In this document: positions 1-64,000 of the stretch, piece by piece | Layout: every line of letters starts with the position of its first letter | How positions within the stretch are numbered: the first letter of the stretch is position 1 | Origin: Candidatus Binatia bacterium | Lineage (GTDB): Bacteria; Desulfobacterota; Binatia; HRBIN30 | NCBI GenBank assembly: GCA_038245295.1 | Contig: JBBRSP010000011.1 | Coordinates: 32,001 to 96,000 of the forward strand | Direction: 5' to 3' | Length of the DNA: 64,000 nucleotides | The notes under the pieces: model-generated | The model's database searches: none | The model's input: only the letters and a program-made list of their open reading frames with translations | Told to the model about the DNA's origin: nothing | Made by a program: the position numbers and the translations under genes

Positions 1-2
1 TC

Positions 3-191
3 TTCATCAGTATCGGATTCCAGACCGCGCTCATCGGCCTGCTCGCTGATCTCATCGGTTCCAACCGGTCCCTCCTCGAGGACATCTTGTTCCGCATCCG
101 GCGCATCGAGCTGCGCGATGACTCGTCGCCGATCGAGCGTGTGGTCCCAAGCAAGGATGAGGTAAAACAGGCGCGCGGAGGTCGTGCCTGA
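3..191 (+). CDS. C-terminal fragment of a GT2-family glycosyltransferase (5' truncated by window edge)
   Basis: Frame from nt 3 reads [36 protein letters not shown]..., a tail typical of membrane-anchored GT2 enzymes; its TGA overlaps the next ATG (TGATG). Confidence 0.65.
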
Positions 192-1345
192 TGGGTGCGG
201 CAGGCACGGATGCTCCGATCGCGGGGCATCTGTGCTTCTTCGGGACGTATCCGAACGAGTACACCGTCACCCGGATGCTTCGCGCTTCGGCACAGGCGGC
301 CGGGTTCACAATCCAAGAGATTCACCAACCGTTGTGGGAGCAGACACGTACCAAGGGCGAAGCGTATTTCGGCTTACCTTCGCTCGTTTGCTTGGCTGGT
401 CGCTACGCCCAGGCCTTATGGCGGTTGGCGCGGCAAGTGCGCGCACCCATGGGCGGCGTTAATGCCTATGTCACCGGCTTCCAAGGCCAGCTCGATACTC
501 TCTTCCTCGCCGCCGTGCGCCGCTCCCGGGTGCCGATCCTCTTTGCTCCGCTGGTGACACTCACGGAGACGCTCGTCGAGGACCGCCACCTGCACCCCGC
601 AACGTCGCTGGTCGGCCGTGCCTTGTGGCAGATTGACCGCGCCAGCCTGCGTGCCGCTGACCATGTGCTCATCGATACCGAAGCGCATCGTCGTTACCTG
701 GTGCAGCGTTTCGAGCTCGACCCAAGTCGGATCTCCGTTTGGCCGCTTGGCGCCGATCTGAGTGTGTTTAAACCGCGCCTGCCGCGCCCCCCAGACGGGC
801 GAATCCGGGTCTTGTTCTTCGGGTCGTTCTTGCCGTTGCATGGCGTTGAAACGATGCTCCAGGCGATGGTTATGCTCGGCGATCGCCCCAATATTGAGCT
901 CACCATGCTCGGCGAAGGGCCTGAGCGCGACGGACCCGTCGCCGCGAAGGCGCCGTCCAATATTCGTTGGCTGCCATGGGTGCCCTACGCCGAGCTGCCC
1001 GAGCACGTCGCGCAAGCCGACATTTGCCTCGGCTGTTTCGGCGGCGGAACCAAGGCGGCCATGGTGATCCCAAACAAGGTGTACCAGGCGGCCGCCGTCG
1101 GGCGTGCCATCATCAGTGCCGACACGCCCGCCATCCGCGAGGTGTTCGCCGACGGTGAGAACATTGCCCTTTGTCCGCCGGGTGACGCTGCGGCCCTGGC
1201 TCAGGCGATCGTAGACCTGGCTTCCGATGCCGAACGCCGCACACAGATGGCGGCCGCGGCACAGCGGTTGATGCAGGCACAATTTACCGATGCGGCACGC
1301 GGTGATCGCTTGCGCCTGGCCATCGATCGAGCTTGCCAACGATGA
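191..1345 (+). CDS. Glycosyltransferase family 4 (GT-B)
   Basis: FFGSFLPLHGVE, ADICLGCFG...IPNKVYQAAAVGRAIISADTP motifs; coupled to neighbours. Confidence 0.9.
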   Translation: MGAAGTDAPIAGHLCFFGTYPNEYTVTRMLRASAQAAGFTIQEIHQPLWEQTRTKGEAYFGLPSLVCLAGRYAQALWRLARQVRAPMGGVNAYVTGFQGQLDTLFLAAVRRSRVPILFAPLVTLTETLVEDRHLHPATSLVGRALWQIDRASLRAADHVLIDTEAHRRYLVQRFELDPSRISVWPLGADLSVFKPRLPRPPDGRIRVLFFGSFLPLHGVETMLQAMVMLGDRPNIELTMLGEGPERDGPVAAKAPSNIRWLPWVPYAELPEHVAQADICLGCFGGGTKAAMVIPNKVYQAAAVGRAIISADTPAIREVFADGENIALCPPGDAAALAQAIVDLASDAERRTQMAAAAQRLMQAQFTDAARGDRLRLAIDRACQR

Positions 1346-2238
1346 GTCACCCCGCCGTCGGAGTCGTCGTCCTAAGCTGGAATGCCCCGATCCAAGTCGC
1401 CGCCGCCGCGCGCTCGGCGCTCGCACAAGACTATGCCCCGCTGTTTGTCGTCGTTGTTGACAACGCCTCATCACCGGTAGACCGCGAGGCGATGCGCCGC
1501 GCCCTGCCAACCGACCCCCGCGTCGAGGTCGTTTGCCTCAAGGAGAACCGCGGCTACGCCGGTGGCAACAACATCGGTGCCTGGCGGGCTCTTGAACGTG
1601 GCGCTGAGTTTCTTCTGATCTTGACGCAAGATGCGCAGCTCAAGCCAGGCGCACTGCGGCCTATGGTCGATGTGGCCGTTGGTGAAGGTGCCGGTCTTGT
1701 CGGGCCTCGTGTCATGCAGTCGTGCGACGAACGCATCGAGCTGTCGTGCGGGGAACACCTCTCTTTGCCGCTTCTTTGTCTGCCGCGCCGTTTGTTACGG
1801 CCGCGGTATCGCGGCGATGCGCCACGTCGTGTCAGCGGCCTGATGGGCTGCGTCTTGCTAATCTCGCGCGGCTGCTGGGAGGACCTTGGCGGATTCGAGG
1901 CAGCCTTTTTCGCGTACTACGAGGAGGTCGACTTCTGTGTGCGCGCTAAACGTCGCGGCTGGGGTATCTGGTGCGCTCCGGGCGCAACCGCCCTGCACGA
2001 CGGAATGCGCGGCTTTGCCGGTGGATTCAGCCCGCAAAGTGCTGAGCTGAAAGCCCGCAACCTCCTGTGGATCATGCGCCGGCATGCGCGTCCGGCCGAC
2101 TGGCTGCTGCTCTTTCCCTCTTGGCTTGCCCTGATGGCCGGGAGTCTGATGCTGTATTCCTTGCGTCGGCGTTTCGACGTGGTTCGCGCCTTGTTGCGCG
2201 GTGTAGCTCGCGGTTGCGGGCCGCTGCTGGGGAGCTGA
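1342..2238 (+). CDS. Glycosyltransferase family 2
   Basis: VVVLSWN, VVDNAS, NRGYAGGNN, FFAYYEEVDFC; ATGA overlap with upstream stop. Confidence 0.9.
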   Translation: MSHPAVGVVVLSWNAPIQVAAAARSALAQDYAPLFVVVVDNASSPVDREAMRRALPTDPRVEVVCLKENRGYAGGNNIGAWRALERGAEFLLILTQDAQLKPGALRPMVDVAVGEGAGLVGPRVMQSCDERIELSCGEHLSLPLLCLPRRLLRPRYRGDAPRRVSGLMGCVLLISRGCWEDLGGFEAAFFAYYEEVDFCVRAKRRGWGIWCAPGATALHDGMRGFAGGFSPQSAELKARNLLWIMRRHARPADWLLLFPSWLALMAGSLMLYSLRRRFDVVRALLRGVARGCGPLLGS

Positions 2239-2246
2239 TCAGCGAC

Positions 2247-3353
2247 ATGGCGCCACTACGTATCGCGATCGGAGCTATCCTTGGCACGCTGGGAGGCCCG
2301 GCAACCTATGCGCGCCAACTGATTGCGGCGCTCGCGGCGCTCGAGACATCGCACCGCTTCGTGATTCTGACCGATGCGCCAGATCAGGTCTCGAACCTGC
2401 CGGCCAATTTCGAGGTCGAGCGCGTGCCCTTGGCCTCGGCCTGGGACCAACTCCTCTGGGACCACGTCCGCATCCCGGCGGCCCTTCGGCGCAGCGGCGC
2501 AGCACTGTACCATGGTACAAAAGGGGCGTTGCCGATTTTGCTGCCGTGCCCCGCTGTGGTGACGATTCACGATCTCGCATCGTATCACCTGCCATCGACG
2601 TTTGCCTGGCCGCAGCGTCTGTACCTGCGCCTTCAGACGCCAATTGCCGTCCGCGGAGCTGCCGTCGTCATTGCCGTCAGCGAGCATGCGCGAGCCGATA
2701 TCGAGCACCACTTTGCGCTCGGCCGCGATCACACCATCGTGATTCCCGAGGCCGCCGACCCGAGCTTCAGCCCGCGCGTGGAGGCAACCGATGCGGCAAT
2801 CCTGCAACGACTCGGGTTGCGACAACCCTACGTCCTGTACCTCGGAACGATTCAACCACGCAAAAATGTCGAGATGCTGGTCGAGGCCTTCCGGACGGCT
2901 CGGTTCGACTCCTCCGTCGAGTTGGTGATCGCCGGTCGCGTACGTCCCGGGTATCACCCGTCGTTCCTGCAGGCACTGCCCGATCGTGTCCGTTATCTCG
3001 GCGCGGTCGAGGACGCGGACCAGCGGGCCCTGTATCGGAACGCGATGGTCTTCTGTAGCCCGTCCAGTTATGAGGGCTTCGGTTTGTCCCTTCTCGAAGC
3101 CATGCAGAGCGGATGTCTGGTGATCGCCGCGCGCAATACTTCGGTTACGGAAGTCGTTGCCGATGCGGGTGTGTTGCTGGACACCCTGTCGGTTGCCACC
3201 CTGCGGGAGGCGCTGATCGCCGCGGTCAATTACCCAGCTCGGTTCGTCGAGCTCCGGCAGCGGGCGAGTCAACGCGCCAAACAGTTTTCGTGGAAGGCGA
3301 CCGCCGAGGCGACTCTGCGACTCTATGATCAGGTGTTGAGGCAACACTCATGA
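2247..3353 (+). CDS. Glycosyltransferase family 4 (mannosyltransferase-like)
   Basis: VVTIHDL, YLGTIQPRKN, PSSYEGFGLSLLEAM, FSW motifs; start moved to ATG 2247. Confidence 0.9.
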   Translation: MAPLRIAIGAILGTLGGPATYARQLIAALAALETSHRFVILTDAPDQVSNLPANFEVERVPLASAWDQLLWDHVRIPAALRRSGAALYHGTKGALPILLPCPAVVTIHDLASYHLPSTFAWPQRLYLRLQTPIAVRGAAVVIAVSEHARADIEHHFALGRDHTIVIPEAADPSFSPRVEATDAAILQRLGLRQPYVLYLGTIQPRKNVEMLVEAFRTARFDSSVELVIAGRVRPGYHPSFLQALPDRVRYLGAVEDADQRALYRNAMVFCSPSSYEGFGLSLLEAMQSGCLVIAARNTSVTEVVADAGVLLDTLSVATLREALIAAVNYPARFVELRQRASQRAKQFSWKATAEATLRLYDQVLRQHS

Positions 3354-4285
3354 CCCAAATCCCGAGCGTTGCCGTGTTGGTGCTCAACTGGAACGGGATC
3401 GACGACACGATGGAGTGTCTCGAAAGCCTCCTGCGCGTCGACTATCCGCGTATGGAAATCATCGTGGTTGATAACGGCTCGACCGTGTCGCCGCGGGCGC
3501 GTATTGCGGCAGCCTTCCCAACGGTGACGATCCTCGAGACCGGCATCAATAAAGGATTCTCGGGCGGCAACAACGATGGCCTGCGCTACGCGATGGACCA
3601 GGGGCACGACTACGCCTTCGTGCTGAACAACGATACGACGGTCGACCCGGCGGTTTTGCGGGAAGCCGTCGCGGTCGCCGAGTCGGACACGCGGATTGGC
3701 GTCGTGGGCGTCAAGATCCTGGCCTACGATCAACCCGACCGCATCTGGGTTGCCTACGGCGAGGTTACCTACCGTCAGAGTCTGGTCCGTCTGATTGGTT
3801 TTTACAGCTTTGATGACGGCCGCTTCGATACGCAGCGCGATGTTGAATGGGTTCCCGGGACAGCGATGTTGCTGCGGCGCAAGGCGCTGCAGGAAGTTGG
3901 ACTGTTCGACGATGACTTCTTTGCGTATCACGAAGATGTCGACTGGTGCGTACGCGCCCGTAACCTCGGCTATCGTGTTGTGTTTGCGCCGAAACCGATC
4001 ATTCATCACAAGGTCAGCCGCAGCTCGGGCGGCAAAGGGTATGTGACACCGCGACAGTATCTGGCGTCGCGCAATATGGTGTTGTTCGTGCGTAAGCACG
4101 CCAACGTTCTACAGAAGCTCAAGTTCATATCCTTCCAGGTCGTCGCCCTGCCGCTGCAGTACGTAGTGCGCTCGTTTACGGGCGAGCAAGCCGGCGTCAC
4201 CCTTAAGATCCGCGGCATGCGCGATGCGCTGGCCGGCAGGCCGCTGCCTTTGGCGGAGTTGGGACTGAGGCCCAGAGTCGAATGA
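3350..4285 (+). CDS. Glycosyltransferase family 2
   Basis: VLNWNG, VVDNGS, NKGFSGGNN, LNND, FFAYHEDVDWC. Confidence 0.92.
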   Translation: MTQIPSVAVLVLNWNGIDDTMECLESLLRVDYPRMEIIVVDNGSTVSPRARIAAAFPTVTILETGINKGFSGGNNDGLRYAMDQGHDYAFVLNNDTTVDPAVLREAVAVAESDTRIGVVGVKILAYDQPDRIWVAYGEVTYRQSLVRLIGFYSFDDGRFDTQRDVEWVPGTAMLLRRKALQEVGLFDDDFFAYHEDVDWCVRARNLGYRVVFAPKPIIHHKVSRSSGGKGYVTPRQYLASRNMVLFVRKHANVLQKLKFISFQVVALPLQYVVRSFTGEQAGVTLKIRGMRDALAGRPLPLAELGLRPRVE

Positions 4286-5148
4286 GCTTCACCTACTACC
4301 GCACCCCGACGCAATTCGAGCCGGCGGGTGACGATCCGGCGCAGCGGGCGAGCCAGGTGTGTTGGTTCATGGATGCCGGTGGCAACCCCGACGCTCGCGC
4401 CGTGGTAGAGCAACAGGTGGCCCTGTGCGCTCAGGAGCGAACTCTGTCGGTGTTTCTGGCGAAGCTCCCGAAGGACGAAGTGATCCTCGATGCCGGCTGT
4501 GGGCTGGCACGTTGGGTCCTTTTCCTGCGCCGACGCGGCTACCGCGTCGTGGGGATCGATTGCGCCATTGCCGCCGTGCGACAAACAAGTTTGGCCGACG
4601 CACATGCGCCGCTGGTGGTCGGTGATACGCAACAGTTGCCCCTGCGCGACGCAGCCCTCGGCGGCGTAATTTCGTTTGGTGTCGTCGAGCACGACCCAGC
4701 CGGGCCCCTATCCTCGCTTCAAGAGCTGCGGCGGGTCTTACGCCCTGGCGGAGTGGCTCTGGTCTCCGTGCCCTACAACAACCTCTGGCGCCGTGTCGTC
4801 GTGAACAATGCCCGACGCTTGCGCGACTGGCGTAAACGTCGCGCCGGCCTGCATCCCGAGTTTGCCGAGTATCGCTTTTCCGCGGGCGAGTTATGCGGCT
4901 TCCTGCGGCGTGCCGGGTTTGAGATCGACTCGGTCCATGCCGATGATTTCGAGGCGCCTCTCGCGAAGGGGTTGTGGGCCGACTCTCCCACGGCCTTTGG
5001 TTATCTCGTCGGCGAGTTTGGCCTGGCCGCCGGCCACGGGATGTGGGAGCTCAACCGTTGGGGGCGCGGCTTGCAAACCGTTGCCAACGCCATCTCGCCG
5101 TGGCTCGTCGCCGGCGGTGTTATGGTGGTTGCGCGGCGCCCCTCGTGA
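4282..5148 (+). CDS. Class I SAM-dependent methyltransferase
   Basis: ILDAGCGLA motif I, GVVEH, RVLRPGG; ATGA overlap. Confidence 0.85.
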   Translation: MSFTYYRTPTQFEPAGDDPAQRASQVCWFMDAGGNPDARAVVEQQVALCAQERTLSVFLAKLPKDEVILDAGCGLARWVLFLRRRGYRVVGIDCAIAAVRQTSLADAHAPLVVGDTQQLPLRDAALGGVISFGVVEHDPAGPLSSLQELRRVLRPGGVALVSVPYNNLWRRVVVNNARRLRDWRKRRAGLHPEFAEYRFSAGELCGFLRRAGFEIDSVHADDFEAPLAKGLWADSPTAFGYLVGEFGLAAGHGMWELNRWGRGLQTVANAISPWLVAGGVMVVARRPS

Positions 5149-5167
5149 GCTGCAAGATGAACTCGAA

Positions 5168-6142
5168 ATGCGCGTAGTTGCGGTAACCGTCAATTGGAAC
5201 CAGGCACACCTGACGGCGCGCTGCGTCGCCAGCTTGATGCAAGGTCCCGTCAGGCCCGCGGCCATCGTGGTTGTCGACAATGGCTCGATGGCCGATCCTG
5301 AGCCGCTTTTGACAGCGACCGGCCACGCGGTGGAGCTCGTCCGCAATGCGTCGAATCAAGGGTTTGCCGGTGGCGCCAATCGTGGCATCGAACGCGCGCT
5401 CGAGCTCGGGGCCGATGCTGTCTTCATCATCAACAACGACGCAACCGCCGAGCCCACATGCCTGCACGAGTTGATCGCGGCGCTCGACGCACAACCGCGC
5501 CTGGCCGCTGTAGGCGCAAAAACCTTGACGGAAGAGACACCGCCGCGCATTCATACCGCCTATGGTGTGCTCACGTACAACGGGCCGCTGGTTCAGCAGC
5601 GCGGTTGGATGGAGCCCGATGTCTCGCTGTTCAGCGAACAATGTGATGTCGACTACATTTCCGGTTGTGCGATGCTGCTGCGTGCCGCGGTGATTCGCGA
5701 AGTCGGCGCCTTCGACGAAGACTACTTTGCGTATCACGAGGATCTCGATTGGTGCGCTCGCGTCCAGGCCCGCGGCTACCGGGTCGCGTATGTGCCGCGC
5801 GCCATCGTCAACCATCGCATGCATGCGTCGACCAATGGCGGCGGTTACGGCAGCCCGATCACGTATCTGTCGTCGCGCAATGCAATCTTGTTTGTTCGCA
5901 AGAATGCCGCCTGGCGCGAATGGGCAAGGTTCTATGTGCACCTGCCGGCGAGCCTGGCACGCGAAGCAGCGTTTCGATTTCCGCGCGGCGAGTGGCGGGC
6001 GTTCCTGCTGCGGCTACGTGGCGTGTGGGACGGCCTCTGTCGCCGACCGGTGCCGCTCGCCGACCTCGGCCTGAGTACTCACCGCGCCCCAAGCCAGACT
6101 CGTGGCGTCGAGTCGACCCCCGAATTGGGGCGCGACGGATGA
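5168..6142 (+). CDS. Glycosyltransferase family 2
   Basis: VTVNWN, VVDNGS, NQGFAGGAN, YFAYHEDLDWC; start at ATG 5168. Confidence 0.9.
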   Translation: MRVVAVTVNWNQAHLTARCVASLMQGPVRPAAIVVVDNGSMADPEPLLTATGHAVELVRNASNQGFAGGANRGIERALELGADAVFIINNDATAEPTCLHELIAALDAQPRLAAVGAKTLTEETPPRIHTAYGVLTYNGPLVQQRGWMEPDVSLFSEQCDVDYISGCAMLLRAAVIREVGAFDEDYFAYHEDLDWCARVQARGYRVAYVPRAIVNHRMHASTNGGGYGSPITYLSSRNAILFVRKNAAWREWARFYVHLPASLAREAAFRFPRGEWRAFLLRLRGVWDGLCRRPVPLADLGLSTHRAPSQTRGVESTPELGRDG

Positions 6143-7080
6143 GTGAATCGACCGAACGGCCGCATGTGGCCATCGTCATCCTGACTTGGAACGGCAAGGA
6201 CTTTGTCCTCGAGTGTCTGCGCTCACTGGCCTGCATCAAGTATCCGAACTGGAGCGCGACGGTCATCGACAATGCGTCGGCCGACGGGACGGCCGACGCG
6301 GTGCGTGAACGATTCCCGCAACAGCGTCTCCTGGTCATGGAAAAGAACCTTGGCTTCTGTGGTGGCAACAATCGGGGTATCACCGACGCGTTGGAGCGCG
6401 GCGCCGACTATGTCCTGTTGCTCAATAACGACGTCGAGATGCATCCCGACATGCTCGACGAATTGGTCAAGGCCGCCGAGACGGATCCACGCATCGGCAT
6501 TGTTGGTGCCAAGAACATCCTGATGGTCGACCATAACTTATTATGGGGCGCCTATGGCGACTTGACGTTTGGCGCCGAGCTCGTGCATCTGGCGGGACGC
6601 TTTGCCAGGTCGGACGATCCACAGTTTCTGACCACCAAAGATGTCGATTGGGTGATCGGCAACGGTATGATGTTCAAGCGTGCGGAGCTCCAGGATGTCG
6701 GCGGTTTTGATGAGTGGTTCTTCGGCTATCACGAAGATGTCGATCTATGCCTGCGCGCCCGCCAACGTGGCTGGCGCGTCGTCTACGTCGGGGCCGCCAG
6801 CATCTATCACCACGGCGGCGCGGCGGCCGGCGCCACGGCGAAGATGCCCTTCCCGACGGTGTATTTCCTCGGGCGCAACGCTTTCCTGTTCGCCCGTAAA
6901 CACGGTACGGCCGCTCAGTTGGGCGTCTTCGTGGCGCGATTCATTTCGCGGACCACGCTGGATGCGTTTCAAGCCTGGCGTAAAGGGGAGCGCGTGAAGC
7001 ACCACTTGTGGTTGCTGCGCGGCTTTGCCGATGCGGTGATCGGTCGCCTGCCGTTGCGGCAACTCGGATTACAGCCATGA
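6139..7080 (+). CDS. Glycosyltransferase family 2
   Basis: ILTWNG, IDNAS, NLGFCGGNN, LLNND, FFGYHEDVDLC; ATGA overlap. Confidence 0.92.
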   Translation: MSESTERPHVAIVILTWNGKDFVLECLRSLACIKYPNWSATVIDNASADGTADAVRERFPQQRLLVMEKNLGFCGGNNRGITDALERGADYVLLLNNDVEMHPDMLDELVKAAETDPRIGIVGAKNILMVDHNLLWGAYGDLTFGAELVHLAGRFARSDDPQFLTTKDVDWVIGNGMMFKRAELQDVGGFDEWFFGYHEDVDLCLRARQRGWRVVYVGAASIYHHGGAAAGATAKMPFPTVYFLGRNAFLFARKHGTAAQLGVFVARFISRTTLDAFQAWRKGERVKHHLWLLRGFADAVIGRLPLRQLGLQP

Positions 7081-8270
7081 GCACGCCTCGCGCTGGGGCG
7101 GTGTCGCGCCTGTTGCATCGCACCCTCGGCAATCGTCGGGTGGCGGATTTCTGGCGCCTGCCGTCGTTTCCCGAGACCGTCCTGACGCCGCAACGGCTGC
7201 GCAATCTCTACCTGGCGAGGTATGAGCAGCAGACCTGTCGCGAGATCACACGCTCGCTGCCGATCAAGCTGACTCTCGAGCCGACCAATGTATGCAACCT
7301 GCGTTGTCCGGCCTGCTTTACCGGCCTTGGTGATGTCGGCCGAGTGCGCTCGATGATGTCGATAGATCTCTACCAGAAGTTGCTCGACGAGCTCGGCGAC
7401 ACACTTCTCGTGCTCGAGTTCTTCAACTGGGGCGAGCCGTTGCTGCACAAAGGCCTCGAGGCAATGATCGCAGCGGCCACCGAACGTGGCATTGCGACGA
7501 TCGTCAGCACCAACTTCAGCATTCCATTCAGCGACGAGCGCGCCGAGGCACTGGTGCGGGCCGGCTTGAGCGTTTTGAGTGTATCGATCGACGGGGCGAC
7601 GCAGGAAGCCTACGAGAAGTACCGCGTACGCGGCGACCTGGAGTTGGTGTTGAAGAACTGTCGCGCCGTTGTCCAAGCCAAGCGCCGCCTCAGCGTCCGC
7701 GGCCCTCGGGTGTATTGGGGCTATCACGTCTTTGAGCACAACATCGAAGACATCGCGCACGCCGTCGAGCTGGCGCACGACATCGGCATGGAGATCTCAG
7801 TCGAGAAGGGCTGGGTCGTGGGCGAAGAGTGGAACCCCGACGGGCCGTATAAGTTCTTCGCCAACGTCACCCCGGGCGCGTGCAATTTCCTGTGGCAGTA
7901 TGCCGTGGTCAACAACGACGGTGGCGTCGCCTCGTGCTGTGGGACATTTTACGAGGAGGACGACATGGGCCGCCTGGCCATCAAGCCCAGTGATCTAGGT
8001 TCGGCGTCCTTCCGCGACATCTGGAACGGCGAACGCTTCCGTGCGTCTCGACGTCTGTTCCGCGATCGTGGTGCGGCCACCGCCGCGGAACGCCAGCTCG
8101 TCTGTTACAATTGCCCGCAGACGGTGGTCTGGGACCGTTTCAAGCAGCACCGCGCCGGCGGCGGTGCGGAGAATACCTTCGAACCAGGGTTCAGCACCAA
8201 CGACTCCTTCAACTACTTTCTCAACCGCCGTCCCAACCGTGATCCGAAGATGCCGCCCGCCGCGGAGTGA
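7077..8270 (+). CDS. Radical SAM protein with SPASM/twitch-type C-terminal domain
   Basis: CNLRCPAC (CxxxCxxC), NWGEPLL, SIDG; C-terminal C...SCC...IWN...CYNC. Confidence 0.9.
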   Translation: MSTPRAGAVSRLLHRTLGNRRVADFWRLPSFPETVLTPQRLRNLYLARYEQQTCREITRSLPIKLTLEPTNVCNLRCPACFTGLGDVGRVRSMMSIDLYQKLLDELGDTLLVLEFFNWGEPLLHKGLEAMIAAATERGIATIVSTNFSIPFSDERAEALVRAGLSVLSVSIDGATQEAYEKYRVRGDLELVLKNCRAVVQAKRRLSVRGPRVYWGYHVFEHNIEDIAHAVELAHDIGMEISVEKGWVVGEEWNPDGPYKFFANVTPGACNFLWQYAVVNNDGGVASCCGTFYEEDDMGRLAIKPSDLGSASFRDIWNGERFRASRRLFRDRGAATAAERQLVCYNCPQTVVWDRFKQHRAGGGAENTFEPGFSTNDSFNYFLNRRPNRDPKMPPAAE

Positions 8271-8288
8271 TTGGCTTTTCCTGTCGCT

Positions 8289-9719
8289 ATGGCGCATCGC
8301 CTGGCTCGCAACACGGTCGTCGGGATAAGTGGTACCGCGGCAATCAAGCTCGTGGCCTTCGCCAGCACGCAGGTACTGGCGCGCGGGTTGGGTCAGGAAG
8401 CCTTCGGCATCTACGCCTTCGTTGGTGTCTACCTGTTCTTTGCCGGCTTCCTGGTTGATCTCGGCATGGAGATCGTCCTGCGGCGCGAGCTCGCGGCGCG
8501 CCCGGCAACCGCCGCGCTGATGCTCGGCAACGCCATCCTGCTCAAGTGGATGTTGGCGGCGCTGGTGATCCCAGTGGTCATTGCGAGCGCCTGGGGCATG
8601 ACGACCGATCCTCAGGTGCGTTCGTGTATCATCTTGGCCGCCCTCGGCTTGCCGCTGTCGACGGAAGGCCTTTTCCGCGCCGTGCTTCTGAGTCGTTACG
8701 CGATTGCCACGAGTTTTATCGTCAGCGTCGTATCCGCATTGAGTCTGTTGGTCGGGAACTACCTCTGCATGACGATGCACTGGCCAATCCAATCTGTTTT
8801 CCTCGTGGCCTTACTCAACGGCGCCGCGACGGTAAGCGCCGTTTGGATTCTGGCGCGCCGTTACGTCAAACCTCGCTTCGAGTTGCGCTTCGACATCCTA
8901 CGCATGTTCTTTCGTGAATCGGTCGGCATGGGGGCCTTCGCCCTGCTGTTCATGATGGTGATGCGCGTCGATCAGATGCTGCTCTTCCAGTTGCGCGATG
9001 CCGCCGAGCTTGGTCGCTACGTCATTGCGGTGCGCATTACCGAGGCGCTGTTCGTTGTTCCGGAAGCCCTGCTGTTGACATGGTTCCCGATGCTGGCGGC
9101 TTCGCTGCACACGGCCCCGGCACAATTCCTCGAGTTATGCCGGTTGGGCGCCAAGGGGTTGGCGGCAATCATTTTTGCGGTGGGGTTGGCTCTGACGTTT
9201 GCTTCGGGGGCCGGCCTGACGCTCCTCTTCGGCGCCGGGTATGCCGACAGCGTGATGCCGACAATCGTCCTCGGCTGGGGCATGTACTTCGCCTACATGG
9301 GCGCGATCTTCATCAATGCCTTCGTCATCCAGTCCCTGCAGCGCTTGCTGCTGCTTGCCGCCGTGCTGACCGGTAGCCTCAACATTCTCCTGAACATCGT
9401 GTTGATCCGCTGGTACGGCGCCACCGGCAGCGCCCTGGCGATGCTACTGGCCAATTTCGCCGGGTTTGCCTTGTGGTTCGTATTCCCCGCGACACGACCG
9501 GTGGTGTCCGTGTGCCTGAGAGAATCGCTGCGGCCGGCTGCCAGCGCCGTCGCGGCAGGGCTCCTGGTTGCTGGGCTTGGCGCGCACGGAATTGGTGCCG
9601 CCCTATTTGCCGTCGTTGCCTACGTGGCCGTTCTCGCCGGGCTTGGTGGGATTGATCGCGGCGACGTGGGGCGCGTGCGCCATCTCGTCGCCCAGGTAAA
9701 CGTGGCTGCCACCCACTGA
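8289..9719 (+). CDS. Oligosaccharide flippase (Wzx/MOP superfamily)
   Basis: LARN...LARGLGQEAFGIY...DLG N-terminus, many hydrophobic segments, NILLNIVLIRWYGATGSA. Confidence 0.88.
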   Translation: MAHRLARNTVVGISGTAAIKLVAFASTQVLARGLGQEAFGIYAFVGVYLFFAGFLVDLGMEIVLRRELAARPATAALMLGNAILLKWMLAALVIPVVIASAWGMTTDPQVRSCIILAALGLPLSTEGLFRAVLLSRYAIATSFIVSVVSALSLLVGNYLCMTMHWPIQSVFLVALLNGAATVSAVWILARRYVKPRFELRFDILRMFFRESVGMGAFALLFMMVMRVDQMLLFQLRDAAELGRYVIAVRITEALFVVPEALLLTWFPMLAASLHTAPAQFLELCRLGAKGLAAIIFAVGLALTFASGAGLTLLFGAGYADSVMPTIVLGWGMYFAYMGAIFINAFVIQSLQRLLLLAAVLTGSLNILLNIVLIRWYGATGSALAMLLANFAGFALWFVFPATRPVVSVCLRESLRPAASAVAAGLLVAGLGAHGIGAALFAVVAYVAVLAGLGGIDRGDVGRVRHLVAQVNVAATH

Positions 9720-9740
9720 GCCTGTACAACCCTCAGCCTC

Positions 9741-10775
9741 TTGGCTACCGTCGAGCATGTGCCCAAAGCTAAGCGCAGTGCGCGGCGCAGTCTCAACCGC
9801 TACCTGAATCGCCTTGAGATGAAGCTCGGAAGGAATCGATTGATCTCCTTCCCGTACGAGATTTGCATCGACGTCACGAATAAGTGCAACCTGCACTGTC
9901 CGTATTGTCCGACCGGGCGAGGCGAGCAGGGTGGTCGCGGACGCGGCTCGATTTCATACGAGACGTTCTGTCATATCCTCGATGAGCTCGGGCCGTACGC
10001 CTACAACCTCGAGCTATTCAATTGGGGCGAGCCCTTCTTCAACAAGGAGCTACCGCGCCTGATCACCTATGCCGGGACCAAGGGCGTGCAAACGGTGATC
10101 TCGAGCAACCTCAGCTTCCCGATGACGGATGACTATGCGCGCTCGATCATCGAAGCCGGGCTCGGCTGCCTCACCGGAGCGATCGACGGTGCCGATCAAG
10201 CCTCGTACGAAATCTATCGGCGTGGCGGGAATTTCGAGATGGCTCTCAACAACCTGCGTCGCTTCGCGCGACTGAAGCGTGAAATGGGCAGCGAATACCC
10301 CAACCTTACGTGGCAATATCTGGCCTTCGCGCAGAACGAGGGCCGCATCGAGGAGGCGCGCGTGTTGGCCGAGGAAATCGGCGACGTCGGGTTCTCGCTG
10401 ATCGGCGGCTTGTACGAAGATCCGGAATGGGCTCCCAAAGGCGACTACTCGTTCCCTTACCTGAAGATGCACCCGAACCGCTGCGTGTGGTTGTGGAACA
10501 AGGCCGTGTTCCACTGGGATGGCGGCTTCGCCTCGTGCTGCATGGGCTTCAACAAACATGACGACTTCGCGGACTTCCGTCCGGGCGCTTTCCGCCGGCT
10601 CTGGAACAATGACAAGTTCGTGGCGGCGCGGCGTATCTGGACCGAACCTAAATCCGTTCTCCCCGAAGGACACTTCTGCACCAACTGTGACAAGGTCCGC
10701 TACTATCGCGGCTTGCCCTTGGCGTCGCGGATGAAGACGGCGCGCGAAGCCGAAGCGCAACGCGCTGTCGGTTGA
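9741..10775 (+). CDS. Radical SAM protein with SPASM/twitch-type domain
   Basis: CNLHCPYC, NWGEPF, AIDG, C...SCC...LWN...CTNC; start (TTG) uncertain. Confidence 0.88.
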   Translation: MATVEHVPKAKRSARRSLNRYLNRLEMKLGRNRLISFPYEICIDVTNKCNLHCPYCPTGRGEQGGRGRGSISYETFCHILDELGPYAYNLELFNWGEPFFNKELPRLITYAGTKGVQTVISSNLSFPMTDDYARSIIEAGLGCLTGAIDGADQASYEIYRRGGNFEMALNNLRRFARLKREMGSEYPNLTWQYLAFAQNEGRIEEARVLAEEIGDVGFSLIGGLYEDPEWAPKGDYSFPYLKMHPNRCVWLWNKAVFHWDGGFASCCMGFNKHDDFADFRPGAFRRLWNNDKFVAARRIWTEPKSVLPEGHFCTNCDKVRYYRGLPLASRMKTAREAEAQRAVG

Positions 10776-10793
10776 GTCAAGCCAAGAGATCTT

Positions 10794-12125
10794 GTGGTGC
10801 GGTGCCTCGCTGGCTGTGCGTTGTTCGTCGCCGTCTGCGCACTCGCCGCATGCCAGACCAGCCCACCCAACGTTCTTCTGATCACCGTCGATAGCTTGCG
10901 CGCCGATGCGTTATCGGCGACGGGGCAGCGCGCCTCGACACCGAGTATCGACGCTCTCGCTGCGGCGGGGGTGCTGTTTACCCAGGCGGTCTGTGACTCG
11001 CCATGGACCGGCGCCTCGACGGCCTCTCTGCTCACCGGACGATCGGTGCGCCACCATACTCTGCATGTGCCGACCGACCGCCTGTCTAGAGACATCCCTA
11101 CCCTTGCCGAGCAGTTCAATGCGGCGGGTTATCAAACGGCGGCGGTTGTTTCGTCCTTCGACCTGGATCATATCTTCGGTCTGGCGCGCGGCTTCTCCGA
11201 CTACGACGATCACTTTACCGATACTCAAGAGCCGACCGGTAGGCCGATATTCCATCTGGAAAGTATCTTCTACGGTCGCCCGCCACACGATCGACGCTTT
11301 CGCTCCAACAAGCTGCTCAACGACAGCATGAAGCCCGGCTCGTACACGACCGACGCCGCCATCGGTTGGTTGCGACGCCAGAGGGCGGGCAAGTTTTTTC
11401 TCTGGGTCCACTACTTCGGCGGCCACGAGCGCTGGACTCCCGGACACATGTTGCCGCCGCAAATCGCCGAGTATCCGCGCTCGATCGAGAACACGGATGC
11501 GGAAATCGGCCGCCTGCTGCGATGGATCGTCGATGTCGGACTGTATCGTTCTACCGTAATCGTGTTGCACGGTAGCCAGGGACAATCACTTCTCGATCGC
11601 GGCACATTTGGGCATGGAAGCGACTTGTCGGAAGCGGCGATCCGGGTTCCTCTGATCATCAGCGGCCCAAAGACGGGCCAGCCGGATCGGCGCGTCGATA
11701 GCCTTGTCTCCCTCCTCGATATCGCCCCAACCTTGTTCGAGCTGGCGGGCATACGTCCCAAAGCACCCCTGGATGGGCAGTCGTTGCTGCGCTCTCGCGA
11801 TCCCAAAGTGGGCGCCGGCGTTTACCTGGAGACGTGGATGCCGGCAACCATTCTGGGTGCGGCCGCGGAAGCCGGGCAGGGCACCGCCTTCGGGTTTGTG
11901 CATCGTGGATGGCGCGAAGAAGGGTGGATGTATGTGCGCCGTGACCCCGTGCCGTTCGTTGACGTCGAAGAGTCGGCTGCGAGCGTCGGCGTCGCCGAGG
12001 CGCAAGAAGAGTTGTATGACCTGACCGCCGACCCGGCCGAAGCGAACAACCTGGCGCAGCGGGAACCGGCGCGTTTGACGCAGATGCGCGACAGGGTGCT
12101 TCGAAGAGTGAAGGGTGAAGAGTGA
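10794..12125 (+). CDS. Sulfatase-like protein (alkaline phosphatase superfamily), probable lipoprotein, degenerate active site
   Basis: LAAC lipobox-like; PNVLLITVDSLRAD, SLLTG, FFLWVHY, VPLII, ELYDLTADPAEANNL. Confidence 0.8.
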   Translation: MVRCLAGCALFVAVCALAACQTSPPNVLLITVDSLRADALSATGQRASTPSIDALAAAGVLFTQAVCDSPWTGASTASLLTGRSVRHHTLHVPTDRLSRDIPTLAEQFNAAGYQTAAVVSSFDLDHIFGLARGFSDYDDHFTDTQEPTGRPIFHLESIFYGRPPHDRRFRSNKLLNDSMKPGSYTTDAAIGWLRRQRAGKFFLWVHYFGGHERWTPGHMLPPQIAEYPRSIENTDAEIGRLLRWIVDVGLYRSTVIVLHGSQGQSLLDRGTFGHGSDLSEAAIRVPLIISGPKTGQPDRRVDSLVSLLDIAPTLFELAGIRPKAPLDGQSLLRSRDPKVGAGVYLETWMPATILGAAAEAGQGTAFGFVHRGWREEGWMYVRRDPVPFVDVEESAASVGVAEAQEELYDLTADPAEANNLAQREPARLTQMRDRVLRRVKGEE

Positions 12126-12138
12126 GATGGGGGTGCCA

Positions 12139-13266
12139 ATGAGTGAGCCGGTTGCGTTGGTGGTCTTCGGTACGCGTCCTGAGGCTGTAAAGTTGGCGCC
12201 GGTGGTGCATGCGCTGCGCGCCAAGATGGCGACGCGTGTTTGTGTCACGGCGCAGCATCGACAGATGCTCGATCAGGTCTTGCAGGCGTTCGACATTGTC
12301 CCGGACTTCGACCTGAACCTGATGAAGCCGAATCAAGACCTGTTCGACATCACGGCCAACGCCATCCTCGCGTTGCGCGATGTGCTTGCGGAGCTGCGGC
12401 CGCGGATGGTCATCGTGCAAGGCGATACGACGACCACCTTCGCCGCCGCCCTGGCGGCGTTCTATCAACGTATCGAAGTCGGTCATGTCGAAGCGGGTCT
12501 GCGCACCAACGATAAAGGACGCCCTTTCCCCGAGGAGATCAACCGCCGGCTCACGTCGGTGATGGCCGACTGGCACTTCGCTCCGACGCCGTGGGCGCGC
12601 GACAACTTGATTACGGAAGGGGTGGCGGCGGATCGCGTTGTGGTCACCGGTAATACGGGCATCGACGCCCTGCTGCGGATTGTGGCAGACCTTGAGTCCG
12701 GGCGTATGCCATCGCCGCTGGCTCCGGACCTCATCGAAAAGCTCGGCGAACGCCGTATGGTGCTGGTTACCGGCCACCGGCGTGAAAGCTTCGGTGGCGG
12801 GTTCGAACGAATCTGCCAGGCGCTGCGACGCGTCGCCGACGCCCATGAAGACGTAGTGCTCGTCTACCCGGTCCACCTCAACCCCAACGTCCAAGAGCCG
12901 GTGAATCGCCTGCTCGGCGGCCACCCACGCATTCTCCTGGTACCGCCGATGGACTATGTGCCGTTCGTCGCGCTCATGCGCCGCGCCACACTGATCCTGA
13001 CCGATTCGGGCGGGATTCAGGAGGAGGCGCCGTCGCTCGGCAAACCGGTATTGGTGATGCGCGAAACAACCGAACGACCGGAAGGTGTGCGGGCCGGAGT
13101 GGCGCGTCTGGTCGGCACCGACGTGGACGCAATCGCCGGGGCCGCGTCGGAGCTCCTGAACGACTCCGCTACCTACGCTCGCATGTCGAGCCCGATGAAT
13201 CCTTACGGTGATGGCCACGCGGCTGAACGGATCGCCACCATTGTTGCGGAGGCGACAAAAAAATAG
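12139..13266 (+). CDS. wecB: UDP-N-acetylglucosamine 2-epimerase (non-hydrolysing)
   Basis: VFGTRPEAVKLAP, QGDTTT, GHVEAGLRT, PFPEEINR, TGHRRE, TDSGGIQEEAPSLGKP, NPYGDG. Confidence 0.96.
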   Translation: MSEPVALVVFGTRPEAVKLAPVVHALRAKMATRVCVTAQHRQMLDQVLQAFDIVPDFDLNLMKPNQDLFDITANAILALRDVLAELRPRMVIVQGDTTTTFAAALAAFYQRIEVGHVEAGLRTNDKGRPFPEEINRRLTSVMADWHFAPTPWARDNLITEGVAADRVVVTGNTGIDALLRIVADLESGRMPSPLAPDLIEKLGERRMVLVTGHRRESFGGGFERICQALRRVADAHEDVVLVYPVHLNPNVQEPVNRLLGGHPRILLVPPMDYVPFVALMRRATLILTDSGGIQEEAPSLGKPVLVMRETTERPEGVRAGVARLVGTDVDAIAGAASELLNDSATYARMSSPMNPYGDGHAAERIATIVAEATKK

Positions 13267-13293
13267 GGACGCACCCTGCGGCGCGTCCCTATT
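13257..13293 (-). terminator. Intrinsic terminator between convergent wecB and ompA-like genes
   Basis: Stem AATAGGGACGC/GCGTCCCTATT with an A-run on the + strand (U-tract on the - strand). Confidence 0.65.
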
Positions 13294-13326
13294 CGGACAT
13301 CGAATCGAGACGACTCGTCTCTGTGT

Positions 13327-14145
13327 CTACGGAGCTGGAGCGGGCGGCGGTGCCTCGGCGGCGGGGGCCGCTGGAACCGCATCCACCACACCTTCGGCAT
13401 CGCTCGGATTGACGACGTGCAGTTCAACCCGTCGGTTCTGGGCTCGACCTTCCTCGGTGTCGTTCGAAGTGACCGGCCGCGACTTGCCGTAACCCACCAC
13501 GTCCATCCGCGACGGAGCGACGCCACGGTTGCTCAGGTAGCGGAAGACCGCTTCGGCGCGCCGCACCGACAGTTTCTCGTTGTACTCATCGCTGCCGATG
13601 TAATCGGTGTGGCCTTCGACCGAGATGCGCACCCGCGGGTGCAACGCCAGGACGTCAGCCGCTTCGTCGAGGATCGGGCGTGAATCGGGGCGGATCGAGT
13701 TCTCGTTGAAATCAAAATTGATACCGCGCAAGACCAGGCGCCGGTTCGATGGCGGAGGGACACCTTCCGGTGCCGGCGTTGGCGGTGGCATAGGCGGCTC
13801 GCGGTCTTCCTCGAAGCCGTGTCCGATCAAGCCGCACAGCAGGGCTCCCGTCGCGGCGCCGACGCCGCCTCCGAGTCCCGCATTGTTGCCGGTGAACGGT
13901 TGATCATCACTCGCACTCGTGCTGACGGTTTGCCCACCGTTGAGCCTGGCCGTTGAGGTTGATGTGCCGCCCGAGATCACCGGAGCGACGGCGGCACCAA
14001 CAACGCCGCCGACGACAGCGCAGACGGCAGCGGGAATCCAGGTTCGCTGCCCATAGGGCTTGGCGAAGTACCGCTTACTCGCGGCACAACCCTGCGTGCT
14101 TACCGCAACGATCAAGCAAAATGCGACAACGCCGCGTCTTTTCAT
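13327..14145 (-). CDS. OmpA-family peptidoglycan-binding lipoprotein
   Basis: Signal MKRRGVVAF...TQGC, Gly-zipper segments, INFDFN, VEGHTD, NEKLSVRRAEAV, GYGKSRP, NRRVE; GGAAGGA RBS before ATG 14145. Confidence 0.9.
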   Translation of the reverse strand: MKRRGVVAFCLIVAVSTQGCAASKRYFAKPYGQRTWIPAAVCAVVGGVVGAAVAPVISGGTSTSTARLNGGQTVSTSASDDQPFTGNNAGLGGGVGAATGALLCGLIGHGFEEDREPPMPPPTPAPEGVPPPSNRRLVLRGINFDFNENSIRPDSRPILDEAADVLALHPRVRISVEGHTDYIGSDEYNEKLSVRRAEAVFRYLSNRGVAPSRMDVVGYGKSRPVTSNDTEEGRAQNRRVELHVVNPSDAEGVVDAVPAAPAAEAPPPAPAP

Positions 14146-14310
14146 TCGTGTGGTCCTTCCCCGTTGCTCCATGCGGGGCCCAGTTGCACACCCGCCCACC
14201 CAACGCTGAGCCCAATCGGGCTCGACAAACCTCGCGCTGTTCTATGTCGGCCTGATGGGAAACGTCAAGCAAGAAAGGGGGATAGCCTCGGCCGACGGAA
14301 ATCCCGGGGG

Positions 14311-14874
14311 CTACCTGGCGCGCGACAGGTACTCGCCTGTTTCTGTGTCGACGCGGATGACGTCGTCGGTGGTGACAAAGGGTGGTACCTGAATGATCGC
14401 GCCGGTTTCGACGGTGGCGGCCTTCAGAACATTGGTGACCGTGGCGCCCTTGATCCCTGGTTCGGTGTCGACGACGCGCAGATCGACCGTCTTCGGCAGC
14501 ATGACGCCCATCGGCTTTTCTTCGTAGAACTCGACCTGAACCTTGCTGTTCGGGATGAGATAATTCACCGCGTCACCCAGCCACTCGCGATCGAGGGTGA
14601 TCTGCTCGTAATTCTCGGAGTTCATGAAGTGGAACGCGCCGTCCGCTTCGTAGAGAAACTCCATGTCGTGCTGCTCCATGGTGACGCGTTCGACCTTGTC
14701 TTCCGAGCGGAAGCGCTGTTCGTTGGTATTGCCGCTGCGCAAGCTACGCATCTTGATCTGCACCATGCCGCGCCAGTTGCCAGGCGTGATGTGGACCACG
14801 TTGGCGATCCGGTAGAGCTCGCCGTTGTGCTTGATCAGCATGCCAACACGCATCTGTGTAGCCGGGATAACCAT
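14311..14874 (-). CDS. efp: Translation elongation factor P
   Basis: MEFLY, FHFMNSENYEQI, TEPGIKGAT, KAATVETG, VPPFV, IRVDT...YLSRA; loop reads TPGNWRG. Confidence 0.95.
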   Translation of the reverse strand: MVIPATQMRVGMLIKHNGELYRIANVVHITPGNWRGMVQIKMRSLRSGNTNEQRFRSEDKVERVTMEQHDMEFLYEADGAFHFMNSENYEQITLDREWLGDAVNYLIPNSKVQVEFYEEKPMGVMLPKTVDLRVVDTEPGIKGATVTNVLKAATVETGAIIQVPPFVTTDDVIRVDTETGEYLSRAR

Positions 14875-14928
14875 GGAAGAAGACTCCTTAGCGCTGGGAA
14901 GAATTGCCGCGTCGAGGTAGCAGCGGCC

Positions 14929-15459
14929 CTAGGGAGCCGCAACCGCGGCCGGCGCCGGTGTCGGTGTCGCCGGATGCCCGAGCTCCATGCCGAGCCACAT
15001 CGTGACGAGCAGCAGAACGAGACTCGCGATGCAGGCGCCGTTGAGGCGTCGCATCATGCTCTCGAGCCACTTCGGGTCGACTGGTTCGCCAAAGCCTTCG
15101 TCGCGCACAATACGATGGCCGATGCCGAAGGTGATGTATGTTCCGGCCATGACGACGAGGAACGCCAGACCGAGTTTCCAGACCAAGAGCCAGCCCATCT
15201 TCTGGAAAAACCCGACGCGTAACGCCGCTTTGTAGGAGGTGAGGTTGGTGGCACCCGACATGACGAGCACGCCAAGGGCGGCGATTGCCAAGGGATCGTA
15301 GATGTACAGAGCCCGCGCCAAAACAGTGCGGCGGATCGTTGGGTCTTCCACAGCCCGTGCTGCCGGGATCACCAGGGCGACGATCGCCAACGTCGCACCA
15401 CCGTAAACGATGAGGCTGGCGACGTGCAGCAACAACCCGAAAAAATCTCCCCCGCTCAT
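14929..15459 (-). CDS. Hypothetical 4-TM membrane protein (CopD/DUF2269-like)
   Basis: LLLHVAS...GG, four hydrophobic helices, LVWKLGL; start inferred at ATG 15459. Confidence 0.65.
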   Translation of the reverse strand: MSGGDFFGLLLHVASLIVYGGATLAIVALVIPAARAVEDPTIRRTVLARALYIYDPLAIAALGVLVMSGATNLTSYKAALRVGFFQKMGWLLVWKLGLAFLVVMAGTYITFGIGHRIVRDEGFGEPVDPKWLESMMRRLNGACIASLVLLLVTMWLGMELGHPATPTPAPAAVAAP

Positions 15460-15568
15460 GGTTCGGGGCCAATTAACCAGGCCCCTCCGCAAAGGCAACG
15501 CCACATCGCGGCTCAACCTTGATTCTTCCGTTTGCGAACGCGATGTTTGTTCGAAAGGAAGCGTTTCC

Positions 15569-17218
15569 ATGCGACCAACCAACGACGATCTGCATGTCGC
15601 GATGCAAGCCCACGGTACACGCATCGAGCGTTACCGGCAGGGCAAGCTCACCGACGATGAATTCCGCCCAATCCGCCTGGGCTACGGTCTGTACTATCAG
15701 CTTGACCACACCAGCCACATGCAGCGCATCAAGCTGCCCGGCGGGTTGATGACGGCCGATCAGGTCGATGAGCTCGCCGCTATCGGCGACGATTACGCGC
15801 GCAGCATCCTCCACATCACGACACGCGCCGACGTCCAGGTGCACTGGATCGAGATGGACCAGCTGATGCCGATGTACGAGCGCCTGCACAAGGTCGGCAT
15901 CACGACCCGCGGCGCCTGTGCCGATACCGTTCGCAATGTCACCGGTTGTTACCACGCGGGGCTTCTTCCCGGCGAAGCATTCGATGTTCAACCGTACGTC
16001 TACGCGGCGCACGAGTATTTCCTTTTCCACCCGCTGAACCTCACCCTGCCGCGCAAGTTCAAGATTGGATTCGCCAGCTGCGAGTACGACTGTATCCAGG
16101 CGCCGATCAACGATATCGCCTTCCATCCGCACGTGCGCGACGGCAAGCAGGGTTTCGCGGTGCATGCCGGCGGGGGGCTGGGCTCGCAGCCGTTCCTTGC
16201 CAAGCCGGTCATCGACTTCATTCCGGCCGAGGACGCGTTGATCGTTGCCGAAGCGATTGTTCGCATGCATCACAGCCTCGGCGAGCGCAAGAATCGCAAA
16301 CGCGCCCGTCTGAAGTACGTCTTCCAGCGTCTCGGCAAGGAGAAGTACCTTGCCGAAGTGCAGCGCCTGGTGGCGCAGGTAGAGCAGGAACAGGGCGACG
16401 TGTTGCGCGCCGAATTGCGTGAGATCGTTGCCGGCTTCCAAGTGGCGAAACCGAACCACAAGGCGGCGGTACTGCCGACACCGAGTGATCCCGCCTTCGC
16501 ACACTGGGCGCGTACCAACGCGTTCGAGCAAAAACAAAAGGGCTACTACTGTGCCACCGTGCAGATTCCACTCGGTGACGTCACGAGCGATCAGTTCCGC
16601 GCCCTGGCGCAAATCAGTCGCGATCACGGCGGCAGTGAAGTACGTGCCTCGAACGATCAGAATGTCGCCATCTCGTGGATCCCAGGGGATCATCTAGAGC
16701 CGGCCTATCGCGCATTATGCGAGATCGGGCTTGGCGTGGCGGACGCGCTCCACATTACCGACGTCGTATCTTGTCCGGGGGCGGATTACTGCAGTCTGGC
16801 CATCAGCCGTTCCATGGGACTGGCGGAAGCGATTCGCGATCATCTCGGTGCGATGAACGGTCAGGTCGAGGATCTCGGTGTCTTCCGCATTCGGATCAGC
16901 GGTTGCCCGAATTCTTGCGGCCAGCACCATGTGGGCGACATTGGGCTCACCGGTTTGTCGATCAAAGGCGACGACGGCGAACATCACCCATTTTACTCTA
17001 TGCTCGTCGGCGCGCGCGTCGGTGAGACGGATGTGACGATCGGGCACCGCGTCGGCGGGCGTTTCCCCTTGGAGCAGGTGCCGAGCGCCGTTGCGGCCAT
17101 TGCGGAGCACTATCGTCGCAGTCGCTCCAAGGGAGAGAAGTTCCCTGATTTCGTCACGCGTGTCGGCACCGACCAGGTAACCGAAGTGGCCCGTATCGCG
17201 GCGCCAGGTGCGCGCTAG
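15569..17218 (+). CDS. Siroheme [4Fe-4S] nitrite/sulfite reductase (ferredoxin-dependent type)
   Basis: GLYYQ, MQRIKLPGG, HITTR, LPRKFKI, RARLK, CPGADYCSL and SGCPNSCGQH cluster motifs; AAGGA RBS. Confidence 0.9.
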   Translation: MRPTNDDLHVAMQAHGTRIERYRQGKLTDDEFRPIRLGYGLYYQLDHTSHMQRIKLPGGLMTADQVDELAAIGDDYARSILHITTRADVQVHWIEMDQLMPMYERLHKVGITTRGACADTVRNVTGCYHAGLLPGEAFDVQPYVYAAHEYFLFHPLNLTLPRKFKIGFASCEYDCIQAPINDIAFHPHVRDGKQGFAVHAGGGLGSQPFLAKPVIDFIPAEDALIVAEAIVRMHHSLGERKNRKRARLKYVFQRLGKEKYLAEVQRLVAQVEQEQGDVLRAELREIVAGFQVAKPNHKAAVLPTPSDPAFAHWARTNAFEQKQKGYYCATVQIPLGDVTSDQFRALAQISRDHGGSEVRASNDQNVAISWIPGDHLEPAYRALCEIGLGVADALHITDVVSCPGADYCSLAISRSMGLAEAIRDHLGAMNGQVEDLGVFRIRISGCPNSCGQHHVGDIGLTGLSIKGDDGEHHPFYSMLVGARVGETDVTIGHRVGGRFPLEQVPSAVAAIAEHYRRSRSKGEKFPDFVTRVGTDQVTEVARIAAPGAR

Positions 17219-17503
17219 ATGGTTGTCGACGACGAAATTCCGGAGGGCAGCACCGCGGCCATCCCGGTGCTGCCGAACAACTTCTACCAGGGCGTGATCA
17301 CCAAGATACGCCGTGGGAGTCGCAGCGGGATTCTCCGCTCGACACAGACCGGCCGCGAGCTGCCGTTTACGGTGCCGTTTGTTACCATCGTCGGCGCCTC
17401 TGAGAAGTTCGACGATCTCCAGGAAGGCATGCAGGTCGGCTTCGACGTCAGTCGCGATTCCAAGGGCCCCTGCGTCAGCGTCATTCGAATCTCGTCTTTG
17501 TAA
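17219..17503 (+). CDS. Small hypothetical protein, cold-shock/OB-fold-like
   Basis: Abuts reductase stop; G..I..I...SGIL...LQEGMQVGFDV...GPCVS resembles the CSD beta-barrel pattern. Confidence 0.55.
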   Translation: MVVDDEIPEGSTAAIPVLPNNFYQGVITKIRRGSRSGILRSTQTGRELPFTVPFVTIVGASEKFDDLQEGMQVGFDVSRDSKGPCVSVIRISSL

Positions 17504-17519
17504 CGTCGCCACGTACCCC

Positions 17520-18926
17520 ATGGCGATCGACGAGGCCGCGGCGTCCACCGGAGAATTCACGCGGCCTGATCCCGTCTTCAGTTACCGTCGCATCTGGCAG
17601 TTGGCCTGGCCGGTGAGTGTGTCGACGTCGACGATGACGCTCCTGACGCTCGCCAATCTCTTTTGGATTGGTCATCTCGGAACAGCGGCCGTCGCGGCCG
17701 TGTCGCTGTGCGGCAATCTTCTGTTCATCATCTTCGGCATCGCCAACGTCGTGAACACCGGCACGGTGGCGGTGGTCGCCCGGCGTGTCGGGCAGCGCGA
17801 TTTGACGCAAGCGTACCTTGGCAGTGTGCACGGTGTGTTGTTGGGGTTTGCCCTCGGCACTCTTGTCGCGATCGTCGGGTACCTCGCTGCGCCGACGGTT
17901 GTGCACTTCTTTGGTGCGGCGGCCGACGTCGAAGCGACGGCGAGTGCCTATCTACGCATCATGTGTCTGGGCCAGTTGCCACTGTTCGTTTCAACCGGTC
18001 TGGCCGCGGCCTATCAGGCCGGCGGCGATACGCGCACGCCGATGTTGATCAACGTTGGCATCATCACGCTCAACGCCATCGCTGATCCATTCTGCATCTT
18101 TGCCCCGGGCCAGTGCCACGTGGCCGGCTGGAGCATTGGCTGGCTCGGCCTCGGCGCGCCTGGTGGCGCGGTTGCCGCGTCGTTGTGTGGAGCGGCTGGG
18201 TGCCTGTTGTTCGTGGCATTGTCCCTCTACGGCGACCGACCGTTCCCACGTCCGCTCAACACCCGGTTGGGACTGTCGCTGCGAGAGTTCTGGCACATGG
18301 CCGGGATCGGTGCCCCGGCGGCGGTATCGATGGCGGCACGGCCGCTGTCTACCTTCCTCTTGCTCAAGATCGTTGCCGGCTTCGGCACGCCGGCGATCGC
18401 CGCGTTTGGCATCGCGCTGCGTTCCTTCTCGGTGAATTGGATTCCGTATTCGGGGATCCACGTTGCCGTGGCGACGCTGGTCGGGCGCAACCTCGGCGCG
18501 CGCCATCCGGAGGCCGCCGCACGTGTCGTTTGGCGCGGCCTGGTCGTGACCGGAGCACTTGGTGTTCTCTATTGTTTTGTTTACTGGCGCGGTGCCGAGG
18601 CCATTCTCCGACTCTTCGACGACGAACCGGCCGTCATCGCCGCCGGCGTTCCTTTCCTGCAACTCATGGCCATCAGCTTCTTGTTCACCGGCCCTACTGT
18701 GCCGCTCTTCAGTGCCATGAATGGTGCCGGTGATACGCGGCCGCCGATGCTGATCGCCTTTCTCGCCAACTGGCCCGTGAAACTGCCGCTGGCGTACGTG
18801 ATGGCGTTGCCGCTCGGATACGGCGTCAATGGTGTGTGGTTCGGGATGTTTGTGTCGCTGGTCTTCGAAGCGCTGCTGGCCGCGTGGTGGTATCGCCGCG
18901 GCACGTGGAAGGCCAAGAACATCTGA
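17520..18926 (+). CDS. MATE family efflux transporter
   Basis: LAWPV, IGHLG..AVAAV, GDTRTPM and GAGDTRPPM repeats, GVNGVW; about 12 TM. Confidence 0.9.
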   Translation: MAIDEAAASTGEFTRPDPVFSYRRIWQLAWPVSVSTSTMTLLTLANLFWIGHLGTAAVAAVSLCGNLLFIIFGIANVVNTGTVAVVARRVGQRDLTQAYLGSVHGVLLGFALGTLVAIVGYLAAPTVVHFFGAAADVEATASAYLRIMCLGQLPLFVSTGLAAAYQAGGDTRTPMLINVGIITLNAIADPFCIFAPGQCHVAGWSIGWLGLGAPGGAVAASLCGAAGCLLFVALSLYGDRPFPRPLNTRLGLSLREFWHMAGIGAPAAVSMAARPLSTFLLLKIVAGFGTPAIAAFGIALRSFSVNWIPYSGIHVAVATLVGRNLGARHPEAAARVVWRGLVVTGALGVLYCFVYWRGAEAILRLFDDEPAVIAAGVPFLQLMAISFLFTGPTVPLFSAMNGAGDTRPPMLIAFLANWPVKLPLAYVMALPLGYGVNGVWFGMFVSLVFEALLAAWWYRRGTWKAKNI

Positions 18927-19034
18927 ACGACGGGGCGTATCGCGTCGTTGCGCGAGCCAAACCGCGACGGCCAGCGTTGCGAAAACGCCGGCCGTCGGCA
19001 GTCGAAGATCTCGATCAAATCAGGATGGCTTCGC

Positions 19035-19838
19035 CTACTTTCCCGTGAACACTGGCGCGCGCTTCTCCAGGAACGCCCGCGGGCCTTCCTTGGCATCGGC
19101 CGACATCATGACGTTCATCCCGTGTGTCTGCTCGATGTTGAACGCGTCCTCTTCCGGCATGCATTCCGTGCTGCGCAGTGTGGCGAGGATGGCTTTAACA
19201 GCCAGGGGCCCGTTGGCGGCGATACGGCTGGCAATCTCCTTGGCTTTGGTCAGGGCATGACCGTCCGCGACGACGTGATTCACCAAGCCAAGCGCGTAAG
19301 CTCGATCCGCCGGCAGGTCTTCACCGACCAACAACATTTCCGCGGCGATTGCATACGGGATCTGGCGCCGCAGTCGTACGGCTGATCCTGCCATGGGGAA
19401 TAAGCCGCGTTGGACCTCGGTGACGCCAAACTTCGCTCCGGCGCCGCAGACCCGGATATCGGTGCCTTGCAGAATCTCCGTGCCGCCGGCTCGCGCGAAA
19501 CCTTCGGCGGCGAGGATCACCGGCTTGGTCGGGCGATAGGTCTTGAGCCAGGCACCATAGATGATGTGCATCTCGTTCATGACGCGTTCGATCCACGGGT
19601 TGTCGGCGATACCGCGCTGCAACTTGCCGATCTCCGAGAGATCCATACCGGCACAGAATGTATCGCCGGTGCCGGTGAGGATGGCGCAGCGCAGGTTGTC
19701 GTCTTTGTCGAGGTCGACCCAGGCGTCGTACAGGCGACACATGACCTCGCAATTGACGGCGTTCTTCTTGTCGGGGCGATTGATGGTGACGACGAGGACG
19801 CCGTCATTCTTTTCGATCAGCACGGCTGGTTCAGACAT
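19035..19838 (-). CDS. Crotonase/enoyl-CoA hydratase family protein
   Basis: TINRPDKKNA, FCAGMDL, AGGTE, TEVQRGL, GPRAFLEKR. Confidence 0.92.
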   Translation of the reverse strand: MSEPAVLIEKNDGVLVVTINRPDKKNAVNCEVMCRLYDAWVDLDKDDNLRCAILTGTGDTFCAGMDLSEIGKLQRGIADNPWIERVMNEMHIIYGAWLKTYRPTKPVILAAEGFARAGGTEILQGTDIRVCGAGAKFGVTEVQRGLFPMAGSAVRLRRQIPYAIAAEMLLVGEDLPADRAYALGLVNHVVADGHALTKAKEIASRIAANGPLAVKAILATLRSTECMPEEDAFNIEQTHGMNVMMSADAKEGPRAFLEKRAPVFTGK

Positions 19839-20181
19839 TGATTCTCACTCCTCCGGGAAAATTGAACTGTCGCACTTCGTGCCGCGAGTGCGAGCTGCGG
19901 TCAACTACTGTGCGCAGTCTGGTGATCGGATGGCACTTCGCCATAATCTGGTCGTTTGACAAGGGACGCGTCGGCCGAATGTCCCCCGCATCGTGGTGCC
20001 AAAAGTTGAGGCGCGTTGGGCCTTCACCTATGAAGCATGTCTTTTTTGTCGGTGACCTTTTCGGCGCCGCGATGAAACGCGCCAGTGTCACCGCAGATCT
20101 CCCTTTGCAAGGGATGCAGAGCCGACGTAGGTTGCGCCGTAACTCTTGAACCACGTCAGGCGTGAGAAAGGTCGCGGGCCG

Positions 20182-21012
20182 GTGAAGACTGTGAGACAAG
20201 CTCTGGCAATCCTTGTGTTGGCGGCAGGTGCCATTCACGCCGATCCATCGTCACAGGAGCGGTTGGAGCGTGTCGCCGAGGGTTTGAGGACCAACCCCTG
20301 CGATACCGATCTTCTGCGTCAGCGCGCCGACCTGCGTTGTGGCTCCGGCGACATGACAGCCGCCCTGAACGACTGGGACGATGCCGGGCGCTGCAACCCG
20401 ACCCTGGCCGTCATCGACCTGGAGCGCAGCGTTTGTTTGGCTCGGCATGGCGAATCTCGTAGCGCCCACTTCTTTGTCGGGCGCTACCTCAAGACCAATC
20501 CGACGTCGGCGCGCGGCCAACTGGTCGAGGCTCGCGCTCTGTTGGCACTGGGCGAGCCGGCTCAGTCGTTGCCGTACTTCGACGCCGCTTTGACTGCCGC
20601 CGGAGCACCGCCGGATGATTACCTCGCTCGCACCCGAGCTTACCGCGCTGCTGGCCAGATCGATGCCGCTGTCGCCGGTCTGGATGTCGCGATCACGCAC
20701 ATGGGAGCTGTGCCGGCGTTTGTCGACCTGGCGACGCAGCTCGACCTCGAGCGCCACAGTTTCACTACGGCGTTGGCGCGGCTCGATCGCTTGCCGCCCA
20801 ATATGGCGCGCAGCGAGATCTGGCTTTTGCGTCGTGCCGACATTCTGGAACAAGCGGGCGACAAGGATGGGGCGCGCCGGGTCTTTGCGGCGACCGTCGA
20901 TGCGGCGGCGGCGCGGCCTGAAAATCGGCGTAATCAGCCTGCCATCAAAGAGGCGGTGGCCGCGGCAAACGCCGGTCTGACAAGGCTTGCCCGGGTTGAG
21001 GAGAAACGGTGA
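20182..21012 (+). CDS. Exported tetratricopeptide-repeat protein
   Basis: Signal-like N-terminus, Ala/Leu-rich helical repeats; stop overlaps GTG of next gene; start uncertain (20146 or 20182). Confidence 0.7.
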   Translation: MKTVRQALAILVLAAGAIHADPSSQERLERVAEGLRTNPCDTDLLRQRADLRCGSGDMTAALNDWDDAGRCNPTLAVIDLERSVCLARHGESRSAHFFVGRYLKTNPTSARGQLVEARALLALGEPAQSLPYFDAALTAAGAPPDDYLARTRAYRAAGQIDAAVAGLDVAITHMGAVPAFVDLATQLDLERHSFTTALARLDRLPPNMARSEIWLLRRADILEQAGDKDGARRVFAATVDAAAARPENRRNQPAIKEAVAAANAGLTRLARVEEKR

Positions 21013-23225
21013 CGAGACGGTTAACGATATTCTTACTGGCCGTCGTGGCCGGCAGTGTTGCGGCGACCACGGCGGCGGCTGTTACTGTGACGCGCGGACC
21101 CTATCTGCAAACCGGCACGTCGAGCTCGCTCATCGTGCGTTGGCGCACCGACGTCGCCAACAACAGCCGCGTGCGCTACGGCCTGAGTCCGTTGAACCTC
21201 ACGCAAGTCGCCGACGTTGCGACGTCGACGATCGAACATGTTGTTCCCCTCAGCGGCCTCGCCGCGGATGCCACATACTATTACTCCGTTGGTTCCACCG
21301 CGGCGACGCTCGCGGGCGACGCGTCGTACACCTTCACTACCGCCCCACAAGCGGGGACGCCGAAGGCGACCCGCATCTGGGTTCTCGGCGACTCCGGCAC
21401 GGCCGATGCCAATGCCCTGGCGGTGGCCAGTGCTTACTCGACGTTTTCTGCGGCGCATCCCGCCGACTTCTGGTTGATGCTCGGCGACAACGCCTATCAG
21501 AGCGGTACCGACGTGCAGTACCAGAACGCCGTCTTCGCCATGTATCCGTCGTTCCTGCGCAGCCTCGTGTTGTGGCCGACGCTGGGGAACCACGACGCCA
21601 TGTCGGCCGATTCGATGACGCAGACTGGCCCCTACTACGACATCTTCAGTCTGCCGGCAGCCGGCGAGGCGGGCGGTGTCGCCTCCGGTACGGAGGCCTA
21701 CTACTCTTTCGATTACGGCAACATTCACTTCATCTGTCTCGACTCGATGGACTCCGACCGTTCCCCCGGCGGCGCCATGTTGACCTGGCTCACCAGCGAT
21801 CTGATGGCGACGGTTGCCGATTGGACCATCGCCTTCTGGCACCACCCGCCGTACACCAAAGGCTCGCATAATTCCGATACCGAGGCCGAGCTGATCGACA
21901 TGCGCACCAATGTCCTGCCGATCCTCGAAGCGCATGGCGTCGATCTGGTGCTCACCGGCCACAGCCATTCGTATGAGCGCAGCGTGCTGCTCGACTCGCA
22001 CTACGGTCTGTCGACGAGTCTGACCGGCAGCATGATTCTCGATGGCGGCGACGGTCGCCCAAGCGGCAACGGTGCCTATACCAAGGCGTCCCTCGGCGGA
22101 GCCGCGCACGAAGGTGCCGTCTATGTGGTGGCCGGTAGCTCGGGGCAGACCACCGCCGCGGCCCTCAACCATCCGGCGATGTATGTGTCGCTTCTGTCGC
22201 TCGGCTCGCTCGTGCTCGATATCGATCACGGCCAGTTGCAAGCCAGCTTCGTCAACTCGACCGGCGCGGTCGTCGACAATTTCACAATGATCAAAGGTGG
22301 ACCAACGGGAACGCCGACAACCACGCCGACGCAGTCGTCAACGCCGACGCCGTCACCGACGGGGACGCCGCACGATTCCGTGGTGCTGGCGGTAAAGCCT
22401 GTGTCGATCACACTCACGGCCGGTAGTACCGGTGCCAGTAAGAAGGTTGGCATCAAGGTGCGCAACGCCGATCTCGATGCGAGTCTAGAGCCCGCCGGCC
22501 ATCTGATTGGCTTGAACATCAACGCCGGCGACTGCCCGTCGCAGATCGTTGTCGGCCAACCCGACTTCGATGTTCACAGTCTGGGTGATCAATCGACGAT
22601 CGCCGTCCTGGCCGGAAAAACGAAAAAGGCACAGCTGCGCTTGAGCGTGTTGCCCGGGGTGTTCGGCACGTACAACAAGTTGGCACCCTACCGCTGCACC
22701 TTGTTTGCCTCGGTCGTGACGGCCCAGCCGAACGTCAACGAGACGACACCGCGCAACAACGTTGTTCCTGTCGAAGTAAACGTCGTCGATCTGACGCAGG
22801 CCAGCCTGTCGACGCCGCATGAGTCAGTGTTGCTAAGTGCCGTGCCGAAGACCTTGACGATCAGCGCCGGTCAGTTCGCGCGTGGCAAGAGTCTATCGAT
22901 GAAGATCCGCAACGCCGACATCGCGCCGGCGGTCGAGCCAGGCGGCCACTCGGTGGCGCTGCAGCTCAGCGATATCGGCGATTGCCCGCCCGGCTCGGTC
23001 TCCGTCACCGCGACCTCATTTTCCGTGGCGCCGGGATCACTCGGCAGTGCGCTGGTGACGCTCAACCTGGCGAGCGCGGCAATCGATTCGCCGAGCTCGA
23101 AATCACCGTATCGTTGTGTCGCGACGCTGGCGGCGACCACCGTTGAGCCGGCAAACGTCGAGCCGGTGGCGGGGAATAACCTGTCGCGCCTCGTCATCGA
23201 TGTGATCGACAAGAACGACTTCTAA
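21009..23225 (+). CDS. Secreted purple acid phosphatase-like metallophosphoesterase with PT linker and tandem C-terminal Ig-like domains
   Basis: Signal peptide, RGPYLQ, LGDSG, LGDNAY, GNHD, HHPPY, GHSHSYER. Confidence 0.9.
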   Translation: MTRRLTIFLLAVVAGSVAATTAAAVTVTRGPYLQTGTSSSLIVRWRTDVANNSRVRYGLSPLNLTQVADVATSTIEHVVPLSGLAADATYYYSVGSTAATLAGDASYTFTTAPQAGTPKATRIWVLGDSGTADANALAVASAYSTFSAAHPADFWLMLGDNAYQSGTDVQYQNAVFAMYPSFLRSLVLWPTLGNHDAMSADSMTQTGPYYDIFSLPAAGEAGGVASGTEAYYSFDYGNIHFICLDSMDSDRSPGGAMLTWLTSDLMATVADWTIAFWHHPPYTKGSHNSDTEAELIDMRTNVLPILEAHGVDLVLTGHSHSYERSVLLDSHYGLSTSLTGSMILDGGDGRPSGNGAYTKASLGGAAHEGAVYVVAGSSGQTTAAALNHPAMYVSLLSLGSLVLDIDHGQLQASFVNSTGAVVDNFTMIKGGPTGTPTTTPTQSSTPTPSPTGTPHDSVVLAVKPVSITLTAGSTGASKKVGIKVRNADLDASLEPAGHLIGLNINAGDCPSQIVVGQPDFDVHSLGDQSTIAVLAGKTKKAQLRLSVLPGVFGTYNKLAPYRCTLFASVVTAQPNVNETTPRNNVVPVEVNVVDLTQASLSTPHESVLLSAVPKTLTISAGQFARGKSLSMKIRNADIAPAVEPGGHSVALQLSDIGDCPPGSVSVTATSFSVAPGSLGSALVTLNLASAAIDSPSSKSPYRCVATLAATTVEPANVEPVAGNNLSRLVIDVIDKNDF

Positions 23226-23267
23226 CCGCCTCTTTGGGTACCAAACATCTCCGTCATTGCGGCGAAA

Positions 23268-23562
23268 GAGACTGTCGATTTTCTCTAATTCATCGTTTGG
23301 AACCGCGCGAACACCTCCATCATACCGGCGAAAGCCGTTGTCTCCCCAGCATGTTTGGCCTTCCAAACGAGGAGATCCCGGCTTTCGAGTGTGTCGTAAA
23401 ACCAAAGTGGAGCAACGTCATCCCGGTGAAAACCGGGATCTCCCCCTGCTGGAAGCCTCGAAAGCTGGCGAGATGCCGGCTTTCGCCGGTATGACGGAAA
23501 GGTCTGCTCGGTTTCAAATTTGGTTTCCGAGTAAATCGACACACTCTTTCGCCGGGATGACG
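23268..23562. mobile_element. Degenerate outer MITE copy interrupted by a younger copy
   Basis: Begins GAGACTGTCG after GAAA; internal sequence aligns by eye with the 23387-23546 element (reverse) and with 35150-35310; right end not recognisable. Confidence 0.6.
23387..23546. mobile_element. 160-bp MITE with 10-bp terminal inverted repeats and 4-bp target duplication
   Basis: TIR GAGTGTGTCG/CGACACACTC; TTTC duplicated at 23383-23386 and 23547-23550; homolog at 35150-35310. Confidence 0.85.
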
Positions 23563-23650
23563 TTGCCTACCCTTGGACATCAAACGGACCCACTACCCCG
23601 CGCTCCCGTCCGCTTGCGTCGTTGCACCAACTGTGGATTCGTAGGTAGCC

Positions 23651-24217
23651 ATGACCAAGAAACGATGGATCGTCGCGCTCGGCGTTGCGACGCTGTTCCT
23701 CGCCGGGGCGGCCTGGCAATTCCAGAGCCGCATTCTGGGACTGGCGGCGCGTGTGTATCTCCAACGTATCGCGGCGGCCGAAGAACGCAGCGGCGACGTG
23801 AGCGAACGGCAGAAAGTCGTCCTTGGTCTGCACCGTGCCTTGTTGTTGCAGCCGCCACCAGCTGCCCTCGTCCCCGAGCTGTACGATGTGACGACGATCC
23901 TGGCCGAACGTGCCGCCGCCGGGGAGATCTCGTGGAATTGGTCGGCCTATCTCTATACCAGCTACATGCGTGATGCCGTCGGCGCTCGGCCCAAGGGTGA
24001 GCCACGGCGCAGCCCTGACGAGGTGCGGGCCGCCGTCGACCAGTCGGTGCGGTTCTTCTCGATTCGCAGGCGGCCCGATGAACACGCGATGGGTGTCGCC
24101 GACGTGTTCGGCGTTGATGATCAGTCGTTCACGGTCGACGAGATCGACGCCGCCCATGAGCAAGGCCGCGATCTCGGCTGGGCCGGTGCACAACCCCAGA
24201 CGAAGAGTGAAGGGTGA
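23651..24217 (+). CDS. Hypothetical protein with N-terminal membrane anchor/signal
   Basis: MTKKRWIVALGVATLFLAGAAW; AGG upstream; fills the gap between element and convergent gene. Confidence 0.65.
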   Translation: MTKKRWIVALGVATLFLAGAAWQFQSRILGLAARVYLQRIAAAEERSGDVSERQKVVLGLHRALLLQPPPAALVPELYDVTTILAERAAAGEISWNWSAYLYTSYMRDAVGARPKGEPRRSPDEVRAAVDQSVRFFSIRRRPDEHAMGVADVFGVDDQSFTVDEIDAAHEQGRDLGWAGAQPQTKSEG

Positions 24218-24228
24218 AGAGTGAAACT

Positions 24229-24858
24229 TTAGGGCTGGCTCGCGGCGGTGGCCTTGATGAGTACGGACGAGCGGCGGCGGCCGCGGTGTAGGACCTCCCA
24301 CTCTTCGATCGTCACGCCGCCCTTGCCCAATGCCTGACGGAAATCGTCTTCGTAGGTCACTTGTCCGAAGTCGATGGTGGTCACCAGTTTGAGCAATGGC
24401 TTGGCGACTTCGACCAGGCGTGAGCGCTCGTGCTCGAAGGTCTGGGTGAAATAGATGCGGCCGCCCGCCGCCAACTGCGACGCTACCTGATGTAGCGCCG
24501 CCGGCGGGTCGGGGAGCAACATGAAGCTGGCGCTGAAGTAGACGGCGTCGTACGGGCCACCGCGGTGATCGTAGACTGACTCCAGACGGGCATCGACGCG
24601 GTTGGTGAGGCCGGCGCGGCCGACTTCTTGACGGCAGCGCTCGATGTACGACGCGTCGATGTCGACGCCGACGACGTGCATGTCTTTGGCAACGAGGAGA
24701 GAAGCATTGGCAACCAGGGCGCTGCCGGTGCCGATGCCCACGTCGAGAAGCCGGCATTGTTGCGGTAGACGCTGCAACACGGCGCGATACCACCCGGTTG
24801 TGAGTGGGACGATCGCGGCATCGTAGATAAAGCCGCGGAGCCGGCGAATTGGCTGCAT
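24229..24858 (-). CDS. Class I SAM-dependent methyltransferase
   Basis: LLDVGIGTG, VGVDID, YDAVYFS. Confidence 0.85.
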   Translation of the reverse strand: MQPIRRLRGFIYDAAIVPLTTGWYRAVLQRLPQQCRLLDVGIGTGSALVANASLLVAKDMHVVGVDIDASYIERCRQEVGRAGLTNRVDARLESVYDHRGGPYDAVYFSASFMLLPDPPAALHQVASQLAAGGRIYFTQTFEHERSRLVEVAKPLLKLVTTIDFGQVTYEDDFRQALGKGGVTIEEWEVLHRGRRRSSVLIKATAASQP

Positions 24859-24900
24859 GGGCGCAGCGATATCCCAGAAGCGAGGTCGCGGAAACCCCGA

Positions 24901-25284
24901 CTAACGCGGGCGCTTAGGGCGCCGCGGCTTGGCCTGCTGTTCCTGGTCCTCCTCGAAATGAAAGCGATGCATGATGCGATGCACGAGGGGGGCGAGCATC
25001 ACGCCGGTGACAAGAATCAATACCAGCCCTGAATACAGTGCGTAGAACGAAGCGAAGAGCTTGCCGATCAGGCGGGCGGGTTTATCGAGCGGACCCATGC
25101 CGCTGAGCAACATGGCGGCATTGAGCAGCGAGTCGTCCCACGGCAGATCGGCCCAGATATGGAAGCCGACGATTCCAAGAATGAGCGAGAAAACGATGAG
25201 CAGGGTCGAGACGCCGAAGTTGTTGAGCAGGCGGAGGGCGAATGCCCGCTGCGAGATTGGCGGTTGGGACTTGCCTTCGAACAT
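24901..25284 (-). CDS. Small two-TM membrane protein resembling a K+-channel pore domain
   Basis: TM-DSLLNAAMLLSGMGP-TM (GKLFASFYAL) layout; AGGAG RBS. Confidence 0.7.
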   Translation of the reverse strand: MFEGKSQPPISQRAFALRLLNNFGVSTLLIVFSLILGIVGFHIWADLPWDDSLLNAAMLLSGMGPLDKPARLIGKLFASFYALYSGLVLILVTGVMLAPLVHRIMHRFHFEEDQEQQAKPRRPKRPR

Positions 25285-25299
25285 CTTCGCACTCCTGCG

Positions 25300-25375
25300 C
25301 GCAGGCTGAAGCCTGCGCCTACCACTCTCGATACAAAGGTGAAGCGCAACCGTTAGGCGCAGGCTTTAGCCTGCG
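25300..25375. repeat. Inverted pair of GTAG-type REP palindromes
   Basis: CGCAGGCTGAAGCCTGCGCCTAC ... TAGGCGCAGGCTTTAGCCTGCG. Confidence 0.8.
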
Positions 25376-25404
25376 GAGTATGTCGTGGCGATAGGCATCG
25401 CCGT

Positions 25405-26292
25405 TCAACTCGGCCGCGGCTTGCGCGATGGCAGCTGCTGCAGAATCGGCACCACCTCCGGCATGCGCAGGCCGCGGCGTTGCCAGTTGGCGCCGTCGAT
25501 GACGAAGGTGTGGCCGCTGACGTAGACGGCGAACGGCGAACAGAGATAGGTCGCCGCCCAGCCGAACTCGTGGGGCTGCCCGACGCGTCCGGCGGGAATC
25601 GTGCGACCGGCCTGGCTGTAACCTTCCGGACGGTTGGCGGTCATGTGGCTTGGCATATCGCTGTGTGGGAACATTCCCGGACACAGGCAGTTGACGCGAA
25701 TGCCATACTCGCCCCATTCCACCGCCAGGCTCATGGTCATGTTGACGACGCCAGCTTTCGCGGCGGCGGAGTGGGAGGCGCCGGGACCGCCGGTCCACGC
25801 GTACGTCGCACCAATGTTCAGGATGGCACCGGGTTGCTGTGTGGCGATGCGCCGCGTCGCGAACTCGTGTGAGCAGTTGAAGGTGCCGTTGAGGACGATG
25901 TCGGTGACCGAACGCCAGCCGTTCGGGCTGAGCTCCTGCGCGGCGACCGGAAAGTTGCCGGCGGCATTGTTGATCAGCACACCGACAGCGCCAAGCTCGC
26001 GTTCGACGTGATCGAACGCCGCTGCGATGGATTCGGGTTGGCGGACATCCATCGCCACCCCGACGGCTTTGGCACCGGCTTCGCCGACCGCAACGACGCC
26101 GGCGGAGCGGTGCGCTTCATCGCGACTGGCGATGGCAACGGCGGCACCGAGACGTGCAAACTCGACGGCCATTGCCTTGCCGAGACCGGTTCCACCGCCG
26201 GTGATCAAAACCACTTCGCCGGCAAATGTTCCCGCCGGCAACATCGCCGCACCAATCGGCGGCGGATTCGGAACTCCCATAGGCGGCGACAT
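25405..26292 (-). CDS. SDR oxidoreductase, 2,4-dienoyl-CoA reductase-like
   Basis: TGGGTGLG, NNAAGNF, LSPNGW, HSAAAKAG, LAVEWG. Confidence 0.88.
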   Translation of the reverse strand: MSPPMGVPNPPPIGAAMLPAGTFAGEVVLITGGGTGLGKAMAVEFARLGAAVAIASRDEAHRSAGVVAVGEAGAKAVGVAMDVRQPESIAAAFDHVERELGAVGVLINNAAGNFPVAAQELSPNGWRSVTDIVLNGTFNCSHEFATRRIATQQPGAILNIGATYAWTGGPGASHSAAAKAGVVNMTMSLAVEWGEYGIRVNCLCPGMFPHSDMPSHMTANRPEGYSQAGRTIPAGRVGQPHEFGWAATYLCSPFAVYVSGHTFVIDGANWQRRGLRMPEVVPILQQLPSRKPRPS

Positions 26293-26339
26293 ACTCGCGC
26301 CGCTCTCGGCGTGTCAATCGCAGCGGAGATGGTTCGCTC

Positions 26340-26402
26340 CGCAGGCTAAAGCCTGCGCCTACCGCGTGGGCGCAGACCGGTAGGCGCAAGCTTCAGCTTG
26401 CG
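26340..26402. repeat. Inverted pair of GTAG-type REP palindromes
   Basis: CGCAGGCTAAAGCCTGCGCCTAC ... GTAGGCGCAAGCTTCAGCTTGCG. Confidence 0.85.
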
Positions 26403-26464
26403 AAGAATACGGCGCTTGACCACGTTGACGCGCGTCGCATACACCGACCAGAGGGAGGGCCGAC

Positions 26465-27280
26465 ATGGCCGATGACTTCACCGATGCCGTAACCGTCGAG
26501 ATCGATGCGCACGTCGCGTTGGTTAGCCTCAATCGTCCAGAGCGGATGAACGCCTGGAGCTCACCGATGGGCATGGCGTTGTTCCAGCAAATGGAGGCGA
26601 TTGCCGACAACCCGGAGGTGCGCGCCGTCGTGCTTAAAGGCAACGGCCGCGCCTTCTGTTCGGGCGTCGATCTCAAGCCCGATGTCAGTGGTCGCATCGT
26701 CGGCCGTTCGCCGGCCGAAAAGGTGATGAACTACTTTCACCGCTACCGGGGCTCGCATCGGCGCACGCAGTTCATCGAAGGTATGCCGCAGCCGATCATT
26801 GCGGCGATCCACGGCTACTGCCTGGGGGCGGGTTTGGAGATCGCCATGCTTGCCGACCTGCGGCTTGCCGCTGCCGGCACACAGTTCGGTTGTCCGGAGG
26901 TGAAGATCGGCGTGGCGATCGACTGCGGGCTCGACTTGCGGCTGGCGCGGGAGATTGGTCCTGCCTGGGCCAAATGGCTGACGCTCACGGGACGTCGCAT
27001 CGATGCCGACCGTGCCTTTCAGCTCGGTCTGGTGCAGGAGGTTCATCCACCCGAGCACTTGGTCGATGTTGCGCTCGCGCTGGCCAAGGAGATTGCTGCC
27101 AACGCGCCGCTGGCGGTGCAGGCCGTGAAGCGCACCATCGACCTGCACGCCAACCGTGGCCTCGACGATGCGCTCAAGTTCGAGGCGCTGAGTGCTGCCG
27201 TTGGCTTCGTCTCCGAAGACCTGATCGAAGGCTTCGCTGCCGGTCGCGAGAAGCGCAGCGCCAACTTCGAGGGTAAGTAG
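26465..27280 (+). CDS. Enoyl-CoA hydratase/isomerase family protein
   Basis: LNRPERMNA, FCSGVDL, GYCLGAGLE, PEVKIG; GGGAGG RBS. Confidence 0.92.
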   Translation: MADDFTDAVTVEIDAHVALVSLNRPERMNAWSSPMGMALFQQMEAIADNPEVRAVVLKGNGRAFCSGVDLKPDVSGRIVGRSPAEKVMNYFHRYRGSHRRTQFIEGMPQPIIAAIHGYCLGAGLEIAMLADLRLAAAGTQFGCPEVKIGVAIDCGLDLRLAREIGPAWAKWLTLTGRRIDADRAFQLGLVQEVHPPEHLVDVALALAKEIAANAPLAVQAVKRTIDLHANRGLDDALKFEALSAAVGFVSEDLIEGFAAGREKRSANFEGK

Positions 27281-27417
27281 GGCCGGGGAAAGGAGATCGT
27301 TGAACGATTGGTTCCGGTTCCTACCCAATCCTACATCGTTCGCGACGGTAATCGGATCGAAACCCACACAGGGGACCACTGGAACCCGGGCACATCGCTT
27401 GCACAGTACGTGAGCCG

Positions 27418-29052
27418 ATGTCGGCCGGTGTAACTTTCCATCCAGGGGACGCGAGCTCGGAAGCCGCGCCAACCCCGAGCTTCCGATCGCGTCGATGGCG
27501 CCGCTTTCGGTGGTTTCTTTTGGCGTTGGTGATCGTCGGAGCGCTCCTCGCTGTCGGTATTTCGGCAGCCAACGAGCCGATGCGGCGCTATCTCGAAACG
27601 ACCCTGAACGACAAGGTCGACGGCTACACGATCTACATCCCTGGTTTCCATTTCAGCCCGCTCGGTCTGGCGTTCACGTTCGAGGATCTCACGGTGGACC
27701 AGGATGCGCATCCCGATCCACCAGTCATGTACTACCCGAAGATTCGTTTCAGTGTGCAATGGGGTGCTCTGCTGCACGCCAAACTGGTTGCCGATGTGGT
27801 TCTCGACAAGCCGCTGCTGTACGTCGATCGCAGCCATCTTGAACAGGAAGGCCGCGACAAGGTCGCCCTGCAGGACAAAGGCTGGCAGGACGCCGTCGAG
27901 GCCATGTATCCATTGCGCATCGACGCGTTTCGGATTGTGAATGGTGACGTTACCTACGTCGACGATGATCCGCAGCATCCGTTGCGTCTCACCGGCTTAA
28001 ACGCCACCGTGCAGAACATCCGAAACATCCGCGCCAAAGGTCAGCCGTATCCTTCCACGTTCAAACTGACATCCGACGCGTTCGAGACCGGCAAGCTTGC
28101 GGTTGATGGGCGCGCTGACTTCCTCGCCAAACCGAATCCGACGTTTCGGACGGCGGTAAAGCTCGACGGTGCGCCGTTGGATCGCATGAAGCCGGTGTTG
28201 GCGCGCGCCAATGTGCGCACCAATGGCGGGGTGATGTCGCTCGACGGCGAAGTCGAATCGACGGCGAAAGAGCAACATGCCCACATGAAAAACGTCACCA
28301 TCCGTGATTTCAGGGTGGACTATATCCGGCCGCGCAATAGCGCCGAGAGCGAACGCGCCGCGGAGATCAAACGTGTCGCGGTGGATGCGGCCGAGCGCCC
28401 GGCGAGCGATCTGCGGGTCGACGAGCTCAAACTGGTCAACAGCACTCTCGGGTATATCAACGAGGTCGGCGATCCTGGCTACCGTGCCTTCTTGTCCGAC
28501 GCGACGATCTCGGTGCACGACGTCAGCAATCGCCCGAATGCAGCGCCGATGCGTACGGCGATCAGCGGCAAGTTCATGGGCAACGGCGTCGCCCGTATCG
28601 ATGCGACGGTGCGGCCAGGTCAGGAGCAAGCCAACTTCGACTTTGCGATGCGCGTCGAAACCACCGACATGCAGACGATGAACGACATCCTGCGAACGCA
28701 CGGCAACTTCGATGTGCGCCACGGCGAGTTCTCGCTGTACTCCGAGGTTGCGGTGCGCAACGGCGAGGTCAAGGGATACGTCAAGCCGATCTTCAAAGAC
28801 CTCGATGTCTACGACCGCCAACAAGACGGTGCCAAGTCGCCATTCCACCAATTGTATGAAGGCCTCGCCGGTGGCTTTGCCACCTTGTTCCAGAATTCAA
28901 AGGACGAGGTCGCCACCAAGGCTGACATCAGTGGCCGCCTGGAGAATCCGAAGCTCAGCACATGGGAGATCCTCGTGAACCTCGTCGAGAATGCCTTCTT
29001 CCGAGCGATCGTGCCCGGCTTCGAGAATGAGCTGAAGGCGAAGAAGGGGTAG
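27418..29052 (+). CDS. DUF748/AsmA-like membrane-anchored protein
   Basis: Basic N-terminus plus one TM, beta-rich body, C-terminal GYVKP..K...ATK..ISG.LENP...NAF. Confidence 0.75.
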   Translation: MSAGVTFHPGDASSEAAPTPSFRSRRWRRFRWFLLALVIVGALLAVGISAANEPMRRYLETTLNDKVDGYTIYIPGFHFSPLGLAFTFEDLTVDQDAHPDPPVMYYPKIRFSVQWGALLHAKLVADVVLDKPLLYVDRSHLEQEGRDKVALQDKGWQDAVEAMYPLRIDAFRIVNGDVTYVDDDPQHPLRLTGLNATVQNIRNIRAKGQPYPSTFKLTSDAFETGKLAVDGRADFLAKPNPTFRTAVKLDGAPLDRMKPVLARANVRTNGGVMSLDGEVESTAKEQHAHMKNVTIRDFRVDYIRPRNSAESERAAEIKRVAVDAAERPASDLRVDELKLVNSTLGYINEVGDPGYRAFLSDATISVHDVSNRPNAAPMRTAISGKFMGNGVARIDATVRPGQEQANFDFAMRVETTDMQTMNDILRTHGNFDVRHGEFSLYSEVAVRNGEVKGYVKPIFKDLDVYDRQQDGAKSPFHQLYEGLAGGFATLFQNSKDEVATKADISGRLENPKLSTWEILVNLVENAFFRAIVPGFENELKAKKG

Positions 29053-29172
29053 TCGGGCTAAGTGTCTTGGACGCGATGCGAGTTCTGCGGACCGTCAGTA
29101 CCAGGATATTCCTGATTCTGGTCGAGCCTTCCCCATCAGGCCGTGCTACGAGTGATCGGGCCGGCATCCCGA

Positions 29173-30240
29173 ATGCACCAATTTCTGACCAATAATCGCG
29201 ACGAGATCATCGCGCGCACTCGAGCCAAGGTGGCTCTGAGAGACGCGCCTCGACCAACCGCGGTTGAGGTCGACCACGGCATTCCGTTCTTCTTGGACCA
29301 GCTGATCGCTACATTGCAAAATCCAGCGCCTTCGGACGACGCGGACATCAGCCGGGTTGCCACGCAACACGGCAGCGATCTGCTCAGGCGGGGCCTAACG
29401 GTGGGCCAGGTCGTGCACGACTACGGTGGACTGTGCCAGGCCATTACCGAGCTTGCGGTCGACCGGAATGAGCCGATCAGGTCAGAGGACTTCCATACGT
29501 TCAATCGTTGCCTGGACGACGCCATTGCGCAGGCAGTGACCGAGTACAGTCGCCAACGCACACAATCGGACTCCGACCAGGCCCTCGAGCGACTGGGCTT
29601 CTTCGCCCATGAGCTGCGTAACGCGCTGAATACGGCGACACTCGGCTTCGCCGCCCTCAAATCGGGTAGTGTCGGGGCACGCGGCAGCACCAGCGCGCTC
29701 ATCGAACGCAGCTTCAACCGAATGCGCGACCTCGTGAATCATTCACTTGCCGAAGTTCGACTCCAGGCGGGACTGGTGCGACGCGAGCCGCTTGTTGTCG
29801 CGACGCTCATCGAGGAGGTGGCGATCGTCGCCGCCATTGAAGCAACCGAGCATGATGTTGTGCTCACCGTCGAACCTGTCGAGTTTGGAATTGTAATCGA
29901 GGCCGACGCACAGATCCTCGTGGCGGCGTTGGTGAATCTGCTCCAGAATGCGTTCAAGTTCACCCGTCGCCATAGTCAGGTTTCGCTGCATACGACCAGC
30001 AGCGACGACCGCGTCCGAATCGAAGTCGCCGACGAGTGCGGCGGGTTGGCCGAGGGAAAGAGCGACGACCTCTTTCGTGCTTTCGCACAACGAGGCGACG
30101 ATCGAACCGGTCTCGGTCTCGGCCTGACGATCACCAGGCGGTGCGTCGAAGAGAACGGTGGCGAGCTGCGGGTGCGCAACATCCCTGGCACCGGATGTGT
30201 CTTTACGGTGGATTTGCCCAGGTCGTCCGCGCCGAGCTGA
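29173..30240 (+). CDS. Cytoplasmic sensor histidine kinase (orphan)
   Basis: H-box FAHELRNAL, N-box NLLQNAFKF, DECGG, GLGLGL, GCVFTVDLP; N-terminal VVHDYG..CQAI domain. Confidence 0.9.
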   Translation: MHQFLTNNRDEIIARTRAKVALRDAPRPTAVEVDHGIPFFLDQLIATLQNPAPSDDADISRVATQHGSDLLRRGLTVGQVVHDYGGLCQAITELAVDRNEPIRSEDFHTFNRCLDDAIAQAVTEYSRQRTQSDSDQALERLGFFAHELRNALNTATLGFAALKSGSVGARGSTSALIERSFNRMRDLVNHSLAEVRLQAGLVRREPLVVATLIEEVAIVAAIEATEHDVVLTVEPVEFGIVIEADAQILVAALVNLLQNAFKFTRRHSQVSLHTTSSDDRVRIEVADECGGLAEGKSDDLFRAFAQRGDDRTGLGLGLTITRRCVEENGGELRVRNIPGTGCVFTVDLPRSSAPS

Positions 30241-30493
30241 TCCCCTGTTCGCCGTCTTCCCATGAGCGTCCAGATAAACAGATAGAGACGAATTTCCGCC
30301 CACCGACCCACCCCCACGACGCAGCAGGAAGCCCCAGGATCGCGTCCCAGGCCCCGGGATGGCTCTCCCTACGCACGCAAACTCAACGTTTTTCGGGGAT
30401 TTCCGGAAAGACCCCTTGAAAAGAAAGAGGTTTCTCGTCGTCGCCCGGCTGTGGCGCCGATGATTTCCCTTCCTTCCTCCGGCTGACCAGGGC

Positions 30494-30578
30494 AAAGGGT
30501 CCTGGCCCCGTTTCCGCGGGCGCGATGCTTGGTTCCCTTGATTAATTCCGCTGCCAGAAAAGGGTCCTGTCCCCTTTT
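30494..30578. repeat. Direct pair of ~20-bp imperfect palindromes (REP-like)
   Basis: AAAGGGTCCTGGCCCCGTTT (30494-30513) and AAAAGGGTCCTGTCCCCTTTT (30558-30578). Confidence 0.6.
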
Positions 30579-30998
30579 GCAGTCGCGTGGACACCCGCGC
30601 CAACAACGCAGCGCTCGCGAAAGCCACCGACTCAGGCACCGAGTTGACGGCCGGCGACGAAGATTCGACCCGGACGCTTTCAAGGCCGCAAGCGGTTCGG
30701 CGCGCCTTCGGGCGAGGCCCAGGCTGCTGCGTTGATCCATAAGCTGCGTCGCAAGCCGCGCGCTTGATCTTCGCCGCGATCGCGGCCGCCTCAACGCTGA
30801 TGGCGTGCCGACTCGGACAGGGAAGCTGCGGGCGTCGGAGACGGTGCGGGGGATTGTGCAGCGGGGCGTGCGGAGTGAATGACGCTGGCAGAAGCCCTGT
30901 CCGGGGTCCTCCCCGGTTCTTCCCGGGCTGATCAGCGCCATCCACGCTTAACGCATTGAGTTGCTCTCGATGCCTTATCCCGCAAGGGTTTGAAGAAA

Positions 30999-31071
30999 TG
31001 GGCCGTCAGGGACTCGAACCCCGGACCCGGTGATTAAGAGTCACCTGCTCTACCAACTGAGCTAACGGCCC
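30999..31071 (-). tRNA. tRNA-Lys (anticodon CTT)
   Basis: Reverse complement GGGCCGTTAGCTCAGTTGGTAGAGCAGGTGACTCTTAATCACCGGGTCCGGGGTTCGAGTCCCTGACGGCCCA folds as a cloverleaf; CCA not encoded. Confidence 0.96.
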
Positions 31072-31164
31072 CTTGCTGCGGGAAAGTTGTCGTCGCCAAC
31101 AACGCCGCGCGTTCTAGCCGCGTTGCGCGAACGAAATCAAGTCCTGTCGAGCGGCTCGCCTATC

Positions 31165-31309
31165 TCCACCGCAGAGGCGCAGAGACGCCGAGCGCGGATC
31201 CTTGGGGAACGCGGCATCGTACTGCCTTTCGTCGCGAAACGGTTTGCCCTGCTGCTGTAAGGTTCCTTCTCGCGTTGCTGTCTCGGCGGCCCTGCGCCTC
31301 TGCGGTGGA
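31165..31309. repeat. 28-bp inverted repeat pair (REP-like)
   Basis: TCCACCGCAGAGGCGCAGAGACGCCGAG (31165-31192) vs CTCGGCGGCCCTGCGCCTCTGCGGTGGA (31282-31309), 26/28 complementary. Confidence 0.75.
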
Positions 31310-31356
31310 ATTTGCCTGCACTCGACTCACCGCGGTCAACTCTCTACATCCGCCGC

Positions 31357-32775
31357 ATGGACGCCACACGCGCGCAGCAGCTGGTGAACGAGTTGTGGGA
31401 CAGCAGCATTGTCCCGACCTTGCACGACTACATCCGCATTCCGAATCAGTCGCCCGGTTTTGATCCGCAGTGGCAGTCGAACGGACACATGGATGCGGCG
31501 GTCGAGCTGATGTGCAACTGGATCCGATCCCAAAACATTGCCGGCTTGCAGCTGGAAGTGATTCGCGAGCCTGGGCGCACGCCGCTCATCTTGATGGAGT
31601 TGGCCGGGCAGGGCGGCGATACGGTGTTGCTCTACGGCCATCTCGACAAGCAGCCACCGATGGACGGCTGGGAGGACGGGCTTGGGCCGTGGACCCCTGT
31701 GCTGCGCGACGGCAAGCTCTACGGCCGCGGCGGCGCCGACGATGGTTACGCCGCCTTCGCGACGATCGCCGCGCTCAAGGTGTTGCAAGAGCAGAAGCTG
31801 CCGCATGCGCGTCTGGTGATCGTGATCGAAGCCTGTGAGGAGAGTGGCAGCGGTGATCTGCCGCATTATCTCGCCAAGCTGAGCGAGCGCATCGGCACGC
31901 CGAGCCTGGTGGTGTGCCTCGACTCGGGTTGCGGCAACTACGAGCAGTTGTGGGTAACGTCGTCGCTGCGCGGCTTGCTCAACGGTACGCTCAGTGTCCG
32001 CATGTTGCGCGACGGCGTGCACTCGGGCGCCGCCAGCGGGATCGTGCCCTCGACCTTCCGCATCGCCCGCCAGTTGATCGATCGTCTCGAAGACGGCGCC
32101 ACCGGAACCCTACGCGTTCCTGAGCTCTACACCGAGATTCCGGCCGAGCGTCTCGAACAGGCGAGCAAGACAGCGGTGGTCATGGCCGATGACGTGCGTG
32201 GATCATTTCCGTTCGTCGATGGCGCGCGGCCGGTGACCGAGGATGTCCGCGAGTTGTTGCTCAACCGCACCTGGCGGCCGCAGCTCGAAGTGGTCGGCGC
32301 CGCCGGGCTGCCGACGTTGGAGCACGCCGGCAATGTGTTGCGTCCGCAAACCACGCTGAAGTTGTCGGTACGCATCCCGCCACAGGTTGACCCGCGCGCC
32401 GCCGCCACGGCGTTGAAGAAGATCCTCGAGAGCGAGCCGCCGTACGGTGCCACCGTGCACTTCGAATGCAGCGAATGCGCCTCGGGTTGGAGTGCGCCGC
32501 CGACGGCGCCGTGGTTGCAACAAGCGATTGAACAAGCGTCGTCCGACTTCTTCGGCCGCCCGCCCTGTTTCATGGGGGAAGGCGGCACCATTCCGTTCAT
32601 GGCGATGCTGGGACGGCAGTTCCCCGAAGCCCAGTTCCTGATCACCGGAGTCCTCGGTCCGCGCTCGAATGCGCACGGACCGAATGAGTTTCTGCACATC
32701 GGCATGGCGAAGGGATTGAGTGCCAGTGTGGCGCGGGTGCTGGTGGCGCACGTCACTCGGAGAAACGAACGTTGA
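31357..32775 (+). CDS. M20 family metallopeptidase (dipeptidase/DapE-like)
   Basis: YGHLDKQP, LYGRGGADDG, EACEESGS, HSG, GEGGTIPF, NAHGPNE. Confidence 0.93.
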   Translation: MDATRAQQLVNELWDSSIVPTLHDYIRIPNQSPGFDPQWQSNGHMDAAVELMCNWIRSQNIAGLQLEVIREPGRTPLILMELAGQGGDTVLLYGHLDKQPPMDGWEDGLGPWTPVLRDGKLYGRGGADDGYAAFATIAALKVLQEQKLPHARLVIVIEACEESGSGDLPHYLAKLSERIGTPSLVVCLDSGCGNYEQLWVTSSLRGLLNGTLSVRMLRDGVHSGAASGIVPSTFRIARQLIDRLEDGATGTLRVPELYTEIPAERLEQASKTAVVMADDVRGSFPFVDGARPVTEDVRELLLNRTWRPQLEVVGAAGLPTLEHAGNVLRPQTTLKLSVRIPPQVDPRAAATALKKILESEPPYGATVHFECSECASGWSAPPTAPWLQQAIEQASSDFFGRPPCFMGEGGTIPFMAMLGRQFPEAQFLITGVLGPRSNAHGPNEFLHIGMAKGLSASVARVLVAHVTRRNER

Positions 32776-32917
32776 TGTGAGGAGGCGCTCGTCGTCTAGA
32801 GTCGTTTCCCGTTGTGCAAACCTGCACCCCGAACCCAGCACCCTGCTCCTCTGTTGACCGCCTACCAGGTGGGTGTTAGCTGCGCTGCCCCTGAGCCAGT
32901 TTCGCCAAAGTGGATAC

Positions 32918-32990
32918 GAGCCGTTAGCTCAGGCGGTAGAGCATCTGCCTTTTAAGTAGATGGTCGCTGGTTCGAGTCCAGCACGGCTCA
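32918..32990 (+). tRNA. tRNA-Lys (anticodon TTT)
   Basis: GAGCCGTTAGCTCAGGCGGTAGAGCATCTGCCTTTTAAGTAGATGGTCGCTGGTTCGAGTCCAGCACGGCTCA cloverleaf; CCA not encoded. Confidence 0.95.
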
Positions 32991-32994
32991 CTTT

Positions 32995-33031
32995 ACAAAG
33001 CCCGGTCGCCTTTTGGCGTCCGGGCTTTGTT
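32995..33031 (+). terminator. Hairpin terminator after tRNA-Lys(TTT)
   Basis: ACAAAGCCCGG...CCGGGCTTTGT stem directly 3' of the tRNA. Confidence 0.7.
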
Positions 33032-33180
33032 GGGTTCGGGGTGCAGGGTCCGGGGGCTGATGTGCGAGATGTCCGTTGTCCGAGCCCGCACCCTGTACCC
33101 CGAACCCGGCACTCGGCGCTGCGCCCGCGGCGCAGCGCTTGTTGAAACTTTCCAGGGGGCGGTGCTACGGCACGGCGACG

Positions 33181-35094
33181 TTGACGACTACAGCGGCATT
33201 GAGCCCCTCGGCGACTCGTGGGCGCCTCATCCTTTCTGCTCTTGCTCTCGCTGCCATGGTCGCCGTTGCCTACCTTCCGGCGCTCCGTAACGACTTCGTC
33301 AATTGGGATGACACTACCTATCTGATCAAGAACGAGGCGGTCCATTCTCCTGGTGGTTTGGGGCAGATCTGGTCGACCATTGAGATGCCGCGGTTCTTTC
33401 CAAACTATCCAATCGTCTTCACTACCTACTGGCTCGAGTATCGTTTGTGGGGCGATTGGCCGGCCGGTTACCACGCCACCAACATCCTTCTGCACGCCGC
33501 GAACACCTCCCTCGTCTTTGCGCTTGTTCTGGCACTTGGTGGGGCGCCATGGGTCGCTGCGCTGACCGCTGCGTTGTTTGGTCTGCATCCGTTGCAGGCC
33601 GAGTCGGTCGTTTGGATAACCGAACGGAAGAATGTGCTGTCGACCTTCTTCGGTCTGCTGGCGATGTTGGCCTACTTGCGGCATCGCCGCACCGAGCGCT
33701 GGTGCTGGTATGCATTGGCCGTACTGGCGTTTGTTCTAGGGCTGCTGAGCAAAACCGCGTTGGCTCCGCTACCGCTGTCGCTTCTGTTGCTGGAGCGCAT
33801 GCGCAACGGCCGCTGGCAGCTAGAGAGCTTTACGCGTTTGCTGCCGTTGCTGGCACTCGCCGGGGTGGTGAGCCTGATGACGCTGCATATCGAGGATGCT
33901 CCGAATGTCGTGACGCCGGCGGCGCGGCCACTGCTTGCCTCAGCTGTGTTGTGGTTTTACGGCGGCATGCTGCTCGTGCCGTGGAACGTCAGGCCGCTGT
34001 ATCCGATGTGGGACGTGGCGGTCGGCGCGCCCATCTGGTGGATGCCTCTCGTCGGACTCCTGCTTGTTGTCGTCGCGGTGTGGCGCTGGGCGCCGCCGTG
34101 GCGGTCGCGTTGGGGCATGGCTCACTTCGTCTGCCTGTTGTTGCCCGTCCTTGGTCTACGCCCGTTCGGCTTCCACAAGTGGAGCCTTGTCGCCAATCAT
34201 CACGTGTACTTGGCGTCGATCGGTTTCTTCCTGGTGCTCGCGGAAGCTCTTTATCGGTGGCGCCTGGTGCGTGGTCGCGTCGTGACCTTGCTGGTTGGAG
34301 TCGTCCTACTGCTCTGGTGCGGCATCACCGAGCAGCAGATTGCCGTGTGGCGCGACTCTGTAAGTCTGTGGAGCGAGGTTCTGGTGCACAACCCAGGCTC
34401 CGCGAATGCCCAGGTCAACCTCGGCAATGCCTTGCTCGACCTCGGCCAATTGGACGCGGCCGAAGTGCAGCTGCGCCGCGGTCTCGCCGGTTCGTCGGAG
34501 CCGACGCAGACTCACACGAATCTTGGTCGTCTCTTTTTCCAGCGTGGTCAATTCGACGCGGCGGCAGAACAGCTGCTCCTCGCGCTGGCGGGAGCACCGA
34601 ACGATTCCGAGCTACACAAGAGCCTGGCCCTGGTGCGCCGATCTCAGGAACGCCTCGACGAAGCGGCGGACGAGTTGCACACCGCCATCAAACTCCAGGA
34701 TTCTCCCGTGTACCGCCGGTTGTTGGGTGGTGTGCTGTTGTCCCAGGGGCACGAGGCCGAGGCGATTGCCGCGTATCAGGCAGCTCTCGAGGGCGATGGT
34801 TCCGCCGAAACGCGGCATGAGCTCGGCGAGGCGTATCTTGCGGCCGGCCATTTGTCCGAGGCAGCCGCGGCTTTCACGGAAGTCGTGCGCCAACACCCCG
34901 AGTGGCCGGAGCCACATTACAACCTGGCGGTGGCGCTGCGCGGGTTGGGCGATACCGACGCGGCGCGCCGCGAGCTCGGCCTGGCGCTGAGGATCAAGCC
35001 TGACTTCGCTTTGGCGAGCGCGGAGCTGCAGGCTTTGGATACGAACCTCATCGAGCCGAAGGTCGGGCGGGACCCGGGTTCGAGTCCGAACTAA
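33181..35094 (+). CDS. TMTC-like (GT-C fold) multi-TM protein with C-terminal TPRs, putative protein O-glycosyltransferase
   Basis: FVNWDD loop, YHATNILLHAAN, LHPLQAESVVWITERKN, LLSK, WRDS..LW, then TPRs; start uncertain (33076-33256). Confidence 0.85.
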   Translation: MTTTAALSPSATRGRLILSALALAAMVAVAYLPALRNDFVNWDDTTYLIKNEAVHSPGGLGQIWSTIEMPRFFPNYPIVFTTYWLEYRLWGDWPAGYHATNILLHAANTSLVFALVLALGGAPWVAALTAALFGLHPLQAESVVWITERKNVLSTFFGLLAMLAYLRHRRTERWCWYALAVLAFVLGLLSKTALAPLPLSLLLLERMRNGRWQLESFTRLLPLLALAGVVSLMTLHIEDAPNVVTPAARPLLASAVLWFYGGMLLVPWNVRPLYPMWDVAVGAPIWWMPLVGLLLVVVAVWRWAPPWRSRWGMAHFVCLLLPVLGLRPFGFHKWSLVANHHVYLASIGFFLVLAEALYRWRLVRGRVVTLLVGVVLLLWCGITEQQIAVWRDSVSLWSEVLVHNPGSANAQVNLGNALLDLGQLDAAEVQLRRGLAGSSEPTQTHTNLGRLFFQRGQFDAAAEQLLLALAGAPNDSELHKSLALVRRSQERLDEAADELHTAIKLQDSPVYRRLLGGVLLSQGHEAEAIAAYQAALEGDGSAETRHELGEAYLAAGHLSEAAAAFTEVVRQHPEWPEPHYNLAVALRGLGDTDAARRELGLALRIKPDFALASAELQALDTNLIEPKVGRDPGSSPN

Positions 35095-35149
35095 CATCAA
35101 TCCGACAATGAGGTTTCAGGGTGGAGTGAGAGCGTGGATCCCCTGGCGC

Positions 35150-35310
35150 GAGACTTGTCGATTTCCTCTGATCGCGCGTTTGAAAGTATACGAACACCTG
35201 CGACATTCCGGCGAAAGCCGGAATGTCGCCAGCTTTCGAGGCTTCCAGCACTGGGAGATCCCGGTCTTCACCGGGATGACGTTGCTCCACTTTGGTTTTA
35301 CGACAGACTC
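35150..35310. mobile_element. MITE copy of the 23387-23546 family, opposite orientation
   Basis: Ends GAGACTTGTCG...CGACAGACTC followed by TTTC; core GCCAGCTTTCGAGGCTTCCAGCA...CACCGGGATGACGTTGCTCCACTTTGGTTTTACGACA matches the reverse complement of the 23.4-kb element. Confidence 0.8.
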
Positions 35311-35410
35311 TTTCACCGGGATGACGTTGCTCCACTTTGGTTTTACGACAGACTCTTTCGGCGGGATGACGTTGCTTCATCTCCGTTTATTGACAGTCTC
35401 TTTCGCCGGG
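35267..35410. repeat. Tandem 45-bp repeat (two identical units, one degenerate, plus a partial)
   Basis: TTCACCGGGATGACGTTGCTCCACTTTGGTTTTACGACAGACTCT at 35267 and 35312; degenerate at 35357. Confidence 0.85.
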
Positions 35411-35474
35411 CTCCAGTGAGTCGTGCCGCCCCACCTTTCAGCCGCGGCGGTGTCTGTAGTATCGGTTGCCGGCG

Positions 35475-36725
35475 ATGCTTGCCGCCGCGGCCGAAGAGCC
35501 GTCCATACCGATGACTCCCGCCGAGCGGGCGAACCAGCGCAATGCGGTGCTCGCCGGGTTTCTCGGCTGGACTCTCGACGCCTTCGACTTCTTCATCCTG
35601 ACGTTAGTCATCGACGATGTCGCGGCCTCGTTCGGGCGCTCGCGCCCAGACATCCTGTTTGCCGTCACCGCGGCGCTGGCCATGCGGCCGCTCGGCGCGC
35701 TCATCTTTGGTGTCATGGCCGACCGTCTCGGGCGGCGCCTGCCGCTGATGCTCAACGTCGTGTTCTATGCGGTGATCTCGATCCTCTCGGGACTGGCACC
35801 GAGTTACACGGCGTTCCTCTTCCTACGGATGTTGTTCGGTGTTGGTATGGGCGGCGAGTGGGGTGTCGGAGCTTCGTTGGCCCTCGAGTCGGCGTCGCCG
35901 CGTTGGCGCGGGCTGCTGTCGGGCTTGCTCCAGGAAGGTTACGCGCTCGGCAATCTCCTCTCGGCGCTGGCCTTTCGGCTTGCCTATCCGTATTTCAACA
36001 CCCTCTATCCGGGGAACGGTTGGCGCGTCATGTTCTTCCTCGGCGGCCTGCCGGCGCTGCTGGCGCTATTCATCCGATCGAAGGTGAAGGAATCCGACGC
36101 CTGGCGCGAGAACCAGACCGACTGGGCGACCTATCGCCAATCACTGCCGCAGTACTGGCGGCGCTTTCTGTATCTCGTGGCGCTCATGGCGATGATGAAC
36201 TTCCTGTCGCACGGCACGCAGGATGTCTATCCAACCCTGCTCGGCTCGATTGGCTACAGCAAAGCGCGCATTGCCGATGTGACCATGCTCTCCGGCGTCG
36301 GGGCCGTGCTTGGTGGTCTAGTGTTCGGTTACTACTCCGATCGCAGCGGACGCCGACGCGCGATGATGACCGCGATGTTCTGCGGTCTGCTGGTCGTGCC
36401 GTTCTGGATCGCCAGTCATAGCCCGGTGCAGATTCTCGTCGGCGTATTCCTGATGCAGTTCTTCGTACAGGGCGCCTGGGGCGTGATTCCAGCGCACATC
36501 AATGAATTGTCGCCGAACCATCTGCGCGGCGTCTTTCCTGGATTCGCGTATCAGCTTGGCGTGTTGTGCGCCGCCAGTATTCCTTACGTCGAAGCCGTGC
36601 TGGGCGAACGCTTCACCTACGCGCAGGCCATGGGAGGACTGGTGACGCTGGTGTTCGTCGGCGCTCTCGTCGTGACCTTCTGCGGCCCGGAGGCGAAGGG
36701 TGTTTCGTTCCGCAAGGGAATGTAG
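35475..36725 (+). CDS. MFS transporter, SHS (NanT/Jen1-like carboxylate:H+ symporter) family
   Basis: GWTLDAFDFF, RPLGALIFG..ADRLGRR, GMGGEWG, NFLSHGTQD.YPT, QGAWGVIP; start uncertain (35475 or 35511). Confidence 0.9.
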   Translation: MLAAAAEEPSIPMTPAERANQRNAVLAGFLGWTLDAFDFFILTLVIDDVAASFGRSRPDILFAVTAALAMRPLGALIFGVMADRLGRRLPLMLNVVFYAVISILSGLAPSYTAFLFLRMLFGVGMGGEWGVGASLALESASPRWRGLLSGLLQEGYALGNLLSALAFRLAYPYFNTLYPGNGWRVMFFLGGLPALLALFIRSKVKESDAWRENQTDWATYRQSLPQYWRRFLYLVALMAMMNFLSHGTQDVYPTLLGSIGYSKARIADVTMLSGVGAVLGGLVFGYYSDRSGRRRAMMTAMFCGLLVVPFWIASHSPVQILVGVFLMQFFVQGAWGVIPAHINELSPNHLRGVFPGFAYQLGVLCAASIPYVEAVLGERFTYAQAMGGLVTLVFVGALVVTFCGPEAKGVSFRKGM

Positions 36726-36745
36726 GGGCGGTTCGAGAACCGCCC
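36722..36745. repeat. Solo GTAG-type REP-like palindrome overlapping the MFS stop codon
   Basis: GTAG-GGGCGGTTC-GA-GAACCGCCC. Confidence 0.55.
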
Positions 36746-36778
36746 GGCGACGCCGAGGGGAGGGAGGGGTAGAGAGTC

Positions 36779-37099
36779 ATGAGCATGGTTCGTAGTATCA
36801 TTCGCTTTCAGGTGAAACCGGGTCGTGAGGCCGACTTCGGGTCCGCCTTTCACCGCACGGGAATGTTGACGCGTCCGCGGGGAATCGTCGGATTCCTCGA
36901 CGCCGAGCTCAGTCACTCGGTCGACAACGTCGGTGACTATCTCGTTGTCGCGCGTTGGGAGTCGGCCGAATCCTATCGTGCCTGGCAGGAGGAAGCGCTT
37001 ATTGGAGCGCCGCCGGACGCACTCGACGACCTGTTCGACACGCTGATCGATCCGCAAGCCGGTAGCCTCTACGCGATCATTTCCACCGGCGAGCCCTAA
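36779..37099 (+). CDS. Antibiotic biosynthesis monooxygenase (ABM) family protein
   Basis: FQVKPGREADF, GF...L, Y.VVARWES.ESY.AW. Confidence 0.8.
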   Translation: MSMVRSIIRFQVKPGREADFGSAFHRTGMLTRPRGIVGFLDAELSHSVDNVGDYLVVARWESAESYRAWQEEALIGAPPDALDDLFDTLIDPQAGSLYAIISTGEP

Positions 37100-37206
37100 G
37101 GGTGCGGACTACGTCGCAGGCTTCAGCCTGCGGTCAGCTGACTGATTCAAAGGTGCACAACGACCCCGGGGCTTCCTTTCGAGTGTTCTTGCGATAGGGA
37201 CGCCGC

Positions 37207-38451
37207 ATGGAAACGATTCGACGCGAGGTTCCGAACGGGGTGATCGAGGGCAGCTACGATCCGCGCTTTGCCGCTGTGGCGGCGGAGTTCGAGCGCAACT
37301 TTCGCGAGCGCGGTGAGGTGGGTGCTTCCGTCTGTCTGCACCACGATGGCCAGACGGTGGTCGACCTGTGGGGCGGGCTCGCCAATCCCGACGCGGGATT
37401 GGCATGGACACGCGATACCGTGTCGATCGTCTTTTCGTGCACCAAGGGGGCGACAGCGATCTGCGCTCACATGCTCGCATCGCAGGGCAAGCTCGATATC
37501 GACGCGCCGGTCGCCGAGTACTGGCCGGAGTTTGCATGCAACGGCAAAGAGAACGCCACGGTCAAGATGATGCTCGATCACTCGGTCGGACTGCCGGCTT
37601 GCAAGACCTTCCTCAAGATGGGCGGCGCCTACGACTGGGACTACATGGTTGAAACCCTCGCCAACGAGGAACCGTTCTGGGAGCCTGGGATCCGCAACGG
37701 CTACCACATGATTAACTTTGGCTGGACCGTCGGGGAGCTGGTACGGCGTGTCTCCGGTCGGTCGCTCGGAACTTTCTTCCGGGAAGAGATCGCCACGCCC
37801 CTGGGCATCGATTTCTGGATTGGTCTGCCGGAGGAGATCGAGCCGCGTGTTGCGCCGATGCGTATGCACATGCCGCAGCCGGGCGAGCCGTTGAGCGAGT
37901 TCACGACGACCTTGCTGACGGATCCACAATCGATTGCCGGCCTGTCGCTGCTCAACAATGGCGGCTTCGATCCGAACGCTCGCGCCGCACACGCCGCAGA
38001 GATTGGTGGCGCTGGTGGCATCTCCAACGCCCGCGGTCTGGCCGGACTCTACACGCCGCTCGCGAACGGCGGATCCTTTGGCGGTGTCACCCTCGCCGAT
38101 GCTCGGCAACTGGCGCGCATGGGCGAGGTTTCCATGGCGACCAACCGCGATGCGACGCTGCTGGTGCCGACGCGTTTTGCACTCGGGTTCATGAAGTCGA
38201 TGGACAACCGCCGGCGCAGCCGCGGCGATCGCGATAGCGCCGTGTTGTCGTCGGCGGCGTTCGGACACGTCGGTGCCGGAGGCAGCATTGGTTTTGCCGA
38301 CCCCAACGAAGGCATGGCGTTCGGCTACTCGATGAATCAGATGGGCGCCAGCATTCTCTTGAATGAGCGTGGCCAGTCGCTGGTCGACGCCGCGTATCGG
38401 GCGCTCGGCTATGCCTCGAACGACAGCGGGGTTTGGCGCCGACCGTCGTGA
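37207..38451 (+). CDS. Serine hydrolase, beta-lactamase-related (EstA/esterase) family
   Basis: VVDLWGG, FSCTK (SxxK), YWPEF, WEPG...GYH, FGHVGAGG. Confidence 0.9.
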   Translation: METIRREVPNGVIEGSYDPRFAAVAAEFERNFRERGEVGASVCLHHDGQTVVDLWGGLANPDAGLAWTRDTVSIVFSCTKGATAICAHMLASQGKLDIDAPVAEYWPEFACNGKENATVKMMLDHSVGLPACKTFLKMGGAYDWDYMVETLANEEPFWEPGIRNGYHMINFGWTVGELVRRVSGRSLGTFFREEIATPLGIDFWIGLPEEIEPRVAPMRMHMPQPGEPLSEFTTTLLTDPQSIAGLSLLNNGGFDPNARAAHAAEIGGAGGISNARGLAGLYTPLANGGSFGGVTLADARQLARMGEVSMATNRDATLLVPTRFALGFMKSMDNRRRSRGDRDSAVLSSAAFGHVGAGGSIGFADPNEGMAFGYSMNQMGASILLNERGQSLVDAAYRALGYASNDSGVWRRPS

Positions 38452-38569
38452 GTTCCCGAATTGGATCAACAAGCACTGAAGCGCGCCCTCTCCCGCGTCG
38501 AACGGAACCAGGGACGGCGGGAGAGGGGATGCTTTGCCCGCGTATTCTCTGTTCGAAGATGGAGTGGCT

Positions 38570-39646
38570 ATGAAGGAGCCGCAAGCAACGAGTGATGCGC
38601 CGCTGACCAAGGGCCACTTTTCGGTGGCTCGCGTCTTGGACGGTTGGTACGTCGCCTGTCGCAGCACCGATCTTGGCAGCGCGCCGCTGGCGCGCATGAT
38701 CTTCGATCTACCCGTGGTGTTGTTCCGCGATACGGCGGGGCGTGCAGCTACCTTGCTCGACCGCTGTGCGCATCGCAATGCGCCGCTGTCGCTCGGAGCG
38801 GTGGATGCGGTCGGACATCTCGCGTGCCCCTACCATGGATGGCGCTTCGACGGTTCCGGCACCTGTCGCGAGGTTCCCGGGTTGGTCGATGACAGAGACG
38901 CGGCCGGGCGTTGTGTCCCGTCGTTTGCCACCTGTGAGCAGGACGGTTTCGTCTGGATGTGGGGCCGGGCCGATGCAACACCGCTCGGCACGCCGGTGCG
39001 CATTCCGTTTGTCGACGACGACGCCTACTTCAAGGTGCTGCGTGAATACGACGTCGAGTGCACCTTGCACGCGGCGCTCGAGAACGCGTTGGATGTGCCA
39101 CATACGGCCTTTGTGCACCGCGGTGACTTTCGCGGCAAAGGCAGTCGCGAGATCGAAGCCGTGCGACGCCGGATTCCTGGCGGCATCGAAGTCGAGTATG
39201 TCGGCGAGCCACCGTTGTCGGGCCGTCTGACGGACGACGCGGGGCGACCAATCGTCACGCAGCATTGGGATCGCTTCTTCCTGCCGGGTGTGGCTCAGGT
39301 CGAATACCGCACCGATGCGCGCCACCAGATCAGCACGCTGCCGCATACGCCGATGAGCGACTTCCGTACACGCTTCTGGTTGGTGTCGTGCTGGAAGATC
39401 GCGCCGGAGAGGCGCGCCGAGATGGGGCCGCGCATCGAGAAGCAATTGGATCTGATCCTGGGCCAGGACGTCGAGATCCTGCGCCAACAGACACGCCGCA
39501 TCCGTGAGCTCGGCGGCGAGTCGTTTCGTTCGACGCCGCTCGACCTCATGGGCCCGGAGATGCTGCGTATGCTGCGCCAGGCCGAACGTGGGTTGCCGAC
39601 GGATGCGACACCGATTGATCGCGGCGTCACGTTGCGGGTGTTCTGA
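38570..39646 (+). CDS. Rieske non-heme iron oxygenase alpha subunit (VanA-like)
   Basis: CAHRNAPLS...CPYHGWRF Rieske motif; ENALDVPHTAFVH mononuclear Fe motif; QD near C-terminus. Confidence 0.9.
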   Translation: MKEPQATSDAPLTKGHFSVARVLDGWYVACRSTDLGSAPLARMIFDLPVVLFRDTAGRAATLLDRCAHRNAPLSLGAVDAVGHLACPYHGWRFDGSGTCREVPGLVDDRDAAGRCVPSFATCEQDGFVWMWGRADATPLGTPVRIPFVDDDAYFKVLREYDVECTLHAALENALDVPHTAFVHRGDFRGKGSREIEAVRRRIPGGIEVEYVGEPPLSGRLTDDAGRPIVTQHWDRFFLPGVAQVEYRTDARHQISTLPHTPMSDFRTRFWLVSCWKIAPERRAEMGPRIEKQLDLILGQDVEILRQQTRRIRELGGESFRSTPLDLMGPEMLRMLRQAERGLPTDATPIDRGVTLRVF

Positions 39647-39708
39647 TGCGCTTCGGCGGGCAATCGCCGCCCGAGGTTCTCAAATCAATCAACCGATGTC
39701 CAGCTGAC

Positions 39709-39775
39709 CGCAGGCGGAAGCCTCGCCTACCACTTAGCTGCGTTGAGGATCGGTAGGCGCAAGCTTCAGCTTGCG
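39709..39775. repeat. Inverted pair of GTAG-type REP palindromes (first degenerate)
   Basis: CGCAGGCGGAAGCCTCGCCTAC ... GTAGGCGCAAGCTTCAGCTTGCG. Confidence 0.8.
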
Positions 39776-39836
39776 GTGGCCACTTCCCCCGGCGGTCCGA
39801 ATTGGGATACGAAGCGCCGACCAACGGAGGACGACC

Positions 39837-40634
39837 ATGGCCGAGACAGACCTTTCCAAACCGGATGCACTGGCCGACTTCGAGCGCCGGCAGATCACCC
39901 TGCTGGGCAAAGAGAAGCTTGTCTTCGTCGCCGGCAAAGGGCCGGCGGTGATTGTCATGACCGAGATGCCGGGGATCTCGCCGCACGTGGCGCGTTTCGC
40001 GCGGTGGATCCGCGATGCGGGTTTCACTGTGTGGATGCCGAATCTGTTCGGTGATCCCGGCCGGCCACTGTCGGCTGGGTATACCATCCGCTCGATCGTC
40101 AAGGCGTGTATCAGCTCCGAGTTCCGCGCCTTTGCGGCCAATGCCTCAAGCCCGGTGACACAGTGGCTGCGCGCCCTGGCGGCCGACGTTCATCCGAAGT
40201 GTGGCGGGAAAGGCGTCGGCGCCATCGGTATGTGTTTCACCGGCAACTTCGCCCTGTCGATGATGCTCGAGCCGGCAATGCTGGCGCCGGTGCTATCGCA
40301 GCCGTCGTTGCCGCTGGCCAGTAAGGGCGGCATGCACATCGCCCCGGAGGAGCTGAAGGCCGTGAAGGAGCGCCTTGATCGTGAGAACCTCACGGTGCGC
40401 GCCTATCGCTTCGAAGGTGATGCGTTCTGTCGCAACGAACGCTTCGCGGCGTACCAGCAAGCCCTCGGCGATCGCTTTGAACCGCGCGTTCTACCCGACA
40501 GCGCCGCCAATCCCGATTCACCGCTGAAAAACCCGCACAGCGTGGTCACGGTGAACCTGATCGACGAGAAGAATCAGCCGACGCGCAAGGCGGTCGACGA
40601 AATCATCGAGTTCTTTCGGATGCGGCTTGCCTAG
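39837..40634 (+). CDS. Dienelactone hydrolase family protein
   Basis: EMPG, GAIGMCFTG nucleophile motif, HSV; GGAGG RBS. Confidence 0.88.
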   Translation: MAETDLSKPDALADFERRQITLLGKEKLVFVAGKGPAVIVMTEMPGISPHVARFARWIRDAGFTVWMPNLFGDPGRPLSAGYTIRSIVKACISSEFRAFAANASSPVTQWLRALAADVHPKCGGKGVGAIGMCFTGNFALSMMLEPAMLAPVLSQPSLPLASKGGMHIAPEELKAVKERLDRENLTVRAYRFEGDAFCRNERFAAYQQALGDRFEPRVLPDSAANPDSPLKNPHSVVTVNLIDEKNQPTRKAVDEIIEFFRMRLA

Positions 40635-40803
40635 GCGCTGAAGCGGTCCTTGGTTTGGGGGCGGGCGTTACCTGCTCCGACGACTACGGGGACCGCAAGG
40701 ACTACGGGGACTGCAGGGACGCTGCTGCGTGTTCACTTCGATTTCACGTTCGATTCATTCTGTCTCCTTTGTGAACTCCATCTTGGGGTGTGCCGCGATA
40801 AGG

Positions 40804-43104
40804 TCAGCGCGCTGCTTCGACGCGCGCCGCGACGTATTTGTGCCAAGGCGTTCCGGCGATCCAGTCGCGATCCTCGGAGGCGGTCAGCTCGTTGGGCGCA
40901 ACCCCGGCCATGGCGCGCGGGCCGCCGTCGAGGGGGTAATCGATTCCGAGGCCGTTGGGCAGCGAGACGTGTCCGGGCTGCATCGTCGGTGAAACCTCGA
41001 CCTGCACTTCGACCGCGGCACGTTTGGTGGTGACACGGGCGCGCCCACCGTCGGAAATGCCCAGGCGCTCGGCGTCGGCCGGGTTGACGCGGAGGGCGCC
41101 GGCGGCGTCCTGTTTGCGCCAGGTCGGATCACGAAAGATGGTGTTGGCTGTGAAGGCGCGGCGCTCACCTGCTGAAAGAACGAACGGAAACTCGACGTTG
41201 GTGCCGGCTCTCCGTTCATTGGCTAGCTGCGATAACTCTTCGAGCATTTCCGGAACCACCAGGTTGATGCGGCCGCCCGGTGTGCGGATGCGGGCCCAGG
41301 AGTCTTCGTATTCGTCGACGGTAAACACCAACCCCGACGGACTGTTGATGATCGCTTCGAAGAGTTTCTCTCCGGGTTCGAAGCCTTCGCCGGTGAAGCC
41401 GGCGCGGCGCACCGACTCGGCGTTCTGCATGGCGCAAAGGTGTGCGGCGCCCCAAAGAGCCGCGGCCGCGGCGGCGCCGTCGGGAAGTGTTTCCCCGAGC
41501 GTGCGGTAGAGCACGACGGGCACGACCTTGGAGATGCGAGGGTTAGTCGCGTTCGCCGCGAAGAAGGCTTCCGCAAATGCCTGGCGTCCCTCTTTGAGCG
41601 CGGCGCGCAGCGGGGCCAGGTCCGCGTCGCCGAGTGCTCCGATGGCCTCGACCAGGCGGGCATGGATCTCCGGCTCCGGCAATGTCTGGGGCGGCGCGGC
41701 AAGGAACGGATGACGCAGATGGAAGACGTTCTTCGGGAAGTCGAAGTTGAAGAAGGTCGCTTCAAATTTCTCGAACTGCGACGGCGCCGGCAGAATATGG
41801 TGCGCCAGGCGCGCCGTTTCCGTCATCGCGACGTCGATCACGACCAGCGTGTCGAGCGCTTGCAGCGCCTGCCGCATGCGTTGGCTGTCGGCGAGGGAAT
41901 GGGCTGGGTTGCCGCTTTCGACGATCATGGCGCGATAGCGCTTCGGATGATCGGTGAGGATCTCCTCGGCGATGACATTGCACGGCACGAGTCCGGCGAT
42001 GATCCGTGCGCCGACGACCGGGCTGGTGCGGCTGTTTGGGGCCTGTTCGGGGCCGAGTTGATCAGCGCTCGTCGACTTTGCCAGATTGATGAGGCTCGTG
42101 AAGGCGTACTGCGTACCGGGCTTGCCGAAGTTGCCGGTGAGCATCCAAACAAGCTTCTCCAGGTAACTGGACAGAGTCGAGTGACGATTCATCTGGATGC
42201 CGAGGTCCTCGGCTACGGCGACGCTGCTCGCCGCGGCGATGCGGCGGGCGGTTTGGCGGACCAGGTCTTCCGCAACCCCGGAGAAGGCGCAGTACTCGGC
42301 CACCGGTACGGTTTGCAGGGTTGCCGCGACGTCGTCGAAGCCGTTGGTGTGCGTCGCCAGCCAATCGCCGGCGACGAGGTTCTCCTGTACGAGCACGGCG
42401 GCAAAGGCCGCCAGCAGCCAGGCGTCGCAGCCGGGTTTCACTTGTAGATGAATGTCGGCGAGCTCGGCGGTTTCGGTCCGACGCGGATCGATGACGATCA
42501 AGCAGCGGGCGGGATCCTTGGAGATCTCGCGCAAGGTATGACGGGCCCGCGGCAGGCCGTGAGAGTGCCAGGGATTCTTGCCGACGAACAGGGCGACCTC
42601 GGTATGTTCGAAGTCGCCGCGAACGTTGGTGCCCATCATGCGGCCGTTCACCCACATCTCGCCGGTTTTCTCCTGCGCCAGAGCGTTGGAGCGGTAGCGG
42701 CCGCCGAGAGCGCGGAAGGTCGAGTTGCCATAGCCACCGCCGAGGTGATTCCCCTGGCCGCCGCCGCCGAAGTAGAAGATCGATTCGCCGCCGAAGTTGT
42801 CGCGTACCGCCGTCAGGCGCGCGGCGACCTCACGAATCGCGGTGTCCCAATCGATCTCCTCGAAGGTGCCATCGGCTTTGCGGCGCAGCGGCGCGGTGAT
42901 GCGGTCCGGGCCGTTCTGGTAGTGGTCGAGGCGTAGCGCCTTGTTGCAGGTGTATCCTTGCGAGGCGGGATGGGCGCGGTCGCCGCGGATGCGCGTGAGA
43001 TGGCGGTTATCCGGTCCGCCGAGATCGACCTCGATGCCGCAGTTGCACTCACAGAGGATACAGGCAGTCTTGTGAAAGCCATCCTTCGTCGTCGGCTCGT
43101 TCAT
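40804..43104 (-). CDS. Molybdopterin (bis-MGD) oxidoreductase with N-terminal [4Fe-4S] motif
   Basis: CILCECNCG...HPASQGYTCNK, VIDPRRTETA, NPAHS, IDVAMTETA, C-terminal MGD-binding domain; AAGGAG RBS before ATG 43104. Confidence 0.9.
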   Translation of the reverse strand: MNEPTTKDGFHKTACILCECNCGIEVDLGGPDNRHLTRIRGDRAHPASQGYTCNKALRLDHYQNGPDRITAPLRRKADGTFEEIDWDTAIREVAARLTAVRDNFGGESIFYFGGGGQGNHLGGGYGNSTFRALGGRYRSNALAQEKTGEMWVNGRMMGTNVRGDFEHTEVALFVGKNPWHSHGLPRARHTLREISKDPARCLIVIDPRRTETAELADIHLQVKPGCDAWLLAAFAAVLVQENLVAGDWLATHTNGFDDVAATLQTVPVAEYCAFSGVAEDLVRQTARRIAAASSVAVAEDLGIQMNRHSTLSSYLEKLVWMLTGNFGKPGTQYAFTSLINLAKSTSADQLGPEQAPNSRTSPVVGARIIAGLVPCNVIAEEILTDHPKRYRAMIVESGNPAHSLADSQRMRQALQALDTLVVIDVAMTETARLAHHILPAPSQFEKFEATFFNFDFPKNVFHLRHPFLAAPPQTLPEPEIHARLVEAIGALGDADLAPLRAALKEGRQAFAEAFFAANATNPRISKVVPVVLYRTLGETLPDGAAAAAALWGAAHLCAMQNAESVRRAGFTGEGFEPGEKLFEAIINSPSGLVFTVDEYEDSWARIRTPGGRINLVVPEMLEELSQLANERRAGTNVEFPFVLSAGERRAFTANTIFRDPTWRKQDAAGALRVNPADAERLGISDGGRARVTTKRAAVEVQVEVSPTMQPGHVSLPNGLGIDYPLDGGPRAMAGVAPNELTASEDRDWIAGTPWHKYVAARVEAAR

Positions 43105-43192
43105 CGTGGTTGCTCCTTCCGCGGTCCGTTTCTTTACAGAACGCTTGCCTATCCGGGTGCGTTTCTTAAAGCAACTGGCTATAGAGAGATTC

Positions 43193-43711
43193 ATGCCGCG
43201 AACGTCATTCGCCAGTTGGCCCTGTTCGATTGCCCGGACCGTCGATTTGATGGGGGATGCGTGGAACGCGCTGGTCTTGCGCGAGATCCTGTACGGCGCA
43301 ATCCGTTTCGAGCCGATCCAGAAGAATCTCGGCATCGGACGCAACGTTCTCACGGATCGGCTACAGCGCCTAGTGCGCGAGGAAGTGTTGGAGCGCCGCA
43401 AGTATCAGGAGCATCCCGAGCGCTTCGAGTACCTTCTTACGGAGAAGGGGCGTGATTTCTCCCGTATTCTCCTGGCGATGATCGAATGGGGCGATCGTTG
43501 GCTGGATGGTGGACGTGGTGCACCGATCCACCTGCGTCATCGCGGTTGTGGACGCCTGACGCACGCCGAGGTCGTGTGCGCCGAATGTGGCAAGCCTTTG
43601 GAGGCGGACGACGTGCGGGCCGAGCTTGGTCCGGGCTTCCCGAGCAAGCTAGCGTCCCATCCGGTGGTGCAAGCGCGCTTTGGCAAGACGCGGCGGAAAC
43701 CCTCCGCCTAG
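43193..43711 (+). CDS. HxlR-family winged-helix transcriptional regulator
   Basis: CSIARTVDLMGDAW, RF, LTDRL, EYLLTEKG, WG; C-terminal H..C...C..C. Confidence 0.9.
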   Translation: MPRTSFASWPCSIARTVDLMGDAWNALVLREILYGAIRFEPIQKNLGIGRNVLTDRLQRLVREEVLERRKYQEHPERFEYLLTEKGRDFSRILLAMIEWGDRWLDGGRGAPIHLRHRGCGRLTHAEVVCAECGKPLEADDVRAELGPGFPSKLASHPVVQARFGKTRRKPSA

Positions 43712-43728
43712 TTCGGGAACGTTGCGCA

Positions 43729-43770
43729 CCGCAAGCCAAAGCTTGCGCTAGAAGGTAGGCGCAGGCTGAA
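43729..43770. repeat. GTAG-type REP pair; second copy split by a MITE
   Basis: CGCAAGCCAAAGCTTGCG...GTAGGCGCAGGCTGAA, with the other arm TTCAGCCTGCG at 43905-43915. Confidence 0.7.
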
Positions 43771-43904
43771 GAGGCTGTCTCAAAACCTTGCGGAGCCGGC
43801 TTCGACAGGCTCAGCCTGAGCGGGTGCTCGGTTGATTTTCAAAGACATTTTGTCCGCTCGCCCTGAGCCCGTCGAAGGGTGAGCCTATGTTTTGAGACAG
43901 CCTC
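43771..43904. mobile_element. 134-bp MITE with 16-bp perfect terminal inverted repeats
   Basis: GAGGCTGTCTCAAAAC / GTTTTGAGACAGCCTC; internal inverted pair CTTCGACAGGCTCAG...CTGAGCCCGTCGAAG. Confidence 0.85.
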
Positions 43905-43962
43905 TTCAGCCTGCGGCCTGTGTTGCCGGCGCAGGTTCCGAGGCGGGTGGGCTGCAACCGCG

Positions 43963-44568
43963 TCAGAAGCGCAGCATTTCGAACGGCGTTACGCCGGGTG
44001 GCAGCGGTGGTTGTGCCAGCAGCGTTTCCAGCGCTTCACCGCTGCGATAACGCTCGACCAGCTCATCGGGATCGCCGATGACGCCGATGGGGTTATTGGC
44101 GAAGGTGCCGTTGCGCATCCAGGCGTTGGCGGCCTCGGCGTCGGCGAAGTTGTCGACTTGCAGCTCGACGCGACTGCCGTCCGGGTCCTTGTAATAGATC
44201 GACGTCGTCATGCCGTGGTTGATGCACCAGTAGGGCAGGATGTCGGCGGCCTTCAATCTCGTATAGGTGTACAACAAGTCGCCCAGGTCGGCGTGTGTGA
44301 AGGCGATGTGATCGGTGCCAGCTGCCATCGCGGGTTGGTCCTCGAGGCCGGGGACGTGCGCGATCGCGACGCGGTGGTGTTCGTTGTCGTAGGTCAGAAA
44401 CGCCAGCATCCCGTCGCCGTGGACGATGTGGGCTCCCAGGAACGTTTGGTACCACTCGAGCATCGCTTCGAAGCGCGACGTTCGGCGCACGATGTGGGCC
44501 AGCTGAACGGGTGCGACCGGGCCGCGCGATGGCGCCAACTTGGCGTTGCGATCTTCTGAATGGCTCAT
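43963..44568 (-). CDS. VOC family protein (extradiol dioxygenase/glyoxalase-like)
   Basis: LAHIV, EHHRVA, DHIAF, NHGMTTSIYYKDPDG..VELQ. Confidence 0.88.
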   Translation of the reverse strand: MSHSEDRNAKLAPSRGPVAPVQLAHIVRRTSRFEAMLEWYQTFLGAHIVHGDGMLAFLTYDNEHHRVAIAHVPGLEDQPAMAAGTDHIAFTHADLGDLLYTYTRLKAADILPYWCINHGMTTSIYYKDPDGSRVELQVDNFADAEAANAWMRNGTFANNPIGVIGDPDELVERYRSGEALETLLAQPPLPPGVTPFEMLRF

Positions 44569-45371
44569 GCTCTAGCCTCCTTGCCTTTTGTGAACTTGCG
44601 TGTTGGCGACGACGCCTGCGGCGCCGTCGCTACGGTTGAATCCAACAGGATGCGCTCCAGCGCCTCGGCGTGTGCCTCGACGAACTCCGCGCGGCGCGGG
44701 TCCTTCTTGCTCAGTCGTCGGACCTCGGGTGCCATGGCGAAGATGAGAGTCGCCGCGCCGATGAAGATGTAATGCAGGTGCAACGGGTCGAATTTGGGCA
44801 TCAGGCCGGCGGCCTGCGCGCGGCGGATGAGAGCCGTCGAAAAATCGTACAGCGGACGCGCGCACTCATCGACGATCCATTTCATGCGTGGGCCGTCGTG
44901 TTTTCCTTCCTGGACCATCAACTGATTCAACTCCGGGTGTGCCGCCGCGAAGCGGACGAAGTGTTTGATCATGGCGCGCACTTGCGTCGCGGTATCGACC
45001 CCGCCGAGGGCGGCGAGTTGGGCGCCGACCTGGCTCTCCACTTCGGTGAACAGCGAGCCAACGGCCGCCTTCCACAGCGCTTCCTTGCCGCCGAAGTGGT
45101 AGGCGATTAAGCCCTGGTTGACCCCGGCGGCGGCGGCGATGGCGCGCGTTGAGGCGCCCGCGTACCCGTGCGTTGCAAAGGCCTGCAGGGCGGCATCGAT
45201 GATCAGCCCGCGTGTCTCGGCGCTACGCGGTTGCGAATTGGTCGTCGGACGGCGGATGGGCCTGGCCGCGGCGTCTTTTCGACGCGGTGGTCCTGTGCGA
45301 GTCGTGCCGCTGCCTGATCGCTCGCGTCTCATGGGGGCAATCCTCACATTCCTCTCCGTCCGGGTTCTCAT
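44565..45371 (-). CDS. TetR/AcrR family transcriptional regulator
   Basis: IIDAAL..FA.HGY...STRAIA..AGVNQGLIAYHFGGKEALW; start uncertain (45371 or 45332); stop overlaps VOC start. Confidence 0.9.
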   Translation of the reverse strand: MRTRTERNVRIAPMRRERSGSGTTRTGPPRRKDAAARPIRRPTTNSQPRSAETRGLIIDAALQAFATHGYAGASTRAIAAAAGVNQGLIAYHFGGKEALWKAAVGSLFTEVESQVGAQLAALGGVDTATQVRAMIKHFVRFAAAHPELNQLMVQEGKHDGPRMKWIVDECARPLYDFSTALIRRAQAAGLMPKFDPLHLHYIFIGAATLIFAMAPEVRRLSKKDPRRAEFVEAHAEALERILLDSTVATAPQASSPTRKFTKGKEARA

Positions 45372-45393
45372 GCGTCGTTCGTTGTTCGCTGTG

Positions 45394-45440
45394 TTATTCG
45401 ATCGACTAGCAATGATGTCGTTTGTTAGTCAAGTGAGCAA
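45394..45440. promoter_or_regulatory. Two imperfect 16-bp palindromes overlapping a putative minus-strand promoter (candidate TetR operators)
   Basis: TTATTCGATCGACTAG (45394-45409) and TTAGTCAAGTGAGCAA (45425-45440); minus-strand TTGACT at 45432-45427. Confidence 0.45.
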
Positions 45441-45576
45441 TTTGGCGCGAGAGGGGCGGGTCTGACTATGCCTTCCTTAGCTTGATGGAGTTTGGCGGCT
45501 CGGTCCGGTTGAATCGTCCGGCAGCGCTTGTTCGGGCGCGCCTTGCTGGGCTAACAGGTCGGCGCGGAGGAACAGC

Positions 45577-47112
45577 ATGAAGAAGCCAGTCCGGCGGCCG
45601 CGCGGCGCCGCGCGTTTCGTTTTCGGCATCGTGGCGGCGTTGATGGTGTGTACGTTCGGATGCGGTGATGACGGTGAAGGTGGCAGTGTCAGCACCTCGA
45701 TGCGCGGCGCCACGGTGGCTCGACCCATGGTTGAAGGGCCGGTGACTGGTGGCAACGGCGTGCCATTCCTGGCGACCACCACCTTCGATCTGGCGCAGGT
45801 TGGTTATTCGCAGGCGGAGTACTTCATCTCCGGTCGTGCCAACGCCTACAAGAATGGCGCAGACGGCCTGCTGGGCGCCGACGGTAAGTGGACGATCAGC
45901 ACCGCCGACAGTGCCGCGTACAAGACGCGTATTGTTGTGTATCGGCCGATCGATGCGGCGAAGTTCAATGGAACGGTCGTGGTCGAGTGGTTGAACGTCA
46001 GCGGTGGCCTCGACGCGGCGGCCGACTGGATCCAGGCGCACGTCGAGTTGACCCGCGGCGGGTTTGCCTACGTCGCGGTGTCGGCGCAGTATTTGGGGGT
46101 TGAAGGTGGAACCTCGCTACTCGGGCTGCCCGCCATTCCGCTCAAGACGAACGACCCGGTGCGCTACGGATCCTTGACGCATCCGGGCGACAGTTTCTCC
46201 TACGACATCTATTCTCAGGCCGGACAGGCAATCCGTCGCCCCGTCGGAGTAGATCCGCTGGGAGGGTTGGCGATCAAGGCGGTGATTGCCGCGGGTGAGT
46301 CTCAGTCCGCATTCCGCATGGTGACATACATCAACGGCATTCACCCACTTGCCGATCTTTACGACGGGTTCCTCGTGCATAGTCGCGGCAACTTGCCGGC
46401 AGCGTTGTCGGAGACGCCGCAACCCCAGGTGGATGTCCCGGGAACGGCGATGATCCGCGATGACCTCAATGTTCCGGTACTCATGTTCGAGACCGAATCG
46501 GATTTGACTTTCCTGGGCTACCTGCCGTTGCGTCAGCCCGACAGCGAGCGCTTCCGCCTCTGGGAAGTGCCCGGTACCGCACACGCGGATACGTATACGA
46601 CGGTCACGGGAGGAACCGACCTCGGCAACTCACCGGATGCGGCCAACATCGTTCTGACGACCATGCCGGCGCTTGGCTTCACCTGTCGTAAGCCGATCAA
46701 TTCGGGCCCGCATCATTATGTGCTGAACGGCGCCGTCGCGGCCCTCAACCGTTGGGTGCGCAACGGCACGCCGCCGCCGACGGCGCCACGTGTGCAGGGA
46801 ATGGCCGGGCCGCCGATTCGTGTGGTACGCGACACCAACGGTAATGCGCGCGGCGGGATCCGCACGCCGCAGGTCGACGTTCCGATCGCCACCTTGTCCG
46901 GCGAGGGTCAAAGCGGTTCGATCTTCTGTGCCTTGTTCGGGACGACGGCGGTCTTCGATGATACCAAGCTGAAGACGTTGTACCCCGACCACGCGACCTA
47001 TGTGTCGCTTTACGGCGCGGCAACCGACAGCGCCGTACGGGCCGGTTTCCTTCTCCCCGAGGACGCGGCGTTGATGAAGGCGGCCGCGGCATCCTCGGAT
47101 GTGGGCAACTAG
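45577..47112 (+). CDS. Exported alpha/beta hydrolase domain lipoprotein
   Basis: Lipobox-like TFGC; FNGTVVVEWLNVS, HPGD.FSYDI.SQ, GESQSA (GxSxS), GTAH.D, RDTNGNA.GGIR.P; GGAGG RBS. Confidence 0.82.
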   Translation: MKKPVRRPRGAARFVFGIVAALMVCTFGCGDDGEGGSVSTSMRGATVARPMVEGPVTGGNGVPFLATTTFDLAQVGYSQAEYFISGRANAYKNGADGLLGADGKWTISTADSAAYKTRIVVYRPIDAAKFNGTVVVEWLNVSGGLDAAADWIQAHVELTRGGFAYVAVSAQYLGVEGGTSLLGLPAIPLKTNDPVRYGSLTHPGDSFSYDIYSQAGQAIRRPVGVDPLGGLAIKAVIAAGESQSAFRMVTYINGIHPLADLYDGFLVHSRGNLPAALSETPQPQVDVPGTAMIRDDLNVPVLMFETESDLTFLGYLPLRQPDSERFRLWEVPGTAHADTYTTVTGGTDLGNSPDAANIVLTTMPALGFTCRKPINSGPHHYVLNGAVAALNRWVRNGTPPPTAPRVQGMAGPPIRVVRDTNGNARGGIRTPQVDVPIATLSGEGQSGSIFCALFGTTAVFDDTKLKTLYPDHATYVSLYGAATDSAVRAGFLLPEDAALMKAAAASSDVGN

Positions 47113-47130
47113 CGCGTATCGGCTGAGGCA

Positions 47131-47457
47131 TTACTCGAAGGAGCAGATATATTCGGCGATGCCAGTGTCGACGGCGATATCGAACGACGAGTTGCCCGGA
47201 ACCTTGAAGAAACTGCCGGCTCCGTAGGTGCTCCATTCGCCGCTGCCGGCGACGCGGACGCGACAGGTGCCGCTAGTAATGTCCATGCGTTCGGCGGCAC
47301 CGGTGTTGAATGTGAAGCTGCCGGTGTAGATGAGGCCAAGGGTTTTCTTGACGCCGCCGTCGAGCAGTACCGTGTGGCTGACGACTTTGCCGTCGAAGTA
47401 GACGTTGGCTTTGCAGTCGACGCTGACGTTCTCGAAGCGGGTTGGTTGATCCGACAT
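47131..47457 (-). CDS. ppnP: Pyrimidine/purine nucleoside phosphorylase (DUF1255/YaiE)
   Basis: KANVYFDGKVVSH, KKTLG, F.T...E.M, F.VP.NSSF, Y.C.F; AGGAG RBS. Confidence 0.88.
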   Translation of the reverse strand: MSDQPTRFENVSVDCKANVYFDGKVVSHTVLLDGGVKKTLGLIYTGSFTFNTGAAERMDITSGTCRVRVAGSGEWSTYGAGSFFKVPGNSSFDIAVDTGIAEYICSFE

Positions 47458-47618
47458 TTTTTCGGTCTCCTATCTCGATCTAGAGTCGACGGCTCTTAGC
47501 AAAGGGCCGAAGCACGGAAAGTGGGCGCTCTGAGTGGTCAGACTTGGAGTTTTCGCGGCGATCGAGTAGACGTCGCGGGCATCGGCTCGGCATTTTCAGC
47601 GAAGCAGAGGAGACCCCC

Positions 47619-48278
47619 ATGAGCATTCGTGTCGTTTGTATTTCGCGCAGTATCGGCGCCGGCGGTGAGTTGGTTGGCCAGGCCATCGCGCCGCTGCTCG
47701 GATATCAGTACGTCGATGAACAGATCATCGAGAAGGCGGCGTCGCAGGCGCAGGTCGACCCGTCCCAGGTCGCGGCGACGGAGCAGCGCCAACCCCTGCT
47801 CCAACGCTTGCTCGATAAACTGGCGCTGGCCGCGGAAGTCGTTGGGCCGGTCGGTTGGGCCAGTGGTATTCCAATGGAAGTCATGATCCCCGTTGCGTCG
47901 GTGCAACGAGCCGTGCCCGACGACCTGCGGGCGATGATTCGTTACGCGATTCACGAGGTGGCGCGTCAGGGCCATGCGGTGATCGTCGCGCATGCGGCGT
48001 CGATGGCTCTGGCCGGAGTCGATGGTGTCTTGAGGGTTCTGGTCACCGCTTCTCCCGAAACCCGCGCGGCCCGTCTGGCGGAGGCCCAGGGCGCGACCCA
48101 AAAGGCCGCTGCCGAGGTTATTGCCACTTCCGATCGCGAGCGCCGCGATTACTTCCAGCGCTTCTACAACATCAAAGAAGAACTACCGACGCACTACGAT
48201 CTGGTCATCAATACGGACGTTCTGTCACCCGATGCGGCGGTGGAACTGATCCGTGTCGCGGCGCAGCACAGCGTCTGA
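47619..48278 (+). CDS. Cytidylate kinase-like family protein
   Basis: [15 protein letters not shown]...Y, YDLVINT; GAGGAG RBS. Confidence 0.82.
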
Positions 48279-48343
48279 AGTCGACCGTTCAACATTCCCA
48301 GTGGCCGGATAGGGCTAACTTGTGGTGCTGGCGTGAATTTTCG

Positions 48344-48373
48344 TTGACTGCTGCAACACGGGGCTGGTACGGT
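48344..48373 (+). promoter_or_regulatory. Putative sigma70 promoter for the 48413 gene
   Basis: TTGACT-N18-TACGGT with TG extended -10. Confidence 0.35.
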
Positions 48374-48412
48374 CGCGTTGTTTCACGTTCTAGGATGAGG
48401 GGAGTTTCCAGC

Positions 48413-50713
48413 ATGCGGCATCATCTTGTTGTCTTCGGGGCGGTATTGGCGATTGCTTTATCTTCCTTGCAGGCCAATGCACTGACGATTCAGGAGTTCG
48501 CAAAGTGCCGCAAGGCCCTTGCGAATGGGACACGCGCTCTCGCGTTGAAAGTCATCATCGAGCAAGTAAAGTGTCACCAGAAACGCCTGCTGGGCACTGA
48601 CCCTGCCTACCCGCCGTCGCTCGACTGCAACACCATTACGTCTCTCCCCGTGAAAGCCCAAAACTCAATTTTGGCCAAAGAGCTGAAACTGACTACGTTG
48701 GCACAGAAGAAGTGTGACGCCGTACCCGATTTGTTGCCGGCATCGCAATTCGGTTACACGGTTTGTCTGGCATCGTCGCTGCCAGCGATGTTCCCCTGTC
48801 ACACGATACCGATCACCGCGAATTACAGCAGCGTTGCCGCCTGTTTGGCCTGCGAGGCCAAGGCCGATGCGACCTCGGCAACAATCGCGACGTACGGTGC
48901 TTTGCCCAATCCCCCGGTGCAAAGCGGCAAGACCCTTGCCTATAGCTGCCAGGACGGGATCGGTAAGAGTTATAAGGGCTATTTTGCGGCGCGCACCACG
49001 TTGGACCAGGCTTGCGAGTACAAGGTCGACCTTGGTACCCTCAATGGCGTCAACTGTCTTGCCTACGATCCGAAGTTGAAGATCGACAAGCAGCAGAACA
49101 AAGCGAACGACCGTATCGCGTTGGCCTGTAATGATGCGACGTTGGCGGCCCTGACGAGCTGCAGCTCGACTGAGGCCGGCGAGTTGGCTTGTTTCGACCA
49201 AGTTGCCAACGGGTTTACCGATTCGACGTTCTTCAACATCTACAACCCGCGTTCGCTCACCGCGACGCCGCTGCCCAGCTTTACCCCGACAGTCACGCCT
49301 ACACCCACCGTGACAGGGACCCCGACCGACACCGCGACGTCGACCGAGACGCCGACCGACACGTCGACACCGACGAGTACGGCGACACACACCCCGACCG
49401 TCACCCACACCTCGACGATCACTCAAACTTCGACCCGAACGCCAACAATCACGCGCACACCGACTGTGACGCGAACTGCCACACCGACCGACACCGGCAC
49501 ACCGACGGAGACACCGACGCCGACCGAGACAGAGATTCCCGGAGCGCCGACCCGAACACCGACCAACACGCCCACGGTAACGAGGACGGGAACGCCGACG
49601 CGGACACCGACGCCCACGGCGACGATTACCGATACACCGACGTCCACGGCGACGCCGACGCCGACATCGACCAGCACGTCGACAGGGACGCCGACGAGCA
49701 CCCCGACGAACACGTCGACCTCGACCGGAACACCTACGTCGACCTCGACCCCGACGGTGACCAATACAGCAACGATCACCGCGACGCCGACGCTGACGCC
49801 GTTGGCGAAGCTATGCACGCTTGGTGGCGGGTCAGCGAGTCAAGCGAGCATTCAATTTGACGCGAGCTACATCATCGTCAACATTGGACGTCCAACCTCG
49901 AATATCACTGGCAGCGTAGGTCTCGAGTTCTTCCCACAAGCGGTCGACGGGACGCGCGTCGTCAAGGTGCCCGGCTCCTCCGTCCATCTCAATCAGCTCG
50001 TCTTCAGCATTTCCGGCCTCGCCACGATCAACGCCTGTGTCTTGTCGCAGGTGGACGTCAACAATGTGCCGCTCGACGGATTCGGTACGATCGACTGCGA
50101 CGGCGGCGCACCAAACTACGACTATACGGTTGAGGTTGATCACAACACGTCGACAGCACCATCGACGCCTCCCGGTGGGTTCCCGCAAGACGCATCGTGC
50201 ACTCAAACCTTCATTGATCCGGTGACGGGTGGCACATCGTCGGCATGTCTGGAAGCCTCGGTGGCAACCTGCAATGCCAAGAATATCCACCTCGGAGTTT
50301 GCAACAGCGCGGTCCACACCACGTATGCTCAGCCGACACCGACACCACTACGTGCCTTCCCCCCCGGTGGTCTGACGATTCGTCTCCCGCTAGCCCTCAA
50401 GGTCCTCAGTAGTGGAACTTGTTCGAGTGGTGTCTTCGGCGCCACCGCTAACGTCGATGCCTTCCTGACCACGGGCCAAGCGCGTGGCATTGTCTACCAG
50501 TCGAATAACTCGACGAAGAAGATGGACGAGGGACAATCGGTCAAGGGCGGCACCGCGAAGACGCAAGTAACCGGAACTCCGCTCACGGCATTCTGCAGCA
50601 ATCCCACGGGCAGTACGCTCGCCGGATCGAAGATGGTGACGGCCTTCCCCGTGCTCGATCTCGATACAACCGCCGGTGATACGGTGGCGACGGTCGAGCT
50701 CACCTGCCAATAG
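48413..50713 (+). CDS. Secreted Cys-rich protein with long Pro/Thr linker
   Basis: Signal peptide ending ANA; Cys-patterned helical N-domain; TPT-rich linker ~49260-49800; beta-rich Cys-containing C-domain; GGGAG RBS. Confidence 0.85.
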
Positions 50714-50737
50714 GCCGATAGACGGTCAGTGCTTCAG

Positions 50738-50776
50738 AAGACCGCGGCGCACATCAGTGCGCCGCGGTCTTTTTTT
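50738..50776 (+). terminator. Intrinsic terminator
   Basis: 15-bp stem AAGACCGCGGCGCAC/GTGCGCCGCGGTCTT, loop ATCA, followed by a T-run. Confidence 0.88.
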
Positions 50777-50830
50777 GTCTGGTGTTCAGGTAGCCGTGAT
50801 GGCATGAGGTGCCACGGAGGTGCGCCCGGA

Positions 50831-53140
50831 ATGCAGGCGCGAAGCGGTCGGTTGTGGTGGGTTCTATTGGCGGCCGGTGCGACCATCGTCAGCGCAGCGG
50901 CGTCGGTGAATGCGGCGCCCTCTATCCAGGTCGGAACTGGGATCGGTGGCCCGGGCGGCCTCGTGGTAGTGCCGACATCCCTCTCCGGGAACGGCGCCGC
51001 CGTTGTTGCCACGAGCAGCGATATTTCGATCGACACATCGCGGTTCCTGCTGCGTACGTGTGCGATCAATCCAGGTCTGGTTGGTCCGCCGGCCAATGCG
51101 GTGTTCTCCGGCCCCACCCCATACTGCAGTAGCAGTGAGATCTTGTGTGCCGGCGATGCCGATTGTCCGCCAGCCGAACACTGCAATCGACTTCGCCTCA
51201 AGATCCAGAGTCAGACGAACTCGGTTGTTCCGGACGGTGAGCTTTTCCACTGCACGTTTGTCATCTTCGCGGCGACGCCACCCGGTGGTTATCCGCTGCA
51301 CAATCTTTCGACGGCAAGCGACGCGCTTGGATCGCTAACGACTACCTCGTTGGACGGTCAGATCCTGGTGATCAATGGGCTGACGCCGACGCCGACGTTC
51401 ACCCGGACGGCGACGCTGACGCGCACTCCGACCCCGACCGCGACGCGTACGGCGACGGCATCCTCGACCGCGACCGGTACGCGGACCGCAACTCGAACAC
51501 TCACGCGGACAGCCACAGGCGCACCGAGCTCGACGCTGACACCGTCGGTGGCGCTACCGCGTGTCCACCTCGATCTTGCCGGCGCTACCGGCGAGCCTGG
51601 AGCAACCCTTACGGTTGCGGCGACCCTTCTCGGCGAAGGCCTGTCCGTGGCGCGAACTTCCAATGACCTGATGTTTGACTCGGACCGATTCTCCGTGCGC
51701 AACTGCGCCATCAACCCGGTTCTTTCGGACATGACCCCAAATCAGCAGCTCACGGGTCCGTCGCTGCTGTGTGGTGAAACCGCCGTGGCCTGTAGCGGCG
51801 ACGCGCAGTGCCCGCTCGGCGAGCGTTGTCAACGCCTGCGTGTCGGGACGACCAATACCGGTGGATTGACGGTGCCGGATGGGTTTCTGTTTTCGTGCAC
51901 GTTTGTCATTTTTCCCGGTGCAGAGGCGGGTGTCTATCCGCTGGTAAATTTGGCTACGGCACGCGATGCGCAAAACGTCGTGCTCCCCGGTACGACCGGC
52001 AAGGATGGTGTGTTGAAGGTTGTCTTGCTTTTGTCCCCGACGCCGACGCCATCGTTGAGCCCGACGCCGTCGACGACGATGACACCGACGACCTCCCCGA
52101 CCGTATCGCGCACGGCCACGCCATCGAAGACGGCGACCTCGACACAGACATCCACGACGACCGGCACCGCGACTGTGACACGATCGCCGACGCGCACAGG
52201 CACCTCGACGCCAAGCGCGTCGGCAAGTCGGACGGAGACGGTTACCCGCACCCCAAGTGCGACCGCCTCGGCAACACCGAGCGCGACAGTGTCGCGAACC
52301 GCGACTGCCTCACCCTCGCCAACGGTGTCACGATCGACGACCCCGACACGATCGGCCACAGGCACGCCGACGGCGACGCTGACGCGGACGGACACTACAA
52401 CCTCGACGCCATCGCGGACCGCGACGGTGACGCGTACCGGCTCGCCGACGGCTTCATCCACCAAGCCGGCGACTCGATCGCCAACGTCGACGCCGACATC
52501 GGCATCGACATCGACATCAACCGCATTACCCACGGCGACCTTCACCACAACGCCGACTGTGACGTCGACCGCGACCCTGACACCGAGCTCGACGCTGACG
52601 GCGACGCCGATACCGAGCCCAACGGCAACGCTGACGGCGTCCGGTACACCCAGCCCGACGGCAAGTTCAACGTCGACGCCCAGCACCACGCCAACCAGTT
52701 CCCCGACCGCCCAGCCAACCCTGAGCTCAACCCCGACGCCTTTGCCGAGTCACAGCCCTACTGTGTCGGCGTCGCCGACGGAAAGCCCGACGCCATTGCC
52801 CACCGAGACTTCGACCGCGACCCCGGTGGCGACCGCGAGCCGTAGCCTCACGCCAACCGCTACTCCGACGCCCATCTCGACTGTCTCGGCAACCGTGAGC
52901 GCGACCACAACGGCGAGCCCCACGCTCAGCCCTACGGCGGTCGTGTTGTGCGTCGGTGACTGCGACGCGGATGGGATGGTGACGGTCGACGAAGTGTTGC
53001 GTCTGGTGCGTATTGCGATCGGCGAAGGACCGATTGGATTGTGTGCGGCCGGCGATGTCGACGGCAACGGTCTAGTGACGATCGAGGAGATCGTCCGCAG
53101 CGTTAACGTGGCGCTGGAAGGCTGCGACGCTGCGGGTTGA
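50831..53140 (+). CDS. Secreted scaffoldin-like protein: cohesin-like x2, Pro/Thr/Ser linker, C-terminal dockerin-like module
   Basis: Signal peptide; two homologous beta domains (G.PG..V.V...L ... CAINP ... LR ... PDG.LF.CTFVI ... G.YPL ... DG.I.V); C-terminal CVGDCDADGMVTVDE...GDVDGNGLVTIEE duplicated Ca-loop. Confidence 0.8.
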   Translation: MQARSGRLWWVLLAAGATIVSAAASVNAAPSIQVGTGIGGPGGLVVVPTSLSGNGAAVVATSSDISIDTSRFLLRTCAINPGLVGPPANAVFSGPTPYCSSSEILCAGDADCPPAEHCNRLRLKIQSQTNSVVPDGELFHCTFVIFAATPPGGYPLHNLSTASDALGSLTTTSLDGQILVINGLTPTPTFTRTATLTRTPTPTATRTATASSTATGTRTATRTLTRTATGAPSSTLTPSVALPRVHLDLAGATGEPGATLTVAATLLGEGLSVARTSNDLMFDSDRFSVRNCAINPVLSDMTPNQQLTGPSLLCGETAVACSGDAQCPLGERCQRLRVGTTNTGGLTVPDGFLFSCTFVIFPGAEAGVYPLVNLATARDAQNVVLPGTTGKDGVLKVVLLLSPTPTPSLSPTPSTTMTPTTSPTVSRTATPSKTATSTQTSTTTGTATVTRSPTRTGTSTPSASASRTETVTRTPSATASATPSATVSRTATASPSPTVSRSTTPTRSATGTPTATLTRTDTTTSTPSRTATVTRTGSPTASSTKPATRSPTSTPTSASTSTSTALPTATFTTTPTVTSTATLTPSSTLTATPIPSPTATLTASGTPSPTASSTSTPSTTPTSSPTAQPTLSSTPTPLPSHSPTVSASPTESPTPLPTETSTATPVATASRSLTPTATPTPISTVSATVSATTTASPTLSPTAVVLCVGDCDADGMVTVDEVLRLVRIAIGEGPIGLCAAGDVDGNGLVTIEEIVRSVNVALEGCDAAG

Positions 53141-53205
53141 ACGCATGCGGCTTCCAAAGTGTCGGCCGCTATGCTTGACGGCGACACAGTAGGAACATCC
53201 GACCA

Positions 53206-54195
53206 ATGGCAGGAATCCGCGATCATATTCGGTTTGATAGTGTGTGGTGGAGAAAGTTCGCTTACCTCGGGAGTGCGCATGCGCCGGAGTGGTTCAAGCG
53301 CGCTGCTCCGCCGGCAATTGGGGCGACGATCTTTGCTTTGGCGAGTGGGCGCCGAGAGGCGGCCATTGAAAACATGATGCGGGTCCTCGGCACCAACGAT
53401 CGCGTCGTGGCACGCCGAGTCGCACTTCAGATGTTCCAGTGCTTTGCCCAATGCCTGAGCGAAACCCTCGAAAGTTACGGTTTGGGGACGGAAGGCGTGC
53501 GCTGCGACACACCTGCGGTGAACCCGGTGGCCGAGGCCCTGGAGGCGGGGCGTGGCGCCATCCTGGTGACGGCACATCTTGGCAACTGGGACCTGGCAGC
53601 CCATGCAATCCAGCACCGTGGCCATGCCATCAACGTCGTCATGGGCCGAGAACCCAATGAGACGGCGCAGGGTTACGGACAGCAGGCCCGCGAGGCGGTT
53701 GGGGTGCGTGTCATTTATTCCGACACTTCGGTTTTCGCCTCTTTGAACATGATTCGCGCTCTGCAACGCAACGAAATCGTCGCGCTGCAACTCGACCGCC
53801 TGCAGGGGCCACGCATGGTCGCTCAAGAGGTCCCATTCTTTGGGCGCCCGACGCCGTTTCCCGTTGGCCCATTTGCCCTTGCGCGGCTCAGTGGGGCTCC
53901 GCTGATTCCGGTGTTTGTCCCACGTCGCGGCAGGCGCCATTACGAATTGAAAGTCGGACAGCCATACTATGTGCGCCGCGGCGGCGATCGCCAGACGTTA
54001 CGTCACGTGATGGTCGAAGTGGTGGCCTACCTGGAATTGATTATCCGCGAACACCCAGACCAGTGGTTCCAATTCGCGCCGTTCTGGCCGTCGGTGGATA
54101 GCCCGAGGATCGCCAACTGCGGCACGCCCCCAGACGGCCGCGGCGCTGAGCTGAACCAACCGGGACAATCCGAGCACGCTGCCAAGGTACGTTAG
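53206..54195 (+). CDS. Lysophospholipid/lipid A (LpxL/HtrB-like) acyltransferase
   Basis: GAILVTAHLGNWD (HxxxxD), VPFFG, GPF.LA, PDQWF. Confidence 0.88.
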   Translation: MAGIRDHIRFDSVWWRKFAYLGSAHAPEWFKRAAPPAIGATIFALASGRREAAIENMMRVLGTNDRVVARRVALQMFQCFAQCLSETLESYGLGTEGVRCDTPAVNPVAEALEAGRGAILVTAHLGNWDLAAHAIQHRGHAINVVMGREPNETAQGYGQQAREAVGVRVIYSDTSVFASLNMIRALQRNEIVALQLDRLQGPRMVAQEVPFFGRPTPFPVGPFALARLSGAPLIPVFVPRRGRRHYELKVGQPYYVRRGGDRQTLRHVMVEVVAYLELIIREHPDQWFQFAPFWPSVDSPRIANCGTPPDGRGAELNQPGQSEHAAKVR

Positions 54196-54224
54196 CGTTT
54201 CTTGCCCCTTCCGCCGTTCTTCCC

Positions 54225-54926
54225 ATGACGCAAGATCCAAGCAACATACGACCCGCCGTGCTGATTCCGGCTCTCGAGGCGGCTACAACACTTGATGCCG
54301 TCGTGCAGGGGTGCCGCGACCTCGGCTTCCATGTCCTGGTCGTCGATGACGGGTCCAGTGACGGTACCGCGGCGATCGGTCGGGCCGCTGGAGCGTCGGT
54401 CCTGGTTCACGAACGCAATCGCGGCAAGGGTGCGGCACTGATGTCCGGGATGCGGACACTGGCGAAAGAGGGATTCACGCACGCCGTAACCGTGGATGCG
54501 GACGGGCAGCATCTCCCTTGGGAAATCAATAAGTTAGTGCGGAGTGCCGAGCACCAACCGCGGGCCATCGTGCTGGGTGATCGCCAGATGGCCAGCATTA
54601 CTCAGGCGGCGCGTTCCAACCAGTTTGGCAACCGCTTCGCGAACCGTTGGGTGGAGATTGCCTGCGGCGTTGCCCTGCCCGACACCCAGTCCGGCCTACG
54701 AGTGTACCCGCTGCACGCCACATTGGGGCTCGGCCTGCGCGCGGATCGATTCGCCTTCGAAACGGAAGTGCTGATTCGGGCTGTGCGTCAGGGCATCCCG
54801 ATTACGTCTGTTCCCGTTGCCGTTTACTACCCGCCGGCGGACCAACGGACCAGCCACTTCCGTCGCATCGTCGACACGGTGCGCATCATCGGAGTCGTCC
54901 TCGGGTTGATCTTTCGGATCTGGTGA
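54225..54926 (+). CDS. Glycosyltransferase family 2 (DPM1-like)
   Basis: VVDDGSSDGT, NRGKGAAL, DADGQH, DTQSGLR, FETE. Confidence 0.9.
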   Translation: MTQDPSNIRPAVLIPALEAATTLDAVVQGCRDLGFHVLVVDDGSSDGTAAIGRAAGASVLVHERNRGKGAALMSGMRTLAKEGFTHAVTVDADGQHLPWEINKLVRSAEHQPRAIVLGDRQMASITQAARSNQFGNRFANRWVEIACGVALPDTQSGLRVYPLHATLGLGLRADRFAFETEVLIRAVRQGIPITSVPVAVYYPPADQRTSHFRRIVDTVRIIGVVLGLIFRIW

Positions 54927-55178
54927 CGCCTCAAAACCGACAAAATTTCCAACTGTTACCGGACAGAATCGCGTTGACAAGAGCTCGATACGGTGGCACC
55001 CTCGCGCAGTTTTTGTGTATGACCCCCATTCCGGCCCGCGGATGTGGGTTGGGTCGTGGGGATGTACGCACGCGACGGAAGTGCGAAAGATGGCGGTTCG
55101 GTGGGTGCCAGGTACCACCGGAAAGTCTGGAGCGAAATGGTGAAGAGAAGCCTTCAAATGTCTGAAGTGAGGTGCGGC

Positions 55179-57683
55179 ATGCGGCAGTTGACTACGCAAT
55201 TGGCGAGGGTCGGGTGTGCATTGGCCGTCACGGCGTCGATTGCCGCGGCACAAGTTGGTACCCCGACCCCGATCAGGTTGGTGAGCGCGAATTCCTCCGG
55301 CTTGGCCGGAAACGGCCCGAGCAACGGCATCGCCGTAAGTACCGATGGTGGGATCGCTGCGTTTTACTCTGACGCGACCGATCTGGTGCCCGGCGATACG
55401 AATCAGATGCGCGACGTTTTTGTGCGAGATCTCAGCACGGGGCTCACTGAGCGTGTTAGCGTCAGCAGTAGCGGTGCCCAGGCAAACGGTGTCAGTCACA
55501 ATGCCTACGGTGGAGTGGCCATTTCTGGAAACGGACAGATTGTCGCGTTCTACTCCCAGGCCAGCAATCTTGTGGCGAACGATACGAACCGTTTTGCTGA
55601 CGTATTTGTTCGTCTGCGCGGATCCAGTTCGACGCAGCGAGTAAGTGTCGCTTCGGACGGTACCGAGGCCAACGGAGCGAGCGTTCTGCCGAGCATCAGT
55701 GCCGATGGTCGCTATGTCGTATTTCAGTCGGAAGCATCAAATCTCGTCGCCGGTGACACGAATCGGGTTACCGATATCTTCGTTCACGATCGGGTGACGG
55801 GCACGACGACGCGCGTTTGCAACGTCCAAGGTGACCTCTCGAGCTCGACGCCAGTGATCAGCGCGGACGGCAGCACCATAGCCTTTGCTTCTTCGGCGAC
55901 GAACCTCGTAAGCGACGATACCAACAATCATCTTGACATCTTTGTCTGCGACCGGGTGTCCGGCGTGCCTGAGCGAATCAGTCTTTCGTCGAGTCAGGAC
56001 GAAGGCAACGGAGACAGTATCTTACCGGCCCTCAGCGCCACCGGTCGTTTCGTCGGCTTCAAATCGCTTGCGGACAATCTGGTCGATGGCGATCGCAATG
56101 GATCCGTTGACGTCTTTGTTCGTGATCGACAAATGGGCAAGACGGAACGGATCTCGGTTGGTGTCAACGGTGGCGACTCTTCCGACGTGAACTTCCCGCC
56201 TACTCTCAGCAATGATGGTCGGTTCGTTGCGTTTGCTTCTTTTGCCAACAACCTGATCCAAAACGATTACAACCATTCCGTCGACGTCTTTGTTCGTGAC
56301 CGGCAGATCGGCGTCACCGTTGCGGTGCGTAACGACGCCGGCGACTTGCCAAACGGCAGCGCGCCGGACGTACCACCGAGCATCAGCGGCGACGGCAAGC
56401 AGGTCGGCTTCACGTCGCTTGCGACAAATCTTGTGGTTCCAGATCGCAATGAAGCGACCGACTCTTTCGTTGCAACCAACCCCTTCTATGGGCCGGGAAG
56501 CTGCCCCGACGGCACATGCCCCGACGGCAATGTCTGTGTTGCTGGATTCTGCGCGGTTCCGACCAAGACGCCGACGATCACGCGTACACCGACGCCGACC
56601 AAGACCGGCACGGCAACCAAGACACCGACCCCGACAGCAACCTTCCGGAGCTGTACGGATGACAGCCAATGCCGCGCCGACGAACACTGCCGCGCCGGGT
56701 TCTGCAAGAAGAAGCGCCCGTGCGACGACACCGATCCGACGATTGATCGGTTGGCGTGTTTTGGCGATCGTGAGACGTGTATCGACAACCTCTGCGAGTG
56801 TGGCGGGGATTGTAACCGCGACGGGGTTGTCCTGACCAACGAGATCACGAAGGCCGTGTTGATCCTGGCGGGAATCGAACCCATCACCAGTTGCACGGCG
56901 GCGGACATCAACTCTGACGGACAAGTGTTGGGCAACGAAATTACACTGTCTGTCATCAACCTGGGCGAGGGCTGCACGCAAGAGGGGCAACCGCTGATGT
57001 TCGCCCACGACCGTGGGGAGAAGGTCGCCCTGAAGGTTTCCTCCGGTACGAGCGGGCAGGGCAGCACGATCCCGGTGACGGTCGATATGTCCGGTGGCGG
57101 CGGCGACGTGGCCACGGCGCAGATCGATCTGCTGTTTGACCCGACCGTCTTGCACGTGCCCAATCCAGGTGCCGCCTGCCACCTCGACGATCGCTTGGCG
57201 TCCAACCACATTCTGGCGGCGACAATCACGGATACACCACCGGCCCCTCCGGGGTTGGCGCGTTTGCGCTTGTTCGTCGGAGACATTGTGGCTCCGATCG
57301 ACACCTTTGCCGACGGCCGCCTGGTGACGTGTGAGTTCGAAGTGGCGGCCGAGGCTCAACCCGGTATGTCGTTCGTCGTCGGTGATCGCCTGAACATCGG
57401 CGATGCACGCGGCAGCGTTTTCGATGCGGAGACGGTTGACGGCAGCGTCACGGTTTCTGGTCCGGCTGCCACCCCGACCCCAGCGGCTGGCGTGACGTGC
57501 GCTGGTGACTGCGACGGCGACGGCGAAGTCTTCGGGAATGAAATCACACAAGCGGTGCGGATTCTCGCCGGTGAAGCGCCACGGGCGGAGTGCGAAGCGG
57601 CCGACGCGGATGGTGATGGCGAAGTCTTCGTGACCGATGTCACGCAGGCCATCATGCATCTCGGACGCGGTTGTCCCCGCTAG
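55179..57683 (+). CDS. Secreted TolB/WD40-like beta-propeller protein with Cys-rich region, dockerin-like, cohesin-like and second dockerin-like module
   Basis: Repeated IS.DG..VAF.S.A.NLV..DTN...DVFV.D blades; PT linkers; CGGDCNRDG... and CAGDCDGDG... modules flanking a cohesin-like domain; GAGG RBS before ATG 55179. Confidence 0.85.
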   Translation: MRQLTTQLARVGCALAVTASIAAAQVGTPTPIRLVSANSSGLAGNGPSNGIAVSTDGGIAAFYSDATDLVPGDTNQMRDVFVRDLSTGLTERVSVSSSGAQANGVSHNAYGGVAISGNGQIVAFYSQASNLVANDTNRFADVFVRLRGSSSTQRVSVASDGTEANGASVLPSISADGRYVVFQSEASNLVAGDTNRVTDIFVHDRVTGTTTRVCNVQGDLSSSTPVISADGSTIAFASSATNLVSDDTNNHLDIFVCDRVSGVPERISLSSSQDEGNGDSILPALSATGRFVGFKSLADNLVDGDRNGSVDVFVRDRQMGKTERISVGVNGGDSSDVNFPPTLSNDGRFVAFASFANNLIQNDYNHSVDVFVRDRQIGVTVAVRNDAGDLPNGSAPDVPPSISGDGKQVGFTSLATNLVVPDRNEATDSFVATNPFYGPGSCPDGTCPDGNVCVAGFCAVPTKTPTITRTPTPTKTGTATKTPTPTATFRSCTDDSQCRADEHCRAGFCKKKRPCDDTDPTIDRLACFGDRETCIDNLCECGGDCNRDGVVLTNEITKAVLILAGIEPITSCTAADINSDGQVLGNEITLSVINLGEGCTQEGQPLMFAHDRGEKVALKVSSGTSGQGSTIPVTVDMSGGGGDVATAQIDLLFDPTVLHVPNPGAACHLDDRLASNHILAATITDTPPAPPGLARLRLFVGDIVAPIDTFADGRLVTCEFEVAAEAQPGMSFVVGDRLNIGDARGSVFDAETVDGSVTVSGPAATPTPAAGVTCAGDCDGDGEVFGNEITQAVRILAGEAPRAECEAADADGDGEVFVTDVTQAIMHLGRGCPR

Positions 57684-57716
57684 GTTCGGGCCATGGACGT
57701 TCTAGGAGGCAACACG

Positions 57717-59210
57717 ATGAGGAATCGGATGCAGAAGACCGGGTACCGGGTGGCCGTAGCGGCATCGCTCGCGGCCTTGTTGGTAGGTCCGGCGTCGGCA
57801 GTAGTTACGATTCAGGTGTCGACCAGCGACGGCGCACCCGGTGGAACGGTGATCCTTGGGTTGGGGCTGCGCCGCGACCCAGGTGACCGTTCGGTGGCAA
57901 CGGCGCAGACCGATGTGATTGTCCAGACAAACCAAATGAAGTTGGTTGGTACTTGTGCCGGGACGACGCAGGCCTGTTCGGCGGCCGACGAGTGCGGCGA
58001 ATCGGGCACCTGCACCTTGCCCTGTGAGAAGGAAGCGCGTCTAACCCAGCATAGCTTCGCAGCGACGCTACCCGCGTTTCAGAATTTGCCGGCGGGGCAG
58101 CAGCGCTTCAGAATGGCGATCGTCGACACGCAGTTCCCGATCGACACACTGACCGACGGGGCGCTGGCTACCTGCGTGCTGCATGTCCCGGACAACGCGG
58201 CATTGGCACCTCTGATCGTGACTACCGATCGCCTGAACGTTGGCGACGAACGCGGCAATGTCGTGCCGGCCGAAGTGGAGATCGCTGCTGGTATGATCAA
58301 GTTGCGAACTCCCACGCCGACCGCCACGATTACGCAGACGCTGGCGCCCTCGGCAACAGCGACGCCGGTTGGGACCCTGCCGACGTCTACACCAACTCCG
58401 ACGCGAACCGGAGGCAGCCCGACTCCGGATACAGCTCCCTGTCCGGCTCAGCGACCTGCGCCCTCGGGCCCAGCTCTTTATGTCGCCGACCAGACGTTGG
58501 CGGCGGGCGCCACGAGTGGGACGATCGAAGTGCGACTAGCGGCTTCCGATAGCCAGGTTGCCGGGACTCAAAATGATCTCGAGTTGCCGGCGAATATCCG
58601 GATCAAGGCGAAGGCGAATGGTCGCCCGGATTGCACCGTAAATAGTGCCATCAACAAGGGGGGGACCTCGTTTGCCTTCCGGCCCACAGGCTGTAATCCC
58701 GCGGCCGGCGAATGCTCGGTACGGGCTCTCGTCTTGTCGACGGAAGATACGAACCCGATCACACTCGATCTGCTCTACAGTTGCAACGTGACCGTCGCCA
58801 GCCGTGGCGGCGGGGTCGCGGTTACGGGAGTGATCCTCAGCACGCCAGAAGGCACGCGTGTTCCCGGAGCTAGCGGACGCAGTGGTGTGATCTGTGTTGA
58901 GGCATCGATAACTCCGACGCCGACGCCGACGCCGAGTTCGAGGCCTGCCACTCCCACGCCGACCATCACGGTTCGTACGCCGGCGACGCTTACTCCAACG
59001 ACGGTTGCGACGGCGACATCGACGGTGCGGGCGACAGCCACCCGCACACTCATCCCGGCGACCAATACGCCAGCACTCAACAACGGTGGTGGCGGCGGCG
59101 GTGGTGGATGCAACTGCGCCGTTTCGCCAGCGGAGGCGGCTAACGGCCTGTCTTCGATGTGGCTCGCCTTGCCGGCGCTGCTCCTGCAGTGGCGTCGTCG
59201 TCGGCGCTAG
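57717..59210 (+). CDS. Secreted anchoring scaffoldin-like protein: cohesin-like x2, PT linkers, MYXO-CTERM-like sorting tail
   Basis: AGGAGG RBS; signal peptide ending ASA; GAPGGTV...VATAQTD and VAGTQNDL...C.VN..INK...LLYSCNV domains; tail GGGGGGGCNC..hydrophobic..WRRRRR. Confidence 0.8.
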   Translation: MRNRMQKTGYRVAVAASLAALLVGPASAVVTIQVSTSDGAPGGTVILGLGLRRDPGDRSVATAQTDVIVQTNQMKLVGTCAGTTQACSAADECGESGTCTLPCEKEARLTQHSFAATLPAFQNLPAGQQRFRMAIVDTQFPIDTLTDGALATCVLHVPDNAALAPLIVTTDRLNVGDERGNVVPAEVEIAAGMIKLRTPTPTATITQTLAPSATATPVGTLPTSTPTPTRTGGSPTPDTAPCPAQRPAPSGPALYVADQTLAAGATSGTIEVRLAASDSQVAGTQNDLELPANIRIKAKANGRPDCTVNSAINKGGTSFAFRPTGCNPAAGECSVRALVLSTEDTNPITLDLLYSCNVTVASRGGGVAVTGVILSTPEGTRVPGASGRSGVICVEASITPTPTPTPSSRPATPTPTITVRTPATLTPTTVATATSTVRATATRTLIPATNTPALNNGGGGGGGGCNCAVSPAEAANGLSSMWLALPALLLQWRRRRR

Positions 59211-59330
59211 CCGATTGTTCCCGACCTGTTTGTTGCCGGGAGTGCTCGAGGCACTCCCGGCCCTACAGTCCCCCCGCACAGTCGACCGGTTCGGCATCCA
59301 GGCCGCGCCTAAGGGTAGTAGAGGCGGCGA

Positions 59331-60665
59331 GTGAAACATTTGAAGGAGAGCTTTGATCGCCGCTCTGCGGTGGTGGGGATCATCGGCCTAGGATATGTCG
59401 GGCTCCCCCTGGCGGCTACGTTCGCCGAATCCGGGTTTTCGGTTGTTGGCTTCGACATCGATCCGAGCAAGGTCGACGAGCTGCTTGCCGGGCGGAGCTA
59501 CATTCGCCACATTCCAGCCGAACGGATCCAGCCGCTGCTCCGGTCTCAAGCGGCGCCGCCCGGTCAACCCGGCTTTTTCCCGACAACCGACTTCGCGCTG
59601 TTGAGTGGGTGCGACGCCATCCTGATCTGCGTTCCGACGCCGCTCACGCAGAACCGTGAGCCCGACCTCTCGTACGTAACCAGTACGGCGGAAGCGATTG
59701 CCCGTCACCTCCGTAGCGGACAGCTCGTCGTGTTGGAGAGCACGACCTACCCGGGAACGACCGACGAGGTTGTCCGCGATACCCTCGAAGCTGGCGGCCT
59801 GCGTCTTGGCAAAGATTTTTTCCTCGCCTACTCCCCGGAGCGCGAAGATCCGAACAACGCGCTGTTCAACACGCGCTCCATTCCAAAGTTGGTGGGTGGC
59901 TGTACCCCGCTTTGTGGTGAGCTCGCATCGGCTCTTTACGCCGCCGTATTGGATCGCGTCATTACCGTCTCATCGGCGCGCGTCGCCGAGTCCGCCAAGC
60001 TCCTCGAGAACATTTATCGTTGCGTCAACATTGCCTTGGTCAATGAGCTTAAGGTCCTGTTCGACCGCATGGATATCGATGTCTGGGAAGTCATCGACGC
60101 AGCGGCCACGAAGCCTTTCGGGTTCACCCCATTCTACCCGGGGCCCGGCCTCGGCGGTCATTGTATTCCGATCGATCCGTTCTACCTCACGTGGAAGGCG
60201 CGCCAGTACGAGCTCACGACGCGCTTCATCGAGTTGGCTGGGGAGGTCAACCAGGGGATGCCGGCCTTCGTCATCACTAAAATTATGGAGGCGTTGAACG
60301 ACCGCGGTCGCAGCCTGAAGGGCTCGCGTGTTCTCGTTCTCGGTGTTGCCTACAAGCGCGACCTCGATGATACCCGCGAATCCCCGGCGCTGAAGCTGAT
60401 CGAACTGTTGATTCGCAAGGGCGCTGACGTTTGTTACCACGATCCTTACGTTCCGGCCTTGAAGCCGTCGCGACATTATGATTTTAACATGTGTGCTGTG
60501 AGCTTGACTCGCGAGGAGATGTGCGGCGCAGACGTAGTGGTCATCGCAACGGACCACACGTCCTACGACTACCAGCAGGTCGTGGAAGCCAGTCGGCTCG
60601 TAGTCGACACGCGCAATGCCACGCGGGGTGTAACATCGGGACGCGAGAAGATCGTCCGCGCTTGA
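59331..60665 (+). CDS. Nucleotide-sugar dehydrogenase (UDP-GlcNAc/ManNAc 6-dehydrogenase, WbpA/WecC-like)
   Basis: IGLGYVGLPLA, CVPTP, ESTTYPGTT, SPEREDP, KLLEN, GPGLGGHCIPIDP, GVAYK...D.RESP, DTRN. Confidence 0.93.
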   Translation: MKHLKESFDRRSAVVGIIGLGYVGLPLAATFAESGFSVVGFDIDPSKVDELLAGRSYIRHIPAERIQPLLRSQAAPPGQPGFFPTTDFALLSGCDAILICVPTPLTQNREPDLSYVTSTAEAIARHLRSGQLVVLESTTYPGTTDEVVRDTLEAGGLRLGKDFFLAYSPEREDPNNALFNTRSIPKLVGGCTPLCGELASALYAAVLDRVITVSSARVAESAKLLENIYRCVNIALVNELKVLFDRMDIDVWEVIDAAATKPFGFTPFYPGPGLGGHCIPIDPFYLTWKARQYELTTRFIELAGEVNQGMPAFVITKIMEALNDRGRSLKGSRVLVLGVAYKRDLDDTRESPALKLIELLIRKGADVCYHDPYVPALKPSRHYDFNMCAVSLTREEMCGADVVVIATDHTSYDYQQVVEASRLVVDTRNATRGVTSGREKIVRA

Positions 60666-60796
60666 CGATCAACAGGAGAACAATGTGGGCGGTGGCGGGA
60701 GTGACGGGTCAGTGGTTCTGGGAAGATTTGTTCCGTCCCAGGGTCGAGACTCGGCTCCGTCGGCGACTCCTTCATGGTTTTTTGGGCAGATGTTCC

Positions 60797-60898
60797 TTGA
60801 CAACGCGGGAAGTTTTTGAGTATGTATGCGCCCACTCCGCCCTGGCGAGGGTGGAGACTCTGTTCGAGGTTCAATAGCAGTATGAATCCCGTACAGAG
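60797..60898 (+). promoter_or_regulatory. Putative promoter and structured 5' leader of the tandem surface-protein genes
   Basis: TTGACA at 60797, TATGTA at 60821; hairpins CTCCGCCCT/AGGGTGGAG (60835-60856) and CTCTGT/ACAGAG (60858-60898). Confidence 0.45.
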
Positions 60899-60940
60899 GG
60901 TAGTGAGGGCAGGTTCGGTCGACTGGAAAGGAGGAGGGCA

Positions 60941-62056
60941 ATGCGAACGGTGAAGTGGAACCTATTACTCTCAGGCCTCGTAGGAATGGCGGCCCTGGGA
61001 GTCGTGGCGTCAGGGGTGCAGGCTGACGTCACTTCGGAGAAGGCGGCTTCGATCCTCATCTTTCCAGCCGTCACAACGGCGGAGCAATTTGGGACCCCGA
61101 CAGATACGGTCATCCAGATTGCAAACACGAGCAACTCGATGGTTCACGCCCACTGTAACTATGTGGATGCGAGCCGCTTCGACAGCATCACGGGGCAGCC
61201 GTGCAACCTTCCTAGCCCGAGCTGCATCGCAGCCTGGCAGGAAACTGACTTCGACATTTGGCTCACCAAGCAACAGCCAACCCACTGGGTTGTGAGCACT
61301 GGTCGCCGTGTTGATCCGACGGACGGTTTCGACCTAAACGGGTCTGGCTTCGATCCTGGGCATGTCCCGCCGATGGCGAACTTCAGCGGTGAGCTCAAGT
61401 GTGTCGAGGTTACAGCCTCGGGTGAGCCCGTCGCTGGTAATCACCTCAAGGGTGAAGCCGAGATCGTTCTGCCTAGCGAGGCTGGAGACATCTCCAAGTA
61501 CAATGCAATCGGCATTGAGGCGAACCCGGATGCGACGCCGGCGAATCCTTTGCTGCTCGACGGGAATGTGTACAACGCCTGTCCTGCCAAGCTCTGGTAC
61601 AACCATGCGGCTGATGATTCCGACACGATCTCCCAGATCGGGGCACCGACGACCAACCGTGTTGGCGCGGTACTGGTCCCTTGCAGCGAAGACTTCGAGA
61701 ATCAGATTCCGAAAAGCGTTACGGTCCAGTTCAAGGTCTACAACGAGTTCGAAGAGGTCTTCTCGGCGAGCACCACCGTCACTTGTCTCCTCTCGACGGT
61801 TCTCTCGGATATCGACAGCCCGAGCAACAACAGCGCTTCGGTGTTCAACGAAGCCGTCCTTGGAACTCCGTTTGCGATGTCGGTCATCACGCCGGTGGCG
61901 CAGCCAGACGGTAGCTCGGGCGGAGTGGTAGGCATCGGCCTCCATGCCTTGTACCAAGGCGGACAGGTCGCGCTTGCGGCAACCAGCCTCCACGGCACTG
62001 GCGACCTGGTTCCTGCGGCGGGCCCAGATTCAATCTATCTGGCCCCTCGTGAGTAA
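60941..62056 (+). CDS. Secreted hypothetical protein (paralog A), candidate major surface/S-layer protein
   Basis: AAAGGAGG RBS; signal peptide ending VQA-D; collinear similarity to 62109-63260. Confidence 0.85.
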   Translation: MRTVKWNLLLSGLVGMAALGVVASGVQADVTSEKAASILIFPAVTTAEQFGTPTDTVIQIANTSNSMVHAHCNYVDASRFDSITGQPCNLPSPSCIAAWQETDFDIWLTKQQPTHWVVSTGRRVDPTDGFDLNGSGFDPGHVPPMANFSGELKCVEVTASGEPVAGNHLKGEAEIVLPSEAGDISKYNAIGIEANPDATPANPLLLDGNVYNACPAKLWYNHAADDSDTISQIGAPTTNRVGAVLVPCSEDFENQIPKSVTVQFKVYNEFEEVFSASTTVTCLLSTVLSDIDSPSNNSASVFNEAVLGTPFAMSVITPVAQPDGSSGGVVGIGLHALYQGGQVALAATSLHGTGDLVPAAGPDSIYLAPRE

Positions 62057-62108
62057 TCTCGAGCGCAACGTGCCAACGCACTCGTTTAGGACCGAAAGGA
62101 GAAGGGCA

Positions 62109-63260
62109 ATGCGTACGGTGAAGTGGAATGCCATGCTCTCGAGCGCGGTCTGCGCTCTAGGGGGTATCGCGGTGTGGTCAGGGGTGGCGCGCGCTGATGT
62201 CTCGTCAACCAACCCGGCAGCGATCCTCGTTTTTCCGAAACTCGTTTTCAGCACGGGCGCATCGACCGACACGATCGTTCAGGTGTCGAACACCGCCAAC
62301 CATCCGGTTAACGTTCGCTGCTTCTATGTCAATGCAAATGGGCACTGCTCGAACAACCCCAGCTCGATCTGTGATCCGTACACCCTCGAAGGTTCGACTT
62401 CGTGTGGCAGCACGGGCTTCTGCATCCCTGGCTGGCAAGAGACGGACTTTGCGTTCCGTCTGACCTCCAACCAACCGATTGCCTGGCCGCTCAGCGCCGG
62501 TGCTGCGAACTTGCCGCTGGCCGACCGCTCTGGCCCGACTGGCGAGTTTAACTCGGGTTCGATTCCTCCAGCCCCTGAAGACCCCATCCAAGGCGAGCTC
62601 AAGTGTATCGAAGTCGGCGACGACGAGCTTCCTGTCGATCAGAACGACCTTATCGGCAACGCGTCGATTGAGGCGCACCGCACTGGAGCGGCCGTCGATA
62701 TCCGCAGCTATAATGCGACCGGCATTCAGGCGATCGAGGGCGCGAACAATCGTGACAACACGCTTGTCCTCGGCACCGAGTACAATGGTTGCCCGAATAT
62801 CTTGGTTCTCGACAACTGGTTTGACAACGCCATTCATCCAGTGACGGGTGCCCAGATGCGCAGCGAAGTGACATTCGTTCCTTGCTCGGAAGACTTCAAC
62901 TTCCAAGCCCCGCAGCCGGTTACTGTCCAGTACCTGGTTTTCAACGAGTTTGAGCAACGCTTCTCGACGAGCAAGCCGGTTACCTGCTTCCAGGAGATCC
63001 AGCTCTCGGACATCGATACGCGTCTTGGACCGACCGATGACCGCTTCTCGATCTTCAACGTTAACGTGCAAGGCACATTGACCGGCCAGACGACCGCTCG
63101 CGGCGTCCAGACCAGCTCTCAGACCAGCGGCACGGGATTGTTGGCGGTCTTGGAGGAGTTCTCGAACGGCCGCTCAGCAGCCAGCGAGGCGCATCAGCGT
63201 GGTACCCGTACCCAGCGTGATGTGATCCTTCTCCCGTCTGCCCAGCCGTCGGGTCTCTAG
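62109..63260 (+). CDS. Secreted hypothetical protein (paralog B), candidate major surface/S-layer protein
   Basis: AAAGGAG RBS; same MRTVKWN start; shared WQETDF, GELKC, VPCSEDF, NEFE..FS motifs. Confidence 0.85.
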   Translation: MRTVKWNAMLSSAVCALGGIAVWSGVARADVSSTNPAAILVFPKLVFSTGASTDTIVQVSNTANHPVNVRCFYVNANGHCSNNPSSICDPYTLEGSTSCGSTGFCIPGWQETDFAFRLTSNQPIAWPLSAGAANLPLADRSGPTGEFNSGSIPPAPEDPIQGELKCIEVGDDELPVDQNDLIGNASIEAHRTGAAVDIRSYNATGIQAIEGANNRDNTLVLGTEYNGCPNILVLDNWFDNAIHPVTGAQMRSEVTFVPCSEDFNFQAPQPVTVQYLVFNEFEQRFSTSKPVTCFQEIQLSDIDTRLGPTDDRFSIFNVNVQGTLTGQTTARGVQTSSQTSGTGLLAVLEEFSNGRSAASEAHQRGTRTQRDVILLPSAQPSGL

Positions 63261-63291
63261 TCCACCGATTAGACGCTTAGGTTCATTCCCT

Positions 63292-63324
63292 AAGGGGGGC
63301 CGCGCTTTGCGCGGTCCCCCTTTT
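63292..63324 (+). terminator. Intrinsic terminator
   Basis: AAGGGGGGCCGCGC-TTT-GCGCGGTCCCCCTTTT. Confidence 0.8.
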
Positions 63325-63386
63325 GCTATTTGGGAACATCGATTGAAGAGCGCTCCCAGCGCTGTCAGAGAGAGGGCACGAACAAC

Positions 63387-64000
63387 ATGCGTGGATGGAC
63401 CGTCAAGGACAGCGCTGAGCTCTACAACGTAGCTCAGTGGGGTGCCGGCTTCTTCGGAGTCAATGAAAAGGGTCACGTATCTGTTTGCGGGGGCGGCGAT
63501 GACGGGCCGTCGATTGACCTTTTGGAGCTGGTGCTCGATCTGCGCCAACGAGGCCTCCGTACACCCCTGCTCGTCCGTTTCTCGGATATCCTCGCGGCAC
63601 GCGTTCGCGGGTTGTGTGCCTCCTTCGGCAAAGCGATCTCAGAGTATGGCTACCAGGGAAATTATCGAGGCGTCTATCCGATCAAAGTGAACCAGCAGCG
63701 CCATGTGGTCGAGGAGATCGTCCGGTATGGGGCGGCGGAACGCGTCGGCCTGGAAGCCGGGAGTAAACCGGAGTTGCTCATCGCCTTGGCCATTCTCGAC
63801 ACCCCGGGGGCGGTGATTATCTGTAATGGGTACAAGGACCGCGCCTACATCGAGACCGCGCTGTTGGCGCAGCGGCTCGGGCGCACGCCGATCATTGTCG
63901 TGGACCGCGTGCACGAGGTGGAGCTGATCATACGCACGGCCCGCGAGCTGAACATCAGGCCCAACATTGGGATGCGGGCGAAGTTGACGGCAAAGGGCGC
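63387..64000 (+). CDS. speA: Biosynthetic arginine decarboxylase (3' truncated by window edge)
   Basis: Manual translation MRGWTVKDSAELYNVAQWGAGFF...RFSDIL...YRGVYPIKVNQQRHVVEEI...GLEAGSKPEL...ICNGYKD. Confidence 0.93.
   Translation, partial: MRGWTVKDSAELYNVAQWGAGFFGVNEKGHVSVCGGGDDGPSIDLLELVLDLRQRGLRTPLLVRFSDILAARVRGLCASFGKAISEYGYQGNYRGVYPIKVNQQRHVVEEIVRYGAAERVGLEAGSKPELLIALAILDTPGAVIICNGYKDRAYIETALLAQRLGRTPIIVVDRVHEVELIIRTARELNIRPNIGMRAKLTAKG

Follow-up and report, generated by a model that had tools for sequence, protein, structure and literature searches.

A Binatia locus of cohesins and dockerin-like modules is probably one docking node of an order-wide surface-holding system

The locus described here combines true cohesins with dockerin-like modules and is probably one docking node of an order-wide system that holds many exported proteins at the cell surface. 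It lies in a window of 64,000 nucleotides (the whole stretch of DNA that was analysed) and comprises three ORFs on the plus strand, where all features below also lie: 50831 (50831..53140), 55179 (55179..57683) and 57717 (57717..59210), of 769, 834 and 497 aa; read by eye, the N-terminus of each resembles a signal peptide. The first-pass annotation had called them three co-oriented secreted proteins, which is borne out, and its domain layout was recovered by HMM, Pfam, TIGR03901 and structure models. Its picture of a self-contained three-gene scaffold proved too narrow: this genome holds 155 dockerin-bearing ORFs and 36 cohesins, roughly four dockerins per cohesin, and all 14 genomes sampled from the same order have both modules in expanded numbers. 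Among 106 genomes from other orders of the class, dockerins occur in four, cohesins in three and both in two.

AlphaFold2 models of the second cohesin of 57717 (58482..58898, common class CohA; pLDDT 89.7) and the internal cohesin of 55179 (57036..57455, private class CohB) match the nine-stranded jelly-roll fold, the former aligning with 6kgc_A (Z 14.3, rmsd 2.2, 124 aligned) and the latter with 6kgf_C (Z 18.9, rmsd 2.0, 141 aligned). For each model, cohesins fill the first 20 places among 48,161 chains, spanning Z 14.3–10.3 for the 57717 domain, with non-cohesins below at Z 9.1, and Z 18.8–12.5 for the 55179 domain, with non-cohesins below at Z 10.5. Judged by these models, the two domains are true cohesins; both best match solved cohesins, not the unrelated Ig folds that had been named as the outcome counting against the cohesin reading. 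Cohesin 1 of 57717 (57804..58304; 173.7 bits with an HMM built from relatives only) and both domains of 50831 (50930..51370, 80.7 bits, and 51575..52021, 93.6 bits, with a genome-built cohesin HMM giving 0 matches on reversed ORFs) are assigned as cohesin-like from HMM and tree. All three carry a Cys-rich insert, and in the tree domain 2 of 50831 falls together with its domain 1 and with two C46 cohesins. The PF00963 search proposed at the outset succeeded for 55179 (28.5 bits, cut-off 24.1), fell short for 57717 (12.4) and returned no Pfam cohesin match for 50831; at E 0.1, the profile matches 12 of 51 common-class cohesin members. CohB forms a clade of 31 rows (SH-aLRT 96), whose model scores high in this genome only for 57717 cohesin 1 and the 55179 cohesin. 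In the alignment, the strand-3 motif of these cohesins falls on Ala775, Ala777 and Gln778 of Ruminococcus flavefaciens ScaB cohesin 5 (5N5P), residues described as contacting its dockerin (PMC5934362); among 51 cohesins, the strand-3 Gln is kept in 96%, the strand-3 Asp in 88% and the strand-6 Arg in 90%. The predicted dockerin-contact residues on the 8-3-6-5 sheet are hence conserved.

The dockerin-like modules are disulfide-stapled loop–helix pairs, with two Ca-loop–helix repeats and no helix ahead of the first loop according to loop statistics and model helices. The missing leading helix is a dockerin trait in which EF-hands differ, while loop position 12 is Glu where dockerins usually have Asp. 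Family profiles lean towards EF-hands: among 104 common-class dockerins, Pfam finds EF-hand_1 in 87 and Dockerin_1 in only 22, the NCBIfam GC-type dockerin model matches only one (E 0.051), and in sequence searches of the PDB, EF-hand proteins come out ahead of dockerins. In structure searches, where it formed part of a larger model, the dockerin fold had no match of its own. PF00404, with 18 matches in the genome, recognizes 55179 (24.5 bits, cut-off 22.9), whereas the C-terminal module of 50831 (52949..53134, common class DocA; 81 bits) is scored by Pfam as EF-hand, so that the dockerin search suggested by the first-pass annotation was successful in part. This DocA module has three conserved Cys positions and a terminal GC, and Atlas places it at 0.96 to a cluster with 80% PF00404. 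The two 55179 dockerins (56799..56984 and 57498..57680) stand out among 123 dockerins as a private class, and in this genome both carry its GNE motif.

The three genes are non-contiguous. Between 50831 and 55179 lie an LpxL-like acyltransferase (53206..54195; PF03279, 102 bits), an intervening gene that may be unrelated to the system, and a GT2 glycosyltransferase (54225..54926; PF00535), which in two relatives (L146, L238) likewise precedes the 55179 orthologue. The statement that the locus has no carbohydrate-active enzymes therefore holds for the scaffold genes, but not for the span, with its GT2, or the genome, with its dockerin-tagged GH10 and GH44. Downstream, a nucleotide-sugar dehydrogenase (59331..60665) is usually found 3′ of the pair in relatives, and two exported paralogues that belong to no known family (60941..63260) are conserved there as well. 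55179 and 57717 are a conserved pair with a private cohesin and dockerin class, next to which 50831 is optional. Of 34 fetched loci, 32 have the two genes of the pair side by side, a biased rate because orthologous loci were picked by similarity; in family f2, none of three genomes matched either query. Two findings speak against 50831 as part of a fixed three-gene scaffold: a two-cohesin orthologue occurs in only one of 51 relatives, although there it lies directly upstream of the 55179 orthologue, and the dockerin of 50831 itself is of the common class, unlike those of 55179.

The first gene of the pair, 55179, encodes a seven-repeat TolB-like beta-propeller (approximately 55266..56483; PF07676, PD40), a Cys-rich stretch, dockerin 1, the internal cohesin and dockerin 2. 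Dockerin 1, cohesin and linker are conserved across two families, and in two genomes (L149, L238) the dockerin 1–cohesin block has moved to the anchor gene. In mirror-tree comparisons, whose correlations ignore relatedness, dockerin 2 tracks the anchor cohesin more closely than the internal one (partial r 0.59 vs 0.39; 0.40 vs 0.02 when fully controlled), and dockerin 1 has no preference (0.60 vs 0.61). Dockerin 2 is thus the likely tether to the N-terminal cohesin of 57717, and one tether plus one dockerin–cohesin unit appears to fit its correlation better than a branching monomer with two plugs and one socket. A model of the three modules reached pTM 0.70, with helices at 15–25, 47–55, 248–258 and 280–288.

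The partner, 57717, consists of a signal peptide, a CohB-class cohesin found in the anchor gene at all 32 paired loci, a common-class cohesin present in 7 of 32 orthologous anchors, and a MYXO-CTERM sorting signal (59100..59207) with Cys motif, transmembrane helix and Arg tail. The signal passes TIGR03901 (22 bits, cut-off 20), in keeping with the membrane-sorted anchor role first proposed for this gene; its Cys465 is invariant in 15 aligned rows, and five MYXO-CTERM matches exceed the cut-off. Elsewhere the genome encodes a myxosortase (NF040914, 102.1 bits, barely above the cut-off of 100, which a second genome of the order also passes) and a type II secretin (TIGR02517, 555 bits, cut-off 351), from which we take the host to be diderm. 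In Myxococcus, by the account in PMC11980579, myxosortase cleaves MYXO-CTERM proteins, which are anchored on the cell surface.

Beyond the locus, 11 ORFs of the genome carry both cohesin and dockerin, and further multi-cohesin scaffoldins are C12 (three cohesins and CTERM), C31 (five, with a lipobox) and C21 (six). Gene order does not reveal which modules are partners, since dockerins outnumber cohesins about fourfold and no more than 18 of the 155 dockerin ORFs have a cohesin within 5 kb. The genome-wide dockerin count called for by the first-pass annotation returned named cargo that is mostly propellers, proteases and cytochromes; the tag is found on GH10, GH44, proteases and an MtrC/F-like decaheme cytochrome, and on both a di-haem peroxidase-like protein and the MbnP-family protein adjoining it. 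Glycoside hydrolases make up 2 of 152 scanned cohesin/dockerin proteins (the GH10 and the GH44), and with the secretin this agrees with the earlier expectation of a diderm host and, for most of the cargo, of a system free of CAZymes. About 155 plug-bearing exported proteins of many kinds therefore make the pair likely to be a general device for hanging proteins such as enzymes, cytochromes and adhesins on the surface, not one for cellulose digestion.

The best functional evidence is that, as read from sequence, dockerin and lipobox are mutually exclusive in two cytochrome families. Of 25 decaheme cytochrome orthologues, 10 bear the dockerin alone, 14 the lipobox alone, and one is truncated; the tree needs four changes, at least two of them forced by strong branches. 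The di-haem family (30 members) has 26 with a dockerin, one with a frameshifted dockerin, two with a lipobox and one with an N-terminal membrane helix. More broadly, a lipobox-like or CTERM-like anchor occurs in 9 of 135 dockerin proteins vs 21 of 97 comparable exported proteins (Fisher p 0.0012 under a heuristic rule; lipoboxes were called by eye or by this rough rule, which overlooked the tail of 57717 and picked up several spurious Cys). Such replacement suggests that the dockerin can be exchanged for a lipobox and does the same job of surface anchoring.

Together, this outlines a route in which, by analogy with Myxococcus, the tail of 57717 would be cleaved and the protein would receive a lipid anchor and be carried to the outer surface. 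The C-terminal dockerin of 55179 would plug into cohesin 1 of 57717 in a Ca-dependent manner, displaying the propeller, and cohesin 2 could bind the common-class dockerin of about 120 cargo proteins, for which the C12 three-cohesin MYXO-CTERM protein and the C31 five-cohesin lipoprotein may be further anchors. Adaptors of the 50831 type (signal peptide, cohesin, Pro/Thr linker, cohesin, Thr/Ser/Pro stalk, dockerin) may be among this cargo and would raise two more cohesins on the stalk of about 300 residues (303 aa, 71% T/P/S). Within 55179, dockerin 1 would form one unit with the internal cohesin, and this unit may self-close or link neighbouring molecules. Of the cellulosome-like logic initially assigned to the locus, modular surface display, the cohesin folds and the anchor persist, and the confinement of the scaffold to this locus does not.

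Could 55179 polymerize as well? Dockerin 1 (giving chains) or both dockerins (giving a branched mesh) would then bind the next internal cohesin, with 57717 pinning the coat, a reading we regard as possible yet doubtful. Cross-binding is plausible because in this genome both dockerins are GNE and both cohesins are of one class; the conserved dockerin 1–cohesin unit moves as a block, and the pair sits among envelope genes, ahead of the two conserved exported proteins. Against this, dockerin 2 tracks the anchor cohesin, the two 55179-type dockerins of family f3 have different loop motifs, which argues against a symmetric branching monomer, and a linker of ~15 residues might allow dockerin 1 to fold back onto the cohesin of its own chain; the pTM fits one dockerin placed on the cohesin and is silent on which one, in cis or trans. 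The branched mesh suggested by the first-pass annotation is thus possible but unsupported. Unlikely in our view is that the modules bind but the scaffold, instead of reaching the cell surface, brings enzymes together in the periplasm or at the outer face of the inner membrane. Relatives of the neighbouring dockerin-tagged di-haem peroxidase-like and MbnP-family proteins are periplasmic, as are TolB-like propellers in other bacteria, and an uncleaved C-terminal helix would keep 57717 in the inner membrane. Conversely, GH10, GH44, protease and MtrC/F-like decaheme cargo suits the outside, and with myxosortase and type II secretin both present, the surface anchoring of Myxococcus MYXO-CTERM proteins (PMC11980579) points the same way.

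It is quite improbable that the 'dockerin' leaves these cohesins unbound and acts as a Ca-binding, EF-hand-like tag in folding, secretion or glycan/S-layer binding, with the cohesins as spacers or adhesins. The higher EF-hand scores and the lack of an own structural match for the dockerin fold would suit such a tag, and cohesin-like sandwiches are also modules of C. perfringens hydrolases (2vo8, 2w1n); yet cohesins and dockerins expand in the same order and share ORFs, their private classes meet in one locus, contact positions are conserved, and the model has no helix ahead of the first loop. A conventional cellulosome with enzymes encoded elsewhere seems very improbable, despite the multi-cohesin scaffoldins and two dockerin-bearing glycoside hydrolases, which would meet the loose screen described in PMC11557425: GH9 was not found in the genome (control genomes did match), CBM3 (PF00942) had 0 matches in this 96.6% complete genome (its control matched), and the three GH5 ORFs are absent from the dockerin lists. 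GH48 had 0 matches too, with a profile that matched no control genome either. With cargo not dominated by plant-wall glycoside hydrolases and scaffoldins devoid of CBM3, we disfavour this reading.

The system that holds exported proteins at the surface nevertheless resembles the cellulosomes of Clostridia and Ruminococcus (type I–III pairs) in its jelly-roll fold, its anchor, adaptor and cargo architectures, its several apparent specificity classes and >100 dockerin proteins; multi-cohesin scaffoldins with a cell-surface anchor, a cellulosome trait, are represented by 57717, C12 and C31, and the strand-3 motif is shared with ScaB cohesin 5. It differs in that its host is diderm, in having MYXO-CTERM or lipoprotein anchors where cellulosomes use SLH or sortase signals, in the disulfide staples of its modules and the Glu at loop position 12, and in the cargo and CBM3 and GH9 findings above. 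Rather, it is a variant of known non-cellulosomal cohesin–dockerin systems with mainly non-cellulolytic cargo. The 'Planctosome' of freshwater Phycisphaerae, proposed as a non-cellulolytic anchor–adaptor–cargo system in a diderm, is described with one single-cohesin anchor, one adaptor and peptidase cargo (PMC6461901), whereas the Binatia system has scaffoldins with several cohesins, cargo of many types and another kind of anchor. For ANME archaea and partner sulfate reducers, scaffoldin-like proteins of up to five cohesins and non-CAZyme cargo, mainly ABC substrate-binding and S-layer proteins, have been proposed to serve surface attachment; those accounts, as available, mention neither multiheme cytochromes tagged with a dockerin nor MYXO-CTERM anchors nor an anchor swap (PMC9012536, PMC10553843). 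Ca. Stygibacter (Cloacimonadota), also diderm, is reported to have a cellulosome-like complex with mixed glycosidase and peptidase cargo, differing in its one large CBM-bearing scaffoldin, handful of cargo and other C-terminal anchor (PMC8542988). Finally, Cys motif, membrane helix, Arg tail, myxosortase core and type II secretin are as described for MYXO-CTERM sorting (PMC11980579), except that in Binatia a few anchors would serve many cargo proteins; in the available text of bioRxiv 10.1101/2023.06.07.544157 on MYXO-CTERM, the terms cohesin, dockerin and Binat- do not occur.

The role of non-cellulosomal cohesins and dockerins is a long-standing question, the published cases, as far as the cited accounts go, being inferred from domain lists; replacement of dockerin and lipid anchor in two protein families is a comparative test pointing to function. 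If binding holds, a widespread uncultured diderm lineage would have a display system as large as a cellulosome yet non-cellulolytic, linked both to myxosortase sorting and to surface electron transfer. More speculatively, and with considerable reservation, one Binatia order may use cohesin–dockerin as a general surface-anchoring route, in which >100 proteins form a swappable coat, mounted through several orthogonal classes of plug on a small number of lipid-anchored sockets. This coat would include MtrC/F-like decaheme cytochromes that repeatedly traded their lipid anchor for a dockerin, mounted on scaffoldins and possibly exchangeable between cells, and our locus would be a private structural node where 55179 assembles head-to-tail via its dockerin 1–cohesin unit into a tethered lattice. 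Disulfide-stapled orthogonal pairs could, again if binding holds, be used for Gram-negative display, and the Binatia modules are small enough for direct expression.

What does this locus encode? Three ORFs, named here by their start in the window, carry the modules described in the first-pass annotation: 50831 has two cohesins, a stalk and a dockerin-like module; in 55179, a propeller is followed by dockerin-like, cohesin and dockerin-like modules; and 57717 is a two-cohesin protein with a sorting tail. The three genes had been presented as one scaffold and all are present, but they are not contiguous: 50831 is separated from 55179 by two unrelated genes, for an LpxL-like acyltransferase and a GT2. 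Pfam scored cohesin and dockerin over cut-off for the modules of 55179, but for no other module of the locus, and profiles were therefore built from the genome itself (6.63 Mb, 96.6% complete, with the window as part of contig C11); neither the cohesin nor the dockerin profiles matched any reversed ORF. The explanation we favour, and consider reasonably probable, is that the locus is one node of an order-wide cohesin–dockerin surface display, whose modules would bind one another. Scans of the locus for promoters (5 versus 3.3) and terminators (10 versus 12.6) were at chance; long hairpins lie at window positions 50736-50773 and 63292-63322. Upstream, positions 48413-50713 encode an exported protein rich in Cys, which has a long Pro/Thr linker, no Pfam family and five partial paralogues in the genome; a 17-pair hairpin separates it from 50831.

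For the two beta domains that were modelled, unrelated Ig folds were ruled out by the ranking of cohesins in structure searches. When a model of the second cohesin of 57717 (pLDDT 89.7) was compared with 48,161 chains, the top 20 were all cohesins (Z 14.3 to 10.3; next 9.1), and Foldseek agreed with this assignment; the 55179 cohesin model matched solved cohesins with Z 18.9 and an rmsd of 2.0 over 141 residues. As modelled, these two domains are real cohesins, and both domains of 50831 as well as the first of 57717 are, from their sequences, putative cohesins. A profile of 51 common-class cohesins searched against the PDB first matched cohesins of R. flavefaciens (5n5p, E 4e-7), and the strand-3 motif of the profile aligned onto Ala775, Ala777 and Gln778 of 5n5p, which are dockerin contacts in the structure according to PMC5934362. 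The strand-3 Gln is retained in 96% of the 51 domains.

The identity of the partner modules is less certain than that of the cohesins, and we refer to them as dockerin-like. They consist of two Ca-loop-helix repeats, 32 residues apart; their cysteines are near-invariant, and the first loop is not preceded by a helix. In the Atlas protein-cluster resource, the 50831 module scored 0.96 to a cluster that is 80% Dockerin_1. Pointing the other way, Pfam assigned EF-hand_1 to 87 and Dockerin_1 to 22 of 104 common-class members, the NCBIfam GC-type dockerin model recognised only one of the 104, and EF-hand proteins ranked first in PDB sequence searches. For the predicted dockerin–cohesin–dockerin structure of 55179, all three structure-match lists were filled by cohesins. 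A third class of dockerin, without the typical first loop, occurs in 15 ORFs of this genome (for example L079:1-3126 and L105:4938-7094); in many cases it is preceded by a carboxypeptidase-regulatory-like domain, and a conserved extension comes after it.

How widespread is this machinery? In a class-wide sample, the common dockerin was present in all 14 genomes of the same order (at least 52 copies in 11, 11–14 in three) and in 4 of 106 genomes outside it, with one or two copies each. Cohesins followed suit, with 5–34 in each of the same 14 genomes and a presence in 3 of the 106 others; two outside genomes had both modules. Kin are not independent, so the order-wide expansion counts as one event rather than as a statistic. 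At the locus itself, the conserved unit is the 55179–57717 pair, adjacent in 32 of 34 loci from two families (loci were picked by similarity; family f2 gave no match). Of the exceptions, one sits at a contig edge; the other (L220) is a paralogue that has a common-class module as its second dockerin and lacks an anchor gene in the 15 kb covered. Anchor orthologues always keep cohesin 1, with cohesin 2 present in 7 of 32. Among 51 relatives, a single two-cohesin orthologue of 50831 was found, there directly upstream of the 55179 orthologue; a self-contained three-gene scaffold, as first proposed, was rejected because 50831 is so seldom present in relatives.

The pair is usually followed by a nucleotide-sugar dehydrogenase and two exported proteins. 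The exported proteins, at window positions 60941-63260, match no known family; they are part of a set of 15 paralogous ORFs arranged in tandem (further members on contigs C4, C13 and C40) and sit downstream of the cohesin pair in relatives as well. The best Atlas cluster of 60941 is mostly Binatota; both proteins fall into unnamed clusters at 0.97, whereas the closest named family, the S-layer protein Slr4, reaches only 0.76. They are candidate coat or S-layer proteins. A second conserved cluster, found in three families (L062:7302-11620 on contig C12 of this genome; L123-L132, L001, L002 and L005), encodes an FG-GAP propeller–dockerin protein, a dockerin protein of 330 aa outside any known family, and a MYXO-CTERM anchor with one to three cohesins, which is probably the main anchor of the common class.

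Within the pair, two cohesins and two dockerins form private classes. The 55179 cohesin, cohesin 1 of 57717 and their orthologues formed one group (31 of 99 rows, SH-aLRT 96) in a quick tree with SH-aLRT support only, and a profile built solely from relatives scored them at 131.8 and 173.7 bits, respectively, the next cohesin of the genome reaching 27.1. Likewise, the two 55179 dockerins scored 49 and 46 bits higher on their own model than on the common one; among all 123, the next-largest margin was 3 bits. In clostridial dockerins, specificity is set by positions 10–11; here, loop positions 9–11 are typically hydrophobic-Gly-Asn in the private class versus Thr-Val/Ile-Asp in the common one. 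Over 31 loci, distances of dockerin 2 tracked the anchor cohesin (partial r 0.59) more than the internal one (0.39), a preference positive in 99.8% of subsamples; the comparison ignores relatedness and is weak. We read dockerin 2 as the putative tether to the anchor. Dockerin 1 showed no preference between the two cohesins across these loci, and in two genomes the dockerin 1–cohesin block has moved to the anchor gene. This unit may be either self-closed or linking neighbours, and the three-module model (pTM 0.70) does not discriminate between the two. We consider it unlikely that 55179 polymerises within the same cohesin–dockerin system, as the first-pass annotation had suggested it could.

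A surface location is in keeping with the export machinery. The host had been taken for a diderm, and a type II secretin over cut-off demonstrates its outer membrane; 57717 does end in MYXO-CTERM, as expected of a membrane-sorted anchor. In Myxococcus, such tails are cut by myxosortase, which attaches the protein to the cell surface (PMC11980579); the 57717 tail would be processed alike. A myxosortase core lies at C3:111556-111855 (L163) of this genome, its score just over cut-off; across the phylum, 6 of 81 sampled genomes have one that passes. The bioRxiv paper from which the model comes does not name Binatia.

Anchor swaps point to the role of the dockerin-like module. A decaheme MtrC/F-like cytochrome of this genome starts with a dockerin. 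Orthologues occur in 33 of 52 genomes, and among the best 25 loci, with lipoboxes read by eye, 10 had a signal peptide and dockerin without lipobox, 14 a lipobox without dockerin, and one was cut short; the cytochrome-core tree needs four anchor changes, at least two of them forced by strong branches. In a di-haem family (30 loci; 33 genomes with a match), we counted 26 dockerins, one frameshifted dockerin, two lipoboxes and one N-terminal membrane helix, and the 55179 propeller has two close paralogues that end in a CTERM-like tail in place of dockerins. Genome-wide, other anchors occurred in 9 of 135 dockerin proteins versus 21 of 97 comparable exported proteins (p 0.0012, by a rough and noisy rule). 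Taken together, these patterns indicate that the module stands in for a membrane anchor, a role that needs a membrane-bound receptor, for which anchored cohesins are the evident candidate.

The genome-wide count of dockerin-bearing proteins came to 155 ORFs across all classes, including 123 common-class modules in 122 ORFs, 19 more that a broader profile picked up and 15 of the third class. Facing them are 35 cohesins in 21 ORFs by profile, plus cohesin 1 of 57717, which that profile missed; 11 ORFs have both modules. Other scaffoldins comprise a three-cohesin MYXO-CTERM protein (C12), a five-cohesin lipoprotein (C31) and a six-cohesin protein (C21). Pfam cargo scans covered 152 of 161 listed ORFs (eight of the nine left out being under 500 aa): 81 matched nothing named other than cohesin, dockerin or EF-hand, 28 were propeller-type, and peptidases over cut-off and c-type cytochromes accounted for five each. 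The claimed lack of glycoside hydrolases holds for the scaffold genes but not for the genome, where two of the 152, a GH10 and a GH44, are such enzymes; three GH5 ORFs are present, none dockerin-tagged. GH9 and CBM3 were not found in the genome in searches whose controls rang, and GH48 had no match there in a search without a ringing control. The assembly system would, from its sequences, work like that of a cellulosome, and the loose cellulosome screen of PMC11557425 would accept this genome's set; however, a cellulosome is ruled out by the cargo and by the missing GH9 and CBM3. Non-cellulosomal cohesin–dockerin systems have been proposed for freshwater Planctomycetes (PMC6461901), Cloacimonadota (PMC8542988), ANME archaea (PMC9012536) and their partners (PMC10553843). 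We found no relevant literature on dockerins of Binatota/Binatia in a search that left aside subscription journals and supplements, which may mention them.

Several further loci deserve mention. On contig C21, a four-gene cluster (L074:5311-14206), whose cohesins belong to a divergent, long-branched class, encodes a dockerin–cohesin–CTERM protein, one with six cohesins and a terminal dockerin-like module, a cohesin–dockerin protein and a third-class dockerin protein. The 5′ end of a three-cohesin-plus-dockerin scaffoldin on C18 (L071:6054-8876) lies in another reading frame, reflecting either an assembly error or a broken gene. On C5 (L159:10687-17419), the dockerin-tagged decaheme gene precedes a 512-aa beta-barrel-like ORF and three multiheme cytochromes, possibly a porin–cytochrome electron-transfer cluster. 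Adjacent genes on C15 (L068:17209-19563) encode a di-haem peroxidase-like and an MbnP-family protein, both with a common dockerin and possibly an enzyme–substrate pair co-located by the scaffold.
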